From: a virus
IMG/VR virus record: IMGVR_UViG_3300028558_000022
Span: 26,979 to 90,978 of that record
Strand: one strand, 5' to 3'
DNA: 64,000 nt
Shown: positions 1 through 64,000 of the stretch, in pieces
Layout of the letters: each line of letters opens with the position of its first letter
How positions within the stretch are numbered: the stretch's first letter is position 1
The notes under the pieces: generated by a model
The model's database searches: none
Told to the model about the DNA's origin: nothing
What the model saw: the letters and a program-made list of their open reading frames with translations, nothing else
Translations under genes and position numbers: made by a program

Positions 1-359
1 AAGGTTCGATGAAAACAATCCAGCCGTACCAGTCCCACGAAGACCCTTTGCTCGATGAGGCAAGAGAGCTGGCAGACTTGGCCGCCAAGCTCAAGCCGAG
101 CGAGCGTCTCTTCAACATCACCCGGTCGGGTGTGTTGAAGCTAATCAAGCGTGCTGGCAAACGTGCCGGGATTCCCGAGCACAAGCTGTTCGCTCACGTC
201 TTGAAGCACTCCATCGCCATGCAAACAATCCATACAGCCGGGATCGAGAATGTCCGGCAATGGCTGGGCCACAAGAACATTTCCAGTACGGGCGCCTACC
301 TCCGGGTATCAGACGAGGCCGCCGCGCTCGCTATCGGAAGGGCGATGACAATTGAATAG
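1..359 (+). CDS. Tyrosine recombinase (XerC/integrase-like), C-terminal part, truncated by the window edge
   Basis: HVLKHS (HxLRH-like box), LGHKNISSTGAY (His plus catalytic Tyr); frame is open to base 1. Confidence 0.85.
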   Translation, partial: GSMKTIQPYQSHEDPLLDEARELADLAAKLKPSERLFNITRSGVLKLIKRAGKRAGIPEHKLFAHVLKHSIAMQTIHTAGIENVRQWLGHKNISSTGAYLRVSDEAAALAIGRAMTIE

Positions 360-415
360 CTCCAGTTGCCTTCTACTGGCAAGCACAGGGAAAGTTGCAA
401 GCCTGAACACTGCCG

Positions 416-706
416 TTGGTTCTCCACGACTCGCTTTCACTGAAGATAGGAGAGATTTCCCCAATGCCATCAATCGAAGTCACACCGGAGGCATACAGCC
501 GGGCTTCGCGCTACGCAGCCGTTTTAGGCATCACTACTGATGAGGCGGTTAGTAAAATGGTTATCGCTTGGATGAACGACACGGGAGACATGGTTCTCTC
601 GTTCCTAGACAGGAAAGACAAGGCCCGCAAAGAGACTGGCACTTCCGCTCAGGTTATAAAAATGCCCGAGCGGGCAACTTCAACGAAAAGAACCACATCG
701 AAGTAA
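416..706 (+). CDS. Small hypothetical protein, possibly a DNA-binding regulator
   Basis: ORF with a GGAG RBS before the internal MPSIEV start; no clear motif. Confidence 0.5.
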   Translation: MVLHDSLSLKIGEISPMPSIEVTPEAYSRASRYAAVLGITTDEAVSKMVIAWMNDTGDMVLSFLDRKDKARKETGTSAQVIKMPERATSTKRTTSK

Positions 707-716
707 ACTGTAAAAA

Positions 717-734
717 GTTTGACAAATTGACGAA
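717..734. promoter_or_regulatory. Operator-like palindrome (degenerate copy), followed by a sigma70-like promoter TTGACT-17-TACGTT starting near 766
   Basis: GTTTGACAAATTGACGAA resembles copies at 3644, 6569, 14606, 16133 and 29779. Confidence 0.5.
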
Positions 735-856
735 TTAGGTTTTTTGAAAATTCACATTTAATCGCTTGACTTTTCCCCAGATTTTAAGTACGTTTAATCA
801 GTACCAAAGTAACACACCCGATAAGTCAAAAAACCATCCACCAGTGAGGTATCAAC

Positions 857-1678
857 ATGGGTCCGAAAAAAGACTATCTGTCCAACGTCACGATCATTCC
901 GCATAACGCGACAGTTGAAGCGGGTCGCTTCATGCCGAAGCAAGAGATTCAACAGATGTCGTTTCTGAAGAACGTGAAGGAACGGGATCAGGAGTTTCTC
1001 ATCGCTGAGATCAGACAAGCGGCGGCTGCGAAGCTGATGCACGAGCGGGCCGGTCTTGCGTTGGGAAGGCACATCCAGAACATCTACAATCGGTGCGAAT
1101 CCTACTCGGGCACTTTTCGCCGCACTATGGCGTATCTCGGGATCAAGGAACGCAACGCGTATCGGTACATGAAGGCGTTCGCTGGAGCCTCAAGTCAATG
1201 GCATGAAAACGTCCTGAACGCTGCGATTGTAAAGGGCCTCGACTTCCGGTCGGCTGACGAGAATAAGCCACTCGGAAAGTACACGGAAGTCGCTCGCTTA
1301 CTTCCAGCTCCGAGCCGTAACCCTGACCCAGTTGAGGCGGTTCGTTACATCGAACAGCTTGAGCAGACATACAAGGATCGCAAGCGGGCCATTAAGGAAG
1401 GAAGGGTCAAGCCGAAGGACCGTAGCCAAGAGGCCGACGATATTCAGCGCGACCCTGAGTTCCTTCTCCGTCAGAACTACCGGGGCATCAAGAACGCCCT
1501 TCAGCACGTCCCGCCGCGTCAGCGTAAGCGGTGGTTCGAGAAGCTCGTAGGCATGAGCCTGACCAATCAGGGAGTAGCAAGCGCGGTCATGTTCTCGCCG
1601 GAAGCTATCCCCGAAGACTTCAACCAAGGGCCGGGACGACCTTCCCTCCCTCAGATGGTTCATGAGAACGTTGCCTGA
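857..1678 (+). CDS. Hypothetical protein, DUF3102-like putative DNA-binding protein
   Basis: GAGG RBS; LGRHI...GTFRRTMAYLGIKERNAYRYM pattern resembles DUF3102. Confidence 0.6.
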   Translation: MGPKKDYLSNVTIIPHNATVEAGRFMPKQEIQQMSFLKNVKERDQEFLIAEIRQAAAAKLMHERAGLALGRHIQNIYNRCESYSGTFRRTMAYLGIKERNAYRYMKAFAGASSQWHENVLNAAIVKGLDFRSADENKPLGKYTEVARLLPAPSRNPDPVEAVRYIEQLEQTYKDRKRAIKEGRVKPKDRSQEADDIQRDPEFLLRQNYRGIKNALQHVPPRQRKRWFEKLVGMSLTNQGVASAVMFSPEAIPEDFNQGPGRPSLPQMVHENVA

Positions 1679-1711
1679 TCTCATGTACCGGTAGCGGCTA
1701 AGGCTATGCTT

Positions 1712-1742
1712 GAAGGGCCGGAGCGATTCGGCCCTTACTTTT
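1712..1742 (+). terminator. Rho-independent terminator
   Basis: AAGGGCCG-loop-CGGCCCTT followed by a T run. Confidence 0.7.
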
Positions 1743-1781
1743 GTGGCGCTAGATTAAAACCCTTGGGAGCTTCACCGGGCT

Positions 1782-1901
1782 ATGAAACGAAGGTTGACTC
1801 TTGGTGATGTAGTTGCTTTTGTGATTGGAGTCTCTTTACTGCTGTATGTTCTGGGCTTCACCGATCCGTACCTTGGATCGTTGCTCGGAGTGTTTAGGTG
1901 A
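1782..1901 (+). CDS. 39-aa single-pass membrane peptide (not in the ORF track)
   Basis: MKRRLTLGDVVAFVIGVSLLLYVLGFTDPYLGSLLGVFR, hand-translated. Confidence 0.4.
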   Translation: MKRRLTLGDVVAFVIGVSLLLYVLGFTDPYLGSLLGVFR

Positions 1902-2123
1902 TACGAAGTGATACGAAAAAACTTGTCCCTACAGGCCCCAAGGTATCCTCTGTATCGCGTATATCGTAAATAATAAACAGCTATCTTCCTCTCGATCAGT
2001 GGTTTGCAAGTTAAGCGCCTATCTGTCTGGTACTTAGGCGACGGCGACAAGTCGAATCCCACTCTCTCCGCCAGAGCCTTTAAAATCAATAACTTAGCAA
2101 ATGTGATACGAAGTGTGATACGA
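1898..2123. mobile_element. attP site: tRNA 3'-end core (2052-2073, probably tRNA-Ser), arm-type repeats and IHF-like site
   Basis: TCGAATCCCACTCTCTCCGCCA core; GTGATACGA(A) at 1898, 1908, 2103 and 2115; AATCAATAACTTA (WATCAANNNNTTR) at 2084-2096; directly upstream of the integrase. Confidence 0.85.
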
Positions 2124-2131
2124 TCTTCGCT

Positions 2132-3274
2132 ATGAATGTGAAGGTCAATCTCACGAAGCGTATCAATATAGACGGACAGAAGCGGTTCGTCCCAGTCGTT
2201 CAGGCGGCCAACGGTCGGATCAAAGCCGACTGGGTAGTGATCGACGGCGCCGAGCAACGGTATCCCGGTGGGAGCTTCTACATAGACTGGACCGAAGGCG
2301 GCAAGCGTCGGCGGGAATCGGTCGGCGTGAGCGCGGCGACGGCGGTTGCCCGGCAGCTCCGCAAGGAAGCTGAACTCAAGGCTAAGGGTCAAGGACTTAC
2401 CGTAACCTCTCAAGACGACCGCGACCGGCGCCTGACGGTCGAGACAGCCGTATCCGCCTATCTGGAAGAGATCGCACTCACAAAGAAGCCTAAGACCGTT
2501 TCGGCCTACACGACGAGCCTGTCCTATTTTCAAGAATCTTGTACAAAGACCTACATCGATGAGATCGAGCGGCTGGACATGATCCGGTTCCATGCGTACC
2601 TGAGGGACAAGAAGGCACAGTCCCCGCGTAGCTGCTGGAACAAATTCTCGAACGTGATGGGATTCCTGAAGGCTCAAGGTGTTCGCAAGATCGTGAAGCC
2701 GGGCGATTGGCCGAGGTACGTCGAAGAGGAGCCAGAGGCATACGAGCGGGAAGAGCTTGACAAGTTCTTCGACGCTTGTAACGACAATGAGCGTACTCTG
2801 TACGAGTTCTTCCTCATGACCGGGATGCGTGAGCAAGAGGTCATGCACGCCATGTGGCAAGACGTGAACCTCAAGCAAGGGACGATTGCGATGAAGTGGA
2901 AGCCCGAGCTTGACTGGACTCCCAAGGCGTACAAGGAACGCGAGATTCCCGTTCCTACAAAACTTTTGAAGAAGCTCGAAGATCGCCGACCGGCGAACGG
3001 ACGCGGCTTGATCTTCCCTACCTCTGGCGGCCTACCAAACGGTCACTTCCTTTTGTTCTGCAAGAACATTGCGAAGCGTGCCGGTCTCGATCCCGAGAGC
3101 TGGTGGCTTCACAAGTTCCGCGCGACGTTCGCAACGTGGCACCTTCAGGCCGGGGTCGATCTGCGGACCGTACAGAAGTGGCTCGGTCACACAGACCTTG
3201 AGTCAACTATGCGGTACCTGAAGGCCGCCCGTGGCGCCGAGGTTCAGGCGAAGGTCAACCAGACGTTCGCCTAG
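2132..3274 (+). CDS. int: Phage integrase (tyrosine recombinase)
   Basis: TGMREQE (Arg), LHKFRATF (HxxR), LGHTDLESTMRY (His/Tyr); N-terminal SAM-like region; adjacent attP. Confidence 0.95.
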   Translation: MNVKVNLTKRINIDGQKRFVPVVQAANGRIKADWVVIDGAEQRYPGGSFYIDWTEGGKRRRESVGVSAATAVARQLRKEAELKAKGQGLTVTSQDDRDRRLTVETAVSAYLEEIALTKKPKTVSAYTTSLSYFQESCTKTYIDEIERLDMIRFHAYLRDKKAQSPRSCWNKFSNVMGFLKAQGVRKIVKPGDWPRYVEEEPEAYEREELDKFFDACNDNERTLYEFFLMTGMREQEVMHAMWQDVNLKQGTIAMKWKPELDWTPKAYKEREIPVPTKLLKKLEDRRPANGRGLIFPTSGGLPNGHFLLFCKNIAKRAGLDPESWWLHKFRATFATWHLQAGVDLRTVQKWLGHTDLESTMRYLKAARGAEVQAKVNQTFA

Positions 3275-3392
3275 CTTCTCGCGCCTCTTCCCTCTCGATC
3301 TCGCGCTCAAGTTTGCAAGCGTCACATATACGCTTCCGGGAGAGTTGATCTTCAATCGGCTCTCCGCAGTCCTTACAGAGCTTTTCCCTCAT
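3255..3392 (-). CDS. 45-aa CxxC...CxxC zinc-finger peptide (not in the ORF track)
   Basis: MREKLCKDCGEPIEDQLSRKRICDACK...; start overlaps the excisionase stop. Confidence 0.55.
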   Translation of the reverse strand: MREKLCKDCGEPIEDQLSRKRICDACKLEREIEREEAREARRTSG

Positions 3393-3598
3393 TGTCTCTC
3401 CAGCCATTTAGACAGCTCTTGTGGGTCGAACCTCACCGCCGTACTGATACGGAACGATGGGATGTTCCCCCGTCTCGCCTCCCGGCGAATCATCTGAGCT
3501 GACATTCCCAGCACTCCTGCAACCTCTTCAGCCGTTAGCGCCCGTTCATAAGCTGCGATCCTTTCTCGCACACTGGGGACGTGTGTCTGTGTCGTCAT
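3389..3598 (-). CDS. xis: Excisionase-family helix-turn-helix protein
   Basis: LTAEEVAGVLGMS...IPSFRISTAVRFD (HTH_17 pattern), convergent with int. Confidence 0.85.
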   Translation of the reverse strand: MTTQTHVPSVRERIAAYERALTAEEVAGVLGMSAQMIRREARRGNIPSFRISTAVRFDPQELSKWLERQ

Positions 3599-3604
3599 AG
3601 GAAC

Positions 3605-3675
3605 ACCCTACCACAAACTATTTTCGATTGCAAGAGAAATAATGTTTGACAATTTGGCAAACTTATATTACAGTT
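3605..3675. promoter_or_regulatory. Divergent promoter region with an operator palindrome (3644-3662)
   Basis: + strand TTGACA-17-TACAGT; - strand TTGCAA-17-TAGGGT; GTTTGACAATTTGGCAAAC overlaps the + strand -35 box. Confidence 0.65.
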
Positions 3676-3680
3676 GATTT

Positions 3681-4124
3681 GTGTTCGAGACAACCCAAAC
3701 ATCCCAGCACATCGCCAGCGGTCACATGACTCACCTTCTACGCCCTAAGGAACTGAGAACGAGGATCGACCTTGCGGTCAGGGCATTGCAGACACACACC
3801 TTCGATACGATAGCGTTTCGTGGGATGTCTGGGGCGTTCCTTGGTCCGCAAATCGCAGCGTTTCTTGACAAGGAAATGATCCTTGTTCGGAAGCCCCACG
3901 ACGATACTCATTCGTTCTATAACGTTGAGGGATTCAAAGGCGCAAGGCGATACATCATCGTTGACGACTTTATATCACTGGGCGGCACAAAGCGAGCGAT
4001 CATTGAGGCTGTGTCTAAGTTCGCCCCTGATGCGAATTTCGTCGGACTGCTGCCAGTTTTAAGGATCAGGGACTATATGCTTGAACATTCTGAACGTCAC
4101 AACACGCCCTACCCTTTGGAATAA
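3681..4124 (+). CDS. Type I phosphoribosyltransferase-domain protein
   Basis: PRPP-binding loop IIVDDFISLGGT; RGMSG and LVRK motifs. Confidence 0.8.
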   Translation: MFETTQTSQHIASGHMTHLLRPKELRTRIDLAVRALQTHTFDTIAFRGMSGAFLGPQIAAFLDKEMILVRKPHDDTHSFYNVEGFKGARRYIIVDDFISLGGTKRAIIEAVSKFAPDANFVGLLPVLRIRDYMLEHSERHNTPYPLE

Positions 4125-4184
4125 ACCGAGACCATCAGGAACCCCCTGCCGGATCGGTAGTAGTGAACACTAGGAAACAACACG

Positions 4185-4538
4185 TTGCCATTCGATCAGT
4201 ACAAACAACCCCACCGTGTCTTCGTCGATACAGGACGCAAATCCTACCGCATGGGAGTTCCGATAAACGGAAACCCTCACAAGATGGAACCTTTCAGAGA
4301 CCTATGGGAGAAAGGCTGGAGACTTGAGCGTCGTAAAGAAGAAGGTCAACGCTCGCAGTTCAAGCGCCCCGCAGCCCAACAAGGGCAGCAAGGCCAAGCC
4401 GAGCAAAGGGCGCCAAAGAAAGTCGGACACACCCCTTGGCGGGAACTCCGACATAAACGGAAAGAAGAGCCGAAAGGCCCAGTCCTCACCGATGGACTTG
4501 TCGCCCGCTTCAACAGACAGCATAGAACGGCCATCTAA
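4185..4538 (+). CDS. Hypothetical protein
   Basis: ORF in the early operon. Confidence 0.5.
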   Translation: MPFDQYKQPHRVFVDTGRKSYRMGVPINGNPHKMEPFRDLWEKGWRLERRKEEGQRSQFKRPAAQQGQQGQAEQRAPKKVGHTPWRELRHKRKEEPKGPVLTDGLVARFNRQHRTAI

Positions 4539-4732
4539 TCAGCTCCCTTCGGGCGGTACCGTTTCTGTCGGCGATGTGGTTATGTGTTACGACCAAGGCT
4601 GGCGAACGGGCCGCGTCGAAGAGATCATCAAAACTGCGGCGTGGATCAGGGTTACCCCTGCAATCGGTAAGGTAACTCGATCAGCCGTGATGTTTGGATT
4701 TGAAGACATTCGACAGATTGGAGGAGATTGAA

Positions 4733-5032
4733 ATGGAAACTGACATCTGTGCAGTGAATCATGGTGGTAATCCCCAAAGCGTCGCCGCGTTCCAAGGAAT
4801 CGTCCCGACCCTTCCAGCTCTTCGTAAGAAGGTGCTGTTCGCGGTAAGCGAGCTGAAGTTTGCGACCGTAAAAGAGGTCGTAGACAAGACGGGCCTTGAA
4901 CGTCTGACGGTAGGCGCCCGTCTCACCGAGTTGAAAAAGTCAGGGTTACTCACGGCAACCAATACGATCCGTGAAGGATGCCGCGTACTGACACTCTCGG
5001 AGCTGGGGAAGCAAGCAACACAGGCAGTTTAA
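4733..5032 (+). CDS. Winged-helix DNA-binding protein
   Basis: ATVKEVVDKTGLERLTVGARLTELKKSGLL; GGAG RBS. Confidence 0.7.
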   Translation: METDICAVNHGGNPQSVAAFQGIVPTLPALRKKVLFAVSELKFATVKEVVDKTGLERLTVGARLTELKKSGLLTATNTIREGCRVLTLSELGKQATQAV

Positions 5033-5039
5033 GGGGTAA

Positions 5040-6401
5040 ATGCTTCTCGACAACTTCATTGACCGCTTCGGCGGTATGACCGAATCCTACTACTTCTACA
5101 ACGGAGAGGTTGAGCTTCGGTACGATCCTAAGGATCACGTCTACCTGTTAGTGAACGGTGACGCTCTCGAACCACAAGACGGCGTTACAACCGTTTGTCA
5201 CATCATCGACAAATCTGAGGCCCTGATTCCTTGGGCCTGTAAGCAGATGGCAACCAAGCTCCTCACGGACTTGACCATTGTGTTGCCGGACGGTCAGAAA
5301 CAGCTCCGTCAAGTCACTTACCAAGACTTTGAGAATCTCGTCATCGCAGCGAAGACGGCCCATCGCGACCGGCTTGAAGAGGCCGGAGAAGTCGGGCACA
5401 TCGCGCACGCGTGGATCGAGATGTACATCAAGGCGATCCTTGCGAACGATCAGTCTCGACAAGAGGAATTGCTTGCCAAGTTCCCAGATGACGAACGGGC
5501 ACGTAACTGTTGCTTCGCCGCTCTCGGGTGGATGAAGAATCACAACGTCCGGTGGATCGGTACCGAACGTAAAATCTACAGCCGCAAATGGAAGTACGCC
5601 GGTACACTCGACGGTCTGTGCGTTGTGGACTCGTGTAGCGATCCGAAATGCTGTCCGCGTCCGTTCAAGGATCGGCTAACGGTCTCGGACTGGAAGACGA
5701 GCAACTATCTGTACAAAGAGTACAGACTACAGACCGCAGCGTATCAATACGCCTACGAGGAAGAAACCGGCGAGAAGATTCAGGATCGCTGGATCATCCG
5801 GCTCGGTAAGGAAGACGCCGAGTTCGATCCGTGGCACGTCGAAGCTGACCAATACTATCGGGACTTCCAAGCATTCCGGCTCGCGCTCGAACTGAGGCGC
5901 ACGGTCGGCGAGATCGACGAAAACATTCAAGCTCGCGACAAGGCCCGCAGAGAAGCTGAGAAGGCGGAGAGACAAGCGGCCAAGGCTGAGGCGGAACGAC
6001 TGAAGCGCGAAGAGCGTGAGAAGCGCAAGGCCGAAGAGAAGGCAGCCCGAGAAGCGGCTCTCAAAGTCGCGTGCCCGAACTCGAAGAAATACAAGGGCCT
6101 CAAGAAACCGCGCTGCAATGGAGGAGAACCATGCGAGACGTGCCTGAAGAAGTATGCGGAAGTACAGGCAGCCAAGCCGAAGAAAGAACCGAAGAAAAAG
6201 AAGGTCAAGGGTGGCGTCCAGAACCTATTATCCGTACTGGACCCCGCTTCATCCTCACTATCGACGGAGACCTCAACACTCCCAATTTCGGAATCAAGTT
6301 CCGACACGAACACTGGAGCTTGTATCTCGGATACATCGGATTCAATCTCATCTGGGGAAAGTTCCGGGACAGCTTCATCGACACTTTCGACGCCGGACTA
6401 G
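5040..6401 (+). CDS. PD-(D/E)XK exonuclease-family protein with a coiled-coil/Cys-rich C-terminus
   Basis: GVTTV, GHIAH, YAGTLD, DWKTSN and LQTAAY motifs. Confidence 0.8.
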   Translation: MLLDNFIDRFGGMTESYYFYNGEVELRYDPKDHVYLLVNGDALEPQDGVTTVCHIIDKSEALIPWACKQMATKLLTDLTIVLPDGQKQLRQVTYQDFENLVIAAKTAHRDRLEEAGEVGHIAHAWIEMYIKAILANDQSRQEELLAKFPDDERARNCCFAALGWMKNHNVRWIGTERKIYSRKWKYAGTLDGLCVVDSCSDPKCCPRPFKDRLTVSDWKTSNYLYKEYRLQTAAYQYAYEEETGEKIQDRWIIRLGKEDAEFDPWHVEADQYYRDFQAFRLALELRRTVGEIDENIQARDKARREAEKAERQAAKAEAERLKREEREKRKAEEKAAREAALKVACPNSKKYKGLKKPRCNGGEPCETCLKKYAEVQAAKPKKEPKKKKVKGGVQNLLSVLDPASSSLSTETSTLPISESSSDTNTGACISDTSDSISSGESSGTASSTLSTPD

Positions 6402-6439
6402 AGGCGCGTCGAACATCTAAGACCTAACGAAAGGACAAC

Positions 6440-6574
6440 ATGACCACACTTTCACGTCAGCTCCGTCGTATCGACAAACAACCGGAAGATCGCCGCATCT
6501 CTGAGGATGCCATCCGTGCTGCTCATAAAATGCGTCGCAAAGCGCGGAAGGCTCGCGCTAAGGCCAAAGTTTGA
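6440..6574 (+). CDS. 44-aa basic peptide (not in the ORF track)
   Basis: AAGGA RBS; MTTLSRQLRRIDKQPEDRRISEDAIRAAHKMRRKARKARAKAKV. Confidence 0.55.
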   Translation: MTTLSRQLRRIDKQPEDRRISEDAIRAAHKMRRKARKARAKAKV

Positions 6575-6632
6575 CAATTTGTCAAGAACCGTATCGAATA
6601 CGCTTGACAAATCGAAAATAATATAGTACGAT
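6569..6632 (+). promoter_or_regulatory. Operator palindrome (6569-6586) plus promoter TTGACA-17-TACGAT (6604-6632)
   Basis: GTTTGACAATTTGTCAAG followed by a near-consensus sigma70 promoter before the SSB-like gene. Confidence 0.7.
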
Positions 6633-6686
6633 GGAGAAGTAAATCAGACGTTCGTCTGATCGGTGTCAAATTCACACAGGAGATAA

Positions 6687-7559
6687 ATGAGCAGTGAACT
6701 CGTTCAGGTAAATGCTGCCGAATCAGCATTAGTCCAAGCGCCCGTAGGCGGACTTGGCGTAGACTTCAACAATCCCCTCATGCGGGTAAAGCCCGCAACT
6801 CTGGTTATTAACCAGCCCACCACACAGGCGGAAGACGCCATCAAGGGCAAGCTCCGCATCCTTGAGACCGGCGATCAGTATGACGAACTCTACGTCACGC
6901 TTCTGGACATGCCTGTCGAAAAGCGCACATGGTACGCCGGTAAACCCGGTGAACTCAACCGCACGGCTGAGAACCTGATGTGCTTCTCCAACAACGTCAT
7001 TCGCGACGCCAATAAGCGCGAGCTGCAAGGCCCTGACCCGAAGGCCAAGGTTCCCGGTGCGCTCAAGTGCAATGGCTGTCCCAAAGCATCGTGGGAAAAG
7101 TGGCGTCAGACCAAGTTACAGGAAGACATTCCGCCTTGTGAATCGTTCTTCTACGTGACGCTGATCGACACGAACTACAAGATGCCGCTTCGTTGGTATG
7201 TTCGCTCCGGCGCCAAAGACCCATTCGAGTCTGCGCTTCAGAACGTAGCCCGTAAGCTCTTCATGATGCGTGCAAAGGGCGGCAACCCGAACATCTTCGA
7301 CATCGGCTTCAAGATCAAAACGGACAAGCGGACCAAGAACAATAAGACGACTTATGTTCCGGTGTTCTCTGGATTCGATGAGATCACACCCGAGCAAAAG
7401 GCAGACTTCGGTGACATCTTCGCTCAGTACGTTGCGTTCAAGACCGCTCCGGCGCCTGAACAGACCGTAGAGGATGCGGTTGTCGAGTCCCAGTCAAGCA
7501 TCAACGGCGAAGTCGTTGAGCCTTCCGGTCCCGCTCCTACTGGCGAGATCACGATCTAA
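6687..7559 (+). CDS. Putative ssDNA-binding/annealing protein
   Basis: Follows the exonuclease; CxxC; acidic, flexible C-terminal tail; function inferred from context. Confidence 0.5.
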   Translation: MSSELVQVNAAESALVQAPVGGLGVDFNNPLMRVKPATLVINQPTTQAEDAIKGKLRILETGDQYDELYVTLLDMPVEKRTWYAGKPGELNRTAENLMCFSNNVIRDANKRELQGPDPKAKVPGALKCNGCPKASWEKWRQTKLQEDIPPCESFFYVTLIDTNYKMPLRWYVRSGAKDPFESALQNVARKLFMMRAKGGNPNIFDIGFKIKTDKRTKNNKTTYVPVFSGFDEITPEQKADFGDIFAQYVAFKTAPAPEQTVEDAVVESQSSINGEVVEPSGPAPTGEITI

Positions 7560-7561
7560 CA

Positions 7562-7828
7562 AAAGCTCTCCGGCCCGCCTGTAAGAGGGTAATCGGTCGG
7601 TGAGGGGTGCGGGTGGCACCCAGCCGTGAGGCAAAGCCACCAAGGATCAAGTCCTCCGGGGATGAAAACTGGTACGCGAGTCCGAGCTTGGATGCGTGCC
7701 CATTGGACTGCGGGACAAGCTACCACAACACAAAAGCGAGAAGACGTGGGACGGAGAATCGTTCAGAACGCCTTAGGGCAGTGATGGGCATACATCAAGC
7801 CGTCGAATCAGGCTCGCTCCAATTGGAG
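7562..7828 (+). ncRNA. Candidate structured ncRNA or leader upstream of the RNA ligase
   Basis: At least 8 hand-found nested stems, including a GNRA tetraloop; no family recognised. Confidence 0.5.
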
Positions 7829-7834
7829 GCGGAA

Positions 7835-8965
7835 GTGTACCTAAAAGACTACATGGATGTGGACAAGCTCCGCATGTATGAAGACGAAGGAATCATAGAT
7901 CGGCGAGGTCATCGTACCCTTCCGCTCAACATCTACACATTCTCGAAGAGGGCAGTTTACGAGAATCTCTGGGACGACATCACGACAAAGTGTCGCGGCC
8001 TAATCGTTCACCACAGTACCGAAGAGATCATCGCGCGGCCATTCGAGAAGTTCTTCAACATCGACACGGACTATCGCCCGGAGACTCACCGGGCCAATCT
8101 CCCAGACGCTCAACCAATCGTCTCAGAAAAGCTCGACGGTTCGTTGGGAATCCTCTGGCGCTGGGGCGGTCAACAGGGGATCGCTACAAAGGGATCGTTC
8201 CACTCAGAACAGGCGGAGTGGGCCACAAAGACGTACAACCGGTACTACCCGTTCTCGAAGTGGCCGGAAGGCTACACGCCCGTTTTCGAGATCATCAACG
8301 AATCCATTCAGCATCACGTTGTCCACTACCACGGATACAACGATCTTGTGCTCTTGGCGCTGATTGAGAACAAAACCGGTATGGAGCTTAACGAGCATTC
8401 GCTACAGCTCTGGGCACGGATGAACGGAATATCTGTGTCCAAGACCTATAACAAGTCTCTGGATGCAGTGCTGGCAGAAGATCGGAAGAACCATGAGGGA
8501 TACGTTCTATCATGGCCGCGTCTTGGCCGCACGCCGCTCAAGATCAAGGTGAAGCACAAGAGCTTTCTCGATCTTCAGAAGGTCGTTCACGCTGCTACAC
8601 CCGGCGCGATTCTCGAAGCTCTCAAGACTGGGAATGTCGATCTACTCAACACTTGGATCGGACAGACGAACGAACCTATCGGCCAATGGGTCAAGAGCTG
8701 GCTTGTCAGGCTGAATGGTAAGTACGGCGAGATTCTCATCAAGAGCAACAACGCTTACAAGCAAGCTCTCTTCGGCGCCAACCCTTCCGAATCCCGCAAA
8801 GCATTTGCGCTTTACGTGAAGGAACACGCACCGGAATACGCATCGATATGCTTTGCGATGCTCGACGGTAAGGATCACAAGACTCTCGTATGGAAGAAGG
8901 TTGAAGAAAACTTCGATGCGGAGCTGTCCAAGCCGTTCGCTATTGAGGAGGCCAAAGCAGCATGA
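7835..8965 (+). CDS. RNA ligase, T4 Rnl1 (RnlA) family
   Basis: CRGLIV, ARPFEKFFN, EKLDGSLG (KxDG), ATKGSF, EGYVL, KIKVK; GTG start after GGAGG (the ORF-track start at 7607 is probably too long). Confidence 0.9.
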   Translation: MYLKDYMDVDKLRMYEDEGIIDRRGHRTLPLNIYTFSKRAVYENLWDDITTKCRGLIVHHSTEEIIARPFEKFFNIDTDYRPETHRANLPDAQPIVSEKLDGSLGILWRWGGQQGIATKGSFHSEQAEWATKTYNRYYPFSKWPEGYTPVFEIINESIQHHVVHYHGYNDLVLLALIENKTGMELNEHSLQLWARMNGISVSKTYNKSLDAVLAEDRKNHEGYVLSWPRLGRTPLKIKVKHKSFLDLQKVVHAATPGAILEALKTGNVDLLNTWIGQTNEPIGQWVKSWLVRLNGKYGEILIKSNNAYKQALFGANPSESRKAFALYVKEHAPEYASICFAMLDGKDHKTLVWKKVEENFDAELSKPFAIEEAKAA

Positions 8966-9468
8966 ACGCACCCAAACGGATAGCCGTCGATTTTGACGGA
9001 ACGCTTTGTGATATGGCGTTCCCTGAAATCGGGGCGCCAAAGGTCGGAGCTGTGGAGGCCATGAAGGTTCTCCGTGCTCTTGGATTCAAGATCATCATCT
9101 GGAGCTGCCGGTGTTGCCACTGGGACTACGACGTATACGGCGGAGACCCTAAGCAGCCGGTCATGGAGCGCGACAAGGTTCAAGACATGATCGCGTGGCT
9201 CGAAGCTCACGGGATCGAGTACGACGAGATCGACGACGGCAGCCGGGGTAAGCCGAGCGCGGATTACTACATCGATGACAAAGGTATCCGCTTCGAGGAT
9301 AACTGGATGAACATTGCAGCATTCATCATGAGTCGTACAACGACAGAACGAGTGCTGGCCGAACGTCGGGCAGAGCAAGAAAAGGGTGCGGGCCGGGTAA
9401 TTCCCTTCCCCGTTCCATCGGCGAAAGAGGAAGTTCCTTTCACTGACGGCAGCGGGACAACGGCCTAA
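8962..9468 (+). CDS. HAD-superfamily phosphatase
   Basis: DFDGTL, WSCR and KPSADYYIDD motifs; overlaps the ligase stop. Confidence 0.85.
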   Translation: MNAPKRIAVDFDGTLCDMAFPEIGAPKVGAVEAMKVLRALGFKIIIWSCRCCHWDYDVYGGDPKQPVMERDKVQDMIAWLEAHGIEYDEIDDGSRGKPSADYYIDDKGIRFEDNWMNIAAFIMSRTTTERVLAERRAEQEKGAGRVIPFPVPSAKEEVPFTDGSGTTA

Positions 9469-9480
9469 CAACGGAGCGCA

Positions 9481-9687
9481 ATGGCGGAGAAATAAACCAT
9501 ATTCACGATCTTTGACGCTTCCGGGGATGAAGTGTCCAAAGTTCAGGCAGACGAGATCGTACAAAACGGTCCCCTCTTTAACCTGAGGAAGAAATACTCG
9601 TCCCCATTCGACATCGAGGCAGTCATCGCACTGACGCCGGGAATGATGATCGTAAAGGAATACAAGGAACCTCAGGAACCACAATAA
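9481..9687 (+). pseudogene. Small ORF interrupted by an in-frame TAA at codon 5
   Basis: GGAG RBS; ATG GCG GAG AAA TAA ACC ATA TTC... then stays open to a TAA abutting the next ATG. Confidence 0.45.
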
Positions 9688-10392
9688 ATGTTCCCAGAAC
9701 AAAGTGTCATCGTCGGCGAAGCTGTCGCTGGCGAGTCCGCTAAGACGCGGGCGATGCTCGAAAGCATTATCAAGAATATCGACAAACAGACGCTCGACGC
9801 GGCTGAGCTTTTGGAAAAGGTTCAGTCACAAGGTCTGTATAACCCGGACTTCAACACGTACAAGGAATACACCCGCTCTATCGGCCTGAAGGACTCAAAG
9901 GCCGAGTACCTTCCGAAGATCGTCAGGGTCATGAAATCGGTCGGGTTTGAGCGCAAGGACTACGACAAGCTCAGTATTTCCCGGCTGCGTCACATCTCGT
10001 CTCTCGATCCTGAGAAGACTTGGAAGAACCCGGAAACCGGTGAAGAGGTTCCGTTCAAGGACTTCATTGTCAACTTCGTTCAGAAGGGTGAAGAGATCGA
10101 CATGGAGACCTTGCTCCAACACATCCGTACCCTCAAGGGTTTCGTGGGAGAGAACGACATCACTTGGCTGAACCTTCCCTTTGCCCGGATCACTATGGAC
10201 AACACTGTGCGCCCGGCAATCGAGAAGATGAAAGCCCTGATCGGATCGGTCGCGAAGGACGAAGACGGAATGTCCAAGGATGCCAGTGACAGCCGTTGTG
10301 TCGAGATGATTACCGTTCACTTCCTCAATGACGAAACCGTAACCGCTGAGCAGCTCAGCGCACCGCAAGGGGAACCTCAACCGGAGGAATAG
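9688..10392 (+). CDS. Hypothetical protein
   Basis: 234-aa ORF with operonic spacing. Confidence 0.7.
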   Translation: MFPEQSVIVGEAVAGESAKTRAMLESIIKNIDKQTLDAAELLEKVQSQGLYNPDFNTYKEYTRSIGLKDSKAEYLPKIVRVMKSVGFERKDYDKLSISRLRHISSLDPEKTWKNPETGEEVPFKDFIVNFVQKGEEIDMETLLQHIRTLKGFVGENDITWLNLPFARITMDNTVRPAIEKMKALIGSVAKDEDGMSKDASDSRCVEMITVHFLNDETVTAEQLSAPQGEPQPEE

Positions 10393-10394
10393 CC

Positions 10395-10586
10395 GTGACT
10401 GAAGCACAGCGGGAACCGATGCGTACTTATCTCCTCGACAAGCTCAAAGAAGCTCGGGAGGAGATAGGTACGGTCAACCCCCAGTATTCGTACTGGGACA
10501 GGCTTGTCGAAGTGGCGATGACTGACGACGATCTCCTAGTCACGCTCGTTCGACGCGTAGAGCTGGACGGATTCAAAGGGGTCTAA
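10395..10586 (+). CDS. Hypothetical protein
   Basis: GGAGG RBS; operonic. Confidence 0.55.
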   Translation: MTEAQREPMRTYLLDKLKEAREEIGTVNPQYSYWDRLVEVAMTDDDLLVTLVRRVELDGFKGV

Positions 10587-10730
10587 ATGCCACTCGTAAA
10601 AGGAAAGTCCCGGAAGGCCATCGGTACGAACATCAAGCCCGAAGAGGCTGCGGGCCGCCCGCGTAAACAGGCGATTGCAATTGCACTCAGTAAGGCTGGC
10701 AAAGCAAAGCCGAAGCAAAAGAAAAGGTAG
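10587..10730 (+). CDS. Small basic phage protein (MPLxKGKS...KQAIAIAL type; not in the ORF track)
   Basis: MPLVKGKSRKAIGTNIKPEEAAGRPRKQAIAIALSKAGK..., a pattern common in phages. Confidence 0.7.
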   Translation: MPLVKGKSRKAIGTNIKPEEAAGRPRKQAIAIALSKAGKAKPKQKKR

Positions 10731-10735
10731 GCGCT

Positions 10736-11056
10736 ATGTCCGAAAACAAACGTCCAAAGCCTATCGTACACGTTGCTCATTCTGTGTACATCGACCCAAT
10801 TCACTGTGACTCTACGGTGTCCTATAAGGTCGTCGAACAGGGCTTAGAAGATAAGCGGTATGCCTCAGGCGAAGTTAAACTGTCGGATTGCACCCGAACA
10901 ATATCGTGGTATTTCGGGGACGGAGAGCATGAAGAATCGTTGGCAAAGATCAACCGGGCCATTGACGCCTTGAAAGCATTCAGAGTCGCCCTTCGTCACG
11001 CTCAGCTCAAGGTCAAGAGACAGCAACGTCTCGCGACAAAATCGGGAGAACAATGA
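10736..11056 (+). CDS. Hypothetical protein
   Basis: Operonic ORF. Confidence 0.6.
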   Translation: MSENKRPKPIVHVAHSVYIDPIHCDSTVSYKVVEQGLEDKRYASGEVKLSDCTRTISWYFGDGEHEESLAKINRAIDALKAFRVALRHAQLKVKRQQRLATKSGEQ

Positions 11057-11433
11057 GTCATTACGACGGATGGGTCGGCGTAGACCTTGACGGTACGCTC
11101 GCCGTATACGATCACTGGCGCGGGCCGACTCATATCGGCGCCCCGATTCCCAAGATGCTCGAACGCGTCAAGGGTTGGCTCGCTGAAGGTAAAGATGTTC
11201 GTATCTTCACGGCCCGTGTCTACGCGCCAAAGGAACCGGTAACCGATCCGGCTGTACTACGGCGTCAGAACGAAGCGGTCGCCGCACTGATCGCGATTCG
11301 GGCATGGTGCGAAGAGCATATCGGTAAAGTGCTTCCCATTACCTGTACCAAGGATTACGGGATGGTTGTCCTCTACGACGACCGTTGCCGACAGGTAGAG
11401 CAGAACACCGGAAGAGTTATCGGAGAGGAATGA
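11053..11433 (+). CDS. Second HAD-superfamily phosphatase
   Basis: DLDGTLA, FTAR and LYDDR motifs. Confidence 0.8.
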   Translation: MSHYDGWVGVDLDGTLAVYDHWRGPTHIGAPIPKMLERVKGWLAEGKDVRIFTARVYAPKEPVTDPAVLRRQNEAVAALIAIRAWCEEHIGKVLPITCTKDYGMVVLYDDRCRQVEQNTGRVIGEE

Positions 11434-11591
11434 AGACAGGTTTCGTTCACATCGGCATGACGCTACTGTGCGTACTTAGTACGTGCTACTTCGTACCTCA
11501 GCACTATTGGCCGCCAGTGATCGCCGGAGTTGTCATCTCGAACATTACCGGTTGGCTCTTTGAGCGCGTGGCAACGTATTACGGTCACTGA
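11430..11591 (+). CDS. Small membrane protein
   Basis: Two hydrophobic segments; overlapping start/stop. Confidence 0.5.
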   Translation: MKTGFVHIGMTLLCVLSTCYFVPQHYWPPVIAGVVISNITGWLFERVATYYGH

Positions 11592-11857
11592 TGCCGCTCA
11601 CGCCTTTAATCTCTCGGGCGTGCTTCGCTCGTGACGGCTGGAAGTGCCGACACTGTAACAACCGCTCCGGGCTACATCCCCATCACGTCATCTACCAATC
11701 GCAACAAGGCCCGGATACGCTAGACAACCTCATCACCCTCTGCGCGAGCTGTCACTCGGGGCACCATGCGGGAAAGCTGGGCATAGAGATTACCGCGAAG
11801 CTGAAGGACAACGTGATTGTCAGATTCACTCGCGCGAAGGGATGGAAACCAACATGA
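11591..11857 (+). CDS. HNH endonuclease
   Basis: RDGWKCRHC...HHVI...NLITLCASCH. Confidence 0.85.
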   Translation: MPLTPLISRACFARDGWKCRHCNNRSGLHPHHVIYQSQQGPDTLDNLITLCASCHSGHHAGKLGIEITAKLKDNVIVRFTRAKGWKPT

Positions 11858-12168
11858 TTAAGCTCGCCGCCGCTCTCTTGTTTGCCTTGCTACCGACGCC
11901 CGCACAGGCCCCGGTTCGCTCAGAGCCGATCAACCCAGCTCTCTACCTCACCGCAGAAGCCGCAATCATTACACAGATGGCAGAGTGGCACGTCCGCTAC
12001 CCATACACGCCGAAGGTCTATTTCTACAACGTCATTAGCGACATGCAAAGGATGAACGTCGATCCAATCGGCAGCCCAGAGTTCAACACAGACGTGGAGA
12101 ACCTTGAGGGCGATTTTACGTCACTCGCGTTCTACATCGATCAGCACAAGGACAGCGAGACGATTTAG
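11854..12168 (+). CDS. Hypothetical exported protein
   Basis: Signal-peptide-like MIKLAAALLFALLPTPAQA. Confidence 0.55.
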   Translation: MIKLAAALLFALLPTPAQAPVRSEPINPALYLTAEAAIITQMAEWHVRYPYTPKVYFYNVISDMQRMNVDPIGSPEFNTDVENLEGDFTSLAFYIDQHKDSETI

Positions 12169-12498
12169 GAGAGTCATGGCAAAAGCGAGCGGTCATGAAG
12201 GTTGCGACTGGTGCTGCGATCTATGCGGAGAGTGGGCGAACGAATGTACCTGCAATCCGAAGTGCATTGAAAAGGAATCTGATGAAACGCAAATTCAAGA
12301 ATTGGATCATCACGCTCATTGCTAAGCGAACGGGCTACACATACGGGGGATCGAGCAAGACTGTTGTGACAAAGGGATTCGGCCTGTTCTTCACAAAGTT
12401 TACAAGTCCTAGCGTTGCCGACCCTGCCGGGATGATGGACAAGGGCGCCTCATTCCATATCAACAGTAAGACGTACCGTTTTTGGAAACCACGCAATA

Positions 12499-14232
12499 AT
12501 GCAGAATAGAGCATACCAAGAGAAGGCACACGAAGCGATTCATTCCGGCCTTCTCGCAAGTGTAAATCGACAACTCATCCAAATGGCAACCGGTACAGGC
12601 AAGACGGTTGTCTTCGCGCAATTACCAGAGAAGTTGAAAGACGTTCTCCCCGGTAAGATGCTCGTACTCGCACACCGCGAAGAGTTAATCGATCAGGCTA
12701 TCGCAAAACTGAAAGCGTCGAATCCCCTTCTTCGTATCGATAAGGAAATGGCGGAGCACCGGGCGGACCCGAAGGAAGCAGACATCATTGTCGCGTCCGT
12801 GGCGACGCTGGGCCGCAAGGGAACCAAGCGCATCGAAGGTTACGACTGGTCACTGTTTGACAAGTTCGTAGTGGACGAGGCGCACCATGCGACCGCATCG
12901 ACATACGGCAACATCTTTGAGGCTGCCGGTCTCTTCAACGAAGGCAGCAACCGTTTGCTACTTGGCGTGACCGCGACGCCCCAGCGTGGGGATGGTCAGG
13001 CACTCGCGAAGGTGTTCGAGAAGATCACTTTCACGTACCCGATACGGCAAGCGATTGAGGATGGATGGCTCGTAGAACCGCGCGGGTTCAAGGTATCGAC
13101 CAAAACGTCACTGGACGGGATCAAGGTCTCGAACGGCGATTACGATCAAGTGCAGCTCGCGAACACCGTCAACACTCCAGAGCGTAACGCCCAGATCGCG
13201 AAGGCATGGCTCGAACACGCGAAGGGCCGTCAGACCATCGGCTTCACTGTCGATATTCAACACGCTAAGGACTTGGCCGCAGTCTTCAAACACTACGGCA
13301 TCAATGCTGAGGCGATATGGGGAGACGATCCCCAGCGCGAAGAGAAGCTCAAGAAGCATCGGGCCAAAGAGATCACGGTACTATTCAACGCTGCCCTTCT
13401 GACTGAGGGGTACGACGATTGGCAAATTGGTTGCGTGATCCTTGCCGGTCCCACAAAGTCCCCGGTGAAGTTCGCCCAGATGGTCGGACGCAGCACTCGC
13501 TTAGAGGACGGCATCGGCAACCTGATCGAAGCGAAGTCCGTTTATGAAGGAAAGACTCTCATCAAGGATGCTCTCATAGCCCTTGAGAAGGGCATTTACC
13601 CATTCAAGGTGGATTGCATCATCATCGACGTTGTGGACAACAGCTCTCGCAACTCGCTTGTGACGCTGCCAACACTTCTAGGAATGAGCGCCAAGCTCGA
13701 CCTCAGAGGTAAGGGCATCGTAGCAGCGGTCAAGGAACTGGAAGACGCCCAGAAGCAATACCCGCATATCGACTTCACAAAGCTCGATGACATCTCCCAA
13801 CTTCAGGCACACATCGAGAATGTCAACCTGTTCGACATCAAGTTCCCGGCTGAAGTCGAGATGAACAGTAAGCTCTCATGGTATCCGTCACCTTCGGGTG
13901 GTTACGTCATGTTACTACCGGACAAAGACCGTATCGAGATCAAACAGAATATCCTTGACAAATTCGATATATCTGCTACGATCAAAGGGAATCGATACAA
14001 AGGCGAGCGAGACACGATTGAAGCTGCTTTCGCGGCTGCCGATGACACGATCAACAAAGTAATTCCCGAAGCACTCAAAATCATCAGACGTGAAGAAACG
14101 TGGCATAAGCAACCGGCAACCCCGGCACAGCTTAAACTTCTCGCCAAGTTCTTCAAAGGTAAAGCCATTCCGCCTGACCTCGACAAAGGCAAGGCGAGCA
14201 AACTGATTTCCAGCTACCTTGCTGGGAAATAA
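12499..14232 (+). CDS. Superfamily 2 DEAH helicase (Res/IRC3-like)
   Basis: ATGTGKT, DEAHH, TATP, LTEGYD, QMVGRSTR. Confidence 0.92.
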   Translation: MQNRAYQEKAHEAIHSGLLASVNRQLIQMATGTGKTVVFAQLPEKLKDVLPGKMLVLAHREELIDQAIAKLKASNPLLRIDKEMAEHRADPKEADIIVASVATLGRKGTKRIEGYDWSLFDKFVVDEAHHATASTYGNIFEAAGLFNEGSNRLLLGVTATPQRGDGQALAKVFEKITFTYPIRQAIEDGWLVEPRGFKVSTKTSLDGIKVSNGDYDQVQLANTVNTPERNAQIAKAWLEHAKGRQTIGFTVDIQHAKDLAAVFKHYGINAEAIWGDDPQREEKLKKHRAKEITVLFNAALLTEGYDDWQIGCVILAGPTKSPVKFAQMVGRSTRLEDGIGNLIEAKSVYEGKTLIKDALIALEKGIYPFKVDCIIIDVVDNSSRNSLVTLPTLLGMSAKLDLRGKGIVAAVKELEDAQKQYPHIDFTKLDDISQLQAHIENVNLFDIKFPAEVEMNSKLSWYPSPSGGYVMLLPDKDRIEIKQNILDKFDISATIKGNRYKGERDTIEAAFAAADDTINKVIPEALKIIRREETWHKQPATPAQLKLLAKFFKGKAIPPDLDKGKASKLISSYLAGK

Positions 14233-14247
14233 GAGGAGATCATACTT

Positions 14248-14601
14248 ATGCGCATCGAAGCTACGCAACCATCCAAAACTCACGGCGGTTTCTACATGAC
14301 GAACGGTGACAACTCAGCGCCTTCAAAACCGAAACGCCCCGTCGATATCACGGTTACAGAGGGCACGGCAAATGATCCGGTCGGTCCTCAAGTCGCTGAC
14401 TTGAAGATCGGTCAGGCACTCAAGTACAAGCTCAGCGGTAATACTGTCGCACGGTTGGCCGGGAACGTATTCGTCAAGGTGTACAACAAGGGCACCTTAC
14501 CCCCGGTGTTCTTCGATACGGATCACGCCGCCTACTTTATCAAGTATGAGCCATCGGTCATGCTGCCTGAGGGTACAACGCTCACGATCAAGCTCCAGTA
14601 A
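14248..14601 (+). CDS. Hypothetical protein
   Basis: Operonic ORF with GGAG RBS. Confidence 0.55.
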   Translation: MRIEATQPSKTHGGFYMTNGDNSAPSKPKRPVDITVTEGTANDPVGPQVADLKIGQALKYKLSGNTVARLAGNVFVKVYNKGTLPPVFFDTDHAAYFIKYEPSVMLPEGTTLTIKLQ

Positions 14602-14605
14602 CGGA

Positions 14606-14624
14606 GTTTGCCAAATTGACAAAC
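14606..14624. promoter_or_regulatory. Operator palindrome (inverted copy)
   Basis: GTTTGCCAAATTGACAAAC is the reverse complement of the 3644 copy with one mismatch. Confidence 0.6.
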
Positions 14625-14927
14625 ATTCCCGCTCTCAGCCGATACCAGTTCGGCTTACTCACACATACTGCGAAGGCAGACATTCCAGTGTTCCTCTTGG
14701 CAATGCCGAACCTGAAAGATACGCCTTCGCAACGGTTCGGGCTAAAGGCCCGGCACAACGAGATCAAAAGCCTAATGGCGGCTGGTCTCATTGAAGAGGC
14801 GTCCGACGAGTTTCGCGAGCACGTTCGCGAGCACGAGAAGCAGACCGGGCGCCGGTTCAAGGTATTCGGCCTCACCGAAATTGGTTTCAAGCTCTTTCAA
14901 GACACGTCAACAGAACACGTTAACTAA
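14616..14927 (+). CDS. Hypothetical protein
   Basis: Operonic ORF. Confidence 0.5.
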   Translation: MTNIPALSRYQFGLLTHTAKADIPVFLLAMPNLKDTPSQRFGLKARHNEIKSLMAAGLIEEASDEFREHVREHEKQTGRRFKVFGLTEIGFKLFQDTSTEHVN

Positions 14928-14957
14928 ACACAGCACTTAACCACATCTGGAGGATTC

Positions 14958-15362
14958 ATGTCGCTACTCGCAGAGGAGACCCCTGTCTCTATCAAGAAAT
15001 CCAACCATCAGGCGAACATCGTTCGCATCTCTGAGCTACTTCCCCACAACAACTCTGACAATCTCGCACTGGTCAAGATCGGCGGCTACCAAGTCGTTGT
15101 GAGAAAGGATCAGTTCAAGATCGGCGATTTGGCCGTATACATTCAACCGGACTCCGTTGTCCCGCAGACTGAGCCATTCCGTTTCATCTGGGAACAGTAC
15201 GCCACATGCTCAGTGTGCGGCAACGGGTGGGGCGCTCATAAAATGAGCTGCTACCCTGAATACCCCAGAAAGGCGTCTGAGGTTCCGGTAACCCGATGTA
15301 CAGATTCAGTAATAGCTTTGAGCCGAATCAGGTACTTGAGATCGCGGTCCGAACTGCGTTGA
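14958..15362 (+). pseudogene. N-terminal OB-fold domain of a DRB0094-type RNA ligase, truncated or fused
   Basis: VRISELLPHNNSDNLALVKIGGYQVVVRKDQFKIGDLAVYIQPDSVVP; no KxxG ligase domain follows. Confidence 0.6.
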
Positions 15363-15521
15363 AACTCTTCGAGCACATGGGCGAACAGCGAAACCGCACA
15401 ATGCGCTATGTACATGAGAACTACCTAGAAAGACTTTGGCGTGAACGGAATCATTTGCGAGTCCCGGCCCCGGTACAGACCGTACCCAGTACGCAAGGAC
15501 GCTTGTTCAGAGAGGAAGACA

Positions 15522-15884
15522 ATGGTCAAGGCACTTCGTCGGTTACTGTCGCATAAGGACATCGGCTGGAAAGAGATCGGTGAAGAGTTCACGAGATACA
15601 CGATCCTCAAGACGCGGTGGTTCAACGTATACCTTCACCAACTGAACGCCCCGAACTGGCATCCTGAGTGTCACGATCACCCTTGGTCGTTTGTGACGTT
15701 CATCCTGTGGCGCGGGTACCTCGAACAGGTTGGGGACAAGTTGTATCGGCGCCGGGCCGGTTCCGTACACTATCGACCGGCTGACTTCTCGCACAACGTC
15801 ATCACGCCTTACGGTACCGCATGGTCCGTGATCGTGACGACTCGGAAGACCCGCGACTGGGGGTTCAATAGCTGTCCGGTATAA
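15522..15884 (+). CDS. Cupin-like protein
   Basis: YLHQ...HDHPWSF...GYLE...H pattern. Confidence 0.7.
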   Translation: MVKALRRLLSHKDIGWKEIGEEFTRYTILKTRWFNVYLHQLNAPNWHPECHDHPWSFVTFILWRGYLEQVGDKLYRRRAGSVHYRPADFSHNVITPYGTAWSVIVTTRKTRDWGFNSCPV

Positions 15885-15916
15885 GGCTGTGGTTGCCTTA
15901 TACTTGAAAGGGTCAC

Positions 15917-16138
15917 ATGAGCGAGGTATTCAAATTCGGCGGAACTGAGCTTGATCTGGAGCACAATGTCGGTGATCCTAAGTGCTCTTCGTGTATGAGC
16001 GATAACTACCCAAAACCATGCTCTCAGCCGGGATGTACCGGGTTGATTCACCTTGAGGGCGAAGAAATTTGGGACAATGAAATTCAAGGGTACGACTATT
16101 TCACGCGTACCAAGTGCGACGCTTGCGGTAATGTTTGA
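15917..16138 (+). CDS. Small Cys-rich (zinc-binding) protein
   Basis: CSSC, C-x4-C and CDAC. Confidence 0.55.
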   Translation: MSEVFKFGGTELDLEHNVGDPKCSSCMSDNYPKPCSQPGCTGLIHLEGEEIWDNEIQGYDYFTRTKCDACGNV

Positions 16139-16191
16139 CAATTTGGCAAACACGGAAATCATTTGACATTTTAAGCAAAACGTGAGATACT
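16130..16191 (+). promoter_or_regulatory. Operator palindrome (16133-16151) plus promoter TTGACA-17-GATACT (16163-16191)
   Basis: 22 bp identical to 3641-3662; precedes the primase-helicase. Confidence 0.7.
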
Positions 16192-16247
16192 ACGAACACT
16201 TGAACAAGAGAGCCTTCGGGCGGAGTCAAATCTAGCAAAGGGAGTAA

Positions 16248-18275
16248 ATGCCTAACGTATCAGATAGTTTCGCCGGAAGCCCGGCGTTCCAATTTATACA
16301 GAGTCAAGGATGGAACTGGAAGCCTTCAACCCCACCGAACATTGAATTAGAAACCTGCCCATATTGCGGCAAGACCGGCTACGGTCACTGTTACATGGAG
16401 ATACACGGGACTTCTGACGAACAGAAGAACCGGGACTCTCTTCACATCTGCCACAAATGCGGTAAGGGCGGTCGCCTCTTCGACCTAAAGAAACATCTGA
16501 ACATCTCGATCCCCGACGTTGAGTCTCGTAAGGACTGGTCAGGGGGAGCAAAGAAAACAGAAGACCTACCAGACATCGACGCCTGTCATCAGGCATTGCT
16601 AGAAGACGCTGAGGCGATGGACTACCTCATGAACGGACGCGGCTTCTCGCGAGAGGTCATTGAAAAGCAGAAGGTCGGTCTCGTTCAGGAACGATACTTC
16701 CGCAACATTGGAAAAGCGCGTGCAATCGTTTATCCCTATCTCGTTAATGGCAATTGCGTGTTTGTACATTACCGCACGTTGCCTACTATGCCTCTGGCAG
16801 ATAACAAGGTGCCTAAGGGGTTCAGCTCTCCGACCGGCTGGGATGCTCCGCTGTATAACGGCGAGATTCTTCGCGATGGCCTCAAAGAGGTCTTTATGGT
16901 TGAGGGCGAAGCGAATTGCATCGCGGCGATGGACAAGGGTGTCTCGAACATCTGCGGCGTCCCCGGCGCCAACTTCAAAAAGGCGGAGTGGATCGGGACG
17001 CTGGACAAGCTCGACGGACTTGAGAAGATTTACATCTGCTACGACAAGGATAAGGTCGGGCAGCAAGCGGCACAGAACTTAGCGGTTCGCATCGGTATTG
17101 AGCGTTGCTGGAAGATCACACTCCCAGACTTCGACGTTACGACTGACGAAGGCGAGAAGCGCAAGGGCAAGGACTTAAACGAGTGGTTCGCGGTCGGCGG
17201 CGGTACAGCCGAAGCGTTCGAGAAGCTCAAGGAAGATGCCATCCTGTTCGATGTGGAAGGTGTCGCCAGCTCGAAAGACGCGATACAAGAGTTTGAGGAT
17301 GAGCTTAACGGTAAGGTTGGACTCGAACCGTCGTACAAGACGCAATGGCCCGGCCTGAACAAGCTCGTGGGATTCGATCCCGGCGATGTAATTGACATCA
17401 TCGCTCCTGAGAAGGTCGGCAAGACAACATTCGCACTCAACCTGATCGAACACATGGTTGATACATACGGGGAAGATGGCATCATCATCTGCCTCGAAAT
17501 GACAAGGGCAAAGCTCGCGCGTAAGTGGATTTCACACAAGGCGGGAATTGCCGATGACATTCCAACAACGCCGGAAGAGGCGGTAACACTCAAGTCGAAG
17601 TTCTTAGCGGCAATCCCAGTAGTCCGGGACATGGCCGCAAACAGGCAAGGTGATCTCTACTTCTGCCTACCGAAGTACAAAACAACTGAAGACATCTACA
17701 ACCTCATTCGGCAGTGTATCCGCCGCTATGGAGTCAAGTGGATTGTGCTCGACAACCTTCAACGACTTGCCGATACGACATCGGACAGCGGGAAGGGCCG
17801 GACAACGCACCTTTCGGAGATCAGCAAAGTAACTTCGCAGATCGCCAAGGAATACAACATCCAAATGGTTCGCATCTTGCAGCCTCACCGTGTAGCTCAG
17901 GGCAAGGTTGCGACGAGCGACAACACAGACGGTTCGTCTCAGATCGCAAAAGACTGTGACTGCAACATTGCTCTTCACAGAGAGAAGATCGCCGAGACCG
18001 ATTCGTCCAAGGTGGACATGACGATGGGGACCGATCAGGCCCAGTCGTTCAAAAACGAAACGCTGGTACTGGTAGGACTCTCGCGATTCTCTGGCGGCGG
18101 TAGTACGTGGCTCATGTGTGACGGCGCCCGGAGTACGTTTAGCAACTTCGGCCCGGAAAGCATCGCAGCGGTACAAGCCGAGCTGAACAAGGACAAAGGG
18201 ATTATGGGAACGCTGCAATCAGCCGTTACCCCACCCAACGCAGAGGAACCACCGGTCGGGGAGATCAGCATCTAA
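16248..18275 (+). CDS. DNA primase-helicase (T7 gp4/Twinkle-like: Zn ribbon, TOPRIM, SF4 helicase)
   Basis: CPYC...CHKC, VEGEAN, YDKDKVG, KDLNE, APEKVGKT, LEM and LDNL motifs. Confidence 0.9.
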   Translation: MPNVSDSFAGSPAFQFIQSQGWNWKPSTPPNIELETCPYCGKTGYGHCYMEIHGTSDEQKNRDSLHICHKCGKGGRLFDLKKHLNISIPDVESRKDWSGGAKKTEDLPDIDACHQALLEDAEAMDYLMNGRGFSREVIEKQKVGLVQERYFRNIGKARAIVYPYLVNGNCVFVHYRTLPTMPLADNKVPKGFSSPTGWDAPLYNGEILRDGLKEVFMVEGEANCIAAMDKGVSNICGVPGANFKKAEWIGTLDKLDGLEKIYICYDKDKVGQQAAQNLAVRIGIERCWKITLPDFDVTTDEGEKRKGKDLNEWFAVGGGTAEAFEKLKEDAILFDVEGVASSKDAIQEFEDELNGKVGLEPSYKTQWPGLNKLVGFDPGDVIDIIAPEKVGKTTFALNLIEHMVDTYGEDGIIICLEMTRAKLARKWISHKAGIADDIPTTPEEAVTLKSKFLAAIPVVRDMAANRQGDLYFCLPKYKTTEDIYNLIRQCIRRYGVKWIVLDNLQRLADTTSDSGKGRTTHLSEISKVTSQIAKEYNIQMVRILQPHRVAQGKVATSDNTDGSSQIAKDCDCNIALHREKIAETDSSKVDMTMGTDQAQSFKNETLVLVGLSRFSGGGSTWLMCDGARSTFSNFGPESIAAVQAELNKDKGIMGTLQSAVTPPNAEEPPVGEISI

Positions 18276-18276
18276 A

Positions 18277-18768
18277 ATGCGGCGGTTGACATTGAGCAGG
18301 ATCGTTTCCCGGATGAAGAACTACAGACCGGGAACGGTAGAAGAGATTGTCCGGGACTGTGATCTTCCGGTGAAGTTTATAGGATCAGGCGTGTTCCGGG
18401 AAGTGTACAAGATCATCGGTGCGCCCTACGTTGTGAAGATTCCCTATGAGGGAAGCGAAGGGCACGCCGCAACCGAGTACAGGGCATGGAAGCGAATCAA
18501 GACGAAAGAACGCTTCAATGATATTCGGAAGTACCTACCGGAGATCATCCTGTATCAGCGTTCAACCGGGCTTGTGCTGATGCCGTACTACCGGCCAATC
18601 TCAGCACGGCGTTACAACCGGGAAATGGAAGACGTTGACGCGTTTCTCGAAAAGACGTTCGGGATGGGAAGCGCCGACGTGGGGTCTGACAAGTGGGATA
18701 ACTGGGGACTGGACGAAACCGGTCAGCTCAAGCTCATCGACCTCGGATGTATTGAAAACGAAAGCTAG
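18277..18768 (+). CDS. Minimal Ser/Thr protein kinase-like protein
   Basis: IGSGVFREVY Gly loop, VVK lysine, helix C Glu, D...N loop, IDLG. Confidence 0.7.
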   Translation: MRRLTLSRIVSRMKNYRPGTVEEIVRDCDLPVKFIGSGVFREVYKIIGAPYVVKIPYEGSEGHAATEYRAWKRIKTKERFNDIRKYLPEIILYQRSTGLVLMPYYRPISARRYNREMEDVDAFLEKTFGMGSADVGSDKWDNWGLDETGQLKLIDLGCIENES

Positions 18769-19196
18769 TGATGCCGTCAAAGCCACTCAGCCCGAAGGAT
18801 CGGGCGGCGGACAAGAGGCTGAAGTCAAACTATTCGGGATTCGGTCTTCAGCACTTCGCAACTGTATTGAAGTTCCAAAAGGGCGTCTGTGCGATATGCA
18901 GACAGGCGCCGGTCGCCGGTAAAGCTAGATTCTCCGTCGATCACAGGCACAGTGACGGATTGCTTCGCGGTCTCTTGTGCTGGAAGTGCAACAGGGCGAT
19001 AGGCGCCTTTCAACGGTTTCACCCTGACGCGGTTGAGCTATTCCGGGCCGCGTATGAGTACCTCAAGAACCCGCCAATTACAGCCGTATTCGGTACGGAG
19101 TGGCGAACAGCTCCCGGCAAGGTCGGGACAAAGAAGCGAGCGAAGCTCTTGAAACAGATGGAAGCAAATCCAAATAAGGGGATAAATGCAGCGTGA
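18768..19196 (+). CDS. Recombination endonuclease VII
   Basis: QKGVCAIC...VDHRH...RGLLCWKCNRAIG. Confidence 0.88.
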   Translation: MMPSKPLSPKDRAADKRLKSNYSGFGLQHFATVLKFQKGVCAICRQAPVAGKARFSVDHRHSDGLLRGLLCWKCNRAIGAFQRFHPDAVELFRAAYEYLKNPPITAVFGTEWRTAPGKVGTKKRAKLLKQMEANPNKGINAA

Positions 19197-19842
19197 GAGA
19201 AGCGTAAACAAGTCGGCGAAGCGCGGAAGCGTAGCAGCAAATAGGCGTGCGTTCGTCGATATCTTCGGCGACCCTACCGCCCTACCAGAGGCCATACCGG
19301 GCCATTACCAGAACTTCAAAGGTCGCGGCCCTGTCGCGGCAATGAAGAACAACTTTGGAGAGGGTAAGGCCACAAGGAACCCAGCAAGTCCAAACATCAT
19401 CGACTTCTTTTGTGATGTGGATCGCGTCGTCGGTAAAACCCTGACGCAAGATGAGCAAGACAAGCTCCTGTCCCGCTACATATACGAAGACGACGATCAC
19501 GGACTTTCTCAGGCAGAGCAAAACGATATCGAGCAGAGACTTGGCAAAGCGTTCCGGGAAGCCGGAATCAGTCCTGTGACTCGGTACTTCACTGCCATTC
19601 GAGGAGTCTTCGCAATGACCGAGAACCTAAGCACCATCGACCAAGTACAACCCGTAGCGGTTGATAACGACATCATCGTAGATGTTACCCGACAGATGAA
19701 AGAGGAGATCGGAACCGACACGCTCTCCAAAGACGACGAGTTCATGCTTCGTCAGAAGTACGGACTCTCGGCGCCCCAGCTCACGTTGTCGGAACAGAAT
19801 CTCATTCGCAGGGAGGAACGCAATGCAGCCCGCAACCGCTAA
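19186..19842 (+). CDS. Hypothetical protein (possibly two fused genes)
   Basis: Internal GGAG RBS before MTENLS. Confidence 0.55.
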   Translation: MQRERSVNKSAKRGSVAANRRAFVDIFGDPTALPEAIPGHYQNFKGRGPVAAMKNNFGEGKATRNPASPNIIDFFCDVDRVVGKTLTQDEQDKLLSRYIYEDDDHGLSQAEQNDIEQRLGKAFREAGISPVTRYFTAIRGVFAMTENLSTIDQVQPVAVDNDIIVDVTRQMKEEIGTDTLSKDDEFMLRQKYGLSAPQLTLSEQNLIRREERNAARNR

Positions 19843-20347
19843 CGATACTCCCGTCACGCTGAGCACTACTGCCGAAGGTACGCCGAGCATTGCAGTAGAA
19901 ATGCCGGTCGATCCCATGTCGCTGAACTACCGACGCGAGCAACGTATCCGTAAGGTTCCGTTCCGGTCGGCAGAAAAAGGCCCGATCCGGTACCAACGGT
20001 TGCCGGTCTGCCATCACAAGTTTGTGCCCGGCGCCGAGCCGCGTCACCGTAACTGCGAATCGTGTTGGTTCGCGTTCTTCCAGATTCACGGCGAGATCGT
20101 ACAGGCCGCCGATGAGGTTCACAGCAAGTACGGAATCTCTGGCCTTGCTCAGCTCAGAGGCCCGAAGTTCGCACAGAACTTTACGAAGTTCATGGCAACC
20201 GTAGCCGTCTGGAAGAAGGCAATGGAAGAGGCAAAGGAAAAGAATGACACAACCCAAGAATCCGCTGGCGATGCTGGCGGAAGCGGCGGGGATGCCGCAG
20301 TCGAACCCCAAAGCGGAGAACTCTCCGGCCCCGAAGCCGTCCAGTAA
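19823..20347 (+). CDS. Hypothetical protein with a Cys/His cluster
   Basis: CHHKF...CESCW. Confidence 0.55.
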   Translation: MQPATANDTPVTLSTTAEGTPSIAVEMPVDPMSLNYRREQRIRKVPFRSAEKGPIRYQRLPVCHHKFVPGAEPRHRNCESCWFAFFQIHGEIVQAADEVHSKYGISGLAQLRGPKFAQNFTKFMATVAVWKKAMEEAKEKNDTTQESAGDAGGSGGDAAVEPQSGELSGPEAVQ

Positions 20348-21368
20348 GGACGACAAGCTCAAGGCGCTTGAGGCTGTAGCCAAAAAGCTGAACGCACAGT
20401 TCAGCACTACGAACAGTCTCATTCGCCTTGGGAGCAAGGCCGCAGCGGTCGTACCGCACATCTCTACCGATATCCCATCACTCGACAACGAAGTGCTGGG
20501 AGTTGGTGGAATCCCGAAGGGCCGAATCATTGAGATATACGGCCCGGAGTCAGCCGGTAAAACGACGGTCACACTTGAGATCATCGCGGCTGAACAACGA
20601 CACGGCGAACTATGCGCGTTCGTTGACGCGGAACACGCTCTCGACCCCAGCTATGCAAAGAAGCTCGGGGTAAACACCGATGAGTTGCTTGTATCCCAGC
20701 CGGACTCCGGCGAACAGGCACTCGAAACCACGATTGCCCTTGTCGAGTCCAGAGCTGTGTCGATTGTCGTTGTGGACTCGGTAGCAGCTCTCGTACCTCA
20801 GGCCGAACTCGACGGCGAGATGGGCGATCAGCACATGGGCCTACAGGCTCGCTTGATGTCTCAGGCGATGCGAAAGCTCCGTGGCATTTGCTCGATCAAC
20901 GGCGTGACGGTGATCTTCATTAACCAGATACGCGAGAAGATCGGCGTCATGTTCGGCAGCCCGGAGACAACAACGGGCGGACGTGCTCTCAAGTTCTACT
21001 CAAGCGTTCGTTTGGACGTTCGTCGCATCGGCGGAGACGCCGGGAAGATCAAGAGCGGAGACGTGCTGGTCGGTCACAAGATGAAGATCAAGGCCGTCAA
21101 GAACAAGGTTGCTGCCCCATTCCGTGAGACGGAAGTTGACGTTATCTACGGTAAGGGCATTGACCGGTTCGCGGATATGATCCGGTACGCGGCTGACGTG
21201 GGAGCGATCCAGAAGAGCGGATCATGGTTGAGCTTCAACGGGGAAAAGCTGGGACAGGGTGCGGACAACGCTATCGCTGTTCTGCGGTCATTGCCGGAGC
21301 TTGTCGAGAAGATCAGGGCCGAAGTTGCAAAGGCAGTACAGGCCCAGCGAGAGGCGGACGCTCAGTGA
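20244..21368 (+). CDS. recA: Recombinase RecA (phage-encoded)
   Basis: GPESAGKTT, DAEHALDP, DSVAALVP, QARLMSQAMRK, GGRALKFYSSVR, KNKVAAPF. Confidence 0.97.
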   Translation: MTQPKNPLAMLAEAAGMPQSNPKAENSPAPKPSSKDDKLKALEAVAKKLNAQFSTTNSLIRLGSKAAAVVPHISTDIPSLDNEVLGVGGIPKGRIIEIYGPESAGKTTVTLEIIAAEQRHGELCAFVDAEHALDPSYAKKLGVNTDELLVSQPDSGEQALETTIALVESRAVSIVVVDSVAALVPQAELDGEMGDQHMGLQARLMSQAMRKLRGICSINGVTVIFINQIREKIGVMFGSPETTTGGRALKFYSSVRLDVRRIGGDAGKIKSGDVLVGHKMKIKAVKNKVAAPFRETEVDVIYGKGIDRFADMIRYAADVGAIQKSGSWLSFNGEKLGQGADNAIAVLRSLPELVEKIRAEVAKAVQAQREADAQ

Positions 21369-21550
21369 GACATCGCGTGATCCGTAATCGCTGTAAATGC
21401 AAACAGTGTGGCGACGTAATCGAGTCAAAGGGTAGCCATGACTTCGTTCAATGCTCATGTGGAGCCATCTTCACGGACGGCGGAACCGATTACGTCCGCC
21501 GTGGCGGAGTCCTTGGAGCGATTGAGGACATGAGTGAGTTTGAGGACTAA
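21365..21550 (+). CDS. Small zinc-finger phage protein
   Basis: CKQCGDVIES...CSCGAIFTDGG. Confidence 0.7.
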   Translation: MRHRVIRNRCKCKQCGDVIESKGSHDFVQCSCGAIFTDGGTDYVRRGGVLGAIEDMSEFED

Positions 21551-21553
21551 GCT

Positions 21554-22495
21554 ATGCCCGGATTCAAAGCAAAGACCATCAAGTCCGTGATCTCGAAGAA
21601 GATCAACAAATGGCTTGACACAATCGAAGACGCGGACCTTCGTAAACAGGTTGAGAAAAACGTGATCGTCACTGGAGGCTGCATCGTCTCGATGCTTCTC
21701 GGCGAACCGGTCAACGACTTCGACGTTTACTTCCGCGATCATGACACAACCGTTGCCGTGGCGAAATACTACGTCAGCCGGTTCAAGCACAAGACCACTG
21801 TTGACTTCAAACTCGTCGTCACGGACATTGACGGTCGCGTAAGGGTCCGGGCGCAGTCTGCCGGTGTTGCAAGCGAAGAGACGCCGACCGGAGAGTACAA
21901 ATACTTCGAGAGCCAACCGGAAGAGGAGTCTGCGGACTACATCTCGAAGGTGATGGACAACCCTCAAGAGATCGAGGACACGCACGAAGACACTCAGATC
22001 GAGGTCGCGAAGAACCCAGAAGAGGGTAAGTACCGCCCGGTGTTCCTGAGTAGCAACGCGATCACGCTGAGCGACAAGATTCAAATCGTGCTCCGCTTCT
22101 ACGGCGAGCCGGATGCGATCCACGAAAACTACGACTTCGTACACTGTACGTCGTACTGGCAGAGTTGGGATGGCGGCAAGCTCGTACTTCGCCAAGAGGC
22201 GTTAGAGAGCTGCCTGTCAAAGGAACTGAAGTACGTCGGCAGCAAGTACCCGGTGTGCTCGATTGTCCGGCTTCGCAAGTTCATCAATCGCGGCTGGCGC
22301 ATCAACGCCGGTCAGATTCTCAAGATGTGTATGCAGATCAGTGAACTCGATCTCACGAATGTGGAAGTTCTTGAGGATCAGCTAACAGGCGTTGACACAG
22401 CGTACTTCCTTGAGGTCATCGCCAAGCTGAAAGAAAAAGACCCGGAGAAGGTCAACACGGGTTATCTGGTCGAAATTATTGATCGAATGTTCTGA
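21554..22495 (+). CDS. Nucleotidyltransferase-fold protein (CCA/poly(A) polymerase head-like)
   Basis: VTGGCIVSMLLGEPVNDFDVYF (GG...DxD), YDFVHC. Confidence 0.6.
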   Translation: MPGFKAKTIKSVISKKINKWLDTIEDADLRKQVEKNVIVTGGCIVSMLLGEPVNDFDVYFRDHDTTVAVAKYYVSRFKHKTTVDFKLVVTDIDGRVRVRAQSAGVASEETPTGEYKYFESQPEEESADYISKVMDNPQEIEDTHEDTQIEVAKNPEEGKYRPVFLSSNAITLSDKIQIVLRFYGEPDAIHENYDFVHCTSYWQSWDGGKLVLRQEALESCLSKELKYVGSKYPVCSIVRLRKFINRGWRINAGQILKMCMQISELDLTNVEVLEDQLTGVDTAYFLEVIAKLKEKDPEKVNTGYLVEIIDRMF

Positions 22496-22502
22496 GGTAA
22501 AT

Positions 22503-23042
22503 ATGGGGATTATCGAACGTATTCTGTGCAAGCTGTTTCCGTACACGGACATCATGCGGGACGACACGAACGACATTTATCTTCGTCGTTGGTTCATCTA
22601 TCCGAGACACAAAGAGTTCAAGAAACTCGAACCTCGAATCTATCTCCACAAGTTCTACCGTGGCGATGAAGACCCGCACTTGCATGACCATCCTTGGCCG
22701 TTTACTAGTCTCATCCTCACTCAGGGCTACTGGGAAGAGACGTTCGACGAGGACGGCGAGAAGGGTACGGGCGAATTTCCCTGCTACGTGACCGGCCCGG
22801 ATGGGTCTCACCGAATGCAGCAATTCTACAAACGATTCAGTATTCTCAGGCGCCCGGCGACGTGGAAGCATCGCGTCATTCTCGACAACAACAAGCCGGT
22901 CTGGACAATCGTCCGTACTGGCGTCAAGGAACGGAGCTGGGGATTCTGGGTCAACAATGCACTGTGCCCGTGGCGCAACTACAGTAAAGGCGTCTGCTGG
23001 TGCGAAAACGAAGGAAAGTCTAACCCGGATGTGGAGGAATAG
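22503..23042 (+). CDS. Second cupin-like protein
   Basis: YLHKF...HDHPWPF...GYWE...HRV. Confidence 0.7.
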   Translation: MGIIERILCKLFPYTDIMRDDTNDIYLRRWFIYPRHKEFKKLEPRIYLHKFYRGDEDPHLHDHPWPFTSLILTQGYWEETFDEDGEKGTGEFPCYVTGPDGSHRMQQFYKRFSILRRPATWKHRVILDNNKPVWTIVRTGVKERSWGFWVNNALCPWRNYSKGVCWCENEGKSNPDVEE

Positions 23043-23044
23043 CG

Positions 23045-23392
23045 ATGGCTGAGCTGGTGACAAAGCAAAAGAGGAAGTTCGACAACCGTAACAATAAGGC
23101 CAACCCGAAGGGTAACAAACCCTTCAAGAAAAAGAAGGGTAAGAAGAAAGCCCTGCCCCGTCGTAAGCGTGGCGAACCGGCGTTCCTCTACTACTGCACC
23201 TGTCACGAGGACACGCGTGCCGTCAAGCTCCCGTGTGAGCGGAAGCCTGAAGATATGGCTGAGAACAAGTTCAGCGAGTCCACGCTCGGCACATGGCGCT
23301 GTGCCATCACGAACCGGAAGTGCAAGGTTCGTCGCGTCAAGAACGTGATCGAACAGGCCCCGGCTGCGATTGAAGAACAGGTAGCAGCGTGA
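23045..23392 (+). CDS. Basic hypothetical protein
   Basis: Lys-rich N-terminus and Cys cluster. Confidence 0.55.
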   Translation: MAELVTKQKRKFDNRNNKANPKGNKPFKKKKGKKKALPRRKRGEPAFLYYCTCHEDTRAVKLPCERKPEDMAENKFSESTLGTWRCAITNRKCKVRRVKNVIEQAPAAIEEQVAA

Positions 23393-23539
23393 CGCTTAAC
23401 CCAAAACTCTTGCCAGTCATCATGATCGTCATTGATGTACTGGCAAGTCTGGTCTATTTGTACAACCGCGATTGGAGACACGGCTTGTATTGGCTCTTCG
23501 CGGCTGCTTTGACCGCCTGTGTCACTTACTAGAGGAAAC

Positions 23540-23890
23540 GTGGAAGTATTCACATTAAACGACTATCAGCGGGCAGCAATAGCCACCGCTGAGTACCCGG
23601 ATCGCGGAAAGAACATGATCTACCCTTCTCTAAAGCTCAACGGAGAAGCCGGTGAGATCGCAGAGAAGATCGGAAAGCATTGGCGCAATGAAGGGATCAC
23701 TGACCCTAACAAATTGAACGCCGAACAGAAGCTCGAACTGGTCAAAGAGATGGGCGATGTGCTTTGGTATCTCGCGGCACTTGCCGATGAACTGAACGTC
23801 GATCTCAGCTATGTTGCTCGGAAGAACATCGAGAAGCTCCGGGACCGTAAGGCTCGCGGCGTCATCAAGTCTGAAGGCGACAACCGATAA
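23540..23890 (+). CDS. MazG-like NTP pyrophosphohydrolase
   Basis: LNDYQ, GEAGEIAEK, KEMGDVLWYLA, NIEKL. Confidence 0.9.
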   Translation: MEVFTLNDYQRAAIATAEYPDRGKNMIYPSLKLNGEAGEIAEKIGKHWRNEGITDPNKLNAEQKLELVKEMGDVLWYLAALADELNVDLSYVARKNIEKLRDRKARGVIKSEGDNR

Positions 23891-23948
23891 GCTCTTGTCA
23901 ATCATAAACTGACCCTCTTATACTTCTGGTATAGGAGGGTTTTTAGTT

Positions 23949-24170
23949 TTGCAGATAGAGAAATTCGTTCAAGAGCTTGACGCCGAAATCGAAAAGCTCA
24001 CTCGCTTAAAGAGCCTTGCGCTGGAAGTCAACCCCACAAGTCCGAAAGTATCGCGTTCCCCTCGCGGTCCTTACAAAAAGAAAAAGCGCGTCATGTCCCC
24101 AGAAGCGCGAGCAAAAATCTCAAAAGCAGTTAAGGCAAGATGGGCCGGGTTGAAAAAAAAAGCCGCATAA
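23949..24170 (+). CDS. Small basic protein (MSxEARAKI...ARWA family), probably with its own promoter
   Basis: KKRVMSPEARAKISKAVKARWA; upstream TTGTCA...TATACT and GGAGG. Confidence 0.65.
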   Translation: MQIEKFVQELDAEIEKLTRLKSLALEVNPTSPKVSRSPRGPYKKKKRVMSPEARAKISKAVKARWAGLKKKAA

Positions 24171-24171
24171 A

Positions 24172-24217
24172 CGAAGAAAGACGGCCCACCCTCGAATGAA
24201 GGTGGGCCGATTCGTTT
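24172..24217. terminator. Terminator between the convergent genome arms
   Basis: CGGCCCACC-loop-GGTGGGCCG hairpin. Confidence 0.7.
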
Positions 24218-25865
24218 ATGAGCCGCAAGTTCCGCCGCGCGTAATATCGCAGATGTCCATAGCCTCTACGAAAATCTTACCCTCGTGCTTGATCGCGGTT
24301 GTGTATTTGACCGGCGTGAGGGGTTGTCCGCCTCTGGCGCCGTCTGGGTAGCAAGTGATTCCCCGAAGTCGCGGGAGGTACTTGATGAGCATCTTCCCAA
24401 ACTCTTTGACACCCTCTTCGTTGTTCAGCTCTGAACCCCACTCGGGAATGTTGAGCGTCGAGCTGATCGCATGATCCACGTACTGTTGTAGCCATGCTTG
24501 GAACGCTACACGACGTTCGGGTTCCTTCGCGAGAGAGTACGCGTCTTCTACGGCGTCCGGGTGAACGCCTGACTCGATCAGTCGCTTGGCGGCGGGATCG
24601 ATCACGTACTGGTAACTCCAGACCTTACCGTCAAGGTACCGGCGCTTGTAGGCGACGCAGAACACCGGCTCAATGCCGGTCGTAGTCTCTCCCACAATGC
24701 CAATCGTTCCGGTCGGAGCAATCGCGCGAGTCTTGATGGGTCGGGAGATTCCCCACTCATCAGCCTTGGCCGCCGCGATCTCCGTACTGGTGGCGTAGAC
24801 TTCCATGTACTTTGCCAGCTCGTCACTCGGTCCGTACTTCTGACCGCGTTTGAGCATCCACTCATGGAGCCCCATCAAGCCGAGACCAAGGCGCCGATTC
24901 TTCGTTCTGATCTCATCGACCTTCGCGAAAGGAATATCGCTGTAGATCGTCCCAGCCAACAGGAACCATGTGCCGTACTTGACGACATGGAGCATCTCGG
25001 ATAGCGTTTCTATCCGGGCCATGTTGACGCTGCCTAAATTGCAGATGTCAGAATCATCGCGGCTGGTGACTTCTGTACAAGCGTTGCGGAGATTCTCCCC
25101 GGCATTCTCCGCAACATCTACGGAGAAACCCGGCTCAGCGGATTCGAGCATGTGGCGTACTGTGTCCCAATAGACCTTGTACGCTTGTTTGTGAAGTGGG
25201 TGTTTGTCGTGATGGTACGCCTTGAAGAACTCATCATCGAGTTCTACGGAAATGTTTGTACCATCCATCGGCGCCGGGAAGTTGAAGTCTTTTTCCTTCA
25301 GCGCCCGAACCTCTGGGGTCCAGTCTTTGAGGGTGATGAATTTGAAGATGTCAGGATGTGCCCAGTTCAGCCCGGCCCAAATTGCGGATCGGCGGGAGCC
25401 GCCTTGCATGATTCCGCGCCCGCACTCATTCGTCATTTGCATGAGAGCGATGGGACCGGTTGCTTTGCCGCCTGTTCTGCGGATCGGGGCGCCTTCCGGT
25501 CGGACGAGACTGTAATCAATTCCAATCCCGGCGCCGGTCATGAGAGCCATTGCACATTTCTGTAGATGGTCTGCCCAGCCTTCGCGACTATCTTCGACGC
25601 GCATGAGTAGGCAGTTCTGAACCTGATGGAAGGGTCTACCAGAGGCGTACAGGTATCGGCCACCGGGGATGAATTTGCGTTCTGCGATTAGTCTTGCTGT
25701 TTCTTTGATTTGATCTTCGGGTGCGCCCACTGCTGACAGGACTGCACGGGCTACACGATTGGCAACCTCTTCCCACGTTTCTTTTGTTCCATCTTGTTTT
25801 TCGTGGGAATACTTATTCTGCATGATCGCCGATGCAAAGGCGCTCATGTCCGAGCCATGATTCAC
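24216..25865 (-). CDS. nrdJ: Class II (B12-dependent) ribonucleotide reductase
   Basis: PGGRYL, NC, NACTE, CNLGSVN, APTGT, AISST and C-terminal CxxxxxxC; no NrdB gene. Confidence 0.88.
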   Translation of the reverse strand: MNHGSDMSAFASAIMQNKYSHEKQDGTKETWEEVANRVARAVLSAVGAPEDQIKETARLIAERKFIPGGRYLYASGRPFHQVQNCLLMRVEDSREGWADHLQKCAMALMTGAGIGIDYSLVRPEGAPIRRTGGKATGPIALMQMTNECGRGIMQGGSRRSAIWAGLNWAHPDIFKFITLKDWTPEVRALKEKDFNFPAPMDGTNISVELDDEFFKAYHHDKHPLHKQAYKVYWDTVRHMLESAEPGFSVDVAENAGENLRNACTEVTSRDDSDICNLGSVNMARIETLSEMLHVVKYGTWFLLAGTIYSDIPFAKVDEIRTKNRRLGLGLMGLHEWMLKRGQKYGPSDELAKYMEVYATSTEIAAAKADEWGISRPIKTRAIAPTGTIGIVGETTTGIEPVFCVAYKRRYLDGKVWSYQYVIDPAAKRLIESGVHPDAVEDAYSLAKEPERRVAFQAWLQQYVDHAISSTLNIPEWGSELNNEEGVKEFGKMLIKYLPRLRGITCYPDGARGGQPLTPVKYTTAIKHEGKIFVEAMDICDITRGGTCGS

Positions 25866-25935
25866 TTAGATTGTCTCCTCAGACAAAACGAGCGCCCCCG
25901 AAGGGGCGCGAGGTACTACGTAAAGGTGGTAGGGG

Positions 25936-26700
25936 TTAGAAGTGGAGAAGTAGGTATACAGCTCCCCCGGCGCCCAGTGCTAGGCCACGGAGAAACCAAT
26001 TGCGCTTGCTTTTGTTGTCTGCTGCCTTCTGAGCGGCGAGCTGGGTCTTGCATACTTTCTCGTCGTCAGTGACGGTGAGTTTGAGACCGGCGATTTGTTG
26101 CTTCTGCCCGTCGATCACATTGTTCGCACCGGTAAGCTCTTGTTGAGTGTTCGCGGCGACGGTCGTTTCGTCTTTAAGGTTCGCCTCAAGCACGGGAACC
26201 TGTTCGAGCTTCTGAACCGTAGCGCGGGCCGCCGTATCCGATACGGTGATGCCGTTTGATGTTGCTGTCAGCTCGGACTTGTCTACTCCGGCAAGCTCGG
26301 CCCAATGAGCACCGAGATCAGGGAGAGGCATCGTCTTATCGGCTGCCTGTTGCTGTTGAAGGACAATGGTTCGGTTCGCCATTGAAGCGGCAAGCCGGGC
26401 GTTCTCTGACGCCATCTCCGAAACCAAAGCCTGATATTGAGAGCTGAGCTGGGCGACCTGTGCGGCCATTGCCGCATCCTTCGCCTGTTGCTCTTTGAGT
26501 TGCTGTACCGCTATCGCGGCGGATTGGCTGGTGGCGGCGGCCCGTGTATCTAGCCAACGGTTGCCAAACCACGTCCCAGCTAAGAGCACGAGGAAGACGA
26601 TAACAATTCGCTCATGCTTTTGGAGCCAGCTTAGCGACTTTGTTACGTCTGCCTTGGCTGCGCTTTCCAGCGCGGTTAGAGGGTTGTTGCTTGTTCCCAT
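25936..26700 (-). CDS. Membrane-anchored coiled-coil protein, spanin-like
   Basis: N-terminal TM, Ala/Gln coiled coil, C-terminal hydrophobic segment. Confidence 0.5.
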   Translation of the reverse strand: MGTSNNPLTALESAAKADVTKSLSWLQKHERIVIVFLVLLAGTWFGNRWLDTRAAATSQSAAIAVQQLKEQQAKDAAMAAQVAQLSSQYQALVSEMASENARLAASMANRTIVLQQQQAADKTMPLPDLGAHWAELAGVDKSELTATSNGITVSDTAARATVQKLEQVPVLEANLKDETTVAANTQQELTGANNVIDGQKQQIAGLKLTVTDDEKVCKTQLAAQKAADNKSKRNWFLRGLALGAGGAVYLLLHF

Positions 26701-26741
26701 CTTTGCCTTTCCCGAAGACGTACTCTTCGAGCAAGTTCTTG

Positions 26742-27245
26742 TCAGCTCCGGGGAGCTTCTTGATTACTGCTACCTTCGGTTGATTTCGCATTCTTGACCC
26801 TCTCAGCGACCCATGCGCTCAGCTCGTCGGCAACCTTGCCGTATACGCCCGGCGCCCGGTCGTCAATGAGATTCCCATTCGCTTGTGCGTCGAGAAGTAT
26901 TCCGAGACAGGCCCGTGCATGGGCTAGGTGATGTACACCGGAGTCCTTTGCCTTCTCTTCCTTCTCTGACCATGCAGAGATGTGGCGAAGGGCCGCGTCG
27001 ATATAAATTCGAGCGACAACGTGCTTTTCGCGCCAATTGCGGAAACCGTACTTGAGATCGCCGTCCAGCATTGCACAAGATTCGTGCGCCATTGCCACCG
27101 GGCAAACCTGCCCTAGTGGGACTTTCTTGATTCCGAGCAAGTCCTTGGGATTCGTTCCCGTTGCCTTGGACGTTGCTCCCGTAGCGGTTCGGGAGAGATT
27201 TGAACCGTGCTCTTTCTCCCAAGCCGTTCCATCTGCTAAACTCAT
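26742..27245 (-). CDS. dATP/dGTP diphosphohydrolase-domain protein (DUF5664)
   Basis: NPKD...KYGFRNWR...YIDAALRH...DSGVHHLAHA. Confidence 0.85.
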   Translation of the reverse strand: MSLADGTAWEKEHGSNLSRTATGATSKATGTNPKDLLGIKKVPLGQVCPVAMAHESCAMLDGDLKYGFRNWREKHVVARIYIDAALRHISAWSEKEEKAKDSGVHHLAHARACLGILLDAQANGNLIDDRAPGVYGKVADELSAWVAERVKNAKSTEGSSNQEAPRS

Positions 27246-27263
27246 TCTCCTCCTGCTCTTGGA

Positions 27264-28628
27264 TTACGCCGCGATCTTCAGCTCTCGTGAAGTAGTGATC
27301 GCGGGTTGTGCTTCATCGTTGTAGAACGCCATGCCGACAAGACCTTCGTCTTTGTTCCAAACGTATGCCTCGGCTGCCCTGATGTTTCCAACGAAGCCAT
27401 TCTCGCTGTGCCAATCGTCCGGGGGACAGAGGGCGGGGAGCACGCGGACGCGAACGCCGTGTTGCTCATCCATCTTTGTCATGTGTGTATGCCCGGTATG
27501 GCACTCGCGAAACTTTGTCGATCCGAACATCTCCGGCTTTTCTGTAGCCATCAGCAACGGGTAATCTGTGCGCTTGCCCTTGTCACCGTGCGTGAACATG
27601 AGCATGACCTTGCCGTGCTGGAAATACTTGCGGAGTGTTGGTTCGTTGTCGATCTCAACGTCTGTGTACTTGTGGAAGTAACATTCGAGAGAATCGCCCA
27701 GATGCCAAACGGACTGCTGATCGTGGTTACCGCTCACCATCACAACCCGAACTGGGGCAATCTGGCGAAGACGTTCGATGCACGCCGTAATTGTCTTGCG
27801 GACCTTCCAGAAGGTTTTGTAGTAGCGACCGTCCGTCGTCACACGGGTACCGCGCGTCGTCTGATCTTCGAGGTTGTCCGAGTTGAACAAGTCGTTGCCG
27901 ACAACGAAGACGACCTGATCGTACTTGTAACCCTTTGAGCGTTCGATGAGAGTCTCAAGAGCACGAATGAACATGCCCTCAGCAATCTTGACATCGTAGT
28001 TCTCGTAGCCGGTCTCGACGCCCCATGCGAGCTTGCCGAAGTGAGTGTCGGGGATGTTGATTTCCAACACGTTGCCGGATCGCACAATCGACCGAACAAC
28101 CGGAGACGGGATACGAGCGGCGGCCTTGGCGTCTGCCTTCAGGCGCTCGATCTCTTTGCGGATCGCAATGACTTCGGTACGGCGCCTGAAAGTGGCCTTG
28201 ATTTGGAACAGCTCTTCAACGACTATACCTTTGAGTTGTCCGTCTGCCTTATCAGCGGCACCCATCTCCCATTTGTTCGCGATGAAGCGTTCGACTTCCC
28301 ACACGGAAGTGTCAATTTGAAAACGCTCAATCAACTCTGGAAGGGTTTGAATCCGGCTCTTGAGAGTTAAATCCCACTTGTCGCCGTGGAAGACACTCGT
28401 CTCTTCCGGCTCTTGTGGCTTTTGGGATTTGGCCGGTCCGAGTCCCGCAGCGTTGCGAAACTGGGTGAAGTCTGAAAAGTATTTAGACCACTGAGAATCT
28501 TTATTGAACTTCCCGTGGTGTCTATAGAAATCGCGATTGATCGTCGCGTTAGGGAACTTCTGTCCAAGGCGTTTTAGATCATCGATCAGTTCCCTCTTGG
28601 ATGGGAACCCCTTCGTCCTACTACTCAT
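27264..28628 (-). CDS. Calcineurin-like metallophosphoesterase with a long N-terminal extension
   Basis: DTHFG, GND, GNHD, HGD and GHTH motifs. Confidence 0.85.
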   Translation of the reverse strand: MSSRTKGFPSKRELIDDLKRLGQKFPNATINRDFYRHHGKFNKDSQWSKYFSDFTQFRNAAGLGPAKSQKPQEPEETSVFHGDKWDLTLKSRIQTLPELIERFQIDTSVWEVERFIANKWEMGAADKADGQLKGIVVEELFQIKATFRRRTEVIAIRKEIERLKADAKAAARIPSPVVRSIVRSGNVLEINIPDTHFGKLAWGVETGYENYDVKIAEGMFIRALETLIERSKGYKYDQVVFVVGNDLFNSDNLEDQTTRGTRVTTDGRYYKTFWKVRKTITACIERLRQIAPVRVVMVSGNHDQQSVWHLGDSLECYFHKYTDVEIDNEPTLRKYFQHGKVMLMFTHGDKGKRTDYPLLMATEKPEMFGSTKFRECHTGHTHMTKMDEQHGVRVRVLPALCPPDDWHSENGFVGNIRAAEAYVWNKDEGLVGMAFYNDEAQPAITTSRELKIAA

Positions 28629-28666
28629 CTGCCTCCATACGTGGATTTGACACCGACTGCTCAATC

Positions 28667-28695
28667 ATAATAGCAAAATCGGGACGAAATTGCAA
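28667..28695 (-). promoter_or_regulatory. Sigma70-like promoter TTGCAA-17-TATTAT for the phosphoesterase-RNR block
   Basis: Hexamers with 17-bp spacing upstream of the GGAGG RBS. Confidence 0.55.
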
Positions 28696-28699
28696 GTGA

Positions 28700-29080
28700 T
28701 TATTTTGCCTTTTTCGCCTTGGGTTTCGGTTTGGCTGGAGCCTTCGGTTTGGTCTGACTCTTGCGAGCGCGGGCCGGGGCCATCACCGGATCGGGCGCCA
28801 TGTAGAAAGTTCGGAAGTCGTCGCGGAGATCGCGAAAGCCGCGATCAGTTACGGCCTGTAATGTACTGAACCCGCTCGCGATTGTCTCTGTCTGCTTTGT
28901 AAGTTCGGTGTTCGCAATGGCTACGTCGGACTTGAGACCCTTGAGGTCTTTCTCGCGAATGTCCTTAACCCAGTTCAAGCCGTTAAACACGGCCCATAGA
29001 CCTCCGACTAAACCTGCCCAAAATTTGATTTCAGGGTAGAGCTTAATGAGAAGTGAAGGGTCAATGTTCGATTGGATCAC
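28700..29080 (-). CDS. Membrane protein, holin-associated
   Basis: One TM plus coiled coil, next to the holin-like gene. Confidence 0.5.
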   Translation of the reverse strand: MIQSNIDPSLLIKLYPEIKFWAGLVGGLWAVFNGLNWVKDIREKDLKGLKSDVAIANTELTKQTETIASGFSTLQAVTDRGFRDLRDDFRTFYMAPDPVMAPARARKSQTKPKAPAKPKPKAKKAK

Positions 29081-29355
29081 TGCTGGTCTCCATCTTTGTC
29101 CGCATCCTTCCGGCCAAACTTATTGCCAAGGTATGCGCTCGCTCCGGCAGCGAGTACAGCCGCGATGCCGTAAAACTGTCCTTCCGTTGGAAGAGACTTG
29201 TGTACGACAAAGTTCGCGATCATCAGGCCCGATAGCGTACCGCCGACCATTAGGCCGAGAATACGACTTGAGCTTCCGTTACCGTTCGGCTCTGAGGGTA
29301 TGGTTTTGATCCACTTACCGCACGAACCGAGTAATGCAAAAATCTTTTGCCACAT
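29077..29355 (-). CDS. Putative holin (2 TM)
   Basis: SSSR followed by two TM helices and a charged C-terminus. Confidence 0.6.
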   Translation of the reverse strand: MWQKIFALLGSCGKWIKTIPSEPNGNGSSSRILGLMVGGTLSGLMIANFVVHKSLPTEGQFYGIAAVLAAGASAYLGNKFGRKDADKDGDQQ

Positions 29356-29361
29356 GATGCC

Positions 29362-29766
29362 TCACACGAACAAGGCCAAGGTGTTCATCTCCATTACGCG
29401 GCGATGCACTTCTGACTGGCCCAGAATCTTCTCTTTGAAGAACGGAGTCGAAACGTCCCGTGTGTCGCACCAGTAAAGGGCGCCGTTCGAGTGATCGTTC
29501 GTACCGTCGTAGATGCCCTCTACTTCGTGAAGCAATCTCACGAATCCCGGCTCCCATATTGCGGGCGTGCCGGTCGGCATCTCGGTTGTTGCTGCGAAGT
29601 TTGGAATTTTGTCGAGAACCTCAAGGACCGTTCCCCATCCAAGGCGAACCCGGTTCATTAGGCACGACATAATCATGCAAGCGGCCAAATGACCACCGTA
29701 CTGTTTTCCCCAGCGCCATCCCGTAAGGACTAGCTGAGACTTTTGAAAATCGTCTTGACGAAGCAC
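29362..29766 (-). CDS. SleB/Hydrolase_2-like cell-wall hydrolase homolog
   Basis: MNRVR...D.SNGALYW...LF pattern. Confidence 0.55.
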   Translation of the reverse strand: MLRQDDFQKSQLVLTGWRWGKQYGGHLAACMIMSCLMNRVRLGWGTVLEVLDKIPNFAATTEMPTGTPAIWEPGFVRLLHEVEGIYDGTNDHSNGALYWCDTRDVSTPFFKEKILGQSEVHRRVMEMNTLALFV

Positions 29767-29778
29767 GTTACCTCAGTT

Positions 29779-29830
29779 CTTTGACAAAATGACAAACAAT
29801 TGACAAGGCCCCAGCACTGTGATAAACCTC
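29779..29830 (+). promoter_or_regulatory. Degenerate operator plus TTGACA promoter, antisense to the late operon
   Basis: CTTTGACAAAATGACAAAC followed by TTGACA (29800) and a GGAGG RBS. Confidence 0.5.
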
Positions 29831-29845
29831 TCTGATGGAGGTTCT

Positions 29846-29983
29846 ATGTTGTCAGTGATTACGGGCCTTGTACTGATTGTCGGTGCGATTTGCTACTTGG
29901 GGTTGATTATTCTTCGAGTCATGTTTCCTACTGACCCAGCGCCCCCGCTACGCTCTGGTAGACGTTCTTCAGACCACTTCTGA
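29846..29983 (+). CDS. 45-aa single-TM peptide, moron-like (not in the ORF track)
   Basis: GGAGG RBS; MLSVITGLVLIVGAICYLGLIILRVMFPTDPAPPLRSGRRSSDHF. Confidence 0.55.
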   Translation: MLSVITGLVLIVGAICYLGLIILRVMFPTDPAPPLRSGRRSSDHF

Positions 29984-32000
29984 TCGACTCTGAGTTCTGG
30001 GCTAACGTGCCCCGAGCTACATTCGCAGCCGTCTTAGCGGTCCCGCTGTTGGCGGCCTTCCCAGCCGCCCGGAACGTTGCCCAGACTGCCGGGTGATTCG
30101 CGACGTAGTTGAGCATTTCCCTGCCCTTGGCGATCCCGCCGCCTTCAGCGACAGTCAAGCCGAGCAAGGTACCAAGCCCGACGCCTAACGGCCCGGACAC
30201 CGGTCCCAACGCTCCTGCCGCCGCGCCAACTCCGCCGAGTACGCCGAGTCGCGTAAGATGCTGAAGCTCTGCGGCTGACTGAGCGTCGCGAACGAGTTTA
30301 TTCAACCCGTTCTTGGCATTGTTCATGTCGAACAGGTTGCCCTTCGTCTCTTCATTCACCCGCTTCCAAGTCTCAATGAACTTCGCCGGGTTGAACCGGT
30401 CGTTTTCAACTGAGTCTTGCAGCATCGTTCCGAATACCTGCCGTCCGAATTGCTTCAAACCGTCGTATCCGACAATGCCCTCAAGGGCGTCCGTGTTGAA
30501 CCGAATCTTACCGGCTGTAGGAAGTGCCGTACCGTTACGCACGACGCCGACAAAATCCTTGGCAGCATCGTCAACCTTACCGTCTCTCAACTTCTGAATG
30601 ACAGGGTTGTCGAACAGGTTGATCTTGTCACGATAGTTCGCCCGGAGCTGACGGTAATCCGAGAGTGCCGAAGCATCCCCGGACTGTTCGGCTAAGTGTT
30701 CGATGGTTTCATCCATCGGAGACACCTTGTCACCAAAGCCGTTAATGAGCGAACGCAGTGCGCGTGAGTTCACATCACCGTACTCGTAAGAGTCGGCTAG
30801 TTTGCGGACTGTCTGACGTAGTGTTACAAGATCGTTGACCTTGTACGGAGGGGCGAGCTTTGTTGTAGCTTCGGCCTCATTAGCGGGTATGGTATTTCCG
30901 AACTGATCGAGTAGACCGGACGGTTCGGCTGCGGCTTCCCCTTCACCGGGCAGCTCACCTGAAGCGATGGATTCCAGAAGGGACTTTACTTTCTTATCGA
31001 GTCTGTCGCCCGCCGCTTGTTTCGCCTGTGAAACAGTTGGGTGTTCCTCAGGGTTCGGTTCAGAGAGAAGTTCCTTTGCTTTACCGGCAAGAGGATTGTC
31101 CTGTGCGCTGACCTCAGCACCTTGAAGCCTGTCGTTTAAGTCCTGAATACCGGACTCGTAGTTTGTATGGAGATCATCCTTTGCCTTATTGATCTTGTTA
31201 GAGATCGACTGGGCAACTTCTTCTTTCGTCGGGGCGTTACCAGCGACTCTCGCGAGATTCGCAGCGCCCTCGGCAGATGATCCGAAATGACTAAGGACTT
31301 TCCCGACAGCGCCGGTCCCCGTAGACAATGCACCGGCAGTCGCGCCAGTTGTTGCCGCATCCTTGGCAGCTTCTCCCGCATCACCAGTACGAGCGAGAGT
31401 CTGGGCGCCTTGTACGATGCCCGCCTCAGTTCCATGAAGTCCAGCTTCTTTCAGAACAGAAGCGCCAACCTTCAGAGCTTGTACGATTCGAGGAGAACCT
31501 TCAACAGTCCTCATTGTCTTGGCAGCGATTTCCAAACGCTTTGCCAGAGGCAGAGCTTTCAGAGCTTCATCACCTAGCATGAACTCCATCAGGGTTTCGC
31601 CACCATACCCAACTTCTTGAGCGGTTCCCTGAGGGGTTGCCATTTCCTTTACGTGCTGAAGATCGGCGGGCTTTCCAAATCCGAAATTGGAATTTGTAAG
31701 TACCGCTGGAAGATGCTTGCGTGCCCATTCATCCGTACCGGACAACGTACTGAGTAAGCCCTTACCGGCACCGACAATCGCGTTCCCCGCAGCCTCACCG
31801 GTCTTCTCAAGGAACCCTTCATCTTGTCCGGGTTGTGAAGTGGATGTCGGCTGTGAAGGCTGACCCGGTGTATTCGGATTGTCTCCGATCACAGCGCCTT
31901 GCGGGATCGCAGCTCCCGTAGGTGCGTCGCCAATTGTGGCGCCTTGCGGGATAGCGGCACCCGGAGATGCCGCCTGAGTTGGATCGTTCAAACCTGCCAT
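29928..32000 (-). CDS. Putative internal virion/DNA ejection protein
   Basis: Ala/Gly-rich helical 690 aa; last gene of the podovirus ejection block. Confidence 0.6.
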   Translation of the reverse strand: MAGLNDPTQAASPGAAIPQGATIGDAPTGAAIPQGAVIGDNPNTPGQPSQPTSTSQPGQDEGFLEKTGEAAGNAIVGAGKGLLSTLSGTDEWARKHLPAVLTNSNFGFGKPADLQHVKEMATPQGTAQEVGYGGETLMEFMLGDEALKALPLAKRLEIAAKTMRTVEGSPRIVQALKVGASVLKEAGLHGTEAGIVQGAQTLARTGDAGEAAKDAATTGATAGALSTGTGAVGKVLSHFGSSAEGAANLARVAGNAPTKEEVAQSISNKINKAKDDLHTNYESGIQDLNDRLQGAEVSAQDNPLAGKAKELLSEPNPEEHPTVSQAKQAAGDRLDKKVKSLLESIASGELPGEGEAAAEPSGLLDQFGNTIPANEAEATTKLAPPYKVNDLVTLRQTVRKLADSYEYGDVNSRALRSLINGFGDKVSPMDETIEHLAEQSGDASALSDYRQLRANYRDKINLFDNPVIQKLRDGKVDDAAKDFVGVVRNGTALPTAGKIRFNTDALEGIVGYDGLKQFGRQVFGTMLQDSVENDRFNPAKFIETWKRVNEETKGNLFDMNNAKNGLNKLVRDAQSAAELQHLTRLGVLGGVGAAAGALGPVSGPLGVGLGTLLGLTVAEGGGIAKGREMLNYVANHPAVWATFRAAGKAANSGTAKTAANVARGTLAQNSESIRSGLKNVYQSVAGALGQ

Positions 32001-32009
32001 CTATTTCCT

Positions 32010-34778
32010 TTACTGACCTTGATACTGGTAGGAGAAGGTCTTCCCGTCCGCAGAGTAACCAGCAAACTTACCGTTCACCCAGACAGGCTTTTCGTTCGGC
32101 TGAGCCTGACGTACACCTTGCGGAATCTGAGGAGCTGACTGCAATCCGATTGCCTGAGCGACCGTCTGTCCCGGCCTTCCGCGACCATCGGAAGAACCGA
32201 AGATCGTACCGCCTGTGTCCATATCGCCGATGATGTTGGTTAGTTCTGGCATCATCTTGATTGTCTTCAGAGCGTCCGGGCTTACGAGACCGGGGAAGTT
32301 ACGACCAAACACACGCTTCCAGTCGTTGTTCGTTTCTTTCAACCGGTATGCAGAAGTCTCGGCAAATCTCTTGAGCTGCTCTTGGAGCTGTGCTGTTGAG
32401 AAGTGCATTGCGAGCAAATCGTCGCCAGCTTTCTTGTCGGATTCCGTCAGCGCATGGTTGTTGTTCAGAAACGTCATGAACTCGGACTTGACCGGCTGGA
32501 TCGCCGCAAGTACGGACGTGACGTTCGGATCGCCAAGCGCATCTTTACGAATCGCGTTTAGCGGTTTGTTGAGAAGAGGAGAACCGGTGTTCCGCAGATT
32601 GTTAACCGCCTCAGACGCCGCCCCGATATGATCGAACAGCGTGTTAAACGACTTGATCTGCTGAGACGCCTTGCCCGAATCCGTTGTGAAGTCCTTCCAC
32701 TTGTCGAGCTTCAATTCAGCGTTCGCCGGGTTGAAGTTCGGGTTGATCTTCTTCGCAAGGTCGTAGACCTTCGGACGGTCGGCGGTACGCTGAGAAATCA
32801 ACTTATCGAGAGCCATCATGTCCCCACTTGCGGGATCATTTGGGTCTCCGGCAATTGCCTTCGCATCGGCGTAATACGCAGCTTCGTTCTCTGCGTTCTT
32901 ATCAGCCCGTTCCTGAGCTTGACGCTTCAGAAGCTCATCGTTCTCAGCCTTCTTCTTTAGGGCATCGCCCTTCAAGAAAGCCTGTTGGTCGTAGTGATTG
33001 ATTAGGCTTGAGCCGCCGTAGAGTGCCATGATCTTTCCGGCCTCTTGCGGGTTCTTGGCGCCAAGCTCACCAATCGCCTTCGAGTAGTTCGGGATGCCAT
33101 TCTGAGAAGTGGCGTTCAGGTACGGTTGAAAATCCATCAAGGCGTCAACGAGAGTTGGATCGTCTTGAACGGCCTTTGCAAGATCGACCGGCTCATACGC
33201 GTCCTTCTCGCCCGGCTGAGGGGTTTGAGGGTTGTCGAGTCCAACGGCCTTCGAGATCGCATCAACGTACTGCTTTGTCTCTCCGTTGTCCGGTACATGA
33301 TCCGTAACGTTGCCCGGCCCAGCGTTATACGCCGCGAGCGCGAGCTTCGTGTCGCCCTTGTATTGATCGAGCAACTGTTTAAGGTAGCGAACTCCGCCGT
33401 CGATATTCTGCTGTGCGTTGGTCGGATCGCTTACGCCCAAAGTTTTTGCAGTATCAGGCATCAATTGCATGACGCCTACTGCGCCTTTCGGACTTTTCGC
33501 GTTCGGGTTGCCGCCTGATTCTTGCATGGCAACTGCCCGTACAAGAGCCTTCGGGACTCCATAACGATTCGCCGCGTCGTCAACAATTGTCTGAATTGAC
33601 TGGTCGTGCATTGTCGGCAACTGTAATGGCACATTGCCATTTTCAACGCCATCGTTGAGCGAACCGTAGTAGTCCTTTATGTCGCCTTCCGCGAGACGAA
33701 GGGCGCCGATCTTTGCCTTGTACCCGGCTGCCATGCTGAGGCGCATTGGCAAGCTATCCGGCAGTTTCGACGGCTTACCGTCGCTGTCAGCAAATCCGGG
33801 GAGACGATACTTCGCAGCCATAGCCTTATCTTCAGCCGAGAGGAAATCCCCTGACTTGAAGTGCGGATCAACTACGAGATACTGAACGTCCCACTGAGGT
33901 TCGCCGAACTGATTCGTGACTTGCTCACCGGTCTTTGGATCGACACGCTTAACGACTCCGATAGGGATGGCACTATCCTTCGTGACGTGATACTTCGACA
34001 AGTCACTCTCAGCTACCACGCCCTGAACCGCTTGCGGATACTGTTTCTGCAAAAGCTCGGCAAGTGGTTTGAATTGCTGAACGTAAGAGTCGTTCGCCTC
34101 GAAGCCAAGCCTACCCAACTGCACCGCGTTCTGGTGAAGACGCATATTCGTGTCTAACACCTGATAGTGGCGAGCGAAGTCGGCCTGTGCCTGTGCGTCC
34201 TGCTGTTGTTGCTGTTGTTGCTTTTCCTGTAGTGCCTGTTGGTAACCCGCTTCACCGGCACGTCCGACAGCTCCCGGTCCCTTTTGGGAAAGGCCCGCAA
34301 GCGAGCCACTGATCGCTTCCATAGCGATAGCCAAACCGATGTCAGTCTTCGACACCGGTACCGGAGTGCGAGTCATCTCTCCAGTGTTCGCGTCTATCTT
34401 CTCTGCGTAACGCGGGCCACCGGCAAGAGTTTGAGCGATTGTGTGAATGAGTCCGGCCTTCTGGACGGACGGGTGTTGTGAGACATCAGGCGCCGGAGCT
34501 TGTGGCGCCGGGGCGTTCGCATCCGGCTTACCCGGAGCCGATGGTGACTGTTGCTGCGGACCCTGTTGTGGACCCTGTTGCTGCGGGCCTTGCTGCCCGA
34601 CCGGAGGTTGAGGGGTACTCGCGCTCGCCGTCTCTGGGGCCGCGTCGTTCGTTGCAACCTGCCCACCATCGGGCGGATTTGACACACCCTCATACTGAGG
34701 TAATGTGCTTGTGTCCGTCGTATCGACAGAATCCGTGTTGCTCACTGGAGCATTTGAAGTCGAGATATTATCGCTCAT
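32010..34778 (-). CDS. Internal virion/ejection protein with a lytic transglycosylase (SLT) domain
   Basis: AMQESGGNPNAKSPKGAVGVMQLMP...ALAAYNAGPG. Confidence 0.85.
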   Translation of the reverse strand: MSDNISTSNAPVSNTDSVDTTDTSTLPQYEGVSNPPDGGQVATNDAAPETASASTPQPPVGQQGPQQQGPQQGPQQQSPSAPGKPDANAPAPQAPAPDVSQHPSVQKAGLIHTIAQTLAGGPRYAEKIDANTGEMTRTPVPVSKTDIGLAIAMEAISGSLAGLSQKGPGAVGRAGEAGYQQALQEKQQQQQQQDAQAQADFARHYQVLDTNMRLHQNAVQLGRLGFEANDSYVQQFKPLAELLQKQYPQAVQGVVAESDLSKYHVTKDSAIPIGVVKRVDPKTGEQVTNQFGEPQWDVQYLVVDPHFKSGDFLSAEDKAMAAKYRLPGFADSDGKPSKLPDSLPMRLSMAAGYKAKIGALRLAEGDIKDYYGSLNDGVENGNVPLQLPTMHDQSIQTIVDDAANRYGVPKALVRAVAMQESGGNPNAKSPKGAVGVMQLMPDTAKTLGVSDPTNAQQNIDGGVRYLKQLLDQYKGDTKLALAAYNAGPGNVTDHVPDNGETKQYVDAISKAVGLDNPQTPQPGEKDAYEPVDLAKAVQDDPTLVDALMDFQPYLNATSQNGIPNYSKAIGELGAKNPQEAGKIMALYGGSSLINHYDQQAFLKGDALKKKAENDELLKRQAQERADKNAENEAAYYADAKAIAGDPNDPASGDMMALDKLISQRTADRPKVYDLAKKINPNFNPANAELKLDKWKDFTTDSGKASQQIKSFNTLFDHIGAASEAVNNLRNTGSPLLNKPLNAIRKDALGDPNVTSVLAAIQPVKSEFMTFLNNNHALTESDKKAGDDLLAMHFSTAQLQEQLKRFAETSAYRLKETNNDWKRVFGRNFPGLVSPDALKTIKMMPELTNIIGDMDTGGTIFGSSDGRGRPGQTVAQAIGLQSAPQIPQGVRQAQPNEKPVWVNGKFAGYSADGKTFSYQYQGQ

Positions 34779-34837
34779 CTAGTTTCCTTAGGCGTTCGCA
34801 GTGCTCAATGGCCCGCTCGCTACCGGCAGAAGGTTAC

Positions 34838-35590
34838 TCACACCGCCGCCGCCGCTTTATTACCGCTACCGAAGTTCCGCAACATACCGCCAGTAGCCGC
34901 GCCAGCCACGCCGCCAAGTGCGCCCGTCACAGCTTGTACCCAAGAGTTGTTCTCTTGTGCTATCTGGTTTGCCGTGTTCGCGGTTCCCTCTTGCGAGCTT
35001 GTCGCAGCATTACCCGCCGATGTAGCCGGGTTGAATACATTCGGAGCATCTGACAACCGCTCGGCGGCGAACTGATAGTTCTGGCGCCCTTGGTTGTAAT
35101 TGGCCTGATCGATTTGACTAAGCTCACTTGAGGTCTGGTTAGCCGCGCTCTCCGCAAGGTTGAGATCGGTCCCCACCTTCGCACCGCTTGTGATGCCGGG
35201 TGTATTTCCGCCGCCCTGTGCGGCCTGTGCTTGGCCGACCGCCTGACGCGCGTTTCTGTACGCCTGACCGGTTGATGTGATCGCGTTCGATTGAAGGTTC
35301 GCCTTCTCCGCCGCTGAGAACCCTTCCTGATTCGGTCCGGCCTGAACGGTCGGTAGGAAAGTGTTGACAAGATCGTTGAACACCTTTGACGAGTTGCCAA
35401 AGATTTGCGAAGCCTGTTGAACCAACTGCTGAGAGAATTGGGATTGCTGTTGCTGGATTTGATTCTGTGCCGATGTCGCACCGCAGAGCTGTGCAACCGG
35501 ACCATCGTAATCGAAGGACTCTTCGTACTCTCGAACGTATTGTCCGCTGGCTTCATCCCAGCTCATGACCAGCGTTGTGTAAATCTTCAT
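34838..35590 (-). CDS. Putative DNA pilot/ejection protein
   Basis: Gln/Ala/Asn-rich with a Gly-rich hydrophobic C-terminus; position. Confidence 0.55.
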   Translation of the reverse strand: MKIYTTLVMSWDEASGQYVREYEESFDYDGPVAQLCGATSAQNQIQQQQSQFSQQLVQQASQIFGNSSKVFNDLVNTFLPTVQAGPNQEGFSAAEKANLQSNAITSTGQAYRNARQAVGQAQAAQGGGNTPGITSGAKVGTDLNLAESAANQTSSELSQIDQANYNQGRQNYQFAAERLSDAPNVFNPATSAGNAATSSQEGTANTANQIAQENNSWVQAVTGALGGVAGAATGGMLRNFGSGNKAAAAV

Positions 35591-35973
35591 GCTAGAAACT
35601 TCCTCAATTCGCCTTGGCTCTCCTCAAAGCCGAATCGCTTGGTACAAAAGGCCCGTAACAAGTCGTTGTTCGTGTTGAACACTATCTCGGTAAAGCCGTT
35701 CTCTTTTGCTTTGGCAGCCAGTTTGTCGAACCCTTCCAGCATTGCCTTCATGTTACGCTTCTTGTCCAAGTTCGAGACGTACTGGATGTCGAGTCGAAGG
35801 GCCTTCGTGCCCCGGACGAAACAGATGGGACCAAGTTCGTCTTCGTAGACCTTGCAAATGCTTCCGGGATTAGTGAAGAACTTGACCTCAGTCCCTTGGT
35901 GATGTTCGTCTTTGGCAAGACTTAACTCCAGCAACTCTAAGTCGCCCGGTTCAAGAAATCTGTCTGTTACCAT
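35587..35973 (-). CDS. Hypothetical protein, GNAT-like (position typical of podovirus assembly factors)
   Basis: C-terminal ...RAFCTKRFGFEE resembles the GNAT end motif. Confidence 0.45.
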   Translation of the reverse strand: MVTDRFLEPGDLELLELSLAKDEHHQGTEVKFFTNPGSICKVYEDELGPICFVRGTKALRLDIQYVSNLDKKRNMKAMLEGFDKLAAKAKENGFTEIVFNTNNDLLRAFCTKRFGFEESQGELRKFLA

Positions 35974-35983
35974 TTCACTCCGT

Positions 35984-37015
35984 TTAGTAGATGACGCACG
36001 TATTCCCCCCACTTGAAGGGGGCGCGATAATTATCTGGAAGGTATGGGTACCTAATGATCCATTCGCATCAGTGACTCCGATACTAAAGGTGTACGTACC
36101 TACTACACTCGGCGTACCTGATATCACACCGGTAGTGCTGTTCAAATTGGTCCCTGTTGGTAATGATCCAGACGACACGGCGAATGTAAACGGCGGCGTA
36201 CCGTTTACAACCGATATGGTTACTGAATACGCTGTGCCTAAGGAACCCCCAATTAGGTTTTGGACAATAGGGCTAGGGTTGTTCCCGATGACAAGATAAC
36301 TTGGTTTCCCTTTCTGAGCGTAAGCCGGACCTTTAGGAACAACTTCAGACCCTAACTTATTGCCTTTCACAACAAGAGCAGCAACTCCGGTACGAAGCTC
36401 CAGAGCTGCGGCTGCGTACTGGTTAATAGCACTACTGCCCATCTGTGTGCCGACTGTGAAGGCTGTGTTGGGGTATTGAATCGGTCCTACATCGACCAGT
36501 GCGATAGACGCAGTAGTAAGTGCAGGAATCACACTCTGTCTGAGAGTTCCTAGTAACGCCCCAGTAAATGTTTGACCTGACGTTGTGGCTACAGCTATAG
36601 CCCCAACACCCCAACTTCCGTTGTCCTGTGTGTTTATAGCGCAATCTGGGATGTTAGTGTTTCCCGTAGCAGACGGACCTATGTTCCCTAAGCCAGTCAT
36701 TCCGGCATACTCTTCGTATGCTGCACTTGCCAACGTCGAGCCACTGAAGTTTATGGTGATCGTCCTGCTACCCGTCGCAGCAGTTACCGGACCAGACCAC
36801 AGCTCAACTCGTACATTCGAGCTGTTGTTGGCTGCGGTGATTAAAGTGTAGGTATTAACGCCATCAGTGATACTTGACACGCTCACCGAGGTATTAGCGA
36901 TAGCGATCCCTATGACGACTCGTTGGCCGTTAGTCAGTGTGTTTGCGGCAAACGCAAGTGATGTTGCCGCAGATGAGAGACTGGCCGTTGCTCCAGTTGT
37001 TGCACTGATAGCCAT
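35984..37015 (-). CDS. Tail/fibre protein with a C-terminal putative Ig (He_PIG) domain
   Basis: GTPPFTFAVSSGSLPTG.NLNSTTGVISGTP...GTYTF.I.VTD. Confidence 0.7.
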   Translation of the reverse strand: MAISATTGATASLSSAATSLAFAANTLTNGQRVVIGIAIANTSVSVSSITDGVNTYTLITAANNSSNVRVELWSGPVTAATGSRTITINFSGSTLASAAYEEYAGMTGLGNIGPSATGNTNIPDCAINTQDNGSWGVGAIAVATTSGQTFTGALLGTLRQSVIPALTTASIALVDVGPIQYPNTAFTVGTQMGSSAINQYAAAALELRTGVAALVVKGNKLGSEVVPKGPAYAQKGKPSYLVIGNNPSPIVQNLIGGSLGTAYSVTISVVNGTPPFTFAVSSGSLPTGTNLNSTTGVISGTPSVVGTYTFSIGVTDANGSLGTHTFQIIIAPPSSGGNTCVIY

Positions 37016-38208
37016 CAGTCATACTCCACACATAGCGTGCAAGGATAGTTGAAGCCTCCGCTGTTTCCCATAGGCGGTCCAATTCCGAAGTTACCAGCGG
37101 AGTTACGAAACGGTATGTATGTCTTTGTTTGCCCGTATTGGTTCGTCAACGTGAAAGGCACGCCTTCTGCAAAGTCACCGTTAGCGGCCACACCAAGAAC
37201 GGTACACGGGTAGTCCCACCTTCCGGGGCAAGGAGAAGTGAACCATACTGGCACGGTTCCAGCACCGGCTAGACTATTGTTGACACTGCTGAATATGGTT
37301 GGGTACGGTATACCGGTGCCGTTAGATACCTCAACACTTCTAGGAAAGTACCCCAAGACTCCGTAGGTGAAGTGAAGGGTTGACTGGAATGTGCTGGATG
37401 GGTATGCCTGATTAAAACTAACGAAGAATCGCGTACTTCCAAATCCAAACATGGATACATACTCGTTCGTCGTAGCTCCCGATGAGTTCAATGCCCTTTG
37501 AACACAGAATCCTTGACATTGGTAGAAACTGTTCCTAAACAGGATTATCGACAGCCTTCCACTGTCTCCCGAGAAGTCGCACTCAAACGACTGAGTGGTG
37601 CTGGGAGTAAAAATGCCTTGAGCATTAGTGGAGATCGGAATAGCAGCCGTTACGAATCCTGTCAGAGTACCGGAACCGTTAGTGGCTGTACCTAGACTGA
37701 TTCTTATCGTCGGCCATGCCATAGAACCGTTAGTGTTGTTGTTGCCGTACTCAAGTTTCAGGTAGAAATTTTGGTTGCCGTCACCCGGTTGCCAAATCTC
37801 GTAGTTATACACGTTACCGGCTGGAGCAGAAGAACTCTGTGTGACTACACCAGTACCGCCTGACGCGACGTTAACGCCTGAGGAATTTACACAAGTGAAT
37901 GTTCCTGCGCCCAGACTGGTAATTCTAAAGGTTCCGTTGTTTCCTGTGTTTCCTCCGGTCCACCCGGTAATCGTCAGGGTGCGGCCTACAGCCAATGCCA
38001 GTCCAGTCAAGCCGCTGTACGTACAGGTCATATTGGACCCAGACATTGAAACTGAGGAAATGCTCAGTCCGGTCCACATGATCTGTCCTGTATCTGTGCT
38101 TTGCAGCCATCCAACAGATGCTAAGAAGGCACTTACGGCTGAGGCCCATCCGTAGTAGTTAGCGTAGGTGGTTACATCAGCGACAATGAATGATTGTTGT
38201 GTTGCCAC
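37015..38208 (-). CDS. Tail/receptor-binding protein, paralog A
   Basis: Ser/Thr/Gly beta-rich; colinear with 38232-39437. Confidence 0.65.
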   Translation of the reverse strand: MATQQSFIVADVTTYANYYGWASAVSAFLASVGWLQSTDTGQIMWTGLSISSVSMSGSNMTCTYSGLTGLALAVGRTLTITGWTGGNTGNNGTFRITSLGAGTFTCVNSSGVNVASGGTGVVTQSSSAPAGNVYNYEIWQPGDGNQNFYLKLEYGNNNTNGSMAWPTIRISLGTATNGSGTLTGFVTAAIPISTNAQGIFTPSTTQSFECDFSGDSGRLSIILFRNSFYQCQGFCVQRALNSSGATTNEYVSMFGFGSTRFFVSFNQAYPSSTFQSTLHFTYGVLGYFPRSVEVSNGTGIPYPTIFSSVNNSLAGAGTVPVWFTSPCPGRWDYPCTVLGVAANGDFAEGVPFTLTNQYGQTKTYIPFRNSAGNFGIGPPMGNSGGFNYPCTLCVEYD

Positions 38209-38231
38209 AGTCCCTTCCCTTCAACTTCATA

Positions 38232-39437
38232 TCAGTCGTACTCCATACACATTGTCACTGCGAACGTCGCAGCACTAGTGTTTGTCAACGCCTGTGTTAT
38301 AGCTGTCTGAGCAGCGGAGGTCTTAGTTGGAATATAGGTCTTGGTTTGTCCGTACTGGTTTGTCACCGTAAACGGAACGCCCTCGATGAAGTCAACGTAG
38401 TTCGCTATCCCGATAACGGTGCATGGGTAGTCCCACATACCAACAACGGGTGAAGGATTCCACAGTGGGATCGATCCTCCAACAGCTAGGCTACCGATAA
38501 CACCCGTATTGGACTGAAAGTAAGGTATGCCGAGATAGTTAGCGTTGCTTGTCTGTATTGCACCGGGAAAATATCCAACCACCCCGTACTGAAAGTGCAA
38601 ACTAACCTGCCATGAGCTAGATGACATACGTTGAGCAGCGGAGAAGAATGAGTTACCGTTTCCGATCCCCCACATACTCACATACGTGGAAGTAGGGGAG
38701 CCTGACGCACTCAGCGACCTTTGGACTCCGAACCACTGGCACTGATAGAAATTGTTTCTAAACAGGCAGATCGACAACCTACCGGAGTCGCCAGAAAAGT
38801 TGCACTCATACGCCGCAACTGGACTTGGTGTCCAGAACGTCGTACTTGCGTTTGCTGAGAGAAATTTATCCGCTGTCGCGAAGCCTAGTAGGTTCCCGGC
38901 ACCATCGCTCTTCTGGGCAAGAGAAAGCCTTAAAGTAGGCCAATTGGCTCCTGACGTAGGGACGTTGCTGTTGCCGTATTCTAGCTTTAGAACAAAGTCT
39001 TGAAGTCCGTCCCCCGGATGCCATATCTCATATACGTAGTTACCGGCAGTTGGAACCGTTGAACTTTGTGTAACAATCCCTGTTCCACCAGAAGCGACGT
39101 TAACGCCTGAGGCATTTACACAAGTGAATGTACCGGCACCAAGACCTGTGATTCTAAATGTGCCGTTATTTCCTGTGTTTCCTCCGGTCCACCCGGTAAT
39201 CGTCAGTGTTCTACCGACTGCAAGTGCCAAACCAGTAAGGCCGGAGTATGTGCAAGTCATATTAGAGCCGGACATACTCACTGCGGTAATGCTTAGTCCA
39301 GTCCACATGATTTGCCCGGTATCGGTCCCTTGGAGCCATCCAACTGACGCGATAAACGCCGAGACCGCTGAACCCCAGCCAAAATAGTTCGCATAGGTAG
39401 ACATATCCGCAATGAGAAATGATTGTTGCGTTGCCAT
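38232..39437 (-). CDS. Tail/receptor-binding protein, paralog B
   Basis: Same MATQQSF start and C.EYD end as paralog A. Confidence 0.65.
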   Translation of the reverse strand: MATQQSFLIADMSTYANYFGWGSAVSAFIASVGWLQGTDTGQIMWTGLSITAVSMSGSNMTCTYSGLTGLALAVGRTLTITGWTGGNTGNNGTFRITGLGAGTFTCVNASGVNVASGGTGIVTQSSTVPTAGNYVYEIWHPGDGLQDFVLKLEYGNSNVPTSGANWPTLRLSLAQKSDGAGNLLGFATADKFLSANASTTFWTPSPVAAYECNFSGDSGRLSICLFRNNFYQCQWFGVQRSLSASGSPTSTYVSMWGIGNGNSFFSAAQRMSSSSWQVSLHFQYGVVGYFPGAIQTSNANYLGIPYFQSNTGVIGSLAVGGSIPLWNPSPVVGMWDYPCTVIGIANYVDFIEGVPFTVTNQYGQTKTYIPTKTSAAQTAITQALTNTSAATFAVTMCMEYD

Positions 39438-39439
39438 GT

Positions 39440-39880
39440 TTACTCCAGTTGCGCTGTAAACTCCCACGTTCCGGTTCCGCTTGTGATGTTCATATTGAAC
39501 ACATCACCTTGAGTGATACTTAGAGGAGAGGACGTAAGTGCGGTAAACGTGAAGGTCGATCCGGCCACAACTCCACTTGAAATTGATGGATTCGCCGAGA
39601 AGACATTTGTCCCGTTCTGCGTAATGTTGAAGGTTAGACCGGTAGTAAGATCAGACTTCGTGACTACAACGGCGCACTTTGTTACATACCCATTGCGAGG
39701 AGCAATTCCGTACAGCGCGACATTAGAGCCTACTGTCCCACTTGAGATCGAAAATGCTACCACAATGGGAGGCGTATTCGTTACGGTCACAACGCCGGGT
39801 GACGTTATCACCGCGCTCGTCGTTCCGCCCAAGTTGAAGTCGATCTCATTTATTCCGTTTGTGTTTACCGGGATGCTCAT
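39440..39880 (-). CDS. Virion structural protein
   Basis: Beta-rich; resembles the C-terminus of 47630-48334. Confidence 0.55.
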   Translation of the reverse strand: MSIPVNTNGINEIDFNLGGTTSAVITSPGVVTVTNTPPIVVAFSISSGTVGSNVALYGIAPRNGYVTKCAVVVTKSDLTTGLTFNITQNGTNVFSANPSISSGVVAGSTFTFTALTSSPLSITQGDVFNMNITSGTGTWEFTAQLE

Positions 39881-39889
39881 TGACCGCCC

Positions 39890-40297
39890 TTAGTAACCAG
39901 CCAAGCCCGCGTTCGTCGCGTACCAATTTGTGTCCGCAGAGTTGTACGAAAACCTCTGAGCGGTTCGCTTGTTTGCAGTTGTGCTTATGGCTATCGCACC
40001 GAGAAGATTGGACGGGAGCGTTACCGCATGGCCGGATGCGTCCTGTACCCAAATAATCGTGATTTCCTGACCATCAATGACGCCGCTAGGGACTGTAATG
40101 GATGTCAGAGCTTGATTGACGCTAACGAAGAAACTTGAGTACAGAGTCGCATCCAAAGTGATCGTACCGGATGAAGGTGTGACCGTTTGCTTTTTGATGC
40201 CGTAGTACCCAGAGACATTCCCGGAGCTATCTTGCTGCCATGTAATGTTTGTCCCGCCAGCGGGTGCGGCGGGAGTCGTGTTACTTAGGTTAATCAC
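39890..40297 (-). CDS. Tail fibre-associated protein
   Basis: DGQEITIIWVQDASGHAVTLP fibre-tip-like motif. Confidence 0.55.
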   Translation of the reverse strand: MINLSNTTPAAPAGGTNITWQQDSSGNVSGYYGIKKQTVTPSSGTITLDATLYSSFFVSVNQALTSITVPSGVIDGQEITIIWVQDASGHAVTLPSNLLGAIAISTTANKRTAQRFSYNSADTNWYATNAGLAGY

Positions 40298-40319
40298 TCG
40301 ATGTTGCCCTTTTTACACT

Positions 40320-41411
40320 TCAACCAATAAACCAGCCAGTGCCGTCAGACCATACTGGGACTTTATTTGCCCCGCCACTTGTGTATGCCGTTCCGAATGT
40401 ATTGGCCGTAGCATCACTAACGAACGCTCTTGCACCCACGCCCGCTGTTGCGGCTGAGACTATTGGCGTTCCGGCTGCACTATAAACAATCTTTGCTTTC
40501 GTGTAGGGTAGCTCTACCGGTCCTGCAAAAGAACTTAAACTAGTTCCTTCTGAGAATAGTTGGTAAACGGTTCCAACACCTGAAGCATTCTGCTCTTGGA
40601 TGTACAAGCCACGACGCAACGTGATTGTTGAGCCGTTGGTCAGTACCGGAGTGTTAACGTTTATACCGTTTGCTTCGTCGATGGTCCCTGCGTTCGTCTC
40701 AAAATATACATCTACGTTCGTGGCATTTGCCATTCCCCCGACACTGTTGTTGTAAATGTCGAATTGGGCGTTCGTCGCATTGTCTATTCTGCCTGTGCCA
40801 TTATTGGCGACTGCCGCTCCCATCCCAAAAGCCGTCTGGACTTCTCCAGATGATGTATTTGTAATACCGCAGTCAAAGGCGAACATCGTTGGCAATGCCG
40901 ATGCGCCCGTCCCTGTACCGCTGTAATTTGCGTTTGCCTGAAACGCCGCTCCGCCCTGCGTCCAGTTGTTCCCGTTCATATCCATTTGAATCTTAATGGC
41001 GGTAGGAAAAGCGGTCTGAGAGGCAGATGGATCGAGTGTCAATCCTACAAATAATCCATTCTCGGTCGATGAATTATTATTGGTTTCAGTAACGACAACA
41101 ATTGAGGCGGAAGGGCTTCCATCTCCAGTCGGCACACTGTCAATGGTCGATCCCGCGCCAAATGCAAAGTGTGTACCGTTGGTTGTGCCACCTGATGCAC
41201 CGGCAAAACTAGCAGCATTGTTAAACTGAATTTCTGAAGTCGATCCACCGGGATTACCGCTACCAACAGACACGACTTCCCAGCCATTACCGGCTGATAT
41301 GTACAACTCTTTGTTCACAACGTCTACACCGAACGATGGACTCTGATGTGAACCCGGAGCGGCGACATCCTGTACTGTCGGATCGCCTTGGAATACCTTA
41401 TCGAACGCCAA
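40320..41411 (-). CDS. Tail fibre/spike protein
   Basis: PGGSTSEIQFNN motif; C-terminal GARAFVSDA...VPVWSDGTGW. Confidence 0.65.
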   Translation of the reverse strand: MAFDKVFQGDPTVQDVAAPGSHQSPSFGVDVVNKELYISAGNGWEVVSVGSGNPGGSTSEIQFNNAASFAGASGGTTNGTHFAFGAGSTIDSVPTGDGSPSASIVVVTETNNNSSTENGLFVGLTLDPSASQTAFPTAIKIQMDMNGNNWTQGGAAFQANANYSGTGTGASALPTMFAFDCGITNTSSGEVQTAFGMGAAVANNGTGRIDNATNAQFDIYNNSVGGMANATNVDVYFETNAGTIDEANGINVNTPVLTNGSTITLRRGLYIQEQNASGVGTVYQLFSEGTSLSSFAGPVELPYTKAKIVYSAAGTPIVSAATAGVGARAFVSDATANTFGTAYTSGGANKVPVWSDGTGWFIG

Positions 41412-41439
41412 TTTCTTTTCTCCTATTATACAACGCGTG

Positions 41440-41712
41440 TCAAGCGCCGTTGACCTTAACCATCTTCGGAACGTTAACGGTGATTAGGTAGTCATCGCTC
41501 ACCGTCACATTGTTGACTTGAATCGCCGCACGGATTGTCGGTTCCCACATATTCGTATTCGGGTTGAACTCAATAACCTCGCCGCCGATGAGAACGACGT
41601 TATCAACTGTCTTCCCACGAATGCCTACAACGGTCGCGTTCTGATTGCCAGCTTGAGACTGTACGTCGCCTTGTAACGGGTATAGGCCGCCCGGAAAGAT
41701 TTCGCGGTTCAT
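41440..41712 (-). CDS. Small virion/tail protein
   Basis: LQGDV...ATVVGIRG motif; operonic. Confidence 0.5.
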   Translation of the reverse strand: MNREIFPGGLYPLQGDVQSQAGNQNATVVGIRGKTVDNVVLIGGEVIEFNPNTNMWEPTIRAAIQVNNVTVSDDYLITVNVPKMVKVNGA

Positions 41713-42434
41713 TAGCTCTCCAGTCCGACGTATTGAATCGTCAAGGTCACCGCGTCGCTTGTCGCATCCAGATTCGTAATCGTCACGTAGACTGTCCCAA
41801 CTTGCGGGGTGTCTGCGTTGGCGCCGATTCGGTTCTGAAAGCTCCACTGATACGGGACCGTATCAAGGGCCACATCGCAGATAATGTTCTGCGCGGTCCC
41901 GGCTCCGGGCGGAGCGTCTAACGCGCGTGACAAATCTTGTGTCTGTGCGAGTGCTGTGCCGTAGAGTTGAACCCTACACGGACTGCCGACCGCAATTGAG
42001 AGAAGTTGGAAACTCTTCGGCATCGTGAAAGAGCCGACGAATTTGTTACCGGGAAATATGACAGGCGTCTTTACGACCGCCTGTGCCGCAGTGATCGAAC
42101 TGCCGCTTGAAGAACCACCGCCGCTCGATCCGCTTATGACGGTCGTATTGACAGTTGTAGTACCAGACGCCCCGACCGGCCCCAGCGACACCGGAGTAAG
42201 CAAACGCCGTTGAGGAACCTGACCCTTGACGTAGAACTGTCTCAGGGAGTCGGGTGACGCTTGCCACAATGGAGGCAATGGGCAGCGAATCATGGTATTC
42301 CTACCCGGTTCAAGACCGCCCGCCTGTTGTCCGTCGAATGTCGGCGACGGTGTGGGAGGGGCCGGACTTGGCGGGGTAGGTTGGTACCCCGTCAAGTTCT
42401 GCTTCGACACAATCGCATCAGCGATAGATGGCAC
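41712..42434 (-). CDS. Virion structural protein
   Basis: Operonic, downstream of the nozzle gene. Confidence 0.55.
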   Translation of the reverse strand: MPSIADAIVSKQNLTGYQPTPPSPAPPTPSPTFDGQQAGGLEPGRNTMIRCPLPPLWQASPDSLRQFYVKGQVPQRRLLTPVSLGPVGASGTTTVNTTVISGSSGGGSSSGSSITAAQAVVKTPVIFPGNKFVGSFTMPKSFQLLSIAVGSPCRVQLYGTALAQTQDLSRALDAPPGAGTAQNIICDVALDTVPYQWSFQNRIGANADTPQVGTVYVTITNLDATSDAVTLTIQYVGLES

Positions 42435-42435
42435 G

Positions 42436-45400
42436 TCAATTCTCCTGTAAATAGCCGCCGAACACGGTGAGACTATTTAACTCGTTCGCGTAATTCTCAG
42501 CCGCCCACTTCACTTGAATCTGGATGTGGCGGCAAGCCGCTGCATCTTTCATCTCGTTTAGATAGAAACGCTGCGAATAGAACGAACGGCTTTCTTTCAG
42601 TCCGGGAGGATCAGGCTCCCATTTCTTCAGAATCTCGAACGGACCTTGGTAGTAAGGCAATGCCTCATCTACCAGTAGTCCGAGTGTGAGAGGGGTTCCC
42701 ACTCGCACTGATTCTGTTGTAATGAACCCGATGACTGCTACCTGTCCGGGTTGCGCCAATACCACCGACCCGATAACAGCATTGGCCGAATAGTTCTGAC
42801 CGTTGTCTTGGCTACTGCTCAAGTCGCGGTTCAAAATAGGTCCGGTTGCCGTTGGGCCGAGTAACAAACGATGCACGCCCGGCTGAACCTCGATACTCTG
42901 TACCGCTTTGCAGCCGCCGACAATTGTCGCAAACGGTGACCACGTATATCCCGTCTCAGGGGATGGGGTAGGTATCAATCGATACCATCCGTACTGACCG
43001 TCCGATACAAACCAGCCCTGATCTTCTCCATTGACGTACCACGTAACGTACACATCAGAGGAGTCCCATGTTTGACCGGGTTGTCCGTTGTTCAAACGGA
43101 ACTGATCGCCGATGGGGAAGCCCGCGTATGTGTCGCCCGCAGACGGATCGAGAATACAGAACTGATTGTCAGTCGTAAAGAACCCGATGAGCGACCCGTT
43201 GAGATCGAGAGCGTTGTAGCTCAAGAGACCAACACCTTCCATGATCGGAATGGGACTCTGGATCGGATTCGATGCCGTGCCCTGCCCTTGGATCGCGTAC
43301 ACATCCGAAACCGTGAACACAATCGCGCCGACCGCAGTCGGAACAATTCGTTTCACGAGCGACGGGAAGTTAGCGAAGTTCAACGGCGGAGTTCCGTTGA
43401 TTCCGTTACCTACCGGCGTATCGGGACCGGCTGTCCAGTACACGGTGTTACCGATGCTGTAGAAAATGCGGTTCAAGTGAAACGCGAGATTCATAGCGCC
43501 GGAAGCCGGAGGGGTGTTCTCCCCGGCGACAGCACCTTGGATCAGATTGTTCAGACCTGTATCCGGTGTGCTGTCTGTATAGCCGTTCACAATGTACTCC
43601 GCAAGCGGTACCGTGTACGTTGTGTACTTACCCGGTATCAGGAACGGAGTTGACTGACCGTCCGTTGTGCGGAAGATCGCAACGTAGTCACTTTGCGGAT
43701 CGATCTTGTCAAGACTCGGTAACCCGGCGCCGGGCGCCAAGGTCACTCCGGCAACGCCGATAAAGTTCCCGGTCGCTGCGGATAGAGTCGTGCAATTCGA
43801 CACTGTGTTGTCGAGCGTGTTTACAAGTGCTACCGCGTATTTCCAGCCACCGTTAAATGTACTGACCGTTCCAGTCGGCGGACTCGTTGCCGCACCGTCA
43901 TTGATCCAGATGAGATTTGGATTGTCCAACGTGAGTTGGTTCAATCCCGTCTGGAATGTCGGGGCAGTCGTGCCCGTCACACCTGACCTGTACGGCGTTT
44001 CTTTGTTGCCGTTCGGATCGGTGATAGACGAGTTAGCAAGTGTGAAGTTTGTACCGCCTGTCCAAACGAAGTCCGTGACCGGTCCGATATTCCACCATGT
44101 CAACTGACCGTTGGTCTCAGTCACGCTGGGATATTTCGGAGCGTAAGACGTGCTCCAAGACGGCCACACCGGGACATTCGTACCGCTCTCGGGGACACCG
44201 TTCGCAAGAGGAAAACCATTGCAGAGTACGTTTAGAACCTGACCTGAGTGGTACCAGTAATCAATGTCAAGCTCAATCGGATACACACCCGCAGTGGGGA
44301 AGTTCACCGTAAACGTATCGATGTTGGTCCCGCTAAGGTTCGTTCCGCCAAAGACGGGATAACCTTGTGCCGGAGTAATTGTCTGTCCGCTGGGATTGTT
44401 GTTCGGTCCACTGACTAGCGTGGCCCCGTTTCCAATTCCCCAAATCATACCGTCATGATGAGTGATCGTGAAGGTATACTGCCCGGCAACCGGTACGTTA
44501 AGGGACGACAGGATGATGAGCTGATAGTCCTGATGAAAGGACGGGAACGGATTCGTAGTAGAAACCGTCTCGCCCGCACCGTTCGTTACAACCCAGTTCA
44601 ACGAAGAGCCTGAACTCAACGGAGTGCCGGTATAGCTCAAGCTATTCAATGTCGTCGCCGACGCGAGCGCCGAGCCGGTGCTTGTGGGGTTCGTAAGAAT
44701 CACTCGTCCGACCGGACCCGAAGTCGGGGCCGAGTACAGATAAGCACTTACATTACCCTGAAGCGTTGGCTGCGATTGAGGCGCCAACTGAAACAGACAG
44801 TTCGTTCCGTAAGCATTTCCTATGACGAACTGACTCTGCGTTACCGCCGTGCCGTTTGCTGTCTCTGCAACGCCTGACGCGTTCTGAAGCGTGACGGTCG
44901 TCGATGACGACGCAGTGCAAAGGAATGTTCCGTTGTTCGCAGAGTGCGTGAATCCAGTTACAACGAAGAGCTTCCCGGCATAAGCGTTCAGTGCTCCGCC
45001 AGTGACACTGCCCGTGTATACCGTTGTGCCCGCGCTCGCATTGGCAACCGAAGTCAGGGCCAAAGTCGCGCCGGGGACGTAGTTCGTGTGTGACGACCAA
45101 TTCAATGAGGCCGCCGTCTGGATCATTCTCCAAACGACCGTGCCGTCTGTCGTTGTAGTACCGACACTCGTTGCCCACGTAGGCGCTGATGTGCCGCTCT
45201 TCCCTGCTGTGACAACCTGTTGGAGGTTTCCGTTCGCGTCGATTATGACGCCAGCATAAGAGAAATAAGTACCCGATCTCCACGATACCGCCGATTGGCC
45301 GATAGTCGGGGTAATCGCCGTCGTCGGCATGGCGATTCCCCAATTCATAACCGGGTTACCGCGATTCGTCCATTGAACTGTACCGTCAATGGTCGTGCCG

Positions 45401-46302
45401 CCTTGGTAGTTGTTCCCGCTCGCCGGGACAACAGTGCTCCATGTCGGAACGACTCCACCGGAAATAGGTGTTGACGTTAGTGTCAGCTCAGCGGCCTGAA
45501 CGTTGCTCTCAGCGGTAGGGCCGTAGTCACCTGTCGTAAACGTTGCGGTGAAGGTGCTGCCGGAAACGGACACTACAGTGACGGTCTGATTCTCCAATAC
45601 AGTCGCGGCCATGCTCGCCGGGAATTGAATCACGCATCCCGTACTGAGTACGTTCGTCAATGCCGTACTCGCCGTGACCGTCAAAACATTACTCGTGACC
45701 TGAGTCTGAGTAACAGTGATGACGGTACCGGTAAGCTGCTGAATGTTGCCGTTTGGGTCTATCAGAAATGTCGAAAAGAACGAAGACACCGGTCCGTTCC
45801 AAACGGTGTTTCCCGTCCAATTGACGAGCGTCTGAAGCCACTTTTTATTACTGACTCCATCTCCCCAGTACAAAGAGTTCCCTACCGATTGCATGTAGCT
45901 CTGCCCGGCGCCCGTGGTCTTTGTCCAGAGGAGTGTCTTAGTTCCTTGGTAAAGCGAGTAAAGGGCGGCGGCCTGATCCACCATGATCTTGATCTGTTCA
46001 ACGTTCGCATCGAACATGCGGAACTCGTAGAACCGATTGACTGAGGTATAGGAGTTCGAGTCGTATACAGGATTACCGGGGCGCCGACCCAGTGTCAGTC
46101 GGTTTGTGATCTCAACGTTACTACCAGCAATGAGCGCATCGCCAGCGGCCCCGTAATACTTCTCCGTGATTCGAGTTGTAGTGGCATCACGTAACGGACT
46201 GCGATTCGTGTTCAAACCACCTGACCAGCGACCTACATAGATAGTCGCAAATTTTGTCTCGCTCTGTGGCTGAGCGCCGGATAGTCCTAAAATGTTTGGC
46301 AT
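42436..46302 (-). CDS. Tail nozzle/stabilisation protein with inserted accessory modules (including a PA14-like domain)
   Basis: 1288 aa; propeller-like ends; LNVPVAGQYTFTITHHDG (PA14-like); repeated DxNGN...PTW...DGTVxW modules. Confidence 0.65.
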   Translation of the reverse strand: MPNILGLSGAQPQSETKFATIYVGRWSGGLNTNRSPLRDATTTRITEKYYGAAGDALIAGSNVEITNRLTLGRRPGNPVYDSNSYTSVNRFYEFRMFDANVEQIKIMVDQAAALYSLYQGTKTLLWTKTTGAGQSYMQSVGNSLYWGDGVSNKKWLQTLVNWTGNTVWNGPVSSFFSTFLIDPNGNIQQLTGTVITVTQTQVTSNVLTVTASTALTNVLSTGCVIQFPASMAATVLENQTVTVVSVSGSTFTATFTTGDYGPTAESNVQAAELTLTSTPISGGVVPTWSTVVPASGNNYQGGTTIDGTVQWTNRGNPVMNWGIAMPTTAITPTIGQSAVSWRSGTYFSYAGVIIDANGNLQQVVTAGKSGTSAPTWATSVGTTTTDGTVVWRMIQTAASLNWSSHTNYVPGATLALTSVANASAGTTVYTGSVTGGALNAYAGKLFVVTGFTHSANNGTFLCTASSSTTVTLQNASGVAETANGTAVTQSQFVIGNAYGTNCLFQLAPQSQPTLQGNVSAYLYSAPTSGPVGRVILTNPTSTGSALASATTLNSLSYTGTPLSSGSSLNWVVTNGAGETVSTTNPFPSFHQDYQLIILSSLNVPVAGQYTFTITHHDGMIWGIGNGATLVSGPNNNPSGQTITPAQGYPVFGGTNLSGTNIDTFTVNFPTAGVYPIELDIDYWYHSGQVLNVLCNGFPLANGVPESGTNVPVWPSWSTSYAPKYPSVTETNGQLTWWNIGPVTDFVWTGGTNFTLANSSITDPNGNKETPYRSGVTGTTAPTFQTGLNQLTLDNPNLIWINDGAATSPPTGTVSTFNGGWKYAVALVNTLDNTVSNCTTLSAATGNFIGVAGVTLAPGAGLPSLDKIDPQSDYVAIFRTTDGQSTPFLIPGKYTTYTVPLAEYIVNGYTDSTPDTGLNNLIQGAVAGENTPPASGAMNLAFHLNRIFYSIGNTVYWTAGPDTPVGNGINGTPPLNFANFPSLVKRIVPTAVGAIVFTVSDVYAIQGQGTASNPIQSPIPIMEGVGLLSYNALDLNGSLIGFFTTDNQFCILDPSAGDTYAGFPIGDQFRLNNGQPGQTWDSSDVYVTWYVNGEDQGWFVSDGQYGWYRLIPTPSPETGYTWSPFATIVGGCKAVQSIEVQPGVHRLLLGPTATGPILNRDLSSSQDNGQNYSANAVIGSVVLAQPGQVAVIGFITTESVRVGTPLTLGLLVDEALPYYQGPFEILKKWEPDPPGLKESRSFYSQRFYLNEMKDAAACRHIQIQVKWAAENYANELNSLTVFGGYLQEN

Positions 46303-46324
46303 TCGATTCTTTTGGTCTCTTTAT

Positions 46325-47623
46325 TTACGGAGTTCGCGTGTTACCTACATTCACCCATACGCGCGGAATGTTCGGCACGGAGTAAATAGTCATCTGAAGG
46401 TTATTCAAATCGACCTGTGCGCCGTTGGATAAGGTACCGCTGATATTCACGCCGAGAGTGTTGGTTCCGTTAACGGCATTCCACGCAAGCGGCCCGACGC
46501 CCCACGTATCGCCGTCGCCGCCGAGAGTATAACTAGATGCCCAGCTACCTACCGTGAGGTTCTTCGGCGTACCTATTGGCGTGCCATTCAAAGTAAGCTG
46601 GGCCACGAGATTCGCAGCTCCACCGCCTACTGAGTCTCCAGTAGAAAAGTTGACCTGAACTCCAGAAGTACGACTAGCTCCGGGAATGTTGATTGTGAAA
46701 TGTGATGCGCTCAACGTTTGAAGTTGAGTAGCACCGACAGGAGTTCCTCCGCCCGGTAGAGAGTACACAACTGCTACGCCGAAAAACGATATATAGCTGT
46801 TGTAGAAATAAGGGGTACCGACGCCAGCGGTCGTAGACTGAATCTCAAAGCTAAAAGTTACACTCGAAAGAACTGACAGACTCGTACCGAGATTCGGACC
46901 TACCTGCAACGTACCATCCAAGGGGAATTGATAGGACAAGCTCGTCGGGTAATGTACCTTGAAACCCTGAGTGGAGCCGCCCGCTGTGGTCCCTTGTGCG
47001 ACGGGATAAATAGCTTGCACTACGGCGCCGGGAGGCAAAGTCGGTATCGTGCATGACCCACTTGTTGAAACTAAAAGCGGAGCAAACGAGCATCCATCAC
47101 ACCCACCGCCGCCGCGAAGTGTGCTTACATAACCGCCCGGCAGAAGATTAAAGCATCCTCCAATAGCGGATTGTGGGTTGGGATCGGGACCGGGCGGTCC
47201 TGTGTAGACCACATATTGCCCGACTGGTGGCGTTACGGCTTGGAAGTTGGCCGCATAGGTGTACTTCGTTGTCGGAGTGGCGACTCCAAGGTCAAACGTG
47301 GAACTAACATCAGCGTGAGTGAAATTCGCAGAAAATGAAGTTGAACTAAGTCCAGCGGGAAGGACAGTGAGTGTCACGCCGTTCAAGTATGTACCAGTCA
47401 GAAGGCTAGAGATCACTACACTCTGACCGGCTGAAAGCGTAACTCCCTGAGGGTTCGTAGAAAAGCTGACTACATTCGAACTTATCGAGAATCCAATGAT
47501 GAAAGCAACCGCTGTCGTACCTATTCCTGTACTTGTAGCCGAGCTGGAATCTGCCCAGAGTATGCCTTCACCCTGACTTGTAACTGATCCCGGACTTATC
47601 GGGCCAAACGGTATTCCCATCAC
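46325..47623 (-). CDS. Virion structural/tail protein
   Basis: Ser/Thr/Gly-rich; YTLGGDGDTWG motif. Confidence 0.55.
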   Translation of the reverse strand: MMGIPFGPISPGSVTSQGEGILWADSSSATSTGIGTTAVAFIIGFSISSNVVSFSTNPQGVTLSAGQSVVISSLLTGTYLNGVTLTVLPAGLSSTSFSANFTHADVSSTFDLGVATPTTKYTYAANFQAVTPPVGQYVVYTGPPGPDPNPQSAIGGCFNLLPGGYVSTLRGGGGCDGCSFAPLLVSTSGSCTIPTLPPGAVVQAIYPVAQGTTAGGSTQGFKVHYPTSLSYQFPLDGTLQVGPNLGTSLSVLSSVTFSFEIQSTTAGVGTPYFYNSYISFFGVAVVYSLPGGGTPVGATQLQTLSASHFTINIPGASRTSGVQVNFSTGDSVGGGAANLVAQLTLNGTPIGTPKNLTVGSWASSYTLGGDGDTWGVGPLAWNAVNGTNTLGVNISGTLSNGAQVDLNNLQMTIYSVPNIPRVWVNVGNTRTP

Positions 47624-47629
47624 TTACCC

Positions 47630-48334
47630 CTAATTGAGAGCGATTCCGCTCAGAAGAATACCAACGTCCGAAAGAGTGGTATCGGCAACTGACGGAGCCA
47701 CAACGCTTAGCACGTCCCCTGCATTGAAGGTCACGCCTACCGACGAAAACACACCGGAAGAAGAACCGGTATTGAACGTCAGTGTGGCAACTTGCGTGCC
47801 ATTTTGTTTTATTGAAAACACAGCCGCAGATGTCGCGTTCGTACCGCACGTTCCCGTGCTCGGCGATAGGTTCGCTGAGAATCGAACTGGACGTTCCAGT
47901 TTGAGCAAAAGAACTAACTCACTCGCGCTCGGAACTCCCGGAACGAACATACCGATGTCGTAAGTGACAATGGGCGTGCTCGTTGTATTGATGCTCGCCG
48001 GTACCCATGCCCCAACATCATACGGAGAAGGCGTACTGAACACTTGCTGAGCGTTCGGACCCCACACAAGCTGTCCTTGCTGGGTATAGGCGGAGACGGT
48101 GTAGAACGTGTTGACCGGACTGATTACATCATTAGGCCACACACTTTGAGCCGGAGACGTACTGATGTTCCCGTTTGAGTCGAGAGTGATCTCGATCTCC
48201 CGGCCCGCTGCGATCTCCGTGTTACCGTTGACCTGTCCGTCCTGACTGAGCTGCATCAAGAGGAACCCGTTAGCGAGCGGATTACCCTCAACGTCTTGAA
48301 ATGCTCCACCCGTGAGTTGTACTTTCGATGCCAT
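47630..48334 (-). CDS. Virion protein (fibre N-terminal adaptor-like domain)
   Basis: FQDVEGNPLANG...LDSNG...VWPN; paralog of 49328-49663. Confidence 0.55.
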   Translation of the reverse strand: MASKVQLTGGAFQDVEGNPLANGFLLMQLSQDGQVNGNTEIAAGREIEITLDSNGNISTSPAQSVWPNDVISPVNTFYTVSAYTQQGQLVWGPNAQQVFSTPSPYDVGAWVPASINTTSTPIVTYDIGMFVPGVPSASELVLLLKLERPVRFSANLSPSTGTCGTNATSAAVFSIKQNGTQVATLTFNTGSSSGVFSSVGVTFNAGDVLSVVAPSVADTTLSDVGILLSGIALN

Positions 48335-48337
48335 TGT

Positions 48338-49324
48338 TTACACCTTGCACTTAATGAACCACGTCAGGCCGCCCGTGTTGTTGTACTCCCCGGAGAAGAT
48401 GGTCACGGAGTTGTACTGTGCGGCCAATACATAAGTTGATGCGCCGTCAATTGTGTCTCCGTGTCCGGCATTTGGAGTTATGGTCACAGCGTTAGCCGAT
48501 GCGTCCATCTTCTTGAAAGTGAACTCAAAGCCGGTACCGGCACCCGCCGACCCCAAACTGGGAAGATTGACCGTGATCGCGCCGGAGGTTGCATCGAACA
48601 CGATCATGTTGTTGAAGGTAAACGCTACGTTATAAGTGGCTGAAGTAACGCGAGTGCATAGGTATTCAATTGTCCCGGAGAACTGAACCTGACCTGCGTT
48701 AATACCAACAAAGGTGGCGTTGACGAACAAATCTCCGGTCGCGTTTTCAAAACTGATGTTGTACGAAAAGTTCTGGAGGTTGACGTTCCAACTTCCACTA
48801 GCTCCGTTCGCATTCTCATTTATAGTGTCCGCATTGAACTCTATATCGCCGTTAGCCGACCTATGCGGCCCTAACTCAAAGCTCTGACCGCTAGGGATCG
48901 TTACAGTTTGGCTGCCTGTCGGACTCAGTAAAACGAATCCGCCCGTTTGCCATGTCGTTCCGTCAAAGTACACGAATTGCCCGAGGTCAACGGCCCAGAG
49001 TACCCACCCAGCCTTAGGGACATAGAAGTCCCAATTTGGAGCCAGTGTATCGTTGCCCGCATCCGTTACTTGAGTTGACCAGACGGCAATCTGATTGTCC
49101 TTGCCCGTCCACGCTCCTGTTAGGCTACCGCCGATCAGTAAGTACGAATCGCCGTTGCTCGGACTTGCGGGAGGGTCAGTTACGGACGTGCTCGTCACTC
49201 CACTCTGGACTAAAGCATCGACGCCACGTAAGAACGGACGAAGCTGATCGTAATACGCCTCGCCAATCGCGGCATTGTTGAGAAGGCCCAATTTAGGGCC
49301 GTAAGATATTGCGGCTGTACCCAC
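48338..49324 (-). CDS. DUF2793-domain tail protein
   Basis: DALVQ...PPASPSNGDSYL...GAWTGKDNQIA...W.F..PKAGW. Confidence 0.75.
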   Translation of the reverse strand: MGTAAISYGPKLGLLNNAAIGEAYYDQLRPFLRGVDALVQSGVTSTSVTDPPASPSNGDSYLLIGGSLTGAWTGKDNQIAVWSTQVTDAGNDTLAPNWDFYVPKAGWVLWAVDLGQFVYFDGTTWQTGGFVLLSPTGSQTVTIPSGQSFELGPHRSANGDIEFNADTINENANGASGSWNVNLQNFSYNISFENATGDLFVNATFVGINAGQVQFSGTIEYLCTRVTSATYNVAFTFNNMIVFDATSGAITVNLPSLGSAGAGTGFEFTFKKMDASANAVTITPNAGHGDTIDGASTYVLAAQYNSVTIFSGEYNNTGGLTWFIKCKV

Positions 49325-49327
49325 TAA

Positions 49328-49663
49328 TTAACTCCCAAATGAATCGCCAAACGCTATTCCGAAACCGGATATTTGTTGATAAACAATTACCTTCAGCGGA
49401 CCGAGAACAAGCTCGCCGTCCGACGTAAATCCGCGAAGGATGTAGTACGAATCGGACGGGGATAACTGACTGTTAGGCCAAACTTGAGGTACAGATACCA
49501 GTGCGCCGTTAGCGTCAAGCGTTCCCCGTAACGTCATACCCTGACATAACGACCCGCTCGGGGATTTGACATCCTCATTGAGTTCGAGAAGGATGTACCC
49601 GTTACTAAGTACATTGCCGGATGGGTCCGTGAAGGTGGTATATGGAAAGGCTTGACGGGCCAT
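49328..49663 (-). CDS. Virion protein, paralog of the 47630 N-terminus
   Basis: FTDPSGNVLSNG...LDANG...VWPN...G.LV.GP. Confidence 0.55.
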   Translation of the reverse strand: MARQAFPYTTFTDPSGNVLSNGYILLELNEDVKSPSGSLCQGMTLRGTLDANGALVSVPQVWPNSQLSPSDSYYILRGFTSDGELVLGPLKVIVYQQISGFGIAFGDSFGS

Positions 49664-50578
49664 TTATAGTCCTCGTGCTTGGTATCCCTGCTGCATCTTG
49701 TTTGAATCAGAGATAGGCTGGCCGGTGTTCTGCTGCCAACCTTGAAGGAAGATATTCCTCTTTGTCTCGTCCATCCCTTCGGCGGTACCTAAGAGCTGTG
49801 AAACAAACTTCTGATTTGCGACAGCGTAACGGGGATCGTCGGCGAAGAGCCACATCAAACTAAGGAATCCCCAGTTGTAGATGCGTGCGTACTCATCCGG
49901 GATCGGCGCCCATGTCTGATTGACGCTCGTGAACTGAGCGGGCTTCTGCTGCAAAGTGATCGCGACCGGGTATGCTTTATCCGGTACCGGCATTAGCCGG
50001 AAAGTGATGTTACCGTTTCCGTCATCGCCCTGAGCCGAAACGAAGCGCGGTCTTGCTTGAGAAGAATCCAGAGCAAGGTCAAGCTCGTTCGTCATCTCGA
50101 ACCACTTCGCTGTACCATTCACCGTATCCTGTACGGAAGCGTTCTCAACGAAACCCATACTGTAGGTCTGTGAGGTTGTCGTTCCGATGAGACCGATATT
50201 CGTCCAAACGGCACTGCCGTCTACCGTTGTCTGCCCTGTCGTTGCGTTCCAAGTCGGGGCCGAAGCGCCGGTAGGTCCGGCTGTAGTCACCTTCTGACAG
50301 TTGCCGTTGTTATCGACAAGCACCCAGCCGAGTTTGACAGCGGTCGTGGCGGCCCAGTTGAAGATTGTGTAATCCTGCTGACCCGGTACCGTAATGAACC
50401 CTGTCACAACGCGATTCCAGCGCCATGCGAACGGCGGTCCAAGGATGGTCTGCATCACCGTGTTCGCGCTCGTCATCGCGGGTTCGAGAAAGTTGCCGAT
50501 AGCAGAACGACGCCCGAAGTTGAGTTTCTTTGCCCACTCCATTGTGCGGAGTAGTGTATTTGCGGAAGATGATGCCAT
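49664..50578 (-). CDS. Head-tail adaptor-like protein
   Basis: PFAWRWNR...GQQDY...FRLMPVPDKAY...IPDEY. Confidence 0.6.
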   Translation of the reverse strand: MASSSANTLLRTMEWAKKLNFGRRSAIGNFLEPAMTSANTVMQTILGPPFAWRWNRVVTGFITVPGQQDYTIFNWAATTAVKLGWVLVDNNGNCQKVTTAGPTGASAPTWNATTGQTTVDGSAVWTNIGLIGTTTSQTYSMGFVENASVQDTVNGTAKWFEMTNELDLALDSSQARPRFVSAQGDDGNGNITFRLMPVPDKAYPVAITLQQKPAQFTSVNQTWAPIPDEYARIYNWGFLSLMWLFADDPRYAVANQKFVSQLLGTAEGMDETKRNIFLQGWQQNTGQPISDSNKMQQGYQARGL

Positions 50579-50586
50579 TTAATTCC

Positions 50587-51702
50587 TTAGTTCGAGTTCC
50601 ATGCGCCGAAGGGGTAGGCCGGATTGATCGGATTCATATTGACTCCGGTGTCCATGATCGAAGTACCCGGATAGAAACCCACATCATCCATCTCGCGATC
50701 CGATTGACGAACCGCTTTATCAAGTGCCTCAAGGAAGAGCTGACGCTCTAACTGATACTTCGCGCGAATCTTCTGATCGGGATTACGTCTGTAGCACTCA
50801 GCGAAGAACCCTTGCTTGAAGTGCGTTACAAAGTCGTCCGGGATCGGTTCAAGCGTTTGACCCAGCGCGGAGAATCTCGGCGCCCTCATTTGCGCTACAG
50901 GTTGAATTAGCCATACGACGCCCGTTTGCGGCGGGATCGGGTTGAGCCTGAATCCCTGACCTGACGGGTTGATCGCGGTCCATACGCAAGTACCATCCGT
51001 AACGGTAGTGGCAACCTGATTCGGATTCTGAAGTGTGGGGTACACCGGAGTTGTCGGCCATGTAGGTTGCGTATTACCGCAAGTACCGTATGTCGTCAGT
51101 GCCCAGAGGTTACCGTTCGGATCGGTGATGCAAGTTGTGGCATTGATCGGCTGATTAGCGATTCCAATTGGATTCGTATAGATCACTCCGGGACCGGGAT
51201 TCTGTATCCCGCTCGGATTGGCACCTATTGAACCGACATCCCCGGACGGGTTGCCCGCAGTGGGACCGAGTGGCACCGCGCCCCATGTGCCGGTCTGCAA
51301 AAGACTGTTAGGAATCCAGCAAATCTTTCCGGGATACCCGGTCTGATCGTAGGTAACCTCAAGGTCTTTCTTGACCTCAAGCTGTTGCTTCTGTTTCGGG
51401 ATCGATGTTTGATTGATGTTGACGGCCCAGCAACTTTCGAGCCATCCAATGTTGATGACACCGGGGACAAAATAGTCCTGCTGATAGCTGATCGTTGCGA
51501 ACGGCTTGACATTAAATCGATTCCACTTCCAGTTGTAGGGCTGCCCAGCGGGACCGCCGTTAATCATCGCTTGCATGACATCGTTCGCAATCGAGATCGC
51601 CGGGGCGTCTGAAAAGCCACCTGTGGCAAGGGCCGGTGATACGTCTCCTAATGACGAAGCGTCATCTACAATCTGCTGAAGTGTGGTATTTGAATTTGGC
51701 AC
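50587..51702 (-). CDS. Head-tail adaptor-like protein (paralog)
   Basis: PYNWKWNR...QQDY...FRLNPIP...IPDDF. Confidence 0.6.
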   Translation of the reverse strand: MPNSNTTLQQIVDDASSLGDVSPALATGGFSDAPAISIANDVMQAMINGGPAGQPYNWKWNRFNVKPFATISYQQDYFVPGVINIGWLESCWAVNINQTSIPKQKQQLEVKKDLEVTYDQTGYPGKICWIPNSLLQTGTWGAVPLGPTAGNPSGDVGSIGANPSGIQNPGPGVIYTNPIGIANQPINATTCITDPNGNLWALTTYGTCGNTQPTWPTTPVYPTLQNPNQVATTVTDGTCVWTAINPSGQGFRLNPIPPQTGVVWLIQPVAQMRAPRFSALGQTLEPIPDDFVTHFKQGFFAECYRRNPDQKIRAKYQLERQLFLEALDKAVRQSDREMDDVGFYPGTSIMDTGVNMNPINPAYPFGAWNSN

Positions 51703-51714
51703 TCGATTGTTTCC

Positions 51715-52143
51715 TTACTGCAAGAACAAGGTTCGCTCGCTTGTACGGCGCCGAACCAAACCATCAAATCTCTTACCGCCCGCGTAAACCCATTGCATGA
51801 ATTGATCGGCAGCGGCGGCAAGGTCTCCGTTGTTAACGTCCTTCAAGAGTGTTGACTGAAGGAAGTTCGCCCGGCCAACGTTGAACGTGAAATCGACAAG
51901 GGCATCAAATTGAGCTTGGTCGATTGGGTAGGTGACGGCGTGCTGAACGCACGCGACGGCGGAAGCGATGTCCGCCAAAAGTAATGTCTCGGCTTGCGCC
52001 TGAGTGATGGTCATCCCCGGTACAACATCATGCCCGGTGTGACCGTAACCTATTGTCCAAATTCCTCTCACATCTTGGTAGGCTGTGAGGCGTAAGCCCT
52101 CAAAGCTCTCTGTGAGCTTGAGGCCGTTTGCGTCGTATTGCAT
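51715..52143 (-). CDS. Endolysin, GH24 lysozyme
   Basis: FEGLRLTAYQD..GIWTIGYGHT, QFDALVDFTFNVG, GLVRRRTSE. Confidence 0.93.
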   Translation of the reverse strand: MQYDANGLKLTESFEGLRLTAYQDVRGIWTIGYGHTGHDVVPGMTITQAQAETLLLADIASAVACVQHAVTYPIDQAQFDALVDFTFNVGRANFLQSTLLKDVNNGDLAAAADQFMQWVYAGGKRFDGLVRRRTSERTLFLQ

Positions 52144-52164
52144 TCATCATCCTTGGCGCAAACA

Positions 52165-52198
52165 CGAAAAACCGGCCTTGAGTTGAGTCAAGGCCGGT
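52165..52198 (-). terminator. Rho-independent terminator
   Basis: ACCGGCCTTGA/TCAAGGCCGGT stem with a T run on the - strand. Confidence 0.7.
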
Positions 52199-52207
52199 AG
52201 TGAATCG

Positions 52208-52810
52208 TTATCGCAATGTTGAGTCTTTGGTCACTTCGCGGAAGTATGCGCCGTTATCCGAGAAGCGGAACAGATAAGACGAGGACGGAGAGTTCTTCGT
52301 CGGGAAGTTCTTCGCCTGTTCGTAATCGTTAAGAGCTTTGACGTATTCCTCGACCGACTTGTAATGATCCTGAACGGCAGGTTTCCAAGTCTTACCGCAA
52401 CGTTGGCAGCGAATCCACATATCGCCGTTCAACATCGTGTGTTTGATTACCGCGTAGTCAAGCGAATCGCCCTGACCGCCGATCACGCCAGCCGCGCCGT
52501 TGCCGCCCTTACGGTGGTTACAACGCTTCTGAACTGCCTTGTCCTGTTCGGCAAGGGCCTTCAGAGTGGTACCGTTTGTGATGCTCGTCTGTCGGACCAA
52601 CTCGCGGCGATTCTGACGCTCTGCAAGTCGTTCCTGAATGTCTTCGAGGTTCGCTTTCTTTTCGGCAACCTCAAGCCGGAGGCGCTCAAGCTCAAGTGCT
52701 TTTGCTTCCTCTTCCTCTTCCATCGCCGCGATTTTATTCTTCGCGGGCTTTGCGGGCGCCTGATTGTCTACGCCCTCAGCCGTTTCCGGCTTCTGAATCT
52801 TCTCGTCCAA
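52208..52810 (-). CDS. Hypothetical protein (coiled coil plus Cys/His zinc site)
   Basis: CNH...H...CQRC. Confidence 0.6.
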   Translation of the reverse strand: MDEKIQKPETAEGVDNQAPAKPAKNKIAAMEEEEEAKALELERLRLEVAEKKANLEDIQERLAERQNRRELVRQTSITNGTTLKALAEQDKAVQKRCNHRKGGNGAAGVIGGQGDSLDYAVIKHTMLNGDMWIRCQRCGKTWKPAVQDHYKSVEEYVKALNDYEQAKNFPTKNSPSSSYLFRFSDNGAYFREVTKDSTLR

Positions 52811-52819
52811 AATTCCTCC

Positions 52820-53509
52820 CTATCGGATTTCTAAGCTGTTGCCGTTGTTACGGAACGCTTGCAACAAACTGTTGTACCGGTGAAATGCGTCTGTCTGTTT
52901 CGGATGTCCGAACATCTTGTTCGCTTCGCGCTCGCTGACAATCCCTTTGAGAAGTAATTGCAGCAAACAGGTTCTCCATCCACGCCGACGCTCGTTCACC
53001 GGAATACCGTGCTCATCGAATCGCATGATCGAAAGCTCCGGCATAAAGCCAAGCTGTACCCAACAAGCGGTCTCAAGTCCTCGACCTTCTCGAAGGACGA
53101 CCAGAGTTGCTTTATCAGGGTGTGGATGGTCACGATACCAACACTCGACGTTCATCTTGCGAAGGATCGTGATGAATTGAGCGTGCGTTAGCACTTGCCC
53201 GATTCGTTGTTCAAGGTCTGCGTACTCTTCCGGCGTCAGCCAACGATACTCTTTCGAGATTTCGTCGTTAATTTCTCGCTGACGGTGAAGTTCCTCTTTT
53301 GCTTCATTTGTGGACTCGGTTTGATCGTACCGACGCTCGGCGTATTCGGCTACAGCCGCCGCCAGTTCGGAAGACATCTTTGTTTCCATCTCGGCGCCGT
53401 AGGATTCCCACGGGGCCTTTTCGCTCAAACGAGTTCCTTGACCTGTAACTGATTCCAAGCTCTCCCCTTGGTAGATAACGTGTCTCCCGTTCAATGAAGT
53501 CCATGACAC
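52820..53509 (-). CDS. Hypothetical protein
   Basis: Operonic ORF. Confidence 0.6.
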   Translation of the reverse strand: MSWTSLNGRHVIYQGESLESVTGQGTRLSEKAPWESYGAEMETKMSSELAAAVAEYAERRYDQTESTNEAKEELHRQREINDEISKEYRWLTPEEYADLEQRIGQVLTHAQFITILRKMNVECWYRDHPHPDKATLVVLREGRGLETACWVQLGFMPELSIMRFDEHGIPVNERRRGWRTCLLQLLLKGIVSEREANKMFGHPKQTDAFHRYNSLLQAFRNNGNSLEIR

Positions 53510-53625
53510 TCATTGAGGGGAGTGCAAGCATACGGACTGGCCGGTCACATAGCTCACAAAATGCCAAACCACGTTGGCCGGATATGAGTAATCCACTCTC
53601 ACCGGTAACTCAGTTTGGCGCAAAC

Positions 53626-53949
53626 TCAATTTCCTTCTGCTGATGTGCTCTTGGTAGGCCCTTGGGCCATCTCGCGATACACCTTCAATGCGCGTATGGA
53701 GACATCGACTATTTCGTCATAATCCTCTGGGCCACAGGGAGGCTGGAACCCACCTTCTTCCCAGAGTCTCCGAAGAGACAACTCAGCGGCAGGACTGGTT
53801 TCACAAAGGGCAGCAAAGAGCGTATCGGAACGCTCCCCTTCCCTTCGTACTCGCTTTCTCAGCGAACTTACGATGCGGCGTAGTGTCCGGTTTTGCCGAC
53901 GCACTACGCTCTGCATCTCAATTGGTTCTGAACAACTCTCGCAAAGCAT
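53626..53949 (-). CDS. Hypothetical protein
   Basis: ORF filling the gap; N-terminal CxxC. Confidence 0.45.
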   Translation of the reverse strand: MLCESCSEPIEMQSVVRRQNRTLRRIVSSLRKRVRREGERSDTLFAALCETSPAAELSLRRLWEEGGFQPPCGPEDYDEIVDVSIRALKVYREMAQGPTKSTSAEGN

Positions 53950-53983
53950 TCGGCGCTCCTCTTTCGCACAAATGTCCTAGAGG

Positions 53984-54583
53984 TTACAGACCTACAAAGA
54001 CGTTGATTTCCTTGTAGATTTTCTCCACTGGTAGGCCGTTCATCGGGTTACCCGAGCTGGAGATATTTCCCAGAGTGTTGTTAAACACCGGGTAAGATAC
54101 CTCAATCACGGTGTTGCCAACCGCCACACCGGTAATGACACCGGTAGCGGAAACGGTCGCAACGCTGGGATTCTGCGACCAGAAGGTCAGTGCGGCTGCA
54201 CCTTCAAGGGTTGCGGTACCCGCGTGCGTCTCGGAGACACCCGCAGCGTTGTCCACAGTCAGGGTCGTAGTGCTCGATGCCGTGACAATGAACGTACCGT
54301 TGTTCGCGCCAGTCGTGAAACCGGCGATTACAACTTCTCTGCCAACGAGAGCATTGCTCCCGCCGCCCGTGATGGTACCGGTGTACTGGGTCGTGCTACC
54401 ACTTGCGTTAGCAGCCGCGCTCAATACAAGAGCAGTTCCGGGGTCCGCGTTACCAGCGGAATCCTCAACCGAAGCGTTGATCTGATGAGTGGCAGTGCCA
54501 CCCAGCGACAACGACAGTGAGGTTGAATCGACGGCGATCTTTGTTGCCGTCCCAACTCCGTCAGTCTGAGCAGGATAAGTCAT
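53984..54583 (-). CDS. Capsid decoration-like protein with an Ig (Big_2) domain
   Basis: WSQNPSVATVSATGVITGVAVGNTVI; directly after the MCP. Confidence 0.7.
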   Translation of the reverse strand: MTYPAQTDGVGTATKIAVDSTSLSLSLGGTATHQINASVEDSAGNADPGTALVLSAAANASGSTTQYTGTITGGGSNALVGREVVIAGFTTGANNGTFIVTASSTTTLTVDNAAGVSETHAGTATLEGAAALTFWSQNPSVATVSATGVITGVAVGNTVIEVSYPVFNNTLGNISSSGNPMNGLPVEKIYKEINVFVGL

Positions 54584-54614
54584 TCTTTGTTTTCCTCAGT
54601 TTTGCTAATCGAAC

Positions 54615-54651
54615 AAAAGAGGCGCACCGGGTATCTAATCCAGTGCGCCTC
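54615..54651 (-). terminator. Terminator after the major capsid gene
   Basis: GAGGCGCACTGG-ATTAGATAC-CCGGTGCGCCTC-TTTT on the - strand. Confidence 0.75.
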
Positions 54652-54657
54652 GATTGC

Positions 54658-55689
54658 TTAGCTGATCGCGGAAGCCGCGTCGATCTCACGGATGCGGACC
54701 GTGGTGTCCGGGCCGAGCGAAGTCGTGAAGTGTACACGATAGCTCGTCCATCCGGGGATCAAGCCCTCGGGATCGGCAACAGTCGGCTCGGCGTTCTGCA
54801 CGATGTTGCAATTGATGTTCTGCCAATCACCGTCGCCGTACTCGGTGTCGCCCTGAGCACCCAGCTTAATGCTGAAGATGCCGTCGCGCCCGAAGATATA
54901 AGTACGCAGTGCCGTGAGGCCCGAGATGCTCTTATAGTTCGAGGTTGCCGTCACCTGATTGGTCTGGAAGAAGTGAACGCCGGAACCCGGAAGTTCGATC
55001 ATCTCCGTCAAATCAACCGAGATCAAGTCTTCCATCTTGGCCTGACCCACAGGGGTGTGCTTCAGGATGTCGATGGGCGAGTTGTTGGTCGTGTCAGCCA
55101 ACACGTCGCCAAGGGCGAACGGGTGGATCACACCGCAGAATGCCTTTGACGCCTCGTCGAACGGACGAACCGAACGACCGGCAAGGCTCTGGACCGAGTT
55201 ACGAATCTGATTCAAGCTCAGAGTCGTGAAGGTAGTCAGCGAAGACGCCGGGAGCTGGGTGAGCACGCTCGCGTCAACGGAGTTGGCGCCGTCAGCGGTT
55301 GCACGCACCAGACCGCTCAGGGTTTCGCCCAGACGGTACGACATTTCGCGAGCAACGTTCTCGACGGTGTTGTCAATGGCGGTCGCCAGAGACAGAGACG
55401 AGAAGTTTGCATAGTCGGCATATTCACCGATGGTCGCGGTCGTGTTCAGCACGCTAACCTGAATCGAGTTGCCGACCGTACCTTCCGTGGTCTGGGACTG
55501 GTTACCCGCCAACGGAACATACATGAACATCTCGTACTGGTTACCGGAGTTCTTCGGGAGATCAAGACGCTCAGAGCACGCTACGAAGGGAGTCTGTGCC
55601 TTGAGGTTTTCGCGGAACTTCTTGTCGTAGAACTTCACAGTAGACTGCGGAAGCTGCGACTGTCCGTTACCGGCAGGAGTATAACTCAT
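54658..55689 (-). CDS. Major capsid protein (N4-gp56-like, HK97 fold)
   Basis: 343 aa after the scaffold; FYDKK...LPKNSG...TEG...YADY...IHP...ADP...GW. Confidence 0.85.
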   Translation of the reverse strand: MSYTPAGNGQSQLPQSTVKFYDKKFRENLKAQTPFVACSERLDLPKNSGNQYEMFMYVPLAGNQSQTTEGTVGNSIQVSVLNTTATIGEYADYANFSSLSLATAIDNTVENVAREMSYRLGETLSGLVRATADGANSVDASVLTQLPASSLTTFTTLSLNQIRNSVQSLAGRSVRPFDEASKAFCGVIHPFALGDVLADTTNNSPIDILKHTPVGQAKMEDLISVDLTEMIELPGSGVHFFQTNQVTATSNYKSISGLTALRTYIFGRDGIFSIKLGAQGDTEYGDGDWQNINCNIVQNAEPTVADPEGLIPGWTSYRVHFTTSLGPDTTVRIREIDAASAIS

Positions 55690-55704
55690 TTGTTGTAATT
55701 CCTA

Positions 55705-55950
55705 ACTACAGCTAGTACGTCTATCCATTCCCTCCTCCCAGATAAGGAACATTGACGCTACCGCCCTCTATGTGACACAGCTCCACGCAACGGTAATCCG
55801 ACCGTTACGAGTAACTGACCGGTCAGGGACTCAGACCGGTGTTAACCTCGCACATGACTAGGGGATGCTGTACAGTAATCCGACTGCCAACACATCCAGA
55901 ACTTAAAAGGCCGAACTCTCCGGCTGTCACACCACTCGGTAGGTGTCACC
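55705..55950 (-). ncRNA. Candidate structured RNA in the scaffold-capsid intergenic region
   Basis: Nested long-range stems and two hairpins with the same UCGGAUUA apex. Confidence 0.55.
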
Positions 55951-55958
55951 ATTTTCGT

Positions 55959-57023
55959 TTAGCGACTCTTCGCGCGTCTGCGCTCAGCCGCTTCCTTTTC
56001 GAGTGCCTGTTCTTTCTTCGCGAAGTTCGGATCAGACATCAGGCGCCGTTTGTACTCGTCGGCGGGCATCGCGTTGATCGCGGCCAAACCGGTGTACTTG
56101 CGCTTCTGTCCATTCACTTCGACAATGTAGGTAATCTCGTCAGGATTGACCGCCGAACGTACCGGACCAATCTCTTCGGAGTTGTTCCGATTCAAACCGG
56201 TCGGGATACGTGGTACCGATACAGGCTCTTCTACAGGAGCGACTGCAACTGGAACCTCTACGACCGGCTCGGGAGCGGGTTCGTCCACTTGGACAGGCTC
56301 CGGTACCGGCTCAACGACCGGCTCGGGTTCAGGTTCTACATTCGAGTAGGTGAGCACCAGAACGGGCGGATCGATATTCTTGAGAGCCTCGTAAGCTCTC
56401 TGGAAGTTCTGCCTCGTAGGAGCAAGGTTCTTGCGGAGCATCCAACCGGTGATCGCGTCAGAGTTCTCTTTACAGACGACGTAATCGGAATTGGCTGCCT
56501 TGAACGCTTCCACTTCGATGCGAGCACGCTCATTGATACGATCCTGCTGCAACTCTGCAATCGTATCCGTCAAGACCTTGGGCTTCGCGCCCATCTTGGC
56601 CTCGAATAGAGTATCTGTCGCTTCGTCAAAACGCTCGGGATCGAGAATATCGCGAGAGAGTTGAATACGTTCCTCTGCCGAGAGGGTACGCGGCTTGAAA
56701 TCTACCGGCTCTTCAAATCGCTGAGCCTCATCGGGAACTTGCTCGTCATCAAGGATGCCGAGACGATTCTTTCGTGTCGCTTCCCGGAGCTTTCGGACCA
56801 AAAGCGTATTCTGTTCAGTCAGCTTTCCGGCAAGCTCTTCAGGCGTCGTGTACTTGATTACCTGCTTACCGCCGATAGGCCGTCCTGATTCGTCCGTGGG
56901 CTGATACTCGTAACGCAATTCGACAGGCGCAACCGGCGCCGGGACTTCAACTACAACCTGTTCCGGGGTTTCAATTGCGGGTGTATCCGCGCCCGGCTGA
57001 AGCTCAATTGCTTCAACGCTCAT
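55959..57023 (-). CDS. Capsid scaffolding protein
   Basis: Acidic with a Pro/Glu/Val-rich linker; lies between portal and MCP. Confidence 0.7.
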   Translation of the reverse strand: MSVEAIELQPGADTPAIETPEQVVVEVPAPVAPVELRYEYQPTDESGRPIGGKQVIKYTTPEELAGKLTEQNTLLVRKLREATRKNRLGILDDEQVPDEAQRFEEPVDFKPRTLSAEERIQLSRDILDPERFDEATDTLFEAKMGAKPKVLTDTIAELQQDRINERARIEVEAFKAANSDYVVCKENSDAITGWMLRKNLAPTRQNFQRAYEALKNIDPPVLVLTYSNVEPEPEPVVEPVPEPVQVDEPAPEPVVEVPVAVAPVEEPVSVPRIPTGLNRNNSEEIGPVRSAVNPDEITYIVEVNGQKRKYTGLAAINAMPADEYKRRLMSDPNFAKKEQALEKEAAERRRAKSR

Positions 57024-57418
57024 TCATCCTCCTCGATGATTTCAAACTCATTTGACAAATCGTCGTCCAAATCGCTTTGAGTGCTCGCTGGGGCGCCCAA
57101 ATCGATTGTGCCTTCTGTCACGTCAACCGGATCGCCGACCTTCGCTACTGCTGCCCTGAACGCCTCAACCTCGAAGTTGATGCGGTTCATAAAGGCTGTG
57201 TAGACCTGTGCGGCTGCCTTCGCAAGACGGTGATTTGCGACAATCGCTGCCTCGTTCTCTACCCCAGTGTTGATGAGTCCAACAATGAACTTGTCAACTT
57301 CGGAGCGAATGAGACGGTGAATGATCGGAAAACCGTTCGTGGCTACCGCGTGCGCGACTAAAGCGCGTTCGGTGTGATCCAGAACTACTTCCGGCTCAAA
57401 ACTTTTATGTGTTTCCAC
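57020..57418 (-). CDS. Hypothetical head-module protein
   Basis: Position after the portal. Confidence 0.55.
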   Translation of the reverse strand: METHKSFEPEVVLDHTERALVAHAVATNGFPIIHRLIRSEVDKFIVGLINTGVENEAAIVANHRLAKAAAQVYTAFMNRINFEVEAFRAAVAKVGDPVDVTEGTIDLGAPASTQSDLDDDLSNEFEIIEEDE

Positions 57419-57478
57419 TTCTCCCCCAAGTGGCTCAAAGGTATCCGCCTCTCCATCGAGACGGATACCTCAAGATTG

Positions 57479-59599
57479 CTAAACGACCTCAGGCATAGAA
57501 CCTTGGAGTCCCGTGAGACTCGGTACGCCCTCTGCGGCTTCGCTTTGCCCGTTTTGGCGGAATGCGTTGACCACAAGATCGCGTTTGATTCGGTTATCAG
57601 CGGATTGCTGATCCAGTGCGGATTTCTGCTGGAACTTCTGCTGATTAGTCTGAGCTGTGATGGCGGCCTTCGACTGAGCTTGAGCGGCTTGTGACTTTGC
57701 TTGCCGGTCTTGCTTCATCTGATCCGTCATCGGCTTGATGATGTCGTTCTTGTCTTTCCACTCTGACGCTTCGATCCACATAGCGACGATGACTTTCCAG
57801 TCGATGTACTCGCCGTTGATGTCCGCAAGCTGATCGACAATTTGCGGGTTCTCAAGAATCTGAGTCAACAGCGTCATTGACTGAGCCATTGTTCGCTTGG
57901 CGGCAAGTGCCGCGCCCGCAAGAACCTCATACGAGATACGCGCGTCGTGGTATGCCTGAAGATCAAGCTCGTAATCCTTGCCCATCTCGTCGCCGAGGAT
58001 GGCAAAGATTTCCGCATCAGAAATGTAGGACATTACCAGCTCATCCAAGATGTACAGGAATGGGCTGAATACTTGTTCGATGAAGTTGTCAAGCGGACCG
58101 TCAAGACGCGTCGCGCTGGCGGCCCCAAGTTGGGCAGCTCCGCCCGCTGTACGACCCATCGAAGTTCGCGGCCCGGCTGTCGAGCCTTGCACAAGTGCTT
58201 GGTCGGCGCCGGAGCTACTCTCTGTTGCCTTCTCGGACTCCGCGAGTGCGTTCCACACTTCGCCGGGAATCTTCGGAATGTCGAGCAACTTGTATGCTTT
58301 GTCAACCTCTCCGTCAACCGTGAGAATCTTACCGAGACCGGTACGGATCATCTGCGTCGGTGCGTTTGTGTCACGCTTACGCAGGTAAACCGGGTTCACA
58401 CCGAATGACAAGAGTTTGAGAATTGCGTTGATAGTCCCTTGATCGACTCGTTGGTTCTGTCCAACGATCAGGCCAAGGCCCATGCCGTAAAACGCCTTCG
58501 GACGGTTCCACCAATTAGCAGAAAGGAACGGAATCTGATTGAAGGGGTTCTTACCGGAGAAGATCACATGATTACGGTCAATAACCATAATCTTGCGGCC
58601 CTTGTCCCAGTATTCCAAAACCTCCATCTTCTTAAAGAGAAGGTCCGGGGTCACTTCAATGTTCACATCTTCTGAATGGTGAACGGCGCCATTGGCGTAG
58701 GTCGTTTGATCTGTGCCGAGAATTTCAGGGCCGTCCGACTGGGTGGGAGGCATCCACCATTTCTTGAGTTCCTCTTCGCCCTTCGGGAGCTTCCAACCTT
58801 CAAGGTCGGGATGATCCGGCTTTTTCTCTCTCAGCTCTTCAAGTGACTTGCGAATCCTGTCGAGTTGGTAGAAGTCCATGTAGCGGACATCCACAACGAA
58901 ATCAGCATGTCGAATATCTCCGACATTGCACTTCGGATCGACCAGAACCTTGTCGAGAGGTCTGCTTTCAAAGAACGGACGCGGTACGAAACGAACCGAT
59001 TTCTTAATGTTAGGTATCTCGTCCTTCGGAATCTGTACCGTGTCCTGTGCGTCAACCGGCCCGGACCGCAGGGTCGAGACCGTCGCTTCGCGTTTCTTTG
59101 TAACAACCTCTTGAAAATCGATACCCCACTTCCAAATGCCCGTACCAAATACGGCCATCTGTTCGAGGCCCCACTTTGTCTCTGTTTTGAACTTGCAGGA
59201 ATCCAGCAAGTACGAGAAGACGGTCGTCTTTGCGTCAACGACTTTCTGACTCGTTCCGGGACGTGGGCGCAGAACCATCGGGGGATCGGCGTAGAACAAA
59301 CCTTTGTAGAGTTGCGGTACAACCGCATTCGCTACCTTGGCAACCGTGAACCGCTGAACATTTGGTTCGAGGATGTATGTGTTCTCGTAAACCGACAACG
59401 GACGCGGCGATTGATACAAAAGATCAGCGTCGCGCCAAAGAAGGTTCCACTGTTTGTTTGAAATGTATGACTCGGACTTCCGAGCGGCACCAACGACCAG
59501 AGCGAGATCGGCACTGGCGGTCTTTAACTGTCCGCCCTTTCCGTAGTCCTCAGGCGTAAGGGACCGGCTCTGACTGCCGTCCGTCTCTGGAAGTGACAT
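57479..59599 (-). CDS. Portal protein (podovirus type)
   Basis: 706 aa after the terminase; GTGIWK, FYGMG, RTAGG motifs; Gln-rich barrel-like tail. Confidence 0.85.
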   Translation of the reverse strand: MSLPETDGSQSRSLTPEDYGKGGQLKTASADLALVVGAARKSESYISNKQWNLLWRDADLLYQSPRPLSVYENTYILEPNVQRFTVAKVANAVVPQLYKGLFYADPPMVLRPRPGTSQKVVDAKTTVFSYLLDSCKFKTETKWGLEQMAVFGTGIWKWGIDFQEVVTKKREATVSTLRSGPVDAQDTVQIPKDEIPNIKKSVRFVPRPFFESRPLDKVLVDPKCNVGDIRHADFVVDVRYMDFYQLDRIRKSLEELREKKPDHPDLEGWKLPKGEEELKKWWMPPTQSDGPEILGTDQTTYANGAVHHSEDVNIEVTPDLLFKKMEVLEYWDKGRKIMVIDRNHVIFSGKNPFNQIPFLSANWWNRPKAFYGMGLGLIVGQNQRVDQGTINAILKLLSFGVNPVYLRKRDTNAPTQMIRTGLGKILTVDGEVDKAYKLLDIPKIPGEVWNALAESEKATESSSGADQALVQGSTAGPRTSMGRTAGGAAQLGAASATRLDGPLDNFIEQVFSPFLYILDELVMSYISDAEIFAILGDEMGKDYELDLQAYHDARISYEVLAGAALAAKRTMAQSMTLLTQILENPQIVDQLADINGEYIDWKVIVAMWIEASEWKDKNDIIKPMTDQMKQDRQAKSQAAQAQSKAAITAQTNQQKFQQKSALDQQSADNRIKRDLVVNAFRQNGQSEAAEGVPSLTGLQGSMPEVV

Positions 59600-59607
59600 C
59601 TACTCTC

Positions 59608-61630
59608 CTACATCAAATCCGCAAACGGATCGATGAAACCTTGCCCGTCCGTGTTCCCGGCTTGCTCAATCTGGAAGGCGGTAACCGGATTGTCGTCCGA
59701 CTGACCGGCCTTGTTCAGATACGCGTATTTGCCGATGCAGTGGACAAGATCGTGAATCTCGGCAGCCTGTTGGTTTGTTGCGTACTGCGTATTCACGTAA
59801 TTGATCTTGCTGTCCATGTCGGCATAGGCGCCGAATTGATCGGCGAGCAACGACAACGCAGAGACAATATCGTCGTGCGCGTCATCACTTGTACCGGTGA
59901 ACTGTTCCAGCTCCGAGTAAATCTCCTCAAGTCCCTCACAGGCGTTTGAGAAGTACATTCGCTCATCACCGAGCAAGCGAAGCACGGGCTTCGCCTTCAT
60001 CTGTTTCGCTTTGGCCTTTGTTCCGAGGCCGAGGGACACATACTCAACGGGGATCGCGATTTGGAGCTTGTCCATTTCGCGCCGGAGTTCGCGGCCCATC
60101 CACTTCACACCTACCGAGTCTTCGATTGCGATCTTTTTAGGCTTCCACTTACGCCCTGTCGCTGCGATGACTGCCGGTAGTTCGTATTCGTTGTATCTCC
60201 CACGAGTCATGTTCACGATGTAGAACCGCCCGCCGTAGATCAGCGCGGTCATAATCACCGTGTAGTCTGCCCAAGACTTTGTAGAGTACGCCGTATCGAC
60301 CGTCGTAACTACGATGCCTTGTGCCGGTAACTGGTTATGGGGGATCGTCCGCCGCGTGAGAAGCTCGCGCGGGAACTTGATCTTGTTTATCTGACGCGGG
60401 TTGTTCAGGTACTTGATTGCGAACCCGTCTTGGTCTTTCTTACGTTCCTTCGCAAGGAACTCGTAAGACAACCTTTCCGGGAACCACAACTCGTAGTCAG
60501 TCTACCGCCTCAGCCTCAATCTTTCCGGCTTCAGCGGCTTTGTCGTTCAACCAAAGTGCGGCCCGCAGGTAGACGTTGACATAAACGGAGCTATTGAAAC
60601 GACCGCTATCGACGGAGCCTTTGATATTTTCCTGTAGGCCCTCTTCTTCAGCAAACGTCTCTTCCTGCTTAATCGTCTTACCGTAGTAGTCCTTCTCGTC
60701 GTACCACGTACCGATGACATCCATAAAGCCATACGGGTGAAGCATGGCCCGGTTGACGCTAATTTGTTTGTTCGTCTTTTCCAGACGATCTACCGTCAAG
60801 CTGTTCTCGTTCGTTACAACGTCGTCCAGCTTCAGCACTCCAAAGTGCATACCGGACAAAGCCTGTTCGATAGATGCCGCGCGGATTGTCGGTTCCTTCT
60901 CGTCACCGCCCGCTGGCGTTTGAAATTCGGTTTGCTTCCCGTCGCCGGGCGCCGTGCAATGCTCGGGAAAGAGCACTTGGAACAAACTATCACTCCACTC
61001 GCCCGTTTCCTTGTCCATCATCTTTCTAGGACCGTGACCGCTCTTTCCGGTCTTCGGATCGGGAATGCCGTTCTCTTCAAGTGTGAAGTGTTGCTTGATT
61101 TCGCCTACAAAGTCTGTGGCGAGCTGCAAAGTTCCAGTAAGAATCAGAATGGTGATTGCAGGGAATGAAATGATCCACTGGACGCAATCCGCCATGTCGA
61201 TTGAAGACTTGAACCCACCGCGCGGTACCAGAAGCATTCGATCCTTGAGATCGGTGTACTGGTTTGCAAACTTCTCGAACGTCGCGAATGTGGGATTCTT
61301 CTGCACAAAGAACTTGTTGCAAATGTCTTCGTGTGTCTTGACGGTGACTTGACTGTACTTCTCTAGCAGGTTGCACAGAAAGAACAGATTTGTCTGAGCA
61401 AGGAAACGGAAGATTAGAAGCTCCGTGCCCGTGACTTCGTTGAGAGTCTCTCCGGCAGCCGTCAGAGCGTTGATCCAACTCTTCTGTACCTTCTCTTGCT
61501 GTGCGCTAGACAATCGCTGGAAGCTCTTTTGTGCCATCTCAAGTAGTGCGTCTTCTGAGATGTCCCTGAACTGATAGTTCGGGTGCTCGCGTGCTTCCTG
61601 TGCGAGTTGCCGTAACCGGCTAAGAACCAT
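59608..61630 (-). CDS. terL: Terminase large subunit, split by a frameshift near 60495 (ATPase 60497-61630, nuclease 59608-60489)
   Basis: LVPRGGFKSS (Walker A-like), LDD, GTWY; nuclease VDTAY...DY...IED...HDDIVSA. Confidence 0.85.
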
Positions 61631-61655
61631 ACCTCTCCGTTATGGGCGCCGTTGT

Positions 61656-62192
61656 TTACTTTTTGTGCCAGCCTTCCATCGTGTGAGCGAGATTTGCCAT
61701 CTCGCGAACATGAGGGTTCTTGCTGTTACGCGCCTCGTTGAGCTTTTCCTTCGGGATCGTCTCACCCTCAGGAATGTGTAACGCGCGATGTAGGCCGCCT
61801 TTGTGAAGGTGCATTACCACGCGATGCTTGCTCAATTGAACTGTGTCTGTGTGCCCGCTCGACTTACGTGCTCTATGCTTGTCTGCTTCCTCTTTGGTAA
61901 GCACGGCCTCCCCTTTATGCAGGATCGCCGGACCGGTCTCGGGGACGTAATCCGTACCGTTCTTGTACTTCGGAAGTAGAGATTTAGCCGCGTTCTTGAA
62001 TGCTTCATTCGCGGACTTTATAGGGCTATCCTGATTTGAGTTATCCGGCTTGCTCTGAGGCGCCGGGGAAGAATCACCGACTCCCAGATAATGCTTGGCC
62101 GTATCAACGGCGTGGGACACTGCGTCGCGAGCATTCTTGAAGGTAAATGTGTCCTTCAGATCATCTGCAATCTTTTGGCCGTCGTTTGCCAT
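61656..62192 (-). CDS. Hypothetical phage protein
   Basis: KNGTDYVPETGPAILHKGEAVL motif plus GGLHRALHIPEG motif. Confidence 0.6.
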   Translation of the reverse strand: MANDGQKIADDLKDTFTFKNARDAVSHAVDTAKHYLGVGDSSPAPQSKPDNSNQDSPIKSANEAFKNAAKSLLPKYKNGTDYVPETGPAILHKGEAVLTKEEADKHRARKSSGHTDTVQLSKHRVVMHLHKGGLHRALHIPEGETIPKEKLNEARNSKNPHVREMANLAHTMEGWHKK

Positions 62193-62530
62193 TACCCCGC
62201 CATTCCTGTAGGGGCCGCACCGGGCATGGGTGACGGCTGTGCGCCCGCAGCGGGCATCTGAGCTGCGTCGGGTGTACCGGCGTCCGCTTCCTGCTCACCG
62301 GGATTAGGCGTCCCGGCATGAGTAAGCATGTGCTCGACCATCTCATCATCTCCGCGCTTTGTGTGCGTTTCCATCGGGTGATGGTCGGGGCGAGTGTGAT
62401 GATGCTCGAAAATATGATCGCCGTTGTGCGACTTGCGATGCGTGATGTGGCTGATTTCTTTCTTTGGCTTCTCGTGTTCGCCGCCGAGATGCCGGGCGGC
62501 CTCGGTCATGTAGTTATGATCCATTTCCAT
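62192..62530 (-). CDS. His-rich hypothetical protein
   Basis: Dense His cluster; Pro/Ala tail. Confidence 0.55.
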   Translation of the reverse strand: MEMDHNYMTEAARHLGGEHEKPKKEISHITHRKSHNGDHIFEHHHTRPDHHPMETHTKRGDDEMVEHMLTHAGTPNPGEQEADAGTPDAAQMPAAGAQPSPMPGAAPTGMAG

Positions 62531-63029
62531 CCTTGTTCAAGAGGTTCTCAAACGTGTCCCAGTGGCTACGTGCAAACTGTCGGACACCGAGACCCGGATC
62601 GTACTTCGGATAAAGCGTTCGGAAGACTCTCTCCGAGCTGATAAAGTTGCTCGGAAGCTCTCCGATACTCCGCAAGTACAACATCGCAGTTGTGGGACCG
62701 CGCGAATGACCGGCGTTACAGGCAATCAATACTTTGTCGCCGTGTGCCAGTTTCTTTTGAACGTACTGAAGTCCCTCTTTAACCATCGCCTCAGGGATGA
62801 GGTTAGGATCATCAGGGTCAATCATGTTGAGCGCCATACGATTGCGCTTCATTGCGGCGAGATACTCTGGGCTGTCCTTAGGAGCGCCGGGCGTTGTGTA
62901 CCCTAACGAGTCGCGATGACCTCCCGGTCCCTCTTTGCAGCATCGAAGCGACCGCCAGTCGCCACGATCTTTGATCTTCTCGTAATCGGCGTCATCGCCA
63001 ACATACAAGTCGCCGATAATGTTTGTCAT
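62514..63029 (-). CDS. Dual-specificity (CX5R) protein phosphatase
   Basis: LYVGD, DPDD acid loop, KVLIACNAGHSRG. Confidence 0.85.
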   Translation of the reverse strand: MTNIIGDLYVGDDADYEKIKDRGDWRSLRCCKEGPGGHRDSLGYTTPGAPKDSPEYLAAMKRNRMALNMIDPDDPNLIPEAMVKEGLQYVQKKLAHGDKVLIACNAGHSRGPTTAMLYLRSIGELPSNFISSERVFRTLYPKYDPGLGVRQFARSHWDTFENLLNKDGNGS

Positions 63030-63183
63030 GATCCGCCTTACTTAGCGGACTGAACGGTCGGCTCAACGCTGTATTCACCATACTTCGCGATGAAATCGTC
63101 TTTCTTCATCGTTGCGTAATCGTATCTACGCTGATCGGTGTTATGCGTCGCCGGAACCGTGAACGTCTTCCGTGTGTAGAGCA

Positions 63184-63393
63184 TTACGAAACCCCCTCCG
63201 TGATGATCTTCGGCTTGGCCGCTTCTGCGGCCCGTGCTGCTGCCTGTCGCTGTGCGTTCTCGATGAACGACTTGAGAACTACGTTCGCAAAGTCAGCCGC
63301 GAACTGATGATGAATGTCGCTCAGAAAGATCGCTACGCCTTTGTGCGTCCAGACCTTACCAAACTCTTGTGCGTCTTTTGCGCTAACCTGCAT
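63184..63393 (-). CDS. Hypothetical protein
   Basis: MQVSAKDAQ... start overlapping the upstream stop. Confidence 0.5.
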   Translation of the reverse strand: MQVSAKDAQEFGKVWTHKGVAIFLSDIHHQFAADFANVVLKSFIENAQRQAAARAAEAAKPKIITEGVS

Positions 63394-63700
63394 CGGCCTT
63401 CTCCCTTGGCTTCTGCCCCAGAATGTTCGCCCAAACCTCTTTGACCTTCGATGTCGCCTCAGCGTCAGACCGTGTGAGGAACTTCTCCGGGTTCGGCGGA
63501 TCGTCCGGCTCAAACCAGCGGAGCTGTCTCGGATCGCCGAAGACGCTCAGAGCCAACGCTGTGTAAAGCGTCTTCTCTTCGTCTGTCTCGGCGTCAAGGA
63601 TCAATGACAACTGTTCGGCGAATATGGCGAGACGCGGGACAAGCCGCACATCGCGTAAGATTCGGTTCAGGTTACTCAGATGTTGCTTTTTTCTTCGCAT
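63383..63700 (-). CDS. Hypothetical protein
   Basis: Operonic ORF. Confidence 0.5.
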   Translation of the reverse strand: MRRKKQHLSNLNRILRDVRLVPRLAIFAEQLSLILDAETDEEKTLYTALALSVFGDPRQLRWFEPDDPPNPEKFLTRSDAEATSKVKEVWANILGQKPREKADAG

Positions 63701-63998
63701 ACACGATTTCGCAGGGCAACGCGCAATCGGGCACCCAAAAGCGGACCTTCGTCTTCCCGCCCATCACCGAGCACACACCGCAAATACGGGCGCCAATGAT
63801 ATACGAGGCTTTGAAGTCGTGATCCGACAGGATCGTGTCGCTGTTGACGTGAGTGTGGATGTCTCCGATGATTCGTTTCCCGCGCTCCTCCGCCTTTCGC
63901 GCTACGCGGTCAAACTCAGTTTTGTACCACGCTACCTCAATCTCAGTCTGGGTACCGTACTCCCTCGTGTATTCAAAGGAATCGATCACTGTCAGATG
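63672..63998 (-). CDS. JAB/MPN metalloprotease-domain protein (5' end may lie beyond the window)
   Basis: IIGDIHTHVNSDTILSDHD matches the HxH-x7-S-x2-D JAMM motif. Confidence 0.75.
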   Translation of the reverse strand, partial: HLTVIDSFEYTREYGTQTEIEVAWYKTEFDRVARKAEERGKRIIGDIHTHVNSDTILSDHDFKASYIIGARICGVCSVMGGKTKVRFWVPDCALPCEIVYAKKKATSE

Positions 63999-64000
63999 AG

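Follow-up and report, generated by a model that had tools for sequence, protein, structure and literature searches.

Introduction

In phage T4 the single-strand binding protein gp32 regulates its own synthesis through a pseudoknot that is followed by an unstructured tract. The same phage makes species 1 and 2 (RNAs C and D), which are stable RNAs that are not tRNAs and yet are encoded within the phage tRNA cluster. In bacterial RNase P RNA the S-domain (P13-P14) presents a GGGUGC...GCACC hairpin, behind which come a second hairpin, capped by a GNRA loop, and a strand reading CAAA-CCACC. On a much larger scale, Fremin and Bhatt (2023) described 10,006 candidate structured RNAs of IMG/VR phages, including tRNA-like motifs and motifs beside gp32 genes, and the pseudoknot autoregulation of T4 gp32 is also mentioned there (PMC10690425). 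Many structured RNAs are hidden in phage genomes and few of them combine a clear anatomy with a telling genomic context; the element described here has both.

The window, a stretch of 64,000 nucleotides of viral DNA, carries at 7564-7642 on the + strand a self-contained conserved RNA element, copies of which occur in three other phage lineages (L007, L018/L023 and L087/L088). Like the candidates of Fremin and Bhatt, it is a motif that is supported by covariation and comes from contigs of uncultivated phages (PMC10690425). With the T4 gene 32 operator it shares a compact H-type pseudoknot near a gene for a gp32-like OB-fold protein and, behind the pseudoknot, a single-stranded A/U-rich tract, which in L007 extends to a start codon. 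The element differs from that operator in its place, on the 3' side of the SSB-like gene and ahead of a different one, in having a further hairpin on its 5' side and a mini-hairpin of the GNRA type within loop 3, and in occurring also between two tRNA genes. Much as with T4 species 1 and 2, it is a small structured RNA present once per genome and, in L087/L088, flanked by and co-oriented with tRNA genes, whereas in three lineages it belongs to an mRNA operon and not to a tRNA cluster. The tymovirus TLS (RF00233) similarly joins a pseudoknot with two stacked stems, about 11 bp in total, to a long hairpin, and as with viral TLS the element fills slots otherwise used by tRNAs and has a CCACCA end in three of its four copies; unlike them, it matches no tRNA or TLS model at E<=10, is negative in ARAGORN and has a fourth copy that lacks the CCA.

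The gap upstream of the RNA ligase

The features of the locus, all on the + strand, are the following.

6687-7559, + strand: 'SSB-like' gene, 290 aa; the element starts 5 nt past its stop codon
7564-7603, + strand: AGCU lead and hairpin P1, present in the MFE structure, position kept in homologs
7566-7575 with 7595-7604, + strand: P1 helix of the MFE structure, CUCUCCGGCC pairing with GGUCGGUGAG
7604-7642, + strand: conserved core; stem S1 7604-7608/7618-7622, stem S2 7612-7617/7636-7641, mini-hairpin 7623-7632
7643-7834, + strand: spacer or leader of the ligase, unconserved and non-coding, with the ligase ribosome-binding site
7817-7829, + strand: palindrome CTCCAATTGGAG, read from the sequence, overlapping the Shine-Dalgarno GGAGG (7825-7829)
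7835-8965, + strand: Rnl1-type RNA ligase (PF09511, 64.5 bits against a cut-off of 28.3; phrog_562, 1.3e-52)
8962-9468, + strand: HAD-type phosphatase with a DFDGT motif (phrog_1238, 2.6e-22; phrog_415, polynucleotide kinase family, 1e-6)

The gap between the SSB-like stop codon (7559) and the ligase GTG at 7835 covers 7560-7834, is 275 nt long and non-coding, and is shown to consist of two parts, a 5' conserved RNA element of about 80 nt and a 3' unconserved spacer of about 190 nt. The initial annotation had read the whole gap as one unrecognised non-coding RNA of about 270 nt, packed with stems and occupying the longest gap in the early operons. A structured RNA is indeed present, but it is limited to the roughly 80 nt of 7564-7642. 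The statement about length holds roughly, although the gap is not unique, with 285 nt at 6402-6686 and 453 nt at 1679-2131. All of the listed stems exist, and RNAfold recovers CUCUCCGGCC/GGUCGGUGAG, the GCC-GUGA-GGC hairpin, GGUACGC/GCGUGCC and the domain closed by AGCGAG/CUCGCU, but for the gap as a whole the stem content does not exceed chance. The folding test that had been named as a check on the proposal goes against it, in that the whole gap folds no better than dinucleotide shuffles (z -0.91 on the + strand, -1.25 on the - strand), and the z-scores of its sub-regions are likewise not significant against shuffles (-0.46 for 7643-7834, -0.43 for 7643-7734 and -1.62 for 7730-7822).

What lies 3' of the element is unconserved. 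Among about 100 related loci 7643-7834 has no DNA or translated similarity, its codon scores are non-coding in every frame, and tblastx against about 85 loci returned nothing. For the 52-aa open reading frame at 7626-7784, a search of 1.84 billion representative proteins gave no relative, and on these grounds the small-protein readings of the gap were rejected. The proposed multibranch domain and the AGGA/TCCT and GGTACGC/GCGTGCC hairpins find support neither in folding statistics nor in homologs. A possible second conserved block that L018 also has (AAGUCC ... GACAAGCU) was discarded as not significant, since 43 of 300 shuffles score equally well. No promoter or terminator was found within the gap; a promoter-like site lies upstream at 6604-6632, and the + strand has no intrinsic terminator, that is a GC-rich hairpin with a U-tract, between 6300 and 9800.

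The ligase start at GTG 7835 stands as first annotated: 16 homolog N-termini align there and GGAGG precedes it. The database gene call (P0001) begins at ATG 7784, 17 codons too early, and a translated, conserved N-terminal extension is excluded, as all of these homologs begin level with 7835. Scored for the codon usage of the genome, 7607-7834 reaches -0.06, where in-frame sequence averages 0.35 and has its 5th percentile at 0.10. Both the over-long RNA call and the over-long ligase gene call are thereby corrected. The palindrome CTCCAATTGGAG, of 12 bp, is unique in the window, where about 2 matches at <=2 mismatches are expected by chance, and as RNA it gives a hairpin of 4 bp at most. The suggestion that it hides the ligase ribosome-binding site is supported by neither folding statistics nor homologs, and the palindrome is of the kind that chance provides; a role as a repeated operator was also rejected, given a single occurrence that is in line with chance.

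Anatomy and covariation of the element

The core is built from two stems that overlap. S1 (GGGU/ACCC) shares its territory with S2 (GGUGGC/GCCACC), and the GUGA-capped mini-hairpin GCC-GUGA-GGC is held between them. The GGGUGC/GCACCC stem, which overlaps GGUGGC/GCCACC, had gone unnoticed in the initial annotation, and it is this stem that gives the element a pseudoknot or a switch. The first two stems that had been listed there, CUCUCCGGCC/GGUCGGUGAG and GGTGGC/GCCACC with its GNRA hairpin, are real, since other phages keep them with covariation. Covariation in homologs supports 7564-7642; for 7643-7834 no homolog was found.

Within the core 98.2% of the cells are paired and 6 of the 14 pairs show double changes, with 0 in slid controls; the statistics are thin, resting on four distinct sequences. 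The double changes fall in two of the five pairs of S1 and three of the six pairs of S2. Between the window and L007 the cores differ at eight positions, six of which are compensatory, and a U-G pair in S2 of L087 is compatible with the + strand only. Both stems of an H-type pseudoknot, in which the 5' strand of the second stem lies in the loop of the first, are therefore backed by covariation. Since S1 and S2 are both kept by compensatory changes, the core would form an H-type pseudoknot, with loops of 3, 0 and 13 nt, or else switch between two states of almost the same energy; the two nested folds are similar, at -15 to -20 kcal/mol. The element's own thermodynamic z-scores are unremarkable (-1.3 to -1.9).

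Hairpin P1 is conserved in another manner. At its position each of the three homologs has a hairpin of 40-50 nt, different in sequence, that ends right at the core, so P1 is a helix kept with unrelated sequences and abutting, or stacked on, the conserved core.

Occurrence in other phages

Three pattern scans of IMG/VR returned the same five contigs, the loosest adding one chance match inside a gene, and a covariance model, R1, applied to about 60 loci recovered its training sequences only. There was no match to the element in the INPHARED phage records, and the motif was not found in the 401 genomes sampled from a single bacterial class, the one to which Gemmobacter belongs (Alphaproteobacteria). 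Each record holds one copy.

In L007 and L018/L023 the core lies downstream of a homologous SSB-like gene, in the same slot as in the window; the flanking proteins there are 47-60% identical to those of the window (45-60% for the three lineages taken together), and the DNA of the rest of the loci no longer aligns. In three lineages an Rnl1 ligase and a HAD phosphatase follow the element. In L007 5 nt separate the end of the core from the AUG of the ligase, which has no Shine-Dalgarno sequence, and nothing else lies between the SSB-like gene and the ligase. The setting in L087/L088 is of another kind, since there the element sits between tRNA-Gly and tRNA-Ala in a jumbo-phage array of at least 17 tRNAs that adjoins a class A RNase P RNA. 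Neither the ligase gene nor the SSB-like gene was found in the 67-kb L087 fragment, whose record is about 21% complete, so that either could be outside it. A near-identical core between two tRNA genes, where no ligase was found, means that the element is not ligase-specific.

Across all copies the element starts 0-5 nt past the 3' end of the upstream unit, be this a stop codon or a tRNA CCA, and in three of the four contexts it is inside an mRNA directly after the stop codon. In sister phages the same slot is taken by tRNA-Tyr (L002/L003) or a type-II tRNA (L022); it is hypervariable among relatives and a hot spot of small-gene insertion. The element thus takes slots that otherwise belong to tRNAs; some phages have it next to RNA-repair enzymes, and another has it within an array of tRNAs and RNase P RNA. 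Where copies end in CCACCA, the first two C's lie within S2. The tail after S2 is AAGGAUCAAG in the window, and the A/U-rich tails after the core are AUUUUAUG in L007 and AAGAUUUUUAA in L087. The spacer L109, which follows an SSB-like gene in the L017 contig, has a superficial likeness to the element; it forms a three-way junction, scores nothing with R1 and was not counted.

Known RNA families

The gap has no match in Rfam 15 at E<=10, whether searched as 2 kb or as 306 nt, and the whole 91-kb genome has none at gathering thresholds. The families covered include tRNA, tmRNA, RNase P, Y RNA-like, riboswitches and self-cleaving ribozymes, and the outcome agrees with the element having been called unrecognised. 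For tRNA in particular, ARAGORN finds none in the window and RF00005 does not match; a degenerate tRNA or T-loop at 7802-7821 was dismissed on the same two negatives, and the 'T-loop' GTCGAATC at 7802-7809 has a stem of just 4 bp and a 9-nt loop. The likeness to the bacterial RNase P S-domain is not supported by RF00010, which has no match at E<=10, or by local alignment to four RNase P RNAs (L130-L132 and that of L087 itself), for which 24-198 of 200 shuffles align as well or better. The RNase P RNA of the L087 phage lacks P13/P14.

Neighbouring proteins

The SSB-like protein has no Pfam, PHROG or NCBIfam match, and four Cys are invariant across nine homologs. Its AF2 model (pLDDT 69) is closest to the phiC31 gp3 RDF (Z 7.6) and the RB69 gp32 core (Z 6.0), and then to other OB-fold ssDNA binders; the match to RB69 gp32 is a weak fold similarity, with an rmsd of 6.6 over 157 aligned residues. 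The support that this gives to the SSB label is middling. The closest homologs of the ligase (P0002-P0005) are 62-64% identical, and the phosphatase scores 59 bits against NF046079, below the cut-off.

Possible functions

What kind of RNA would be found both behind an SSB-like gene and between two tRNAs? The element is most likely a small stable non-coding RNA, an autonomous module and not a leader of the ligase, a reading that we hold tentatively, at somewhat below even confidence. It would be co-transcribed with its neighbours and might be processed into a discrete RNA by being cut out of the transcript much like a tRNA. The near-invariant sequence of the core suggests that a conserved partner, protein or RNA, may recognise it, and a tRNA-like mode of travel is suggested by the slot, which holds tRNA genes in sister phages and belongs to a tRNA array in the jumbo phage. 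Against this, three of the four copies are in mRNA right after a stop codon, and a cis role fits that position equally well.

The main rival is a translational operator of the gp32 type, which we consider unlikely. The pseudoknot would nucleate the SSB-like protein on an A/U-rich strand, so that free SSB represses translation of the next gene, much as T4 gp32 autoregulation combines a pseudoknot with an unstructured tract. The SSB-like gene directly precedes three of the four copies, its model resembles the RB69 gp32 core (Z 6.0), and the tails AUUUUAUG and AAGAUUUUUAA of L007 and L087 are A/U-rich, that of L007 holding the ligase AUG without a Shine-Dalgarno sequence. The known operator, however, is 5' of gene 32 and not 3', and the fold match is middling (Z<8). 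The tract reaches a start codon in L007, 5 nt after S2, but the window ligase ribosome-binding site is 190 nt away behind a tail that is not A/U-rich, and in L087/L088 a tRNA comes next, which offers nothing for translation, and no SSB-like gene was found in 67 kb. Were the operator real, it would extend a classic mechanism to the control of a neighbouring gene. Some other cis element, less probable again, would be a module for RNase processing or 3'-end stability that insulates adjacent units, or a put-like RNA that keeps polymerase reading through long untranslated regions. The start close behind the upstream unit in all copies would fit this, as would the position inside an operon, where the element lacks its own promoter and terminator, and the untranslated RNA that comes next, 190 nt of it in the window and the tRNA array in L087, which might expose the transcript to Rho-dependent termination. 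But phage early-operon processing sites are usually repeated and here there is one copy per genome, the core is conserved far beyond the need of a mere nuclease barrier, and there is no U-tract terminator.

That the whole gap of about 270 nt acts as one RNA for the ligase and phosphatase, as substrate, decoy, ribozyme, circular RNA or a damage-sensing switch that hides the ribosome-binding site, is very improbable. The stems exist, the palindrome overlaps the Shine-Dalgarno sequence and the enzyme pair follows the element in three lineages, yet folding equals that of shuffles, conservation is limited to the first 80 nt with nothing else in the L007 gap, no Rfam ribozyme matches, and the element is present in L087, where no ligase was found. 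Least probable of all is a function, or an origin, at the level of DNA, with a mobile-element scar or end, or a protein-binding site, spreading horizontally and having no role as RNA. The near-identity of the L007 and L087 cores in apparently unrelated contigs and the use of the slot by inserted small genes would suit it; the concentration of substitutions in compensatory pairs of three stems, the toleration of a U-G pair on the + strand only and the single copy per record, without flanking repeats, argue the other way.

If the element is the stable RNA that we favour and acts in trans, it would add to the tRNA and RNA-repair equipment of phages a component that is not a tRNA. A bolder proposal, which we regard as improbable, is that it represents a new class of small RNA in phages, one that moves together with tRNA genes and has a part in the conflict over tRNA cleavage and repair. 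It could then act as decoy or inhibitor against an anticodon nuclease or a tRNA-processing enzyme of the host, or alternatively serve the Rnl1 ligase and its phosphatase as cofactor or substrate, and its two equally stable folds might serve as a switch.

A small structured RNA at the 5' end of the gap

The gap that separates the ligase from the SSB-like gene (7560-7834, 275 nt) lies in a 91-kb IMG/VR phage record, rated 100% complete by CheckV, and sequence comparison indicates that it holds a real but much smaller RNA element without an Rfam match, the rest being ordinary spacer. Of the unrecognised structured RNA that the initial annotation placed before the ligase, what stands is a small covarying element at the 5' end; the large RNA of ~270 nt does not.

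Features of the gap and its flanking genes (plus strand)
6687-7559: 'SSB-like' ORF, 290 aa, stop at 7559
7566-7575 with 7595-7604: hairpin P1, following a conserved AGCU lead and running straight into the core
7604-7608 with 7618-7622: stem S1
7612-7617 with 7636-7641: stem S2
7623-7632: mini-hairpin GCC-GUGA-GGC
From GTG 7835, with GGAGG in front: Rnl1-type RNA ligase (PF09511, 64.5 bits; phrog_562, 1.3e-52)
Overlapping the ligase, directly 3' of it: HAD phosphatase, DFDGT motif

The core is near-invariant in sequence and the 5' hairpin varies freely; the P1 hairpins of all four members, 40-50 nt long and unrelated in sequence, always end at S1. The case for the element rests on covariation and cross-lineage conservation among four distinct sequences; the thermodynamic z of the element alone is modest (-1.3 to -1.9). 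In the four-sequence alignment standard pairs occupy 98.2% of cells and two-sided changes occur in 6 of 14 pairs (two in S1, three in S2, one in the mini-hairpin), as against 25-48% pairing and no double changes when the partners are slid by 1-3 columns. Between the cores of the window and L007, a related viral locus, six of the eight differences form three compensatory pairs, and the differences carry no third-codon-position bias. Extension of S1 to 7 bp excludes S2, and vice versa, with similar energies for the two folds (-16.8 to -20.5 kcal/mol for the 7-bp S1 fold, -14.7 to -15.6 kcal/mol for that of S2), while a 5-bp S1 is compatible with S2 in an H-type pseudoknot, whose loops would measure 3, 0 and 13 nt. 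The core can thus be read either as an H-type pseudoknot or as a switch.

The remainder of the gap and the ligase start

The proposal that the whole gap is one folded RNA is not borne out by its folding energy: -100.1 kcal/mol, as against -95.2 +/- 5.3 in dinucleotide-shuffled sequences (z = -0.91; minus strand, -1.25). Nor does the multibranch domain drawn at 7735-7813 stand out, as 14 of 200 shuffles of 7730-7822 fold equally well (z = -1.62), and the 3' portion (7643-7834) gives z = -0.46. An Infernal search against Rfam 15 at E<=10 returned no family for the gap, with either 2 kb or 306 nt searched. Searches of about 85 loci with blastn, nhmmer and tblastx show nothing similar to the 3' portion, and in comparisons with the corresponding regions of L018, L087, L008, L109 and L001 between 43 and 287 of 300 shuffles score equally. 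Since the slot is so variable among relatives, 7643-7834 is read as spacer, or as the relic of an earlier insert, now bearing the ligase RBS. The palindrome CTCCAATTGGAG, which the initial annotation suggested could hide that site, occurs once in the window where about two such matches are expected by chance, and forms at most 4 bp as RNA.

Placement of the ligase start at GTG 7835 is confirmed by 16 of 16 homologs (49-64% identical), whose first residue aligns there and whose N-termini share the consensus MxLxxYxD. Because they start there, the ORF that runs in frame from 7607 is too long, and so is the database call from ATG 7784; the latter, the public gene call P0001 (393 aa), begins 17 codons 5' of the supported start. 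These starts, together with non-coding frame scores across the gap (-0.06, -0.33 and -0.33 against 0.35 +/- 0.15 for real genes), rule out 7607-7835 as a translated, conserved N-terminal extension. A search of 1.84 billion representative proteins returned no relative of the 52-aa ORF at 7626-7784. The gap, which is probably transcribed as a portion of the operon, contains neither a promoter-like nor a terminator-like site; a promoter-like sequence, TTGACA-17-TACGAT, is present further 5', at 6604-6632. A polynucleotide kinase domain adjoining the ligase was not observed. A second HAD-type phosphatase paralog (11053-11433, 126 aa, DLDGT motif, phrog_415 1e-7) is found 1.6 kb 3' of the first.

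Recurrence of the element and contents of the slot

Gene order is retained across related loci (exonuclease, SSB-like gene, slot, ligase, phosphatase), and the slot is hypervariable.

Contents of the slot in relatives (coordinates of each locus)
L002/L003, 3468-3560: 93-nt tRNA-Tyr(GTA), plus a GNAT-like ORF
L022, 2122-2215: type-II tRNA with a long variable arm, called Ile(AAT) by ARAGORN and unreported by the Rfam tRNA model at E<=1
L001/L010: long hairpin, alone or accompanied by a 69-aa ORF
L008/L009, 2237-2500: 265-nt gap whose sole ORF encodes 56 aa and which lacks an Rfam match; it may be another non-coding stretch
L017: two ORFs

The L007 copy, a single 45-nt blastn match (80% identity) to window 7598-7642, sits in the 82-nt spacer that is everything between its SSB-like gene and ligase, and in L018/L023 the same core lies directly 3' of the SSB-like gene. 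An IMG/VR pattern scan found the core again in the contigs L087/L088, where it fills the 137 nt that separate tRNA-Gly (1642-1716) from tRNA-Ala (1854-1932) in an array of at least 17 tRNAs and a class A RNase P RNA (162.5 bits). The L087 record probably derives from a jumbo phage, given that its 67-kb fragment is estimated to be 21% complete.

Phage-encoded RNase P RNA would be unusual, and the contig is possibly misbinned cellular DNA. The RNA is full (L087 2375-2772, L088 2423-2820; E 6e-51), is without P13/P14, and has an 88-nt insertion, against 4 nt in the consensus, in the hairpin after P8, which we take to be the P9 position. A suspected likeness of the element to the P13-P14 region of RNase P RNA did not hold up when tested.

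Proposed function

These comparisons define an autonomous, single-copy RNA module of the plus strand, on which every neighbouring gene and tRNA is also encoded. Its start lies 0-5 nt past the stop codon or tRNA CCA that closes the upstream unit, and on its 3' side comes a short single-stranded tail, A/U-rich in all but one of the four members. It occupies slots that are tRNA-filled in sister phages and, in one case, a place within an array of tRNAs and RNase P RNA. From this combination, with the near-invariant core, we tentatively infer a small stable RNA, which would be cut out of the co-transcript and which a conserved partner would recognise.

The main rival, a gp32-type operator, is unlikely. 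The model of the neighbouring SSB-like protein (pLDDT 69) matches phiC31 gp3 RDF (Z 7.6) and the RB69 gp32 core (Z 6.0) best, with many OB-fold ssDNA binders ranked later, and the L007 pseudoknot ends 5 nt 5' of a ligase AUG lacking a Shine-Dalgarno sequence; such an operator, however, fits neither the copy in the L087/L088 tRNA array nor the spacing of 190 nt seen in the window. A module for processing, stability or antitermination is rather improbable. The large ligase-dedicated RNA originally envisaged is very improbable; neither ligase nor SSB-like gene was seen in the 67-kb L087 fragment (~21% of the genome). Least probable is an explanation at the level of DNA or of a selfish element: copy number is one in every record, and S2 of L087 contains a U-G pair that fits the plus strand only.

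The tRNA cluster of T4 encodes stable non-tRNA RNAs, and these are among the closest analogues of the element, as are the T4 gene 32 pseudoknot operator and pseudoknotted viral tRNA-like structures. The many uncharacterised candidate RNAs from IMG/VR (PMC10690425) also belong among them.

Other observations

Pfam, PHROGs, NCBIfam and a PDB sequence search all leave the SSB-like protein without a family match; it carries four invariant cysteines (C99, C128, C131, C151). Right behind the SSB-like stop codon, L001 (~3725-3785) and L010 (~2437-2485) have a hairpin, GCCGGTGGG...CCCACCGGC, which may be an analogous 3' structure of different sequence. The corresponding spacer of the L017 contig (L109 2392-2480) folds on paper into a three-way junction (GGAGAG / hairpin AAGGTG-loop-CGCCTT / GGC-CGA-GCC / CTCTCC) whose layout echoes the element, yet it is undetected by R1, the covariance model of the element.

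ARAGORN finds no tRNA in the window; the phage's own genome (G000) encodes four (348-509, 6023-6097, 7143-7216) and, outside the window, a permuted two-piece tmRNA (L104 6627-6865 = G000:C1:6627-6865; RF04321, 69.7 bits, E 3e-11), these RNAs lying in an 815-nt stretch without ORFs. As permuted tmRNAs are typical of Alphaproteobacteria, plus a few other groups, this one may hint at the host of the phage.

Follow-up and report, generated by a model that had tools for sequence, protein, structure and literature searches.

In phage P22, output of the scaffold gene is reportedly autoregulated after transcription. To our knowledge no RNA operator has been defined for it, and work on this phage in the 1980s left open how tailed phages set the amounts of scaffold and capsid protein post-transcriptionally, a question for which we know of no defined RNA signal to this day. 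Post-transcriptional autoregulation of the P22 scaffold gene is named in two 1985 titles (Casjens & Adams; Wyckoff & Casjens) cited in PMC5529062. We describe here a strongly covarying RNA family, new to Rfam, which lies in the head operon of widespread soil podophages that infect Acidobacteriota. It has a cultured member, Tunturi_3 on Tunturiibacter psychrotolerans, which makes the question directly testable. In sister phages that lack the leader, this fold is written into the scaffold coding sequence, a natural experiment in overprinting that narrows the possible mechanisms, since the module has to function within sequence that is being translated.

The gap before the capsid gene and its RNA

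The locus was found in a window of 64,000 nucleotides (the whole stretch analysed, positions 26,979 to 90,978 of IMG/VR virus record IMGVR_UViG_3300028558_000022), to which all coordinates refer; the features described are on its - strand. The major capsid gene (54658-55689, 343 aa, phrog_1357) is preceded by a 354-aa ORF (55959-57023, stop codon 55959-55961) with an Arg-rich, basic C-terminus and no Pfam or PHROG match, a putative scaffold gene identified from position and composition alone. Between the two genes lie 269 nt (55690-55958), and the preliminary description was right to single out this gap as long for a head operon. The capsid start AUG (55689-55687) follows a ribosome-binding site AGGAA (55703-55699), and AAGGA is found 8-12 nt 5' of the capsid ATG in all relatives. 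At the other end, after the scaffold stop codon, is a spacer (55898-55958) that is not conserved and lies outside the element; it includes a hairpin GUGACACC...GGUGUGAC and, according to a terminator scan, a terminator-like hairpin GCCGGAGAGUUCGGC with a U-run (55924-55900), and it is missing in loci where a GNAT gene abuts the element. Two pairings originally assigned to the RNA, GCCG/CGGC and ACACC/GGTGT, belong to this spacer, the former being the terminator-like hairpin after the scaffold gene. A promoter scan of the gap revealed no promoter-like site, and neither scan placed a promoter or terminator of its own on the flanks of the conserved part.

Encoded in the gap is an RNA of about 180 nt with a conserved fold (about 55717-55897, - strand, capsid-sense), the ~240 nt first proposed being too long. 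From its 5' end a long hairpin, P0, leads to a three-way junction of P1, P2 and P3, and then to a 3' hairpin with a GGGA tetraloop, 40-50 nt 5' of the true ribosome-binding site. An invariant loop, UCGGAUUA (core hexaloop CGGAUU), present in 41/41 leaders, caps both P0 (55876-55883) and P3 (55794-55801), exactly where twin hairpins had been noticed.

P0 (hairpin A, 55863-55897; helices 1 and 2 of the covariance-model alignment) has an outer stem, GGAUGU 55897-55892 / GCAUCC 55868-55863, followed by an internal loop and an inner stem, GCAG 55887-55884 / CUGU 55875-55872; its helices are paired in 88.6% and 95% of cells, with compensatory changes in 10/10 pairs. A C-rich linker in conserved alignment columns, CCCUAGU (55856-55862), with a nearly invariant CC, connects P0 to P1. 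Tentatively, this CC may pair with GAGG of the junction strand: RNAalifold joins the linker CC to GG, and in leaderless relatives the pairing is extended to a 7-bp hairpin, CACCUGU...ACAGGUG. The three-way junction (55770-55855) is closed by P1 (helix 3; AUGUG 55855-55851 / CACAU 55774-55770), which is about 97.7-97.8% paired and covaries, for example as UGUG/CACA, GCG/CGC and GGC/GCC. The junction strand J1/2, CGAGGUUAAC (55841-55850), is conserved, and its core (U)GAGG, unpaired in the model, is nearly invariant (G58 invariant, G59 at least 90% conserved); J2/3 and J3/1 are only 0-3 nt long.

The middle hairpin P2 (55818-55840; helix 4; ACCGGUC 55840-55834 / GACCGGU 55824-55818) is 95.3% paired, with compensatory changes in 7/7 pairs. 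The core AGUCC of its loop, UGAGUCCCU (55833-55825), is complementary to GGAUU of a twin loop; P2 loops contain such a complementary 5-mer in 22/41 cases and a central A-A mismatch in 17/41, and contact between the P2 loop and a twin loop is a possibility that this complementarity raises. The P3 arm with hairpin B (55778-55817; helices 5 and 6) comprises an outer stem, CAGUU 55817-55813 / AGCUG 55782-55778, and an inner stem, CGUAACGG 55809-55802 / CCGUUGCG 55793-55786, with the invariant UCGGAUUA at 55801-55794; the helices are 87.8% and 82.2% paired and 13/13 pairs show compensatory changes. Beyond the junction, a purine-rich 3' tail in conserved columns, AGAGGGC (55763-55769; GAAGGC or AAGGAC in relatives), precedes a 3' accessory domain (55717-55758) in which helix P5, GCGUC 55758-55754 / GACGU 55721-55717, as judged by eye and MFE only, encloses hairpin P4 (55751-55726). 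P4 consists of a pyrimidine 5' strand, the GGGA tetraloop (55739-55736) and a GGAGG-containing 3' strand. RNAalifold finds compensatory changes in 5/6 of its pairs, and single-sequence folds show P4 in most leaders and the enclosing helix in many; the whole domain is missing from the most divergent members, L099 and L083. P4 was considered as an anti-SD switch and rejected, its pyrimidine strand not being generally complementary to the true SD.

Among the helices listed in the preliminary description, comparison upholds GGATG/CATCC (outer part of P0), ATGTG/CACAT (P1), ACCGGTC/GACCGGT (P2) and both twin stems. CGAG/CTCG and TAAC/GTTA, by which it lengthened the middle hairpin, pair at background level, in 32-34% of relatives, and these bases lie instead in the conserved junction strand and P3 (87.5% paired). 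CTAGT/ACTAG was seen only in the window and its closest relative.

Conservation and linkage to the capsid gene

Taken singly, the window sequence offers no more than chance would: it is not unusually stable (MFE z = -0.76), nor is its count of the twin-loop 8-mer unusual. Across homologues the signal is overwhelmingly more than chance. When 41 distinct homologues were aligned to a covariance model built from the window sequence alone, 90.6% of cells were paired, versus 62.2% in shuffled and 27-45% in slid controls, compensatory changes were found in 35/35 pairs, and double-change cells numbered 363 vs 94. RNAalifold applied to a plain MAFFT alignment of 25 leaders, a type of alignment that mis-registers the P0-outer and P3-outer helices, yielded four hairpins with 20/23 pairs compensatory. 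G-U cells (95) outnumber A-C cells (42), which favours the capsid-sense strand. This conservation upstream of homologous capsid genes, in which the two hairpins covary as copies of one module across the 41 homologues, bears out what had been surmised from a single sequence.

Searching 54500-57200 against Rfam 15 with cmscan, at E values up to 10, gave nothing in the gap and one chance match inside the capsid ORF; four relatives gave nothing at the gathering threshold. The twin-hairpin family is absent from Rfam and from the literature searched, in line with the first impression of a structured capsid-sense RNA of no known family. ARAGORN reported 0 tRNA genes in 55600-56000. Nor does a conserved small ORF account for the gap: across 37 leaders stops occur in all three sense frames, and the longest ORF (6-66 aa) varies in length, frame and position.

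Each genome has a single copy of the element; ~60 IMG/VR contigs, as well as Tunturiibacter phage Tunturi_3, have it immediately before the capsid gene. A same-strand capsid homologue follows in 98 of 105 element-bearing loci, typically 23-66 nt past the model end. The remaining loci are on cut contigs or have a capsid match that begins only a long way downstream; L065 has a homing-type endonuclease ORF in the stretch between element and capsid match. A GNAT gene is inserted upstream of the element in 24/42 loci, and never between element and capsid gene. Since the element stays with the capsid start despite this insertion, keeping its position just before it across loci, it behaves as a capsid-mRNA leader, as proposed at the outset along with a conjectural part in setting the scaffold:capsid ratio.

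Contigs from three rhizosphere metatranscriptome studies cover leaders of close relatives, and one bridges into the capsid gene, which is consistent with transcription, DNA carry-over being possible. In the four metatranscriptome runs, 55892-55978 and most of the scaffold gene are without coverage, and the contigs from two studies stop at 55884/55886. Since these are only assembled contigs, from divergent relatives, such ends would hint weakly, if at all, at an RNA 5' end near P0 and do not count as evidence for one.

Beyond the leader, a genome-wide scan for NGGATT-hexaloop hairpins returned the two leader hairpins and one chance-level match, ~3 being expected, which indicates no wider regulon in this genome. 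The capsid protein was found in 0/401 sampled Acidobacteriota genomes, and no host genome could be tied to the phage. A scan of genome contigs for the twin 10-mer gave 120 matches, none with the element; these are unrelated repeats, REP-like palindromes and a CRISPR repeat. Strong intrinsic terminators are present 3' of the capsid gene in most relatives, in leader-bearing and leaderless clades alike. The 16S-790-loop terminator has a loop unique to this phage among 77 distinct relatives.

The module within the scaffold ORF of leaderless phages

In the capsid tree, leader-bearing and leaderless phages form the two sides of one branch. In a finding not foreshadowed in the preliminary description, leaderless sister phages have two NGGAUU-loop hairpins (stems of up to 11 bp) and a P2-like hairpin within the scaffold ORF, 220-390 nt before the capsid start and in translated sequence; the scaffold genes of leader-bearing phages have no such hairpins. 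The leader model matches these scaffold ORFs over its full length (L076, E = 1.5e-8; L044, E = 6.5e-5), and the embedded copies keep the same GUGCGUGAGG string as J1/2. The embedded stems covary, with complementary flanking codon pairs (GCT..AGC, AGC..GCT, AGT..ACT, GTT..AAC, CCC..GGG): in a MAFFT alignment 95.7% of cells are paired, versus 66.5% when shuffled, and 14/15 pairs are compensatory. The loop motif is encoded in two reading frames, as xRIx or as PGLG. Together these features show the hairpin to be the unit under selection and the scaffold linker to be selected at the RNA level. A few embedded copies have CGCAUU or CGAAUU loops, which speaks somewhat against a factor that reads the loops, as its recognition rule would be looser there than in the leader.

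Possible functions and comparison with known systems

The reading we tentatively prefer, while holding it somewhat short of probable, is that the module acts in cis on the late head mRNA: a trans factor would recognise the twin loops and so tune capsid (and scaffold) output. The leader RNA would be the cis part of the late scaffold-capsid message, and its two identical loops on covarying stems would be docking sites for the factor, most simply a dimeric or repeat-binding protein; a phage protein (unassembled scaffold, with its Arg-rich C-terminus, or capsid protein) is more likely to fill this role than a host protein. Binding would alter translation or lifetime, or both, of the capsid (and scaffold) message, thereby tuning head-protein output after transcription in the way reported for the P22 scaffold gene. 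The junction, P2 and P4/P5 would hold the twin loops in fixed geometry, and may shield the capsid message on its 5' side as well. Against this, embedded copies are translated, and ribosomes would strip bound protein; the 220-390 nt separation in the leaderless clade makes direct block of the capsid ribosome-binding site impossible, and even in the leader 110-190 nt separate the twin loops from the start codon, a distance too great for simple occlusion. The invariant loops could equally make RNA-RNA tertiary contacts, with the P2 loop for example. A bolder form of the idea, speculative and in our view unlikely, is an assembly-feedback sensor: the GGAUU loops would read free head protein, a small molecule or an infection-state signal and throttle head-protein synthesis, a device important enough to have survived a move between overprinted (scaffold linker codons) and free-standing states. 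If true, no RNA operator for capsid-assembly feedback would have been defined in a tailed phage before this one, and it would be a rarity in another respect, a single structured RNA family that occurs within an ORF as well as outside one.

The fold might act with no protein to read it, by enhancing translation, marking a processing site or stabilising the message at its 5' end. The polycistronic late transcript would be cut, or would start, just 5' of P0, the fold would shield the capsid message from 5'-end-dependent decay, and the capsid mRNA would outlast the scaffold part, giving more capsid than scaffold protein. Stem-loop stabilisers at 5' ends are well established (ompA, the T7 gene 10 leader), the element is always 5' of the capsid gene, metatranscriptome contigs of two studies cover leader and capsid gene together, and close to the ribosome-binding site P4 has its pyrimidine strand paired with one containing GGAGG; in the leaderless clade, cutting at the embedded copy would inactivate the scaffold mRNA and leave a structured 5' end on the capsid part. 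A stabiliser, however, needs no two invariant 8-nt loops and no invariant junction strand while every stem has changed, and with no promoter-like site in the gap we think this explanation an unlikely one. Much the same features could be recruited for a riboswitch-like sensor of a ligand or condition, with the junction and its invariant unpaired bases as aptamer and P4/P5 as expression platform for the capsid gene: a three-way junction with loop-loop contact is the purine-riboswitch layout, and here J1/2 is conserved, two arms could kiss (AGUCC with GGAUU, 22/41) and P4 pairs an anti-SD-like with an SD-like strand. That is very doubtful, given that no Rfam riboswitch matches even at E = 10, that the mismatch of the P4 pyrimidine strand with the true SD, noted above, applies here too, that P2 and P3 are very different in length, that L099 and L083 dispense with the 3' domain, and that one clade has the module within a translated ORF, at a great distance from any ribosome-binding site.

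Conserved loops on variable stems are equally the pattern of boxB, and in both clades the module stands upstream of the post-capsid terminator, a strong one in most relatives; nascent nut- or put-like hairpins might load a factor or bind RNA polymerase and allow read-through of that terminator into the tail genes. Such antitermination is rather improbable with a hexaloop/octaloop in place of a GNRA-like pentaloop, no boxA-like conserved string 5' of the hairpins in the leader alignments, no N-like gene identified, and one whole clade bearing in a translated ORF what in known nut/put RNAs is untranslated. A module that works both coding-embedded and non-coding also fits an RNA excised from the mRNA to act in trans, in head assembly or packaging like phi29 pRNA or as a host-factor decoy, and its compact three-way-junction fold, pRNA-like size and, in the window, the terminator-like hairpin just upstream are in keeping with this. 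But the conserved part has no promoter or terminator of its own around it and its 3' end leads straight to the ribosome-binding site of the capsid gene, the twin loops share one sequence and are neither self-complementary nor mutually complementary as a pRNA ring needs, and the single copy is strictly linked to the capsid start; we give the notion little credence. The GGA in both twin loops, in P4 and in the SD brings to mind host CsrA/RsmA, a dimer of which could bind the GGA loops and the GGA-containing ribosome-binding site and repress or activate capsid translation. It would be surprising to find CsrA the reader here: the UCGGAUUA / CGGAUU loop of the 41 leaders departs from the A(N)GGA consensus and varies far less than CsrA sites do, embedded CGCAUU or CGAAUU loops are without GGA, and PF02599 (CsrA), though present in 34/201 sampled Acidobacteriota genomes, was not found in the other 167/201 or in the phage. 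Hardly credible, finally, is a signal in single-stranded DNA, an origin, priming or packaging site, even though rolling-circle origins and hairpin promoters likewise have a conserved loop on a variable stem and ori and pac sites are commonly embedded in ORFs; the multi-helix junction and the excess of G-U over A-C cells, the fixed orientation and distance to the capsid start, and presence in RNA libraries speak against it, and nothing ties the head operon to initiation of replication or packaging.

Set beside described RNAs, the leader resembles each in part. Like the T7 gene 10 leader and the ompA stabiliser it is a structured 5' region that precedes the protein made in greatest abundance; they, however, are simple short hairpins whose 5' end is mapped, and the present fold extends over 180 nt with several helices, invariant loops and unmapped ends. 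Like phi29 pRNA it is a phage-encoded three-way-junction RNA of ~150-170 nt genetically tied to head assembly, but pRNA is transcribed independently and forms its ring through two loops complementary to each other, in contrast to the identical loops and continuity with the capsid mRNA found in this phage, which is not phi29-like. With purine riboswitches it has in common the P1-P2-P3 junction, the conserved junction strand and possibly interacting terminal loops, and differs in lacking an Rfam match, in its near absence of J2/3 and J3/1, in a P3 about twice the length of P2 and in an extra upstream hairpin with the same loop as P3. Lambda nut boxB and HK022 put are also conserved-loop, variable-stem hairpins, two per unit, upstream of terminators; they differ in loop type, in association with boxA and an N-like protein, and in being untranslated.

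The iron-responsive element (IRE) and the E. coli thrS operator come closer to the preferred reading of a factor-read module: a frozen apical loop on a variable stem, present in multiple copies and in different mRNA contexts, and, for thrS, two look-alike hairpins read by a dimer, an analogy of logic only. The IRE is eukaryotic, with a loop of different sequence and size, and the thrS hairpins mimic a 7-nt anticodon loop, one of them abutting the SD, in contrast to 6/8-nt loops more than 100 nt from the start codon. As for P22, its scaffold gene and the putative one here share no detectable sequence family, and in the present phages it is the RNA that is defined and the regulation that is inferred, the element being tied to the capsid start and not to the scaffold start. 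P22 is nonetheless a podovirus with the same gene order of portal, scaffold and capsid; here the RNA signal lies in or next to a scaffold gene whose product has a basic C-terminus, and head-protein output would, as we propose, likewise be set after transcription.

Gene order and relatives of the capsid gene

All genes around the element, which lies at about 55717-55897, are on the - strand. The sequence is the last 64 kb, at the 3' end, of an IMG/VR virus record of 90,978 bp, and the order is portal (57479-59599, a SU10_portal match), a 132-aa ORF, a 354-aa ORF without family match (55959-57023), a gap of 269 nt, the major capsid gene (54658-55689; phrog_1357) and a gene for an Ig-domain protein. 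We call the 354-aa ORF a putative scaffold gene only for its place in this order, a variable linker rich in Pro, Val and Glu, and a C-terminus that is basic; in the relatives too these proteins end in an Arg-rich tail (e.g. ...EKEAAERRRAKSR) and share the motifs VPSGL and AMPxxEYKxRL. Among named phages, the nearest is Tunturiibacter phage Tunturi_3, a podovirus of 97.6 kb with a tundra-soil Acidobacteriota host; its capsid protein is 88% identical.

The twin hairpins and long gap of the preliminary description are indeed present. Taken alone, the sequence is unremarkable: the minimum free energy of the gap is merely 0.76 sd below that of shuffles, the window shows no excess of the twin-loop 8-mer, ARAGORN detected no tRNA in the element, and Rfam returned no match, even at E = 10. 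Nor does a conserved small ORF explain the gap, no frame being open across homologues. The case for the element rests on comparison.

A back-translated scan of IMG/VR yielded 272 capsid relatives, and 80 loci were retained. About half have a gap of 180-385 nt 5' of the capsid gene, containing two copies of TCGGATTA spaced 74-87 nt apart and at fixed distances from the capsid ATG; in the remaining half the gap is just 13-24 nt. Scanning for the twin 10-mers matched 62 viral contigs, in all of which nhmmer found the whole element, and gave only unrelated repeats in bacterial genomes: the 10-mer GTCGGATTAC stands at the start of a CRISPR repeat of 37 nt in a MAG of the Acidobacteriota (Pyrinomonadaceae; L300:3730-4072) and lies within REP-like palindromes of several Proteobacteria (L255 and many Marinimicrobium, Marinobacter and Janthinobacterium loci). 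As the phage element is absent from all of them, we count these matches as false positives.

Of the 105 loci that bear the element, 98 have a capsid homologue downstream in the same orientation, usually 23-66 nt past the profile end; in the others the contig is cut or the capsid match begins far downstream. A GNAT acetyltransferase gene (140-160 aa; e.g. L001:7261-7686, gp5 of Tunturi_3, and L065:1670-2098) is inserted between scaffold gene and leader in 24 of the 42 loci with a leader and in none of those without one; it is absent from the present genome. The element has kept its position before the capsid gene despite this upstream insertion and despite insertions downstream. In locus L065 an Endonuclease_7 ORF (PF02945; 2340-3000) lies in the stretch between element and capsid match, splitting the capsid between residues ~22 and 23. 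Interrupted capsid genes occur in many relatives, with splits near residue 52 in L095 and at 189/190 in L130, and others in L037, L043, L052, L053 and L078. The string GATGCGATAGTCCGACC, which we take to resemble a group I intron core, stands 5' of the downstream capsid exon and, in L098, L202 and L215, after the capsid stop; Rfam called no intron at its gathering threshold.

Fold and covariation of the leader

With 25 leaders aligned by MAFFT alone, RNAalifold gave four hairpins, with compensatory changes in 20 of 23 pairs. Inspection suggested longer-range helices, which MAFFT mis-registers; we therefore combined the proposed structure with a single sequence, that of the window, in a covariance model and aligned the relatives to it with Infernal, obtaining 41 distinct sequences. 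Paired cells amounted to 90.6%, against 62.2% on shuffling and 27-45% with partners slid, figures which lean towards the model to which the alignment was fitted, though the margin is large and the hairpins had been found model-free. All 35 pairs show compensatory changes, and double-change cells number 363 vs 94. G-U cells exceed A-C cells (95 vs 42), favouring the capsid-sense strand as the one that folds.

The fold begins with P0, a long hairpin interrupted by an internal loop; a C-rich linker joins it to P1, which closes a three-way junction comprising a conserved single strand, (U)GAGGNAA, the hairpin P2 with its loop RAGWCCYU, and the long arm P3. UCGGAUUA caps both P0 and P3. Downstream, most members carry P4—a pyrimidine strand, a GGGA tetraloop and a GGAGG strand—often enclosed by a helix P5, and then an ordinary AAGGA ribosome-binding site. 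Because P4 and P5 are missing from the most divergent members, L099 and L083, we consider P0 and the junction to be the core. Two pairings proposed earlier, CTAGT/ACTAG and CGAG/CTCG with TAAC/GTTA, are not conserved across relatives, and the two most upstream hairpins proposed turn out to belong to a variable spacer. This spacer contains a terminator-like hairpin, GCCGGAGAGUUCGGC with a U-run (55900-55924, -), immediately past the scaffold gene and just ahead of the conserved leader; L003 and L019, where scaffold gene and leader also adjoin, have similar ones. Should it terminate, the capsid gene would need either a start of its own or read-through.

An intrinsic terminator follows the capsid gene (54619-54651, -) and is conserved in relatives. 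Its loop here, GGAUUAGAUACC, is the 16S rRNA 790-loop sequence; of 77 distinct relatives only this phage has it, and the likeness looks incidental.

Copies of the motif within scaffold genes

A search for stray copies located the motif in leaderless relatives, within the scaffold ORF. Site 1, coding for xAGLLx, forms NGGAUU-hexaloop hairpins with stems of 5-11 bp (11 bp in L028). Site 2, 103-135 nt downstream, is a hairpin that carries this loop on a stem of 3-7 bp; the loop is read either as xxN CGG ATT Nxx (ARIS, SRIA, SRIT, VRIN) or, shifted one base, as CC-C GGA TTG GG (PGLG); the codons flanking the loop are always mutually complementary (GCT/AGC, AGC/GCT, AGT/ACT, GTT/AAC, CCC/GGG). Between the sites lies a P2-like hairpin with a covarying stem (GGUUCC/GGAACC, GGCUCC/GGAGCC, GGUGCC/GGCACC) and, in several leaderless phages, GUGCGUGAGG, a string of the leader's P1-J1/2. 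The module falls exactly in the linker between VPSGL and AMPxxEYKxRL, which is hypervariable at the protein level.

Unbiased MAFFT and RNAalifold analysis of 17 such segments recovered all three hairpins, with 95.7% paired cells (66.5% shuffled, 23-46% slid) and compensatory changes in 14 of 15 pairs. A further covariance model, this time based on the 41 leaders, matched leaderless scaffold coding regions full-length in L076 (E = 1.5e-8) and L044 (E = 6.5e-5), with five more scaffold-region matches at E 0.0025-0.03. Scaffold genes of leader-bearing phages, the present one included, contain no NGGAUU-type hairpins, and a genome-wide scan found no further hexaloop hairpins of this type beyond chance; a small intergenic hairpin, GAGU-GGAUU-ACUC (53578-53605, -), has a pentaloop and is outside the pattern. 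In a quick, unrooted capsid-protein tree, 28 leader-bearing and 33 leaderless phages are separated by a single branch (SH-aLRT 93). From this split and the embedded copies we infer one RNA family with two states: in one it overprints the scaffold linker, in the other it stands free in the capsid leader. This dual coding and non-coding existence is what is unusual about the family, and it is well supported. Rfam has no family for the element, the Tunturi paper does not mention it, and our literature search found no paper on such a motif; we rate it a new family of a known general kind, the cis-acting structured mRNA element.

Possible role of the element

Assembled contigs of four rhizosphere metatranscriptomes are consistent with transcription of the leader: contigs from three studies cover that of close relatives (55713-55863, 55689-55884, 55718-55886), and one spans the capsid start (55261-55737).

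The element's persistence before the capsid gene, with insertions on both sides, argues for a role in cis on the capsid message. Since the two loops have stayed invariant while every stem has changed, and the sister clade reuses the hairpin in another context, the twin loops are probably read by something. A protein is the more likely reader; a loop-loop contact between P2 and GGAUU is possible, as 22 of 41 leaders have a P2 loop complementary to this sequence and 17 more fall short of it only by one A-A mismatch in the centre. CsrA is a weak candidate for that protein: the loop departs from the A(N)GGA consensus, some embedded copies have no GGA, and CsrA is absent from the phage and present in just 34 of 201 sampled Acidobacteriota genomes.

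As to mechanism, the embedded module would work within a translated ORF, 220-390 nt ahead of the capsid start, which makes simple occlusion of the ribosome-binding site, a classical nut site or a classical riboswitch unlikely. A better fit would be an effect on how long the message lasts or how it is processed, or a roadblock coupled to head assembly. The nearest precedent for the element is the scaffold gene of P22, which is reportedly autoregulated post-transcriptionally.
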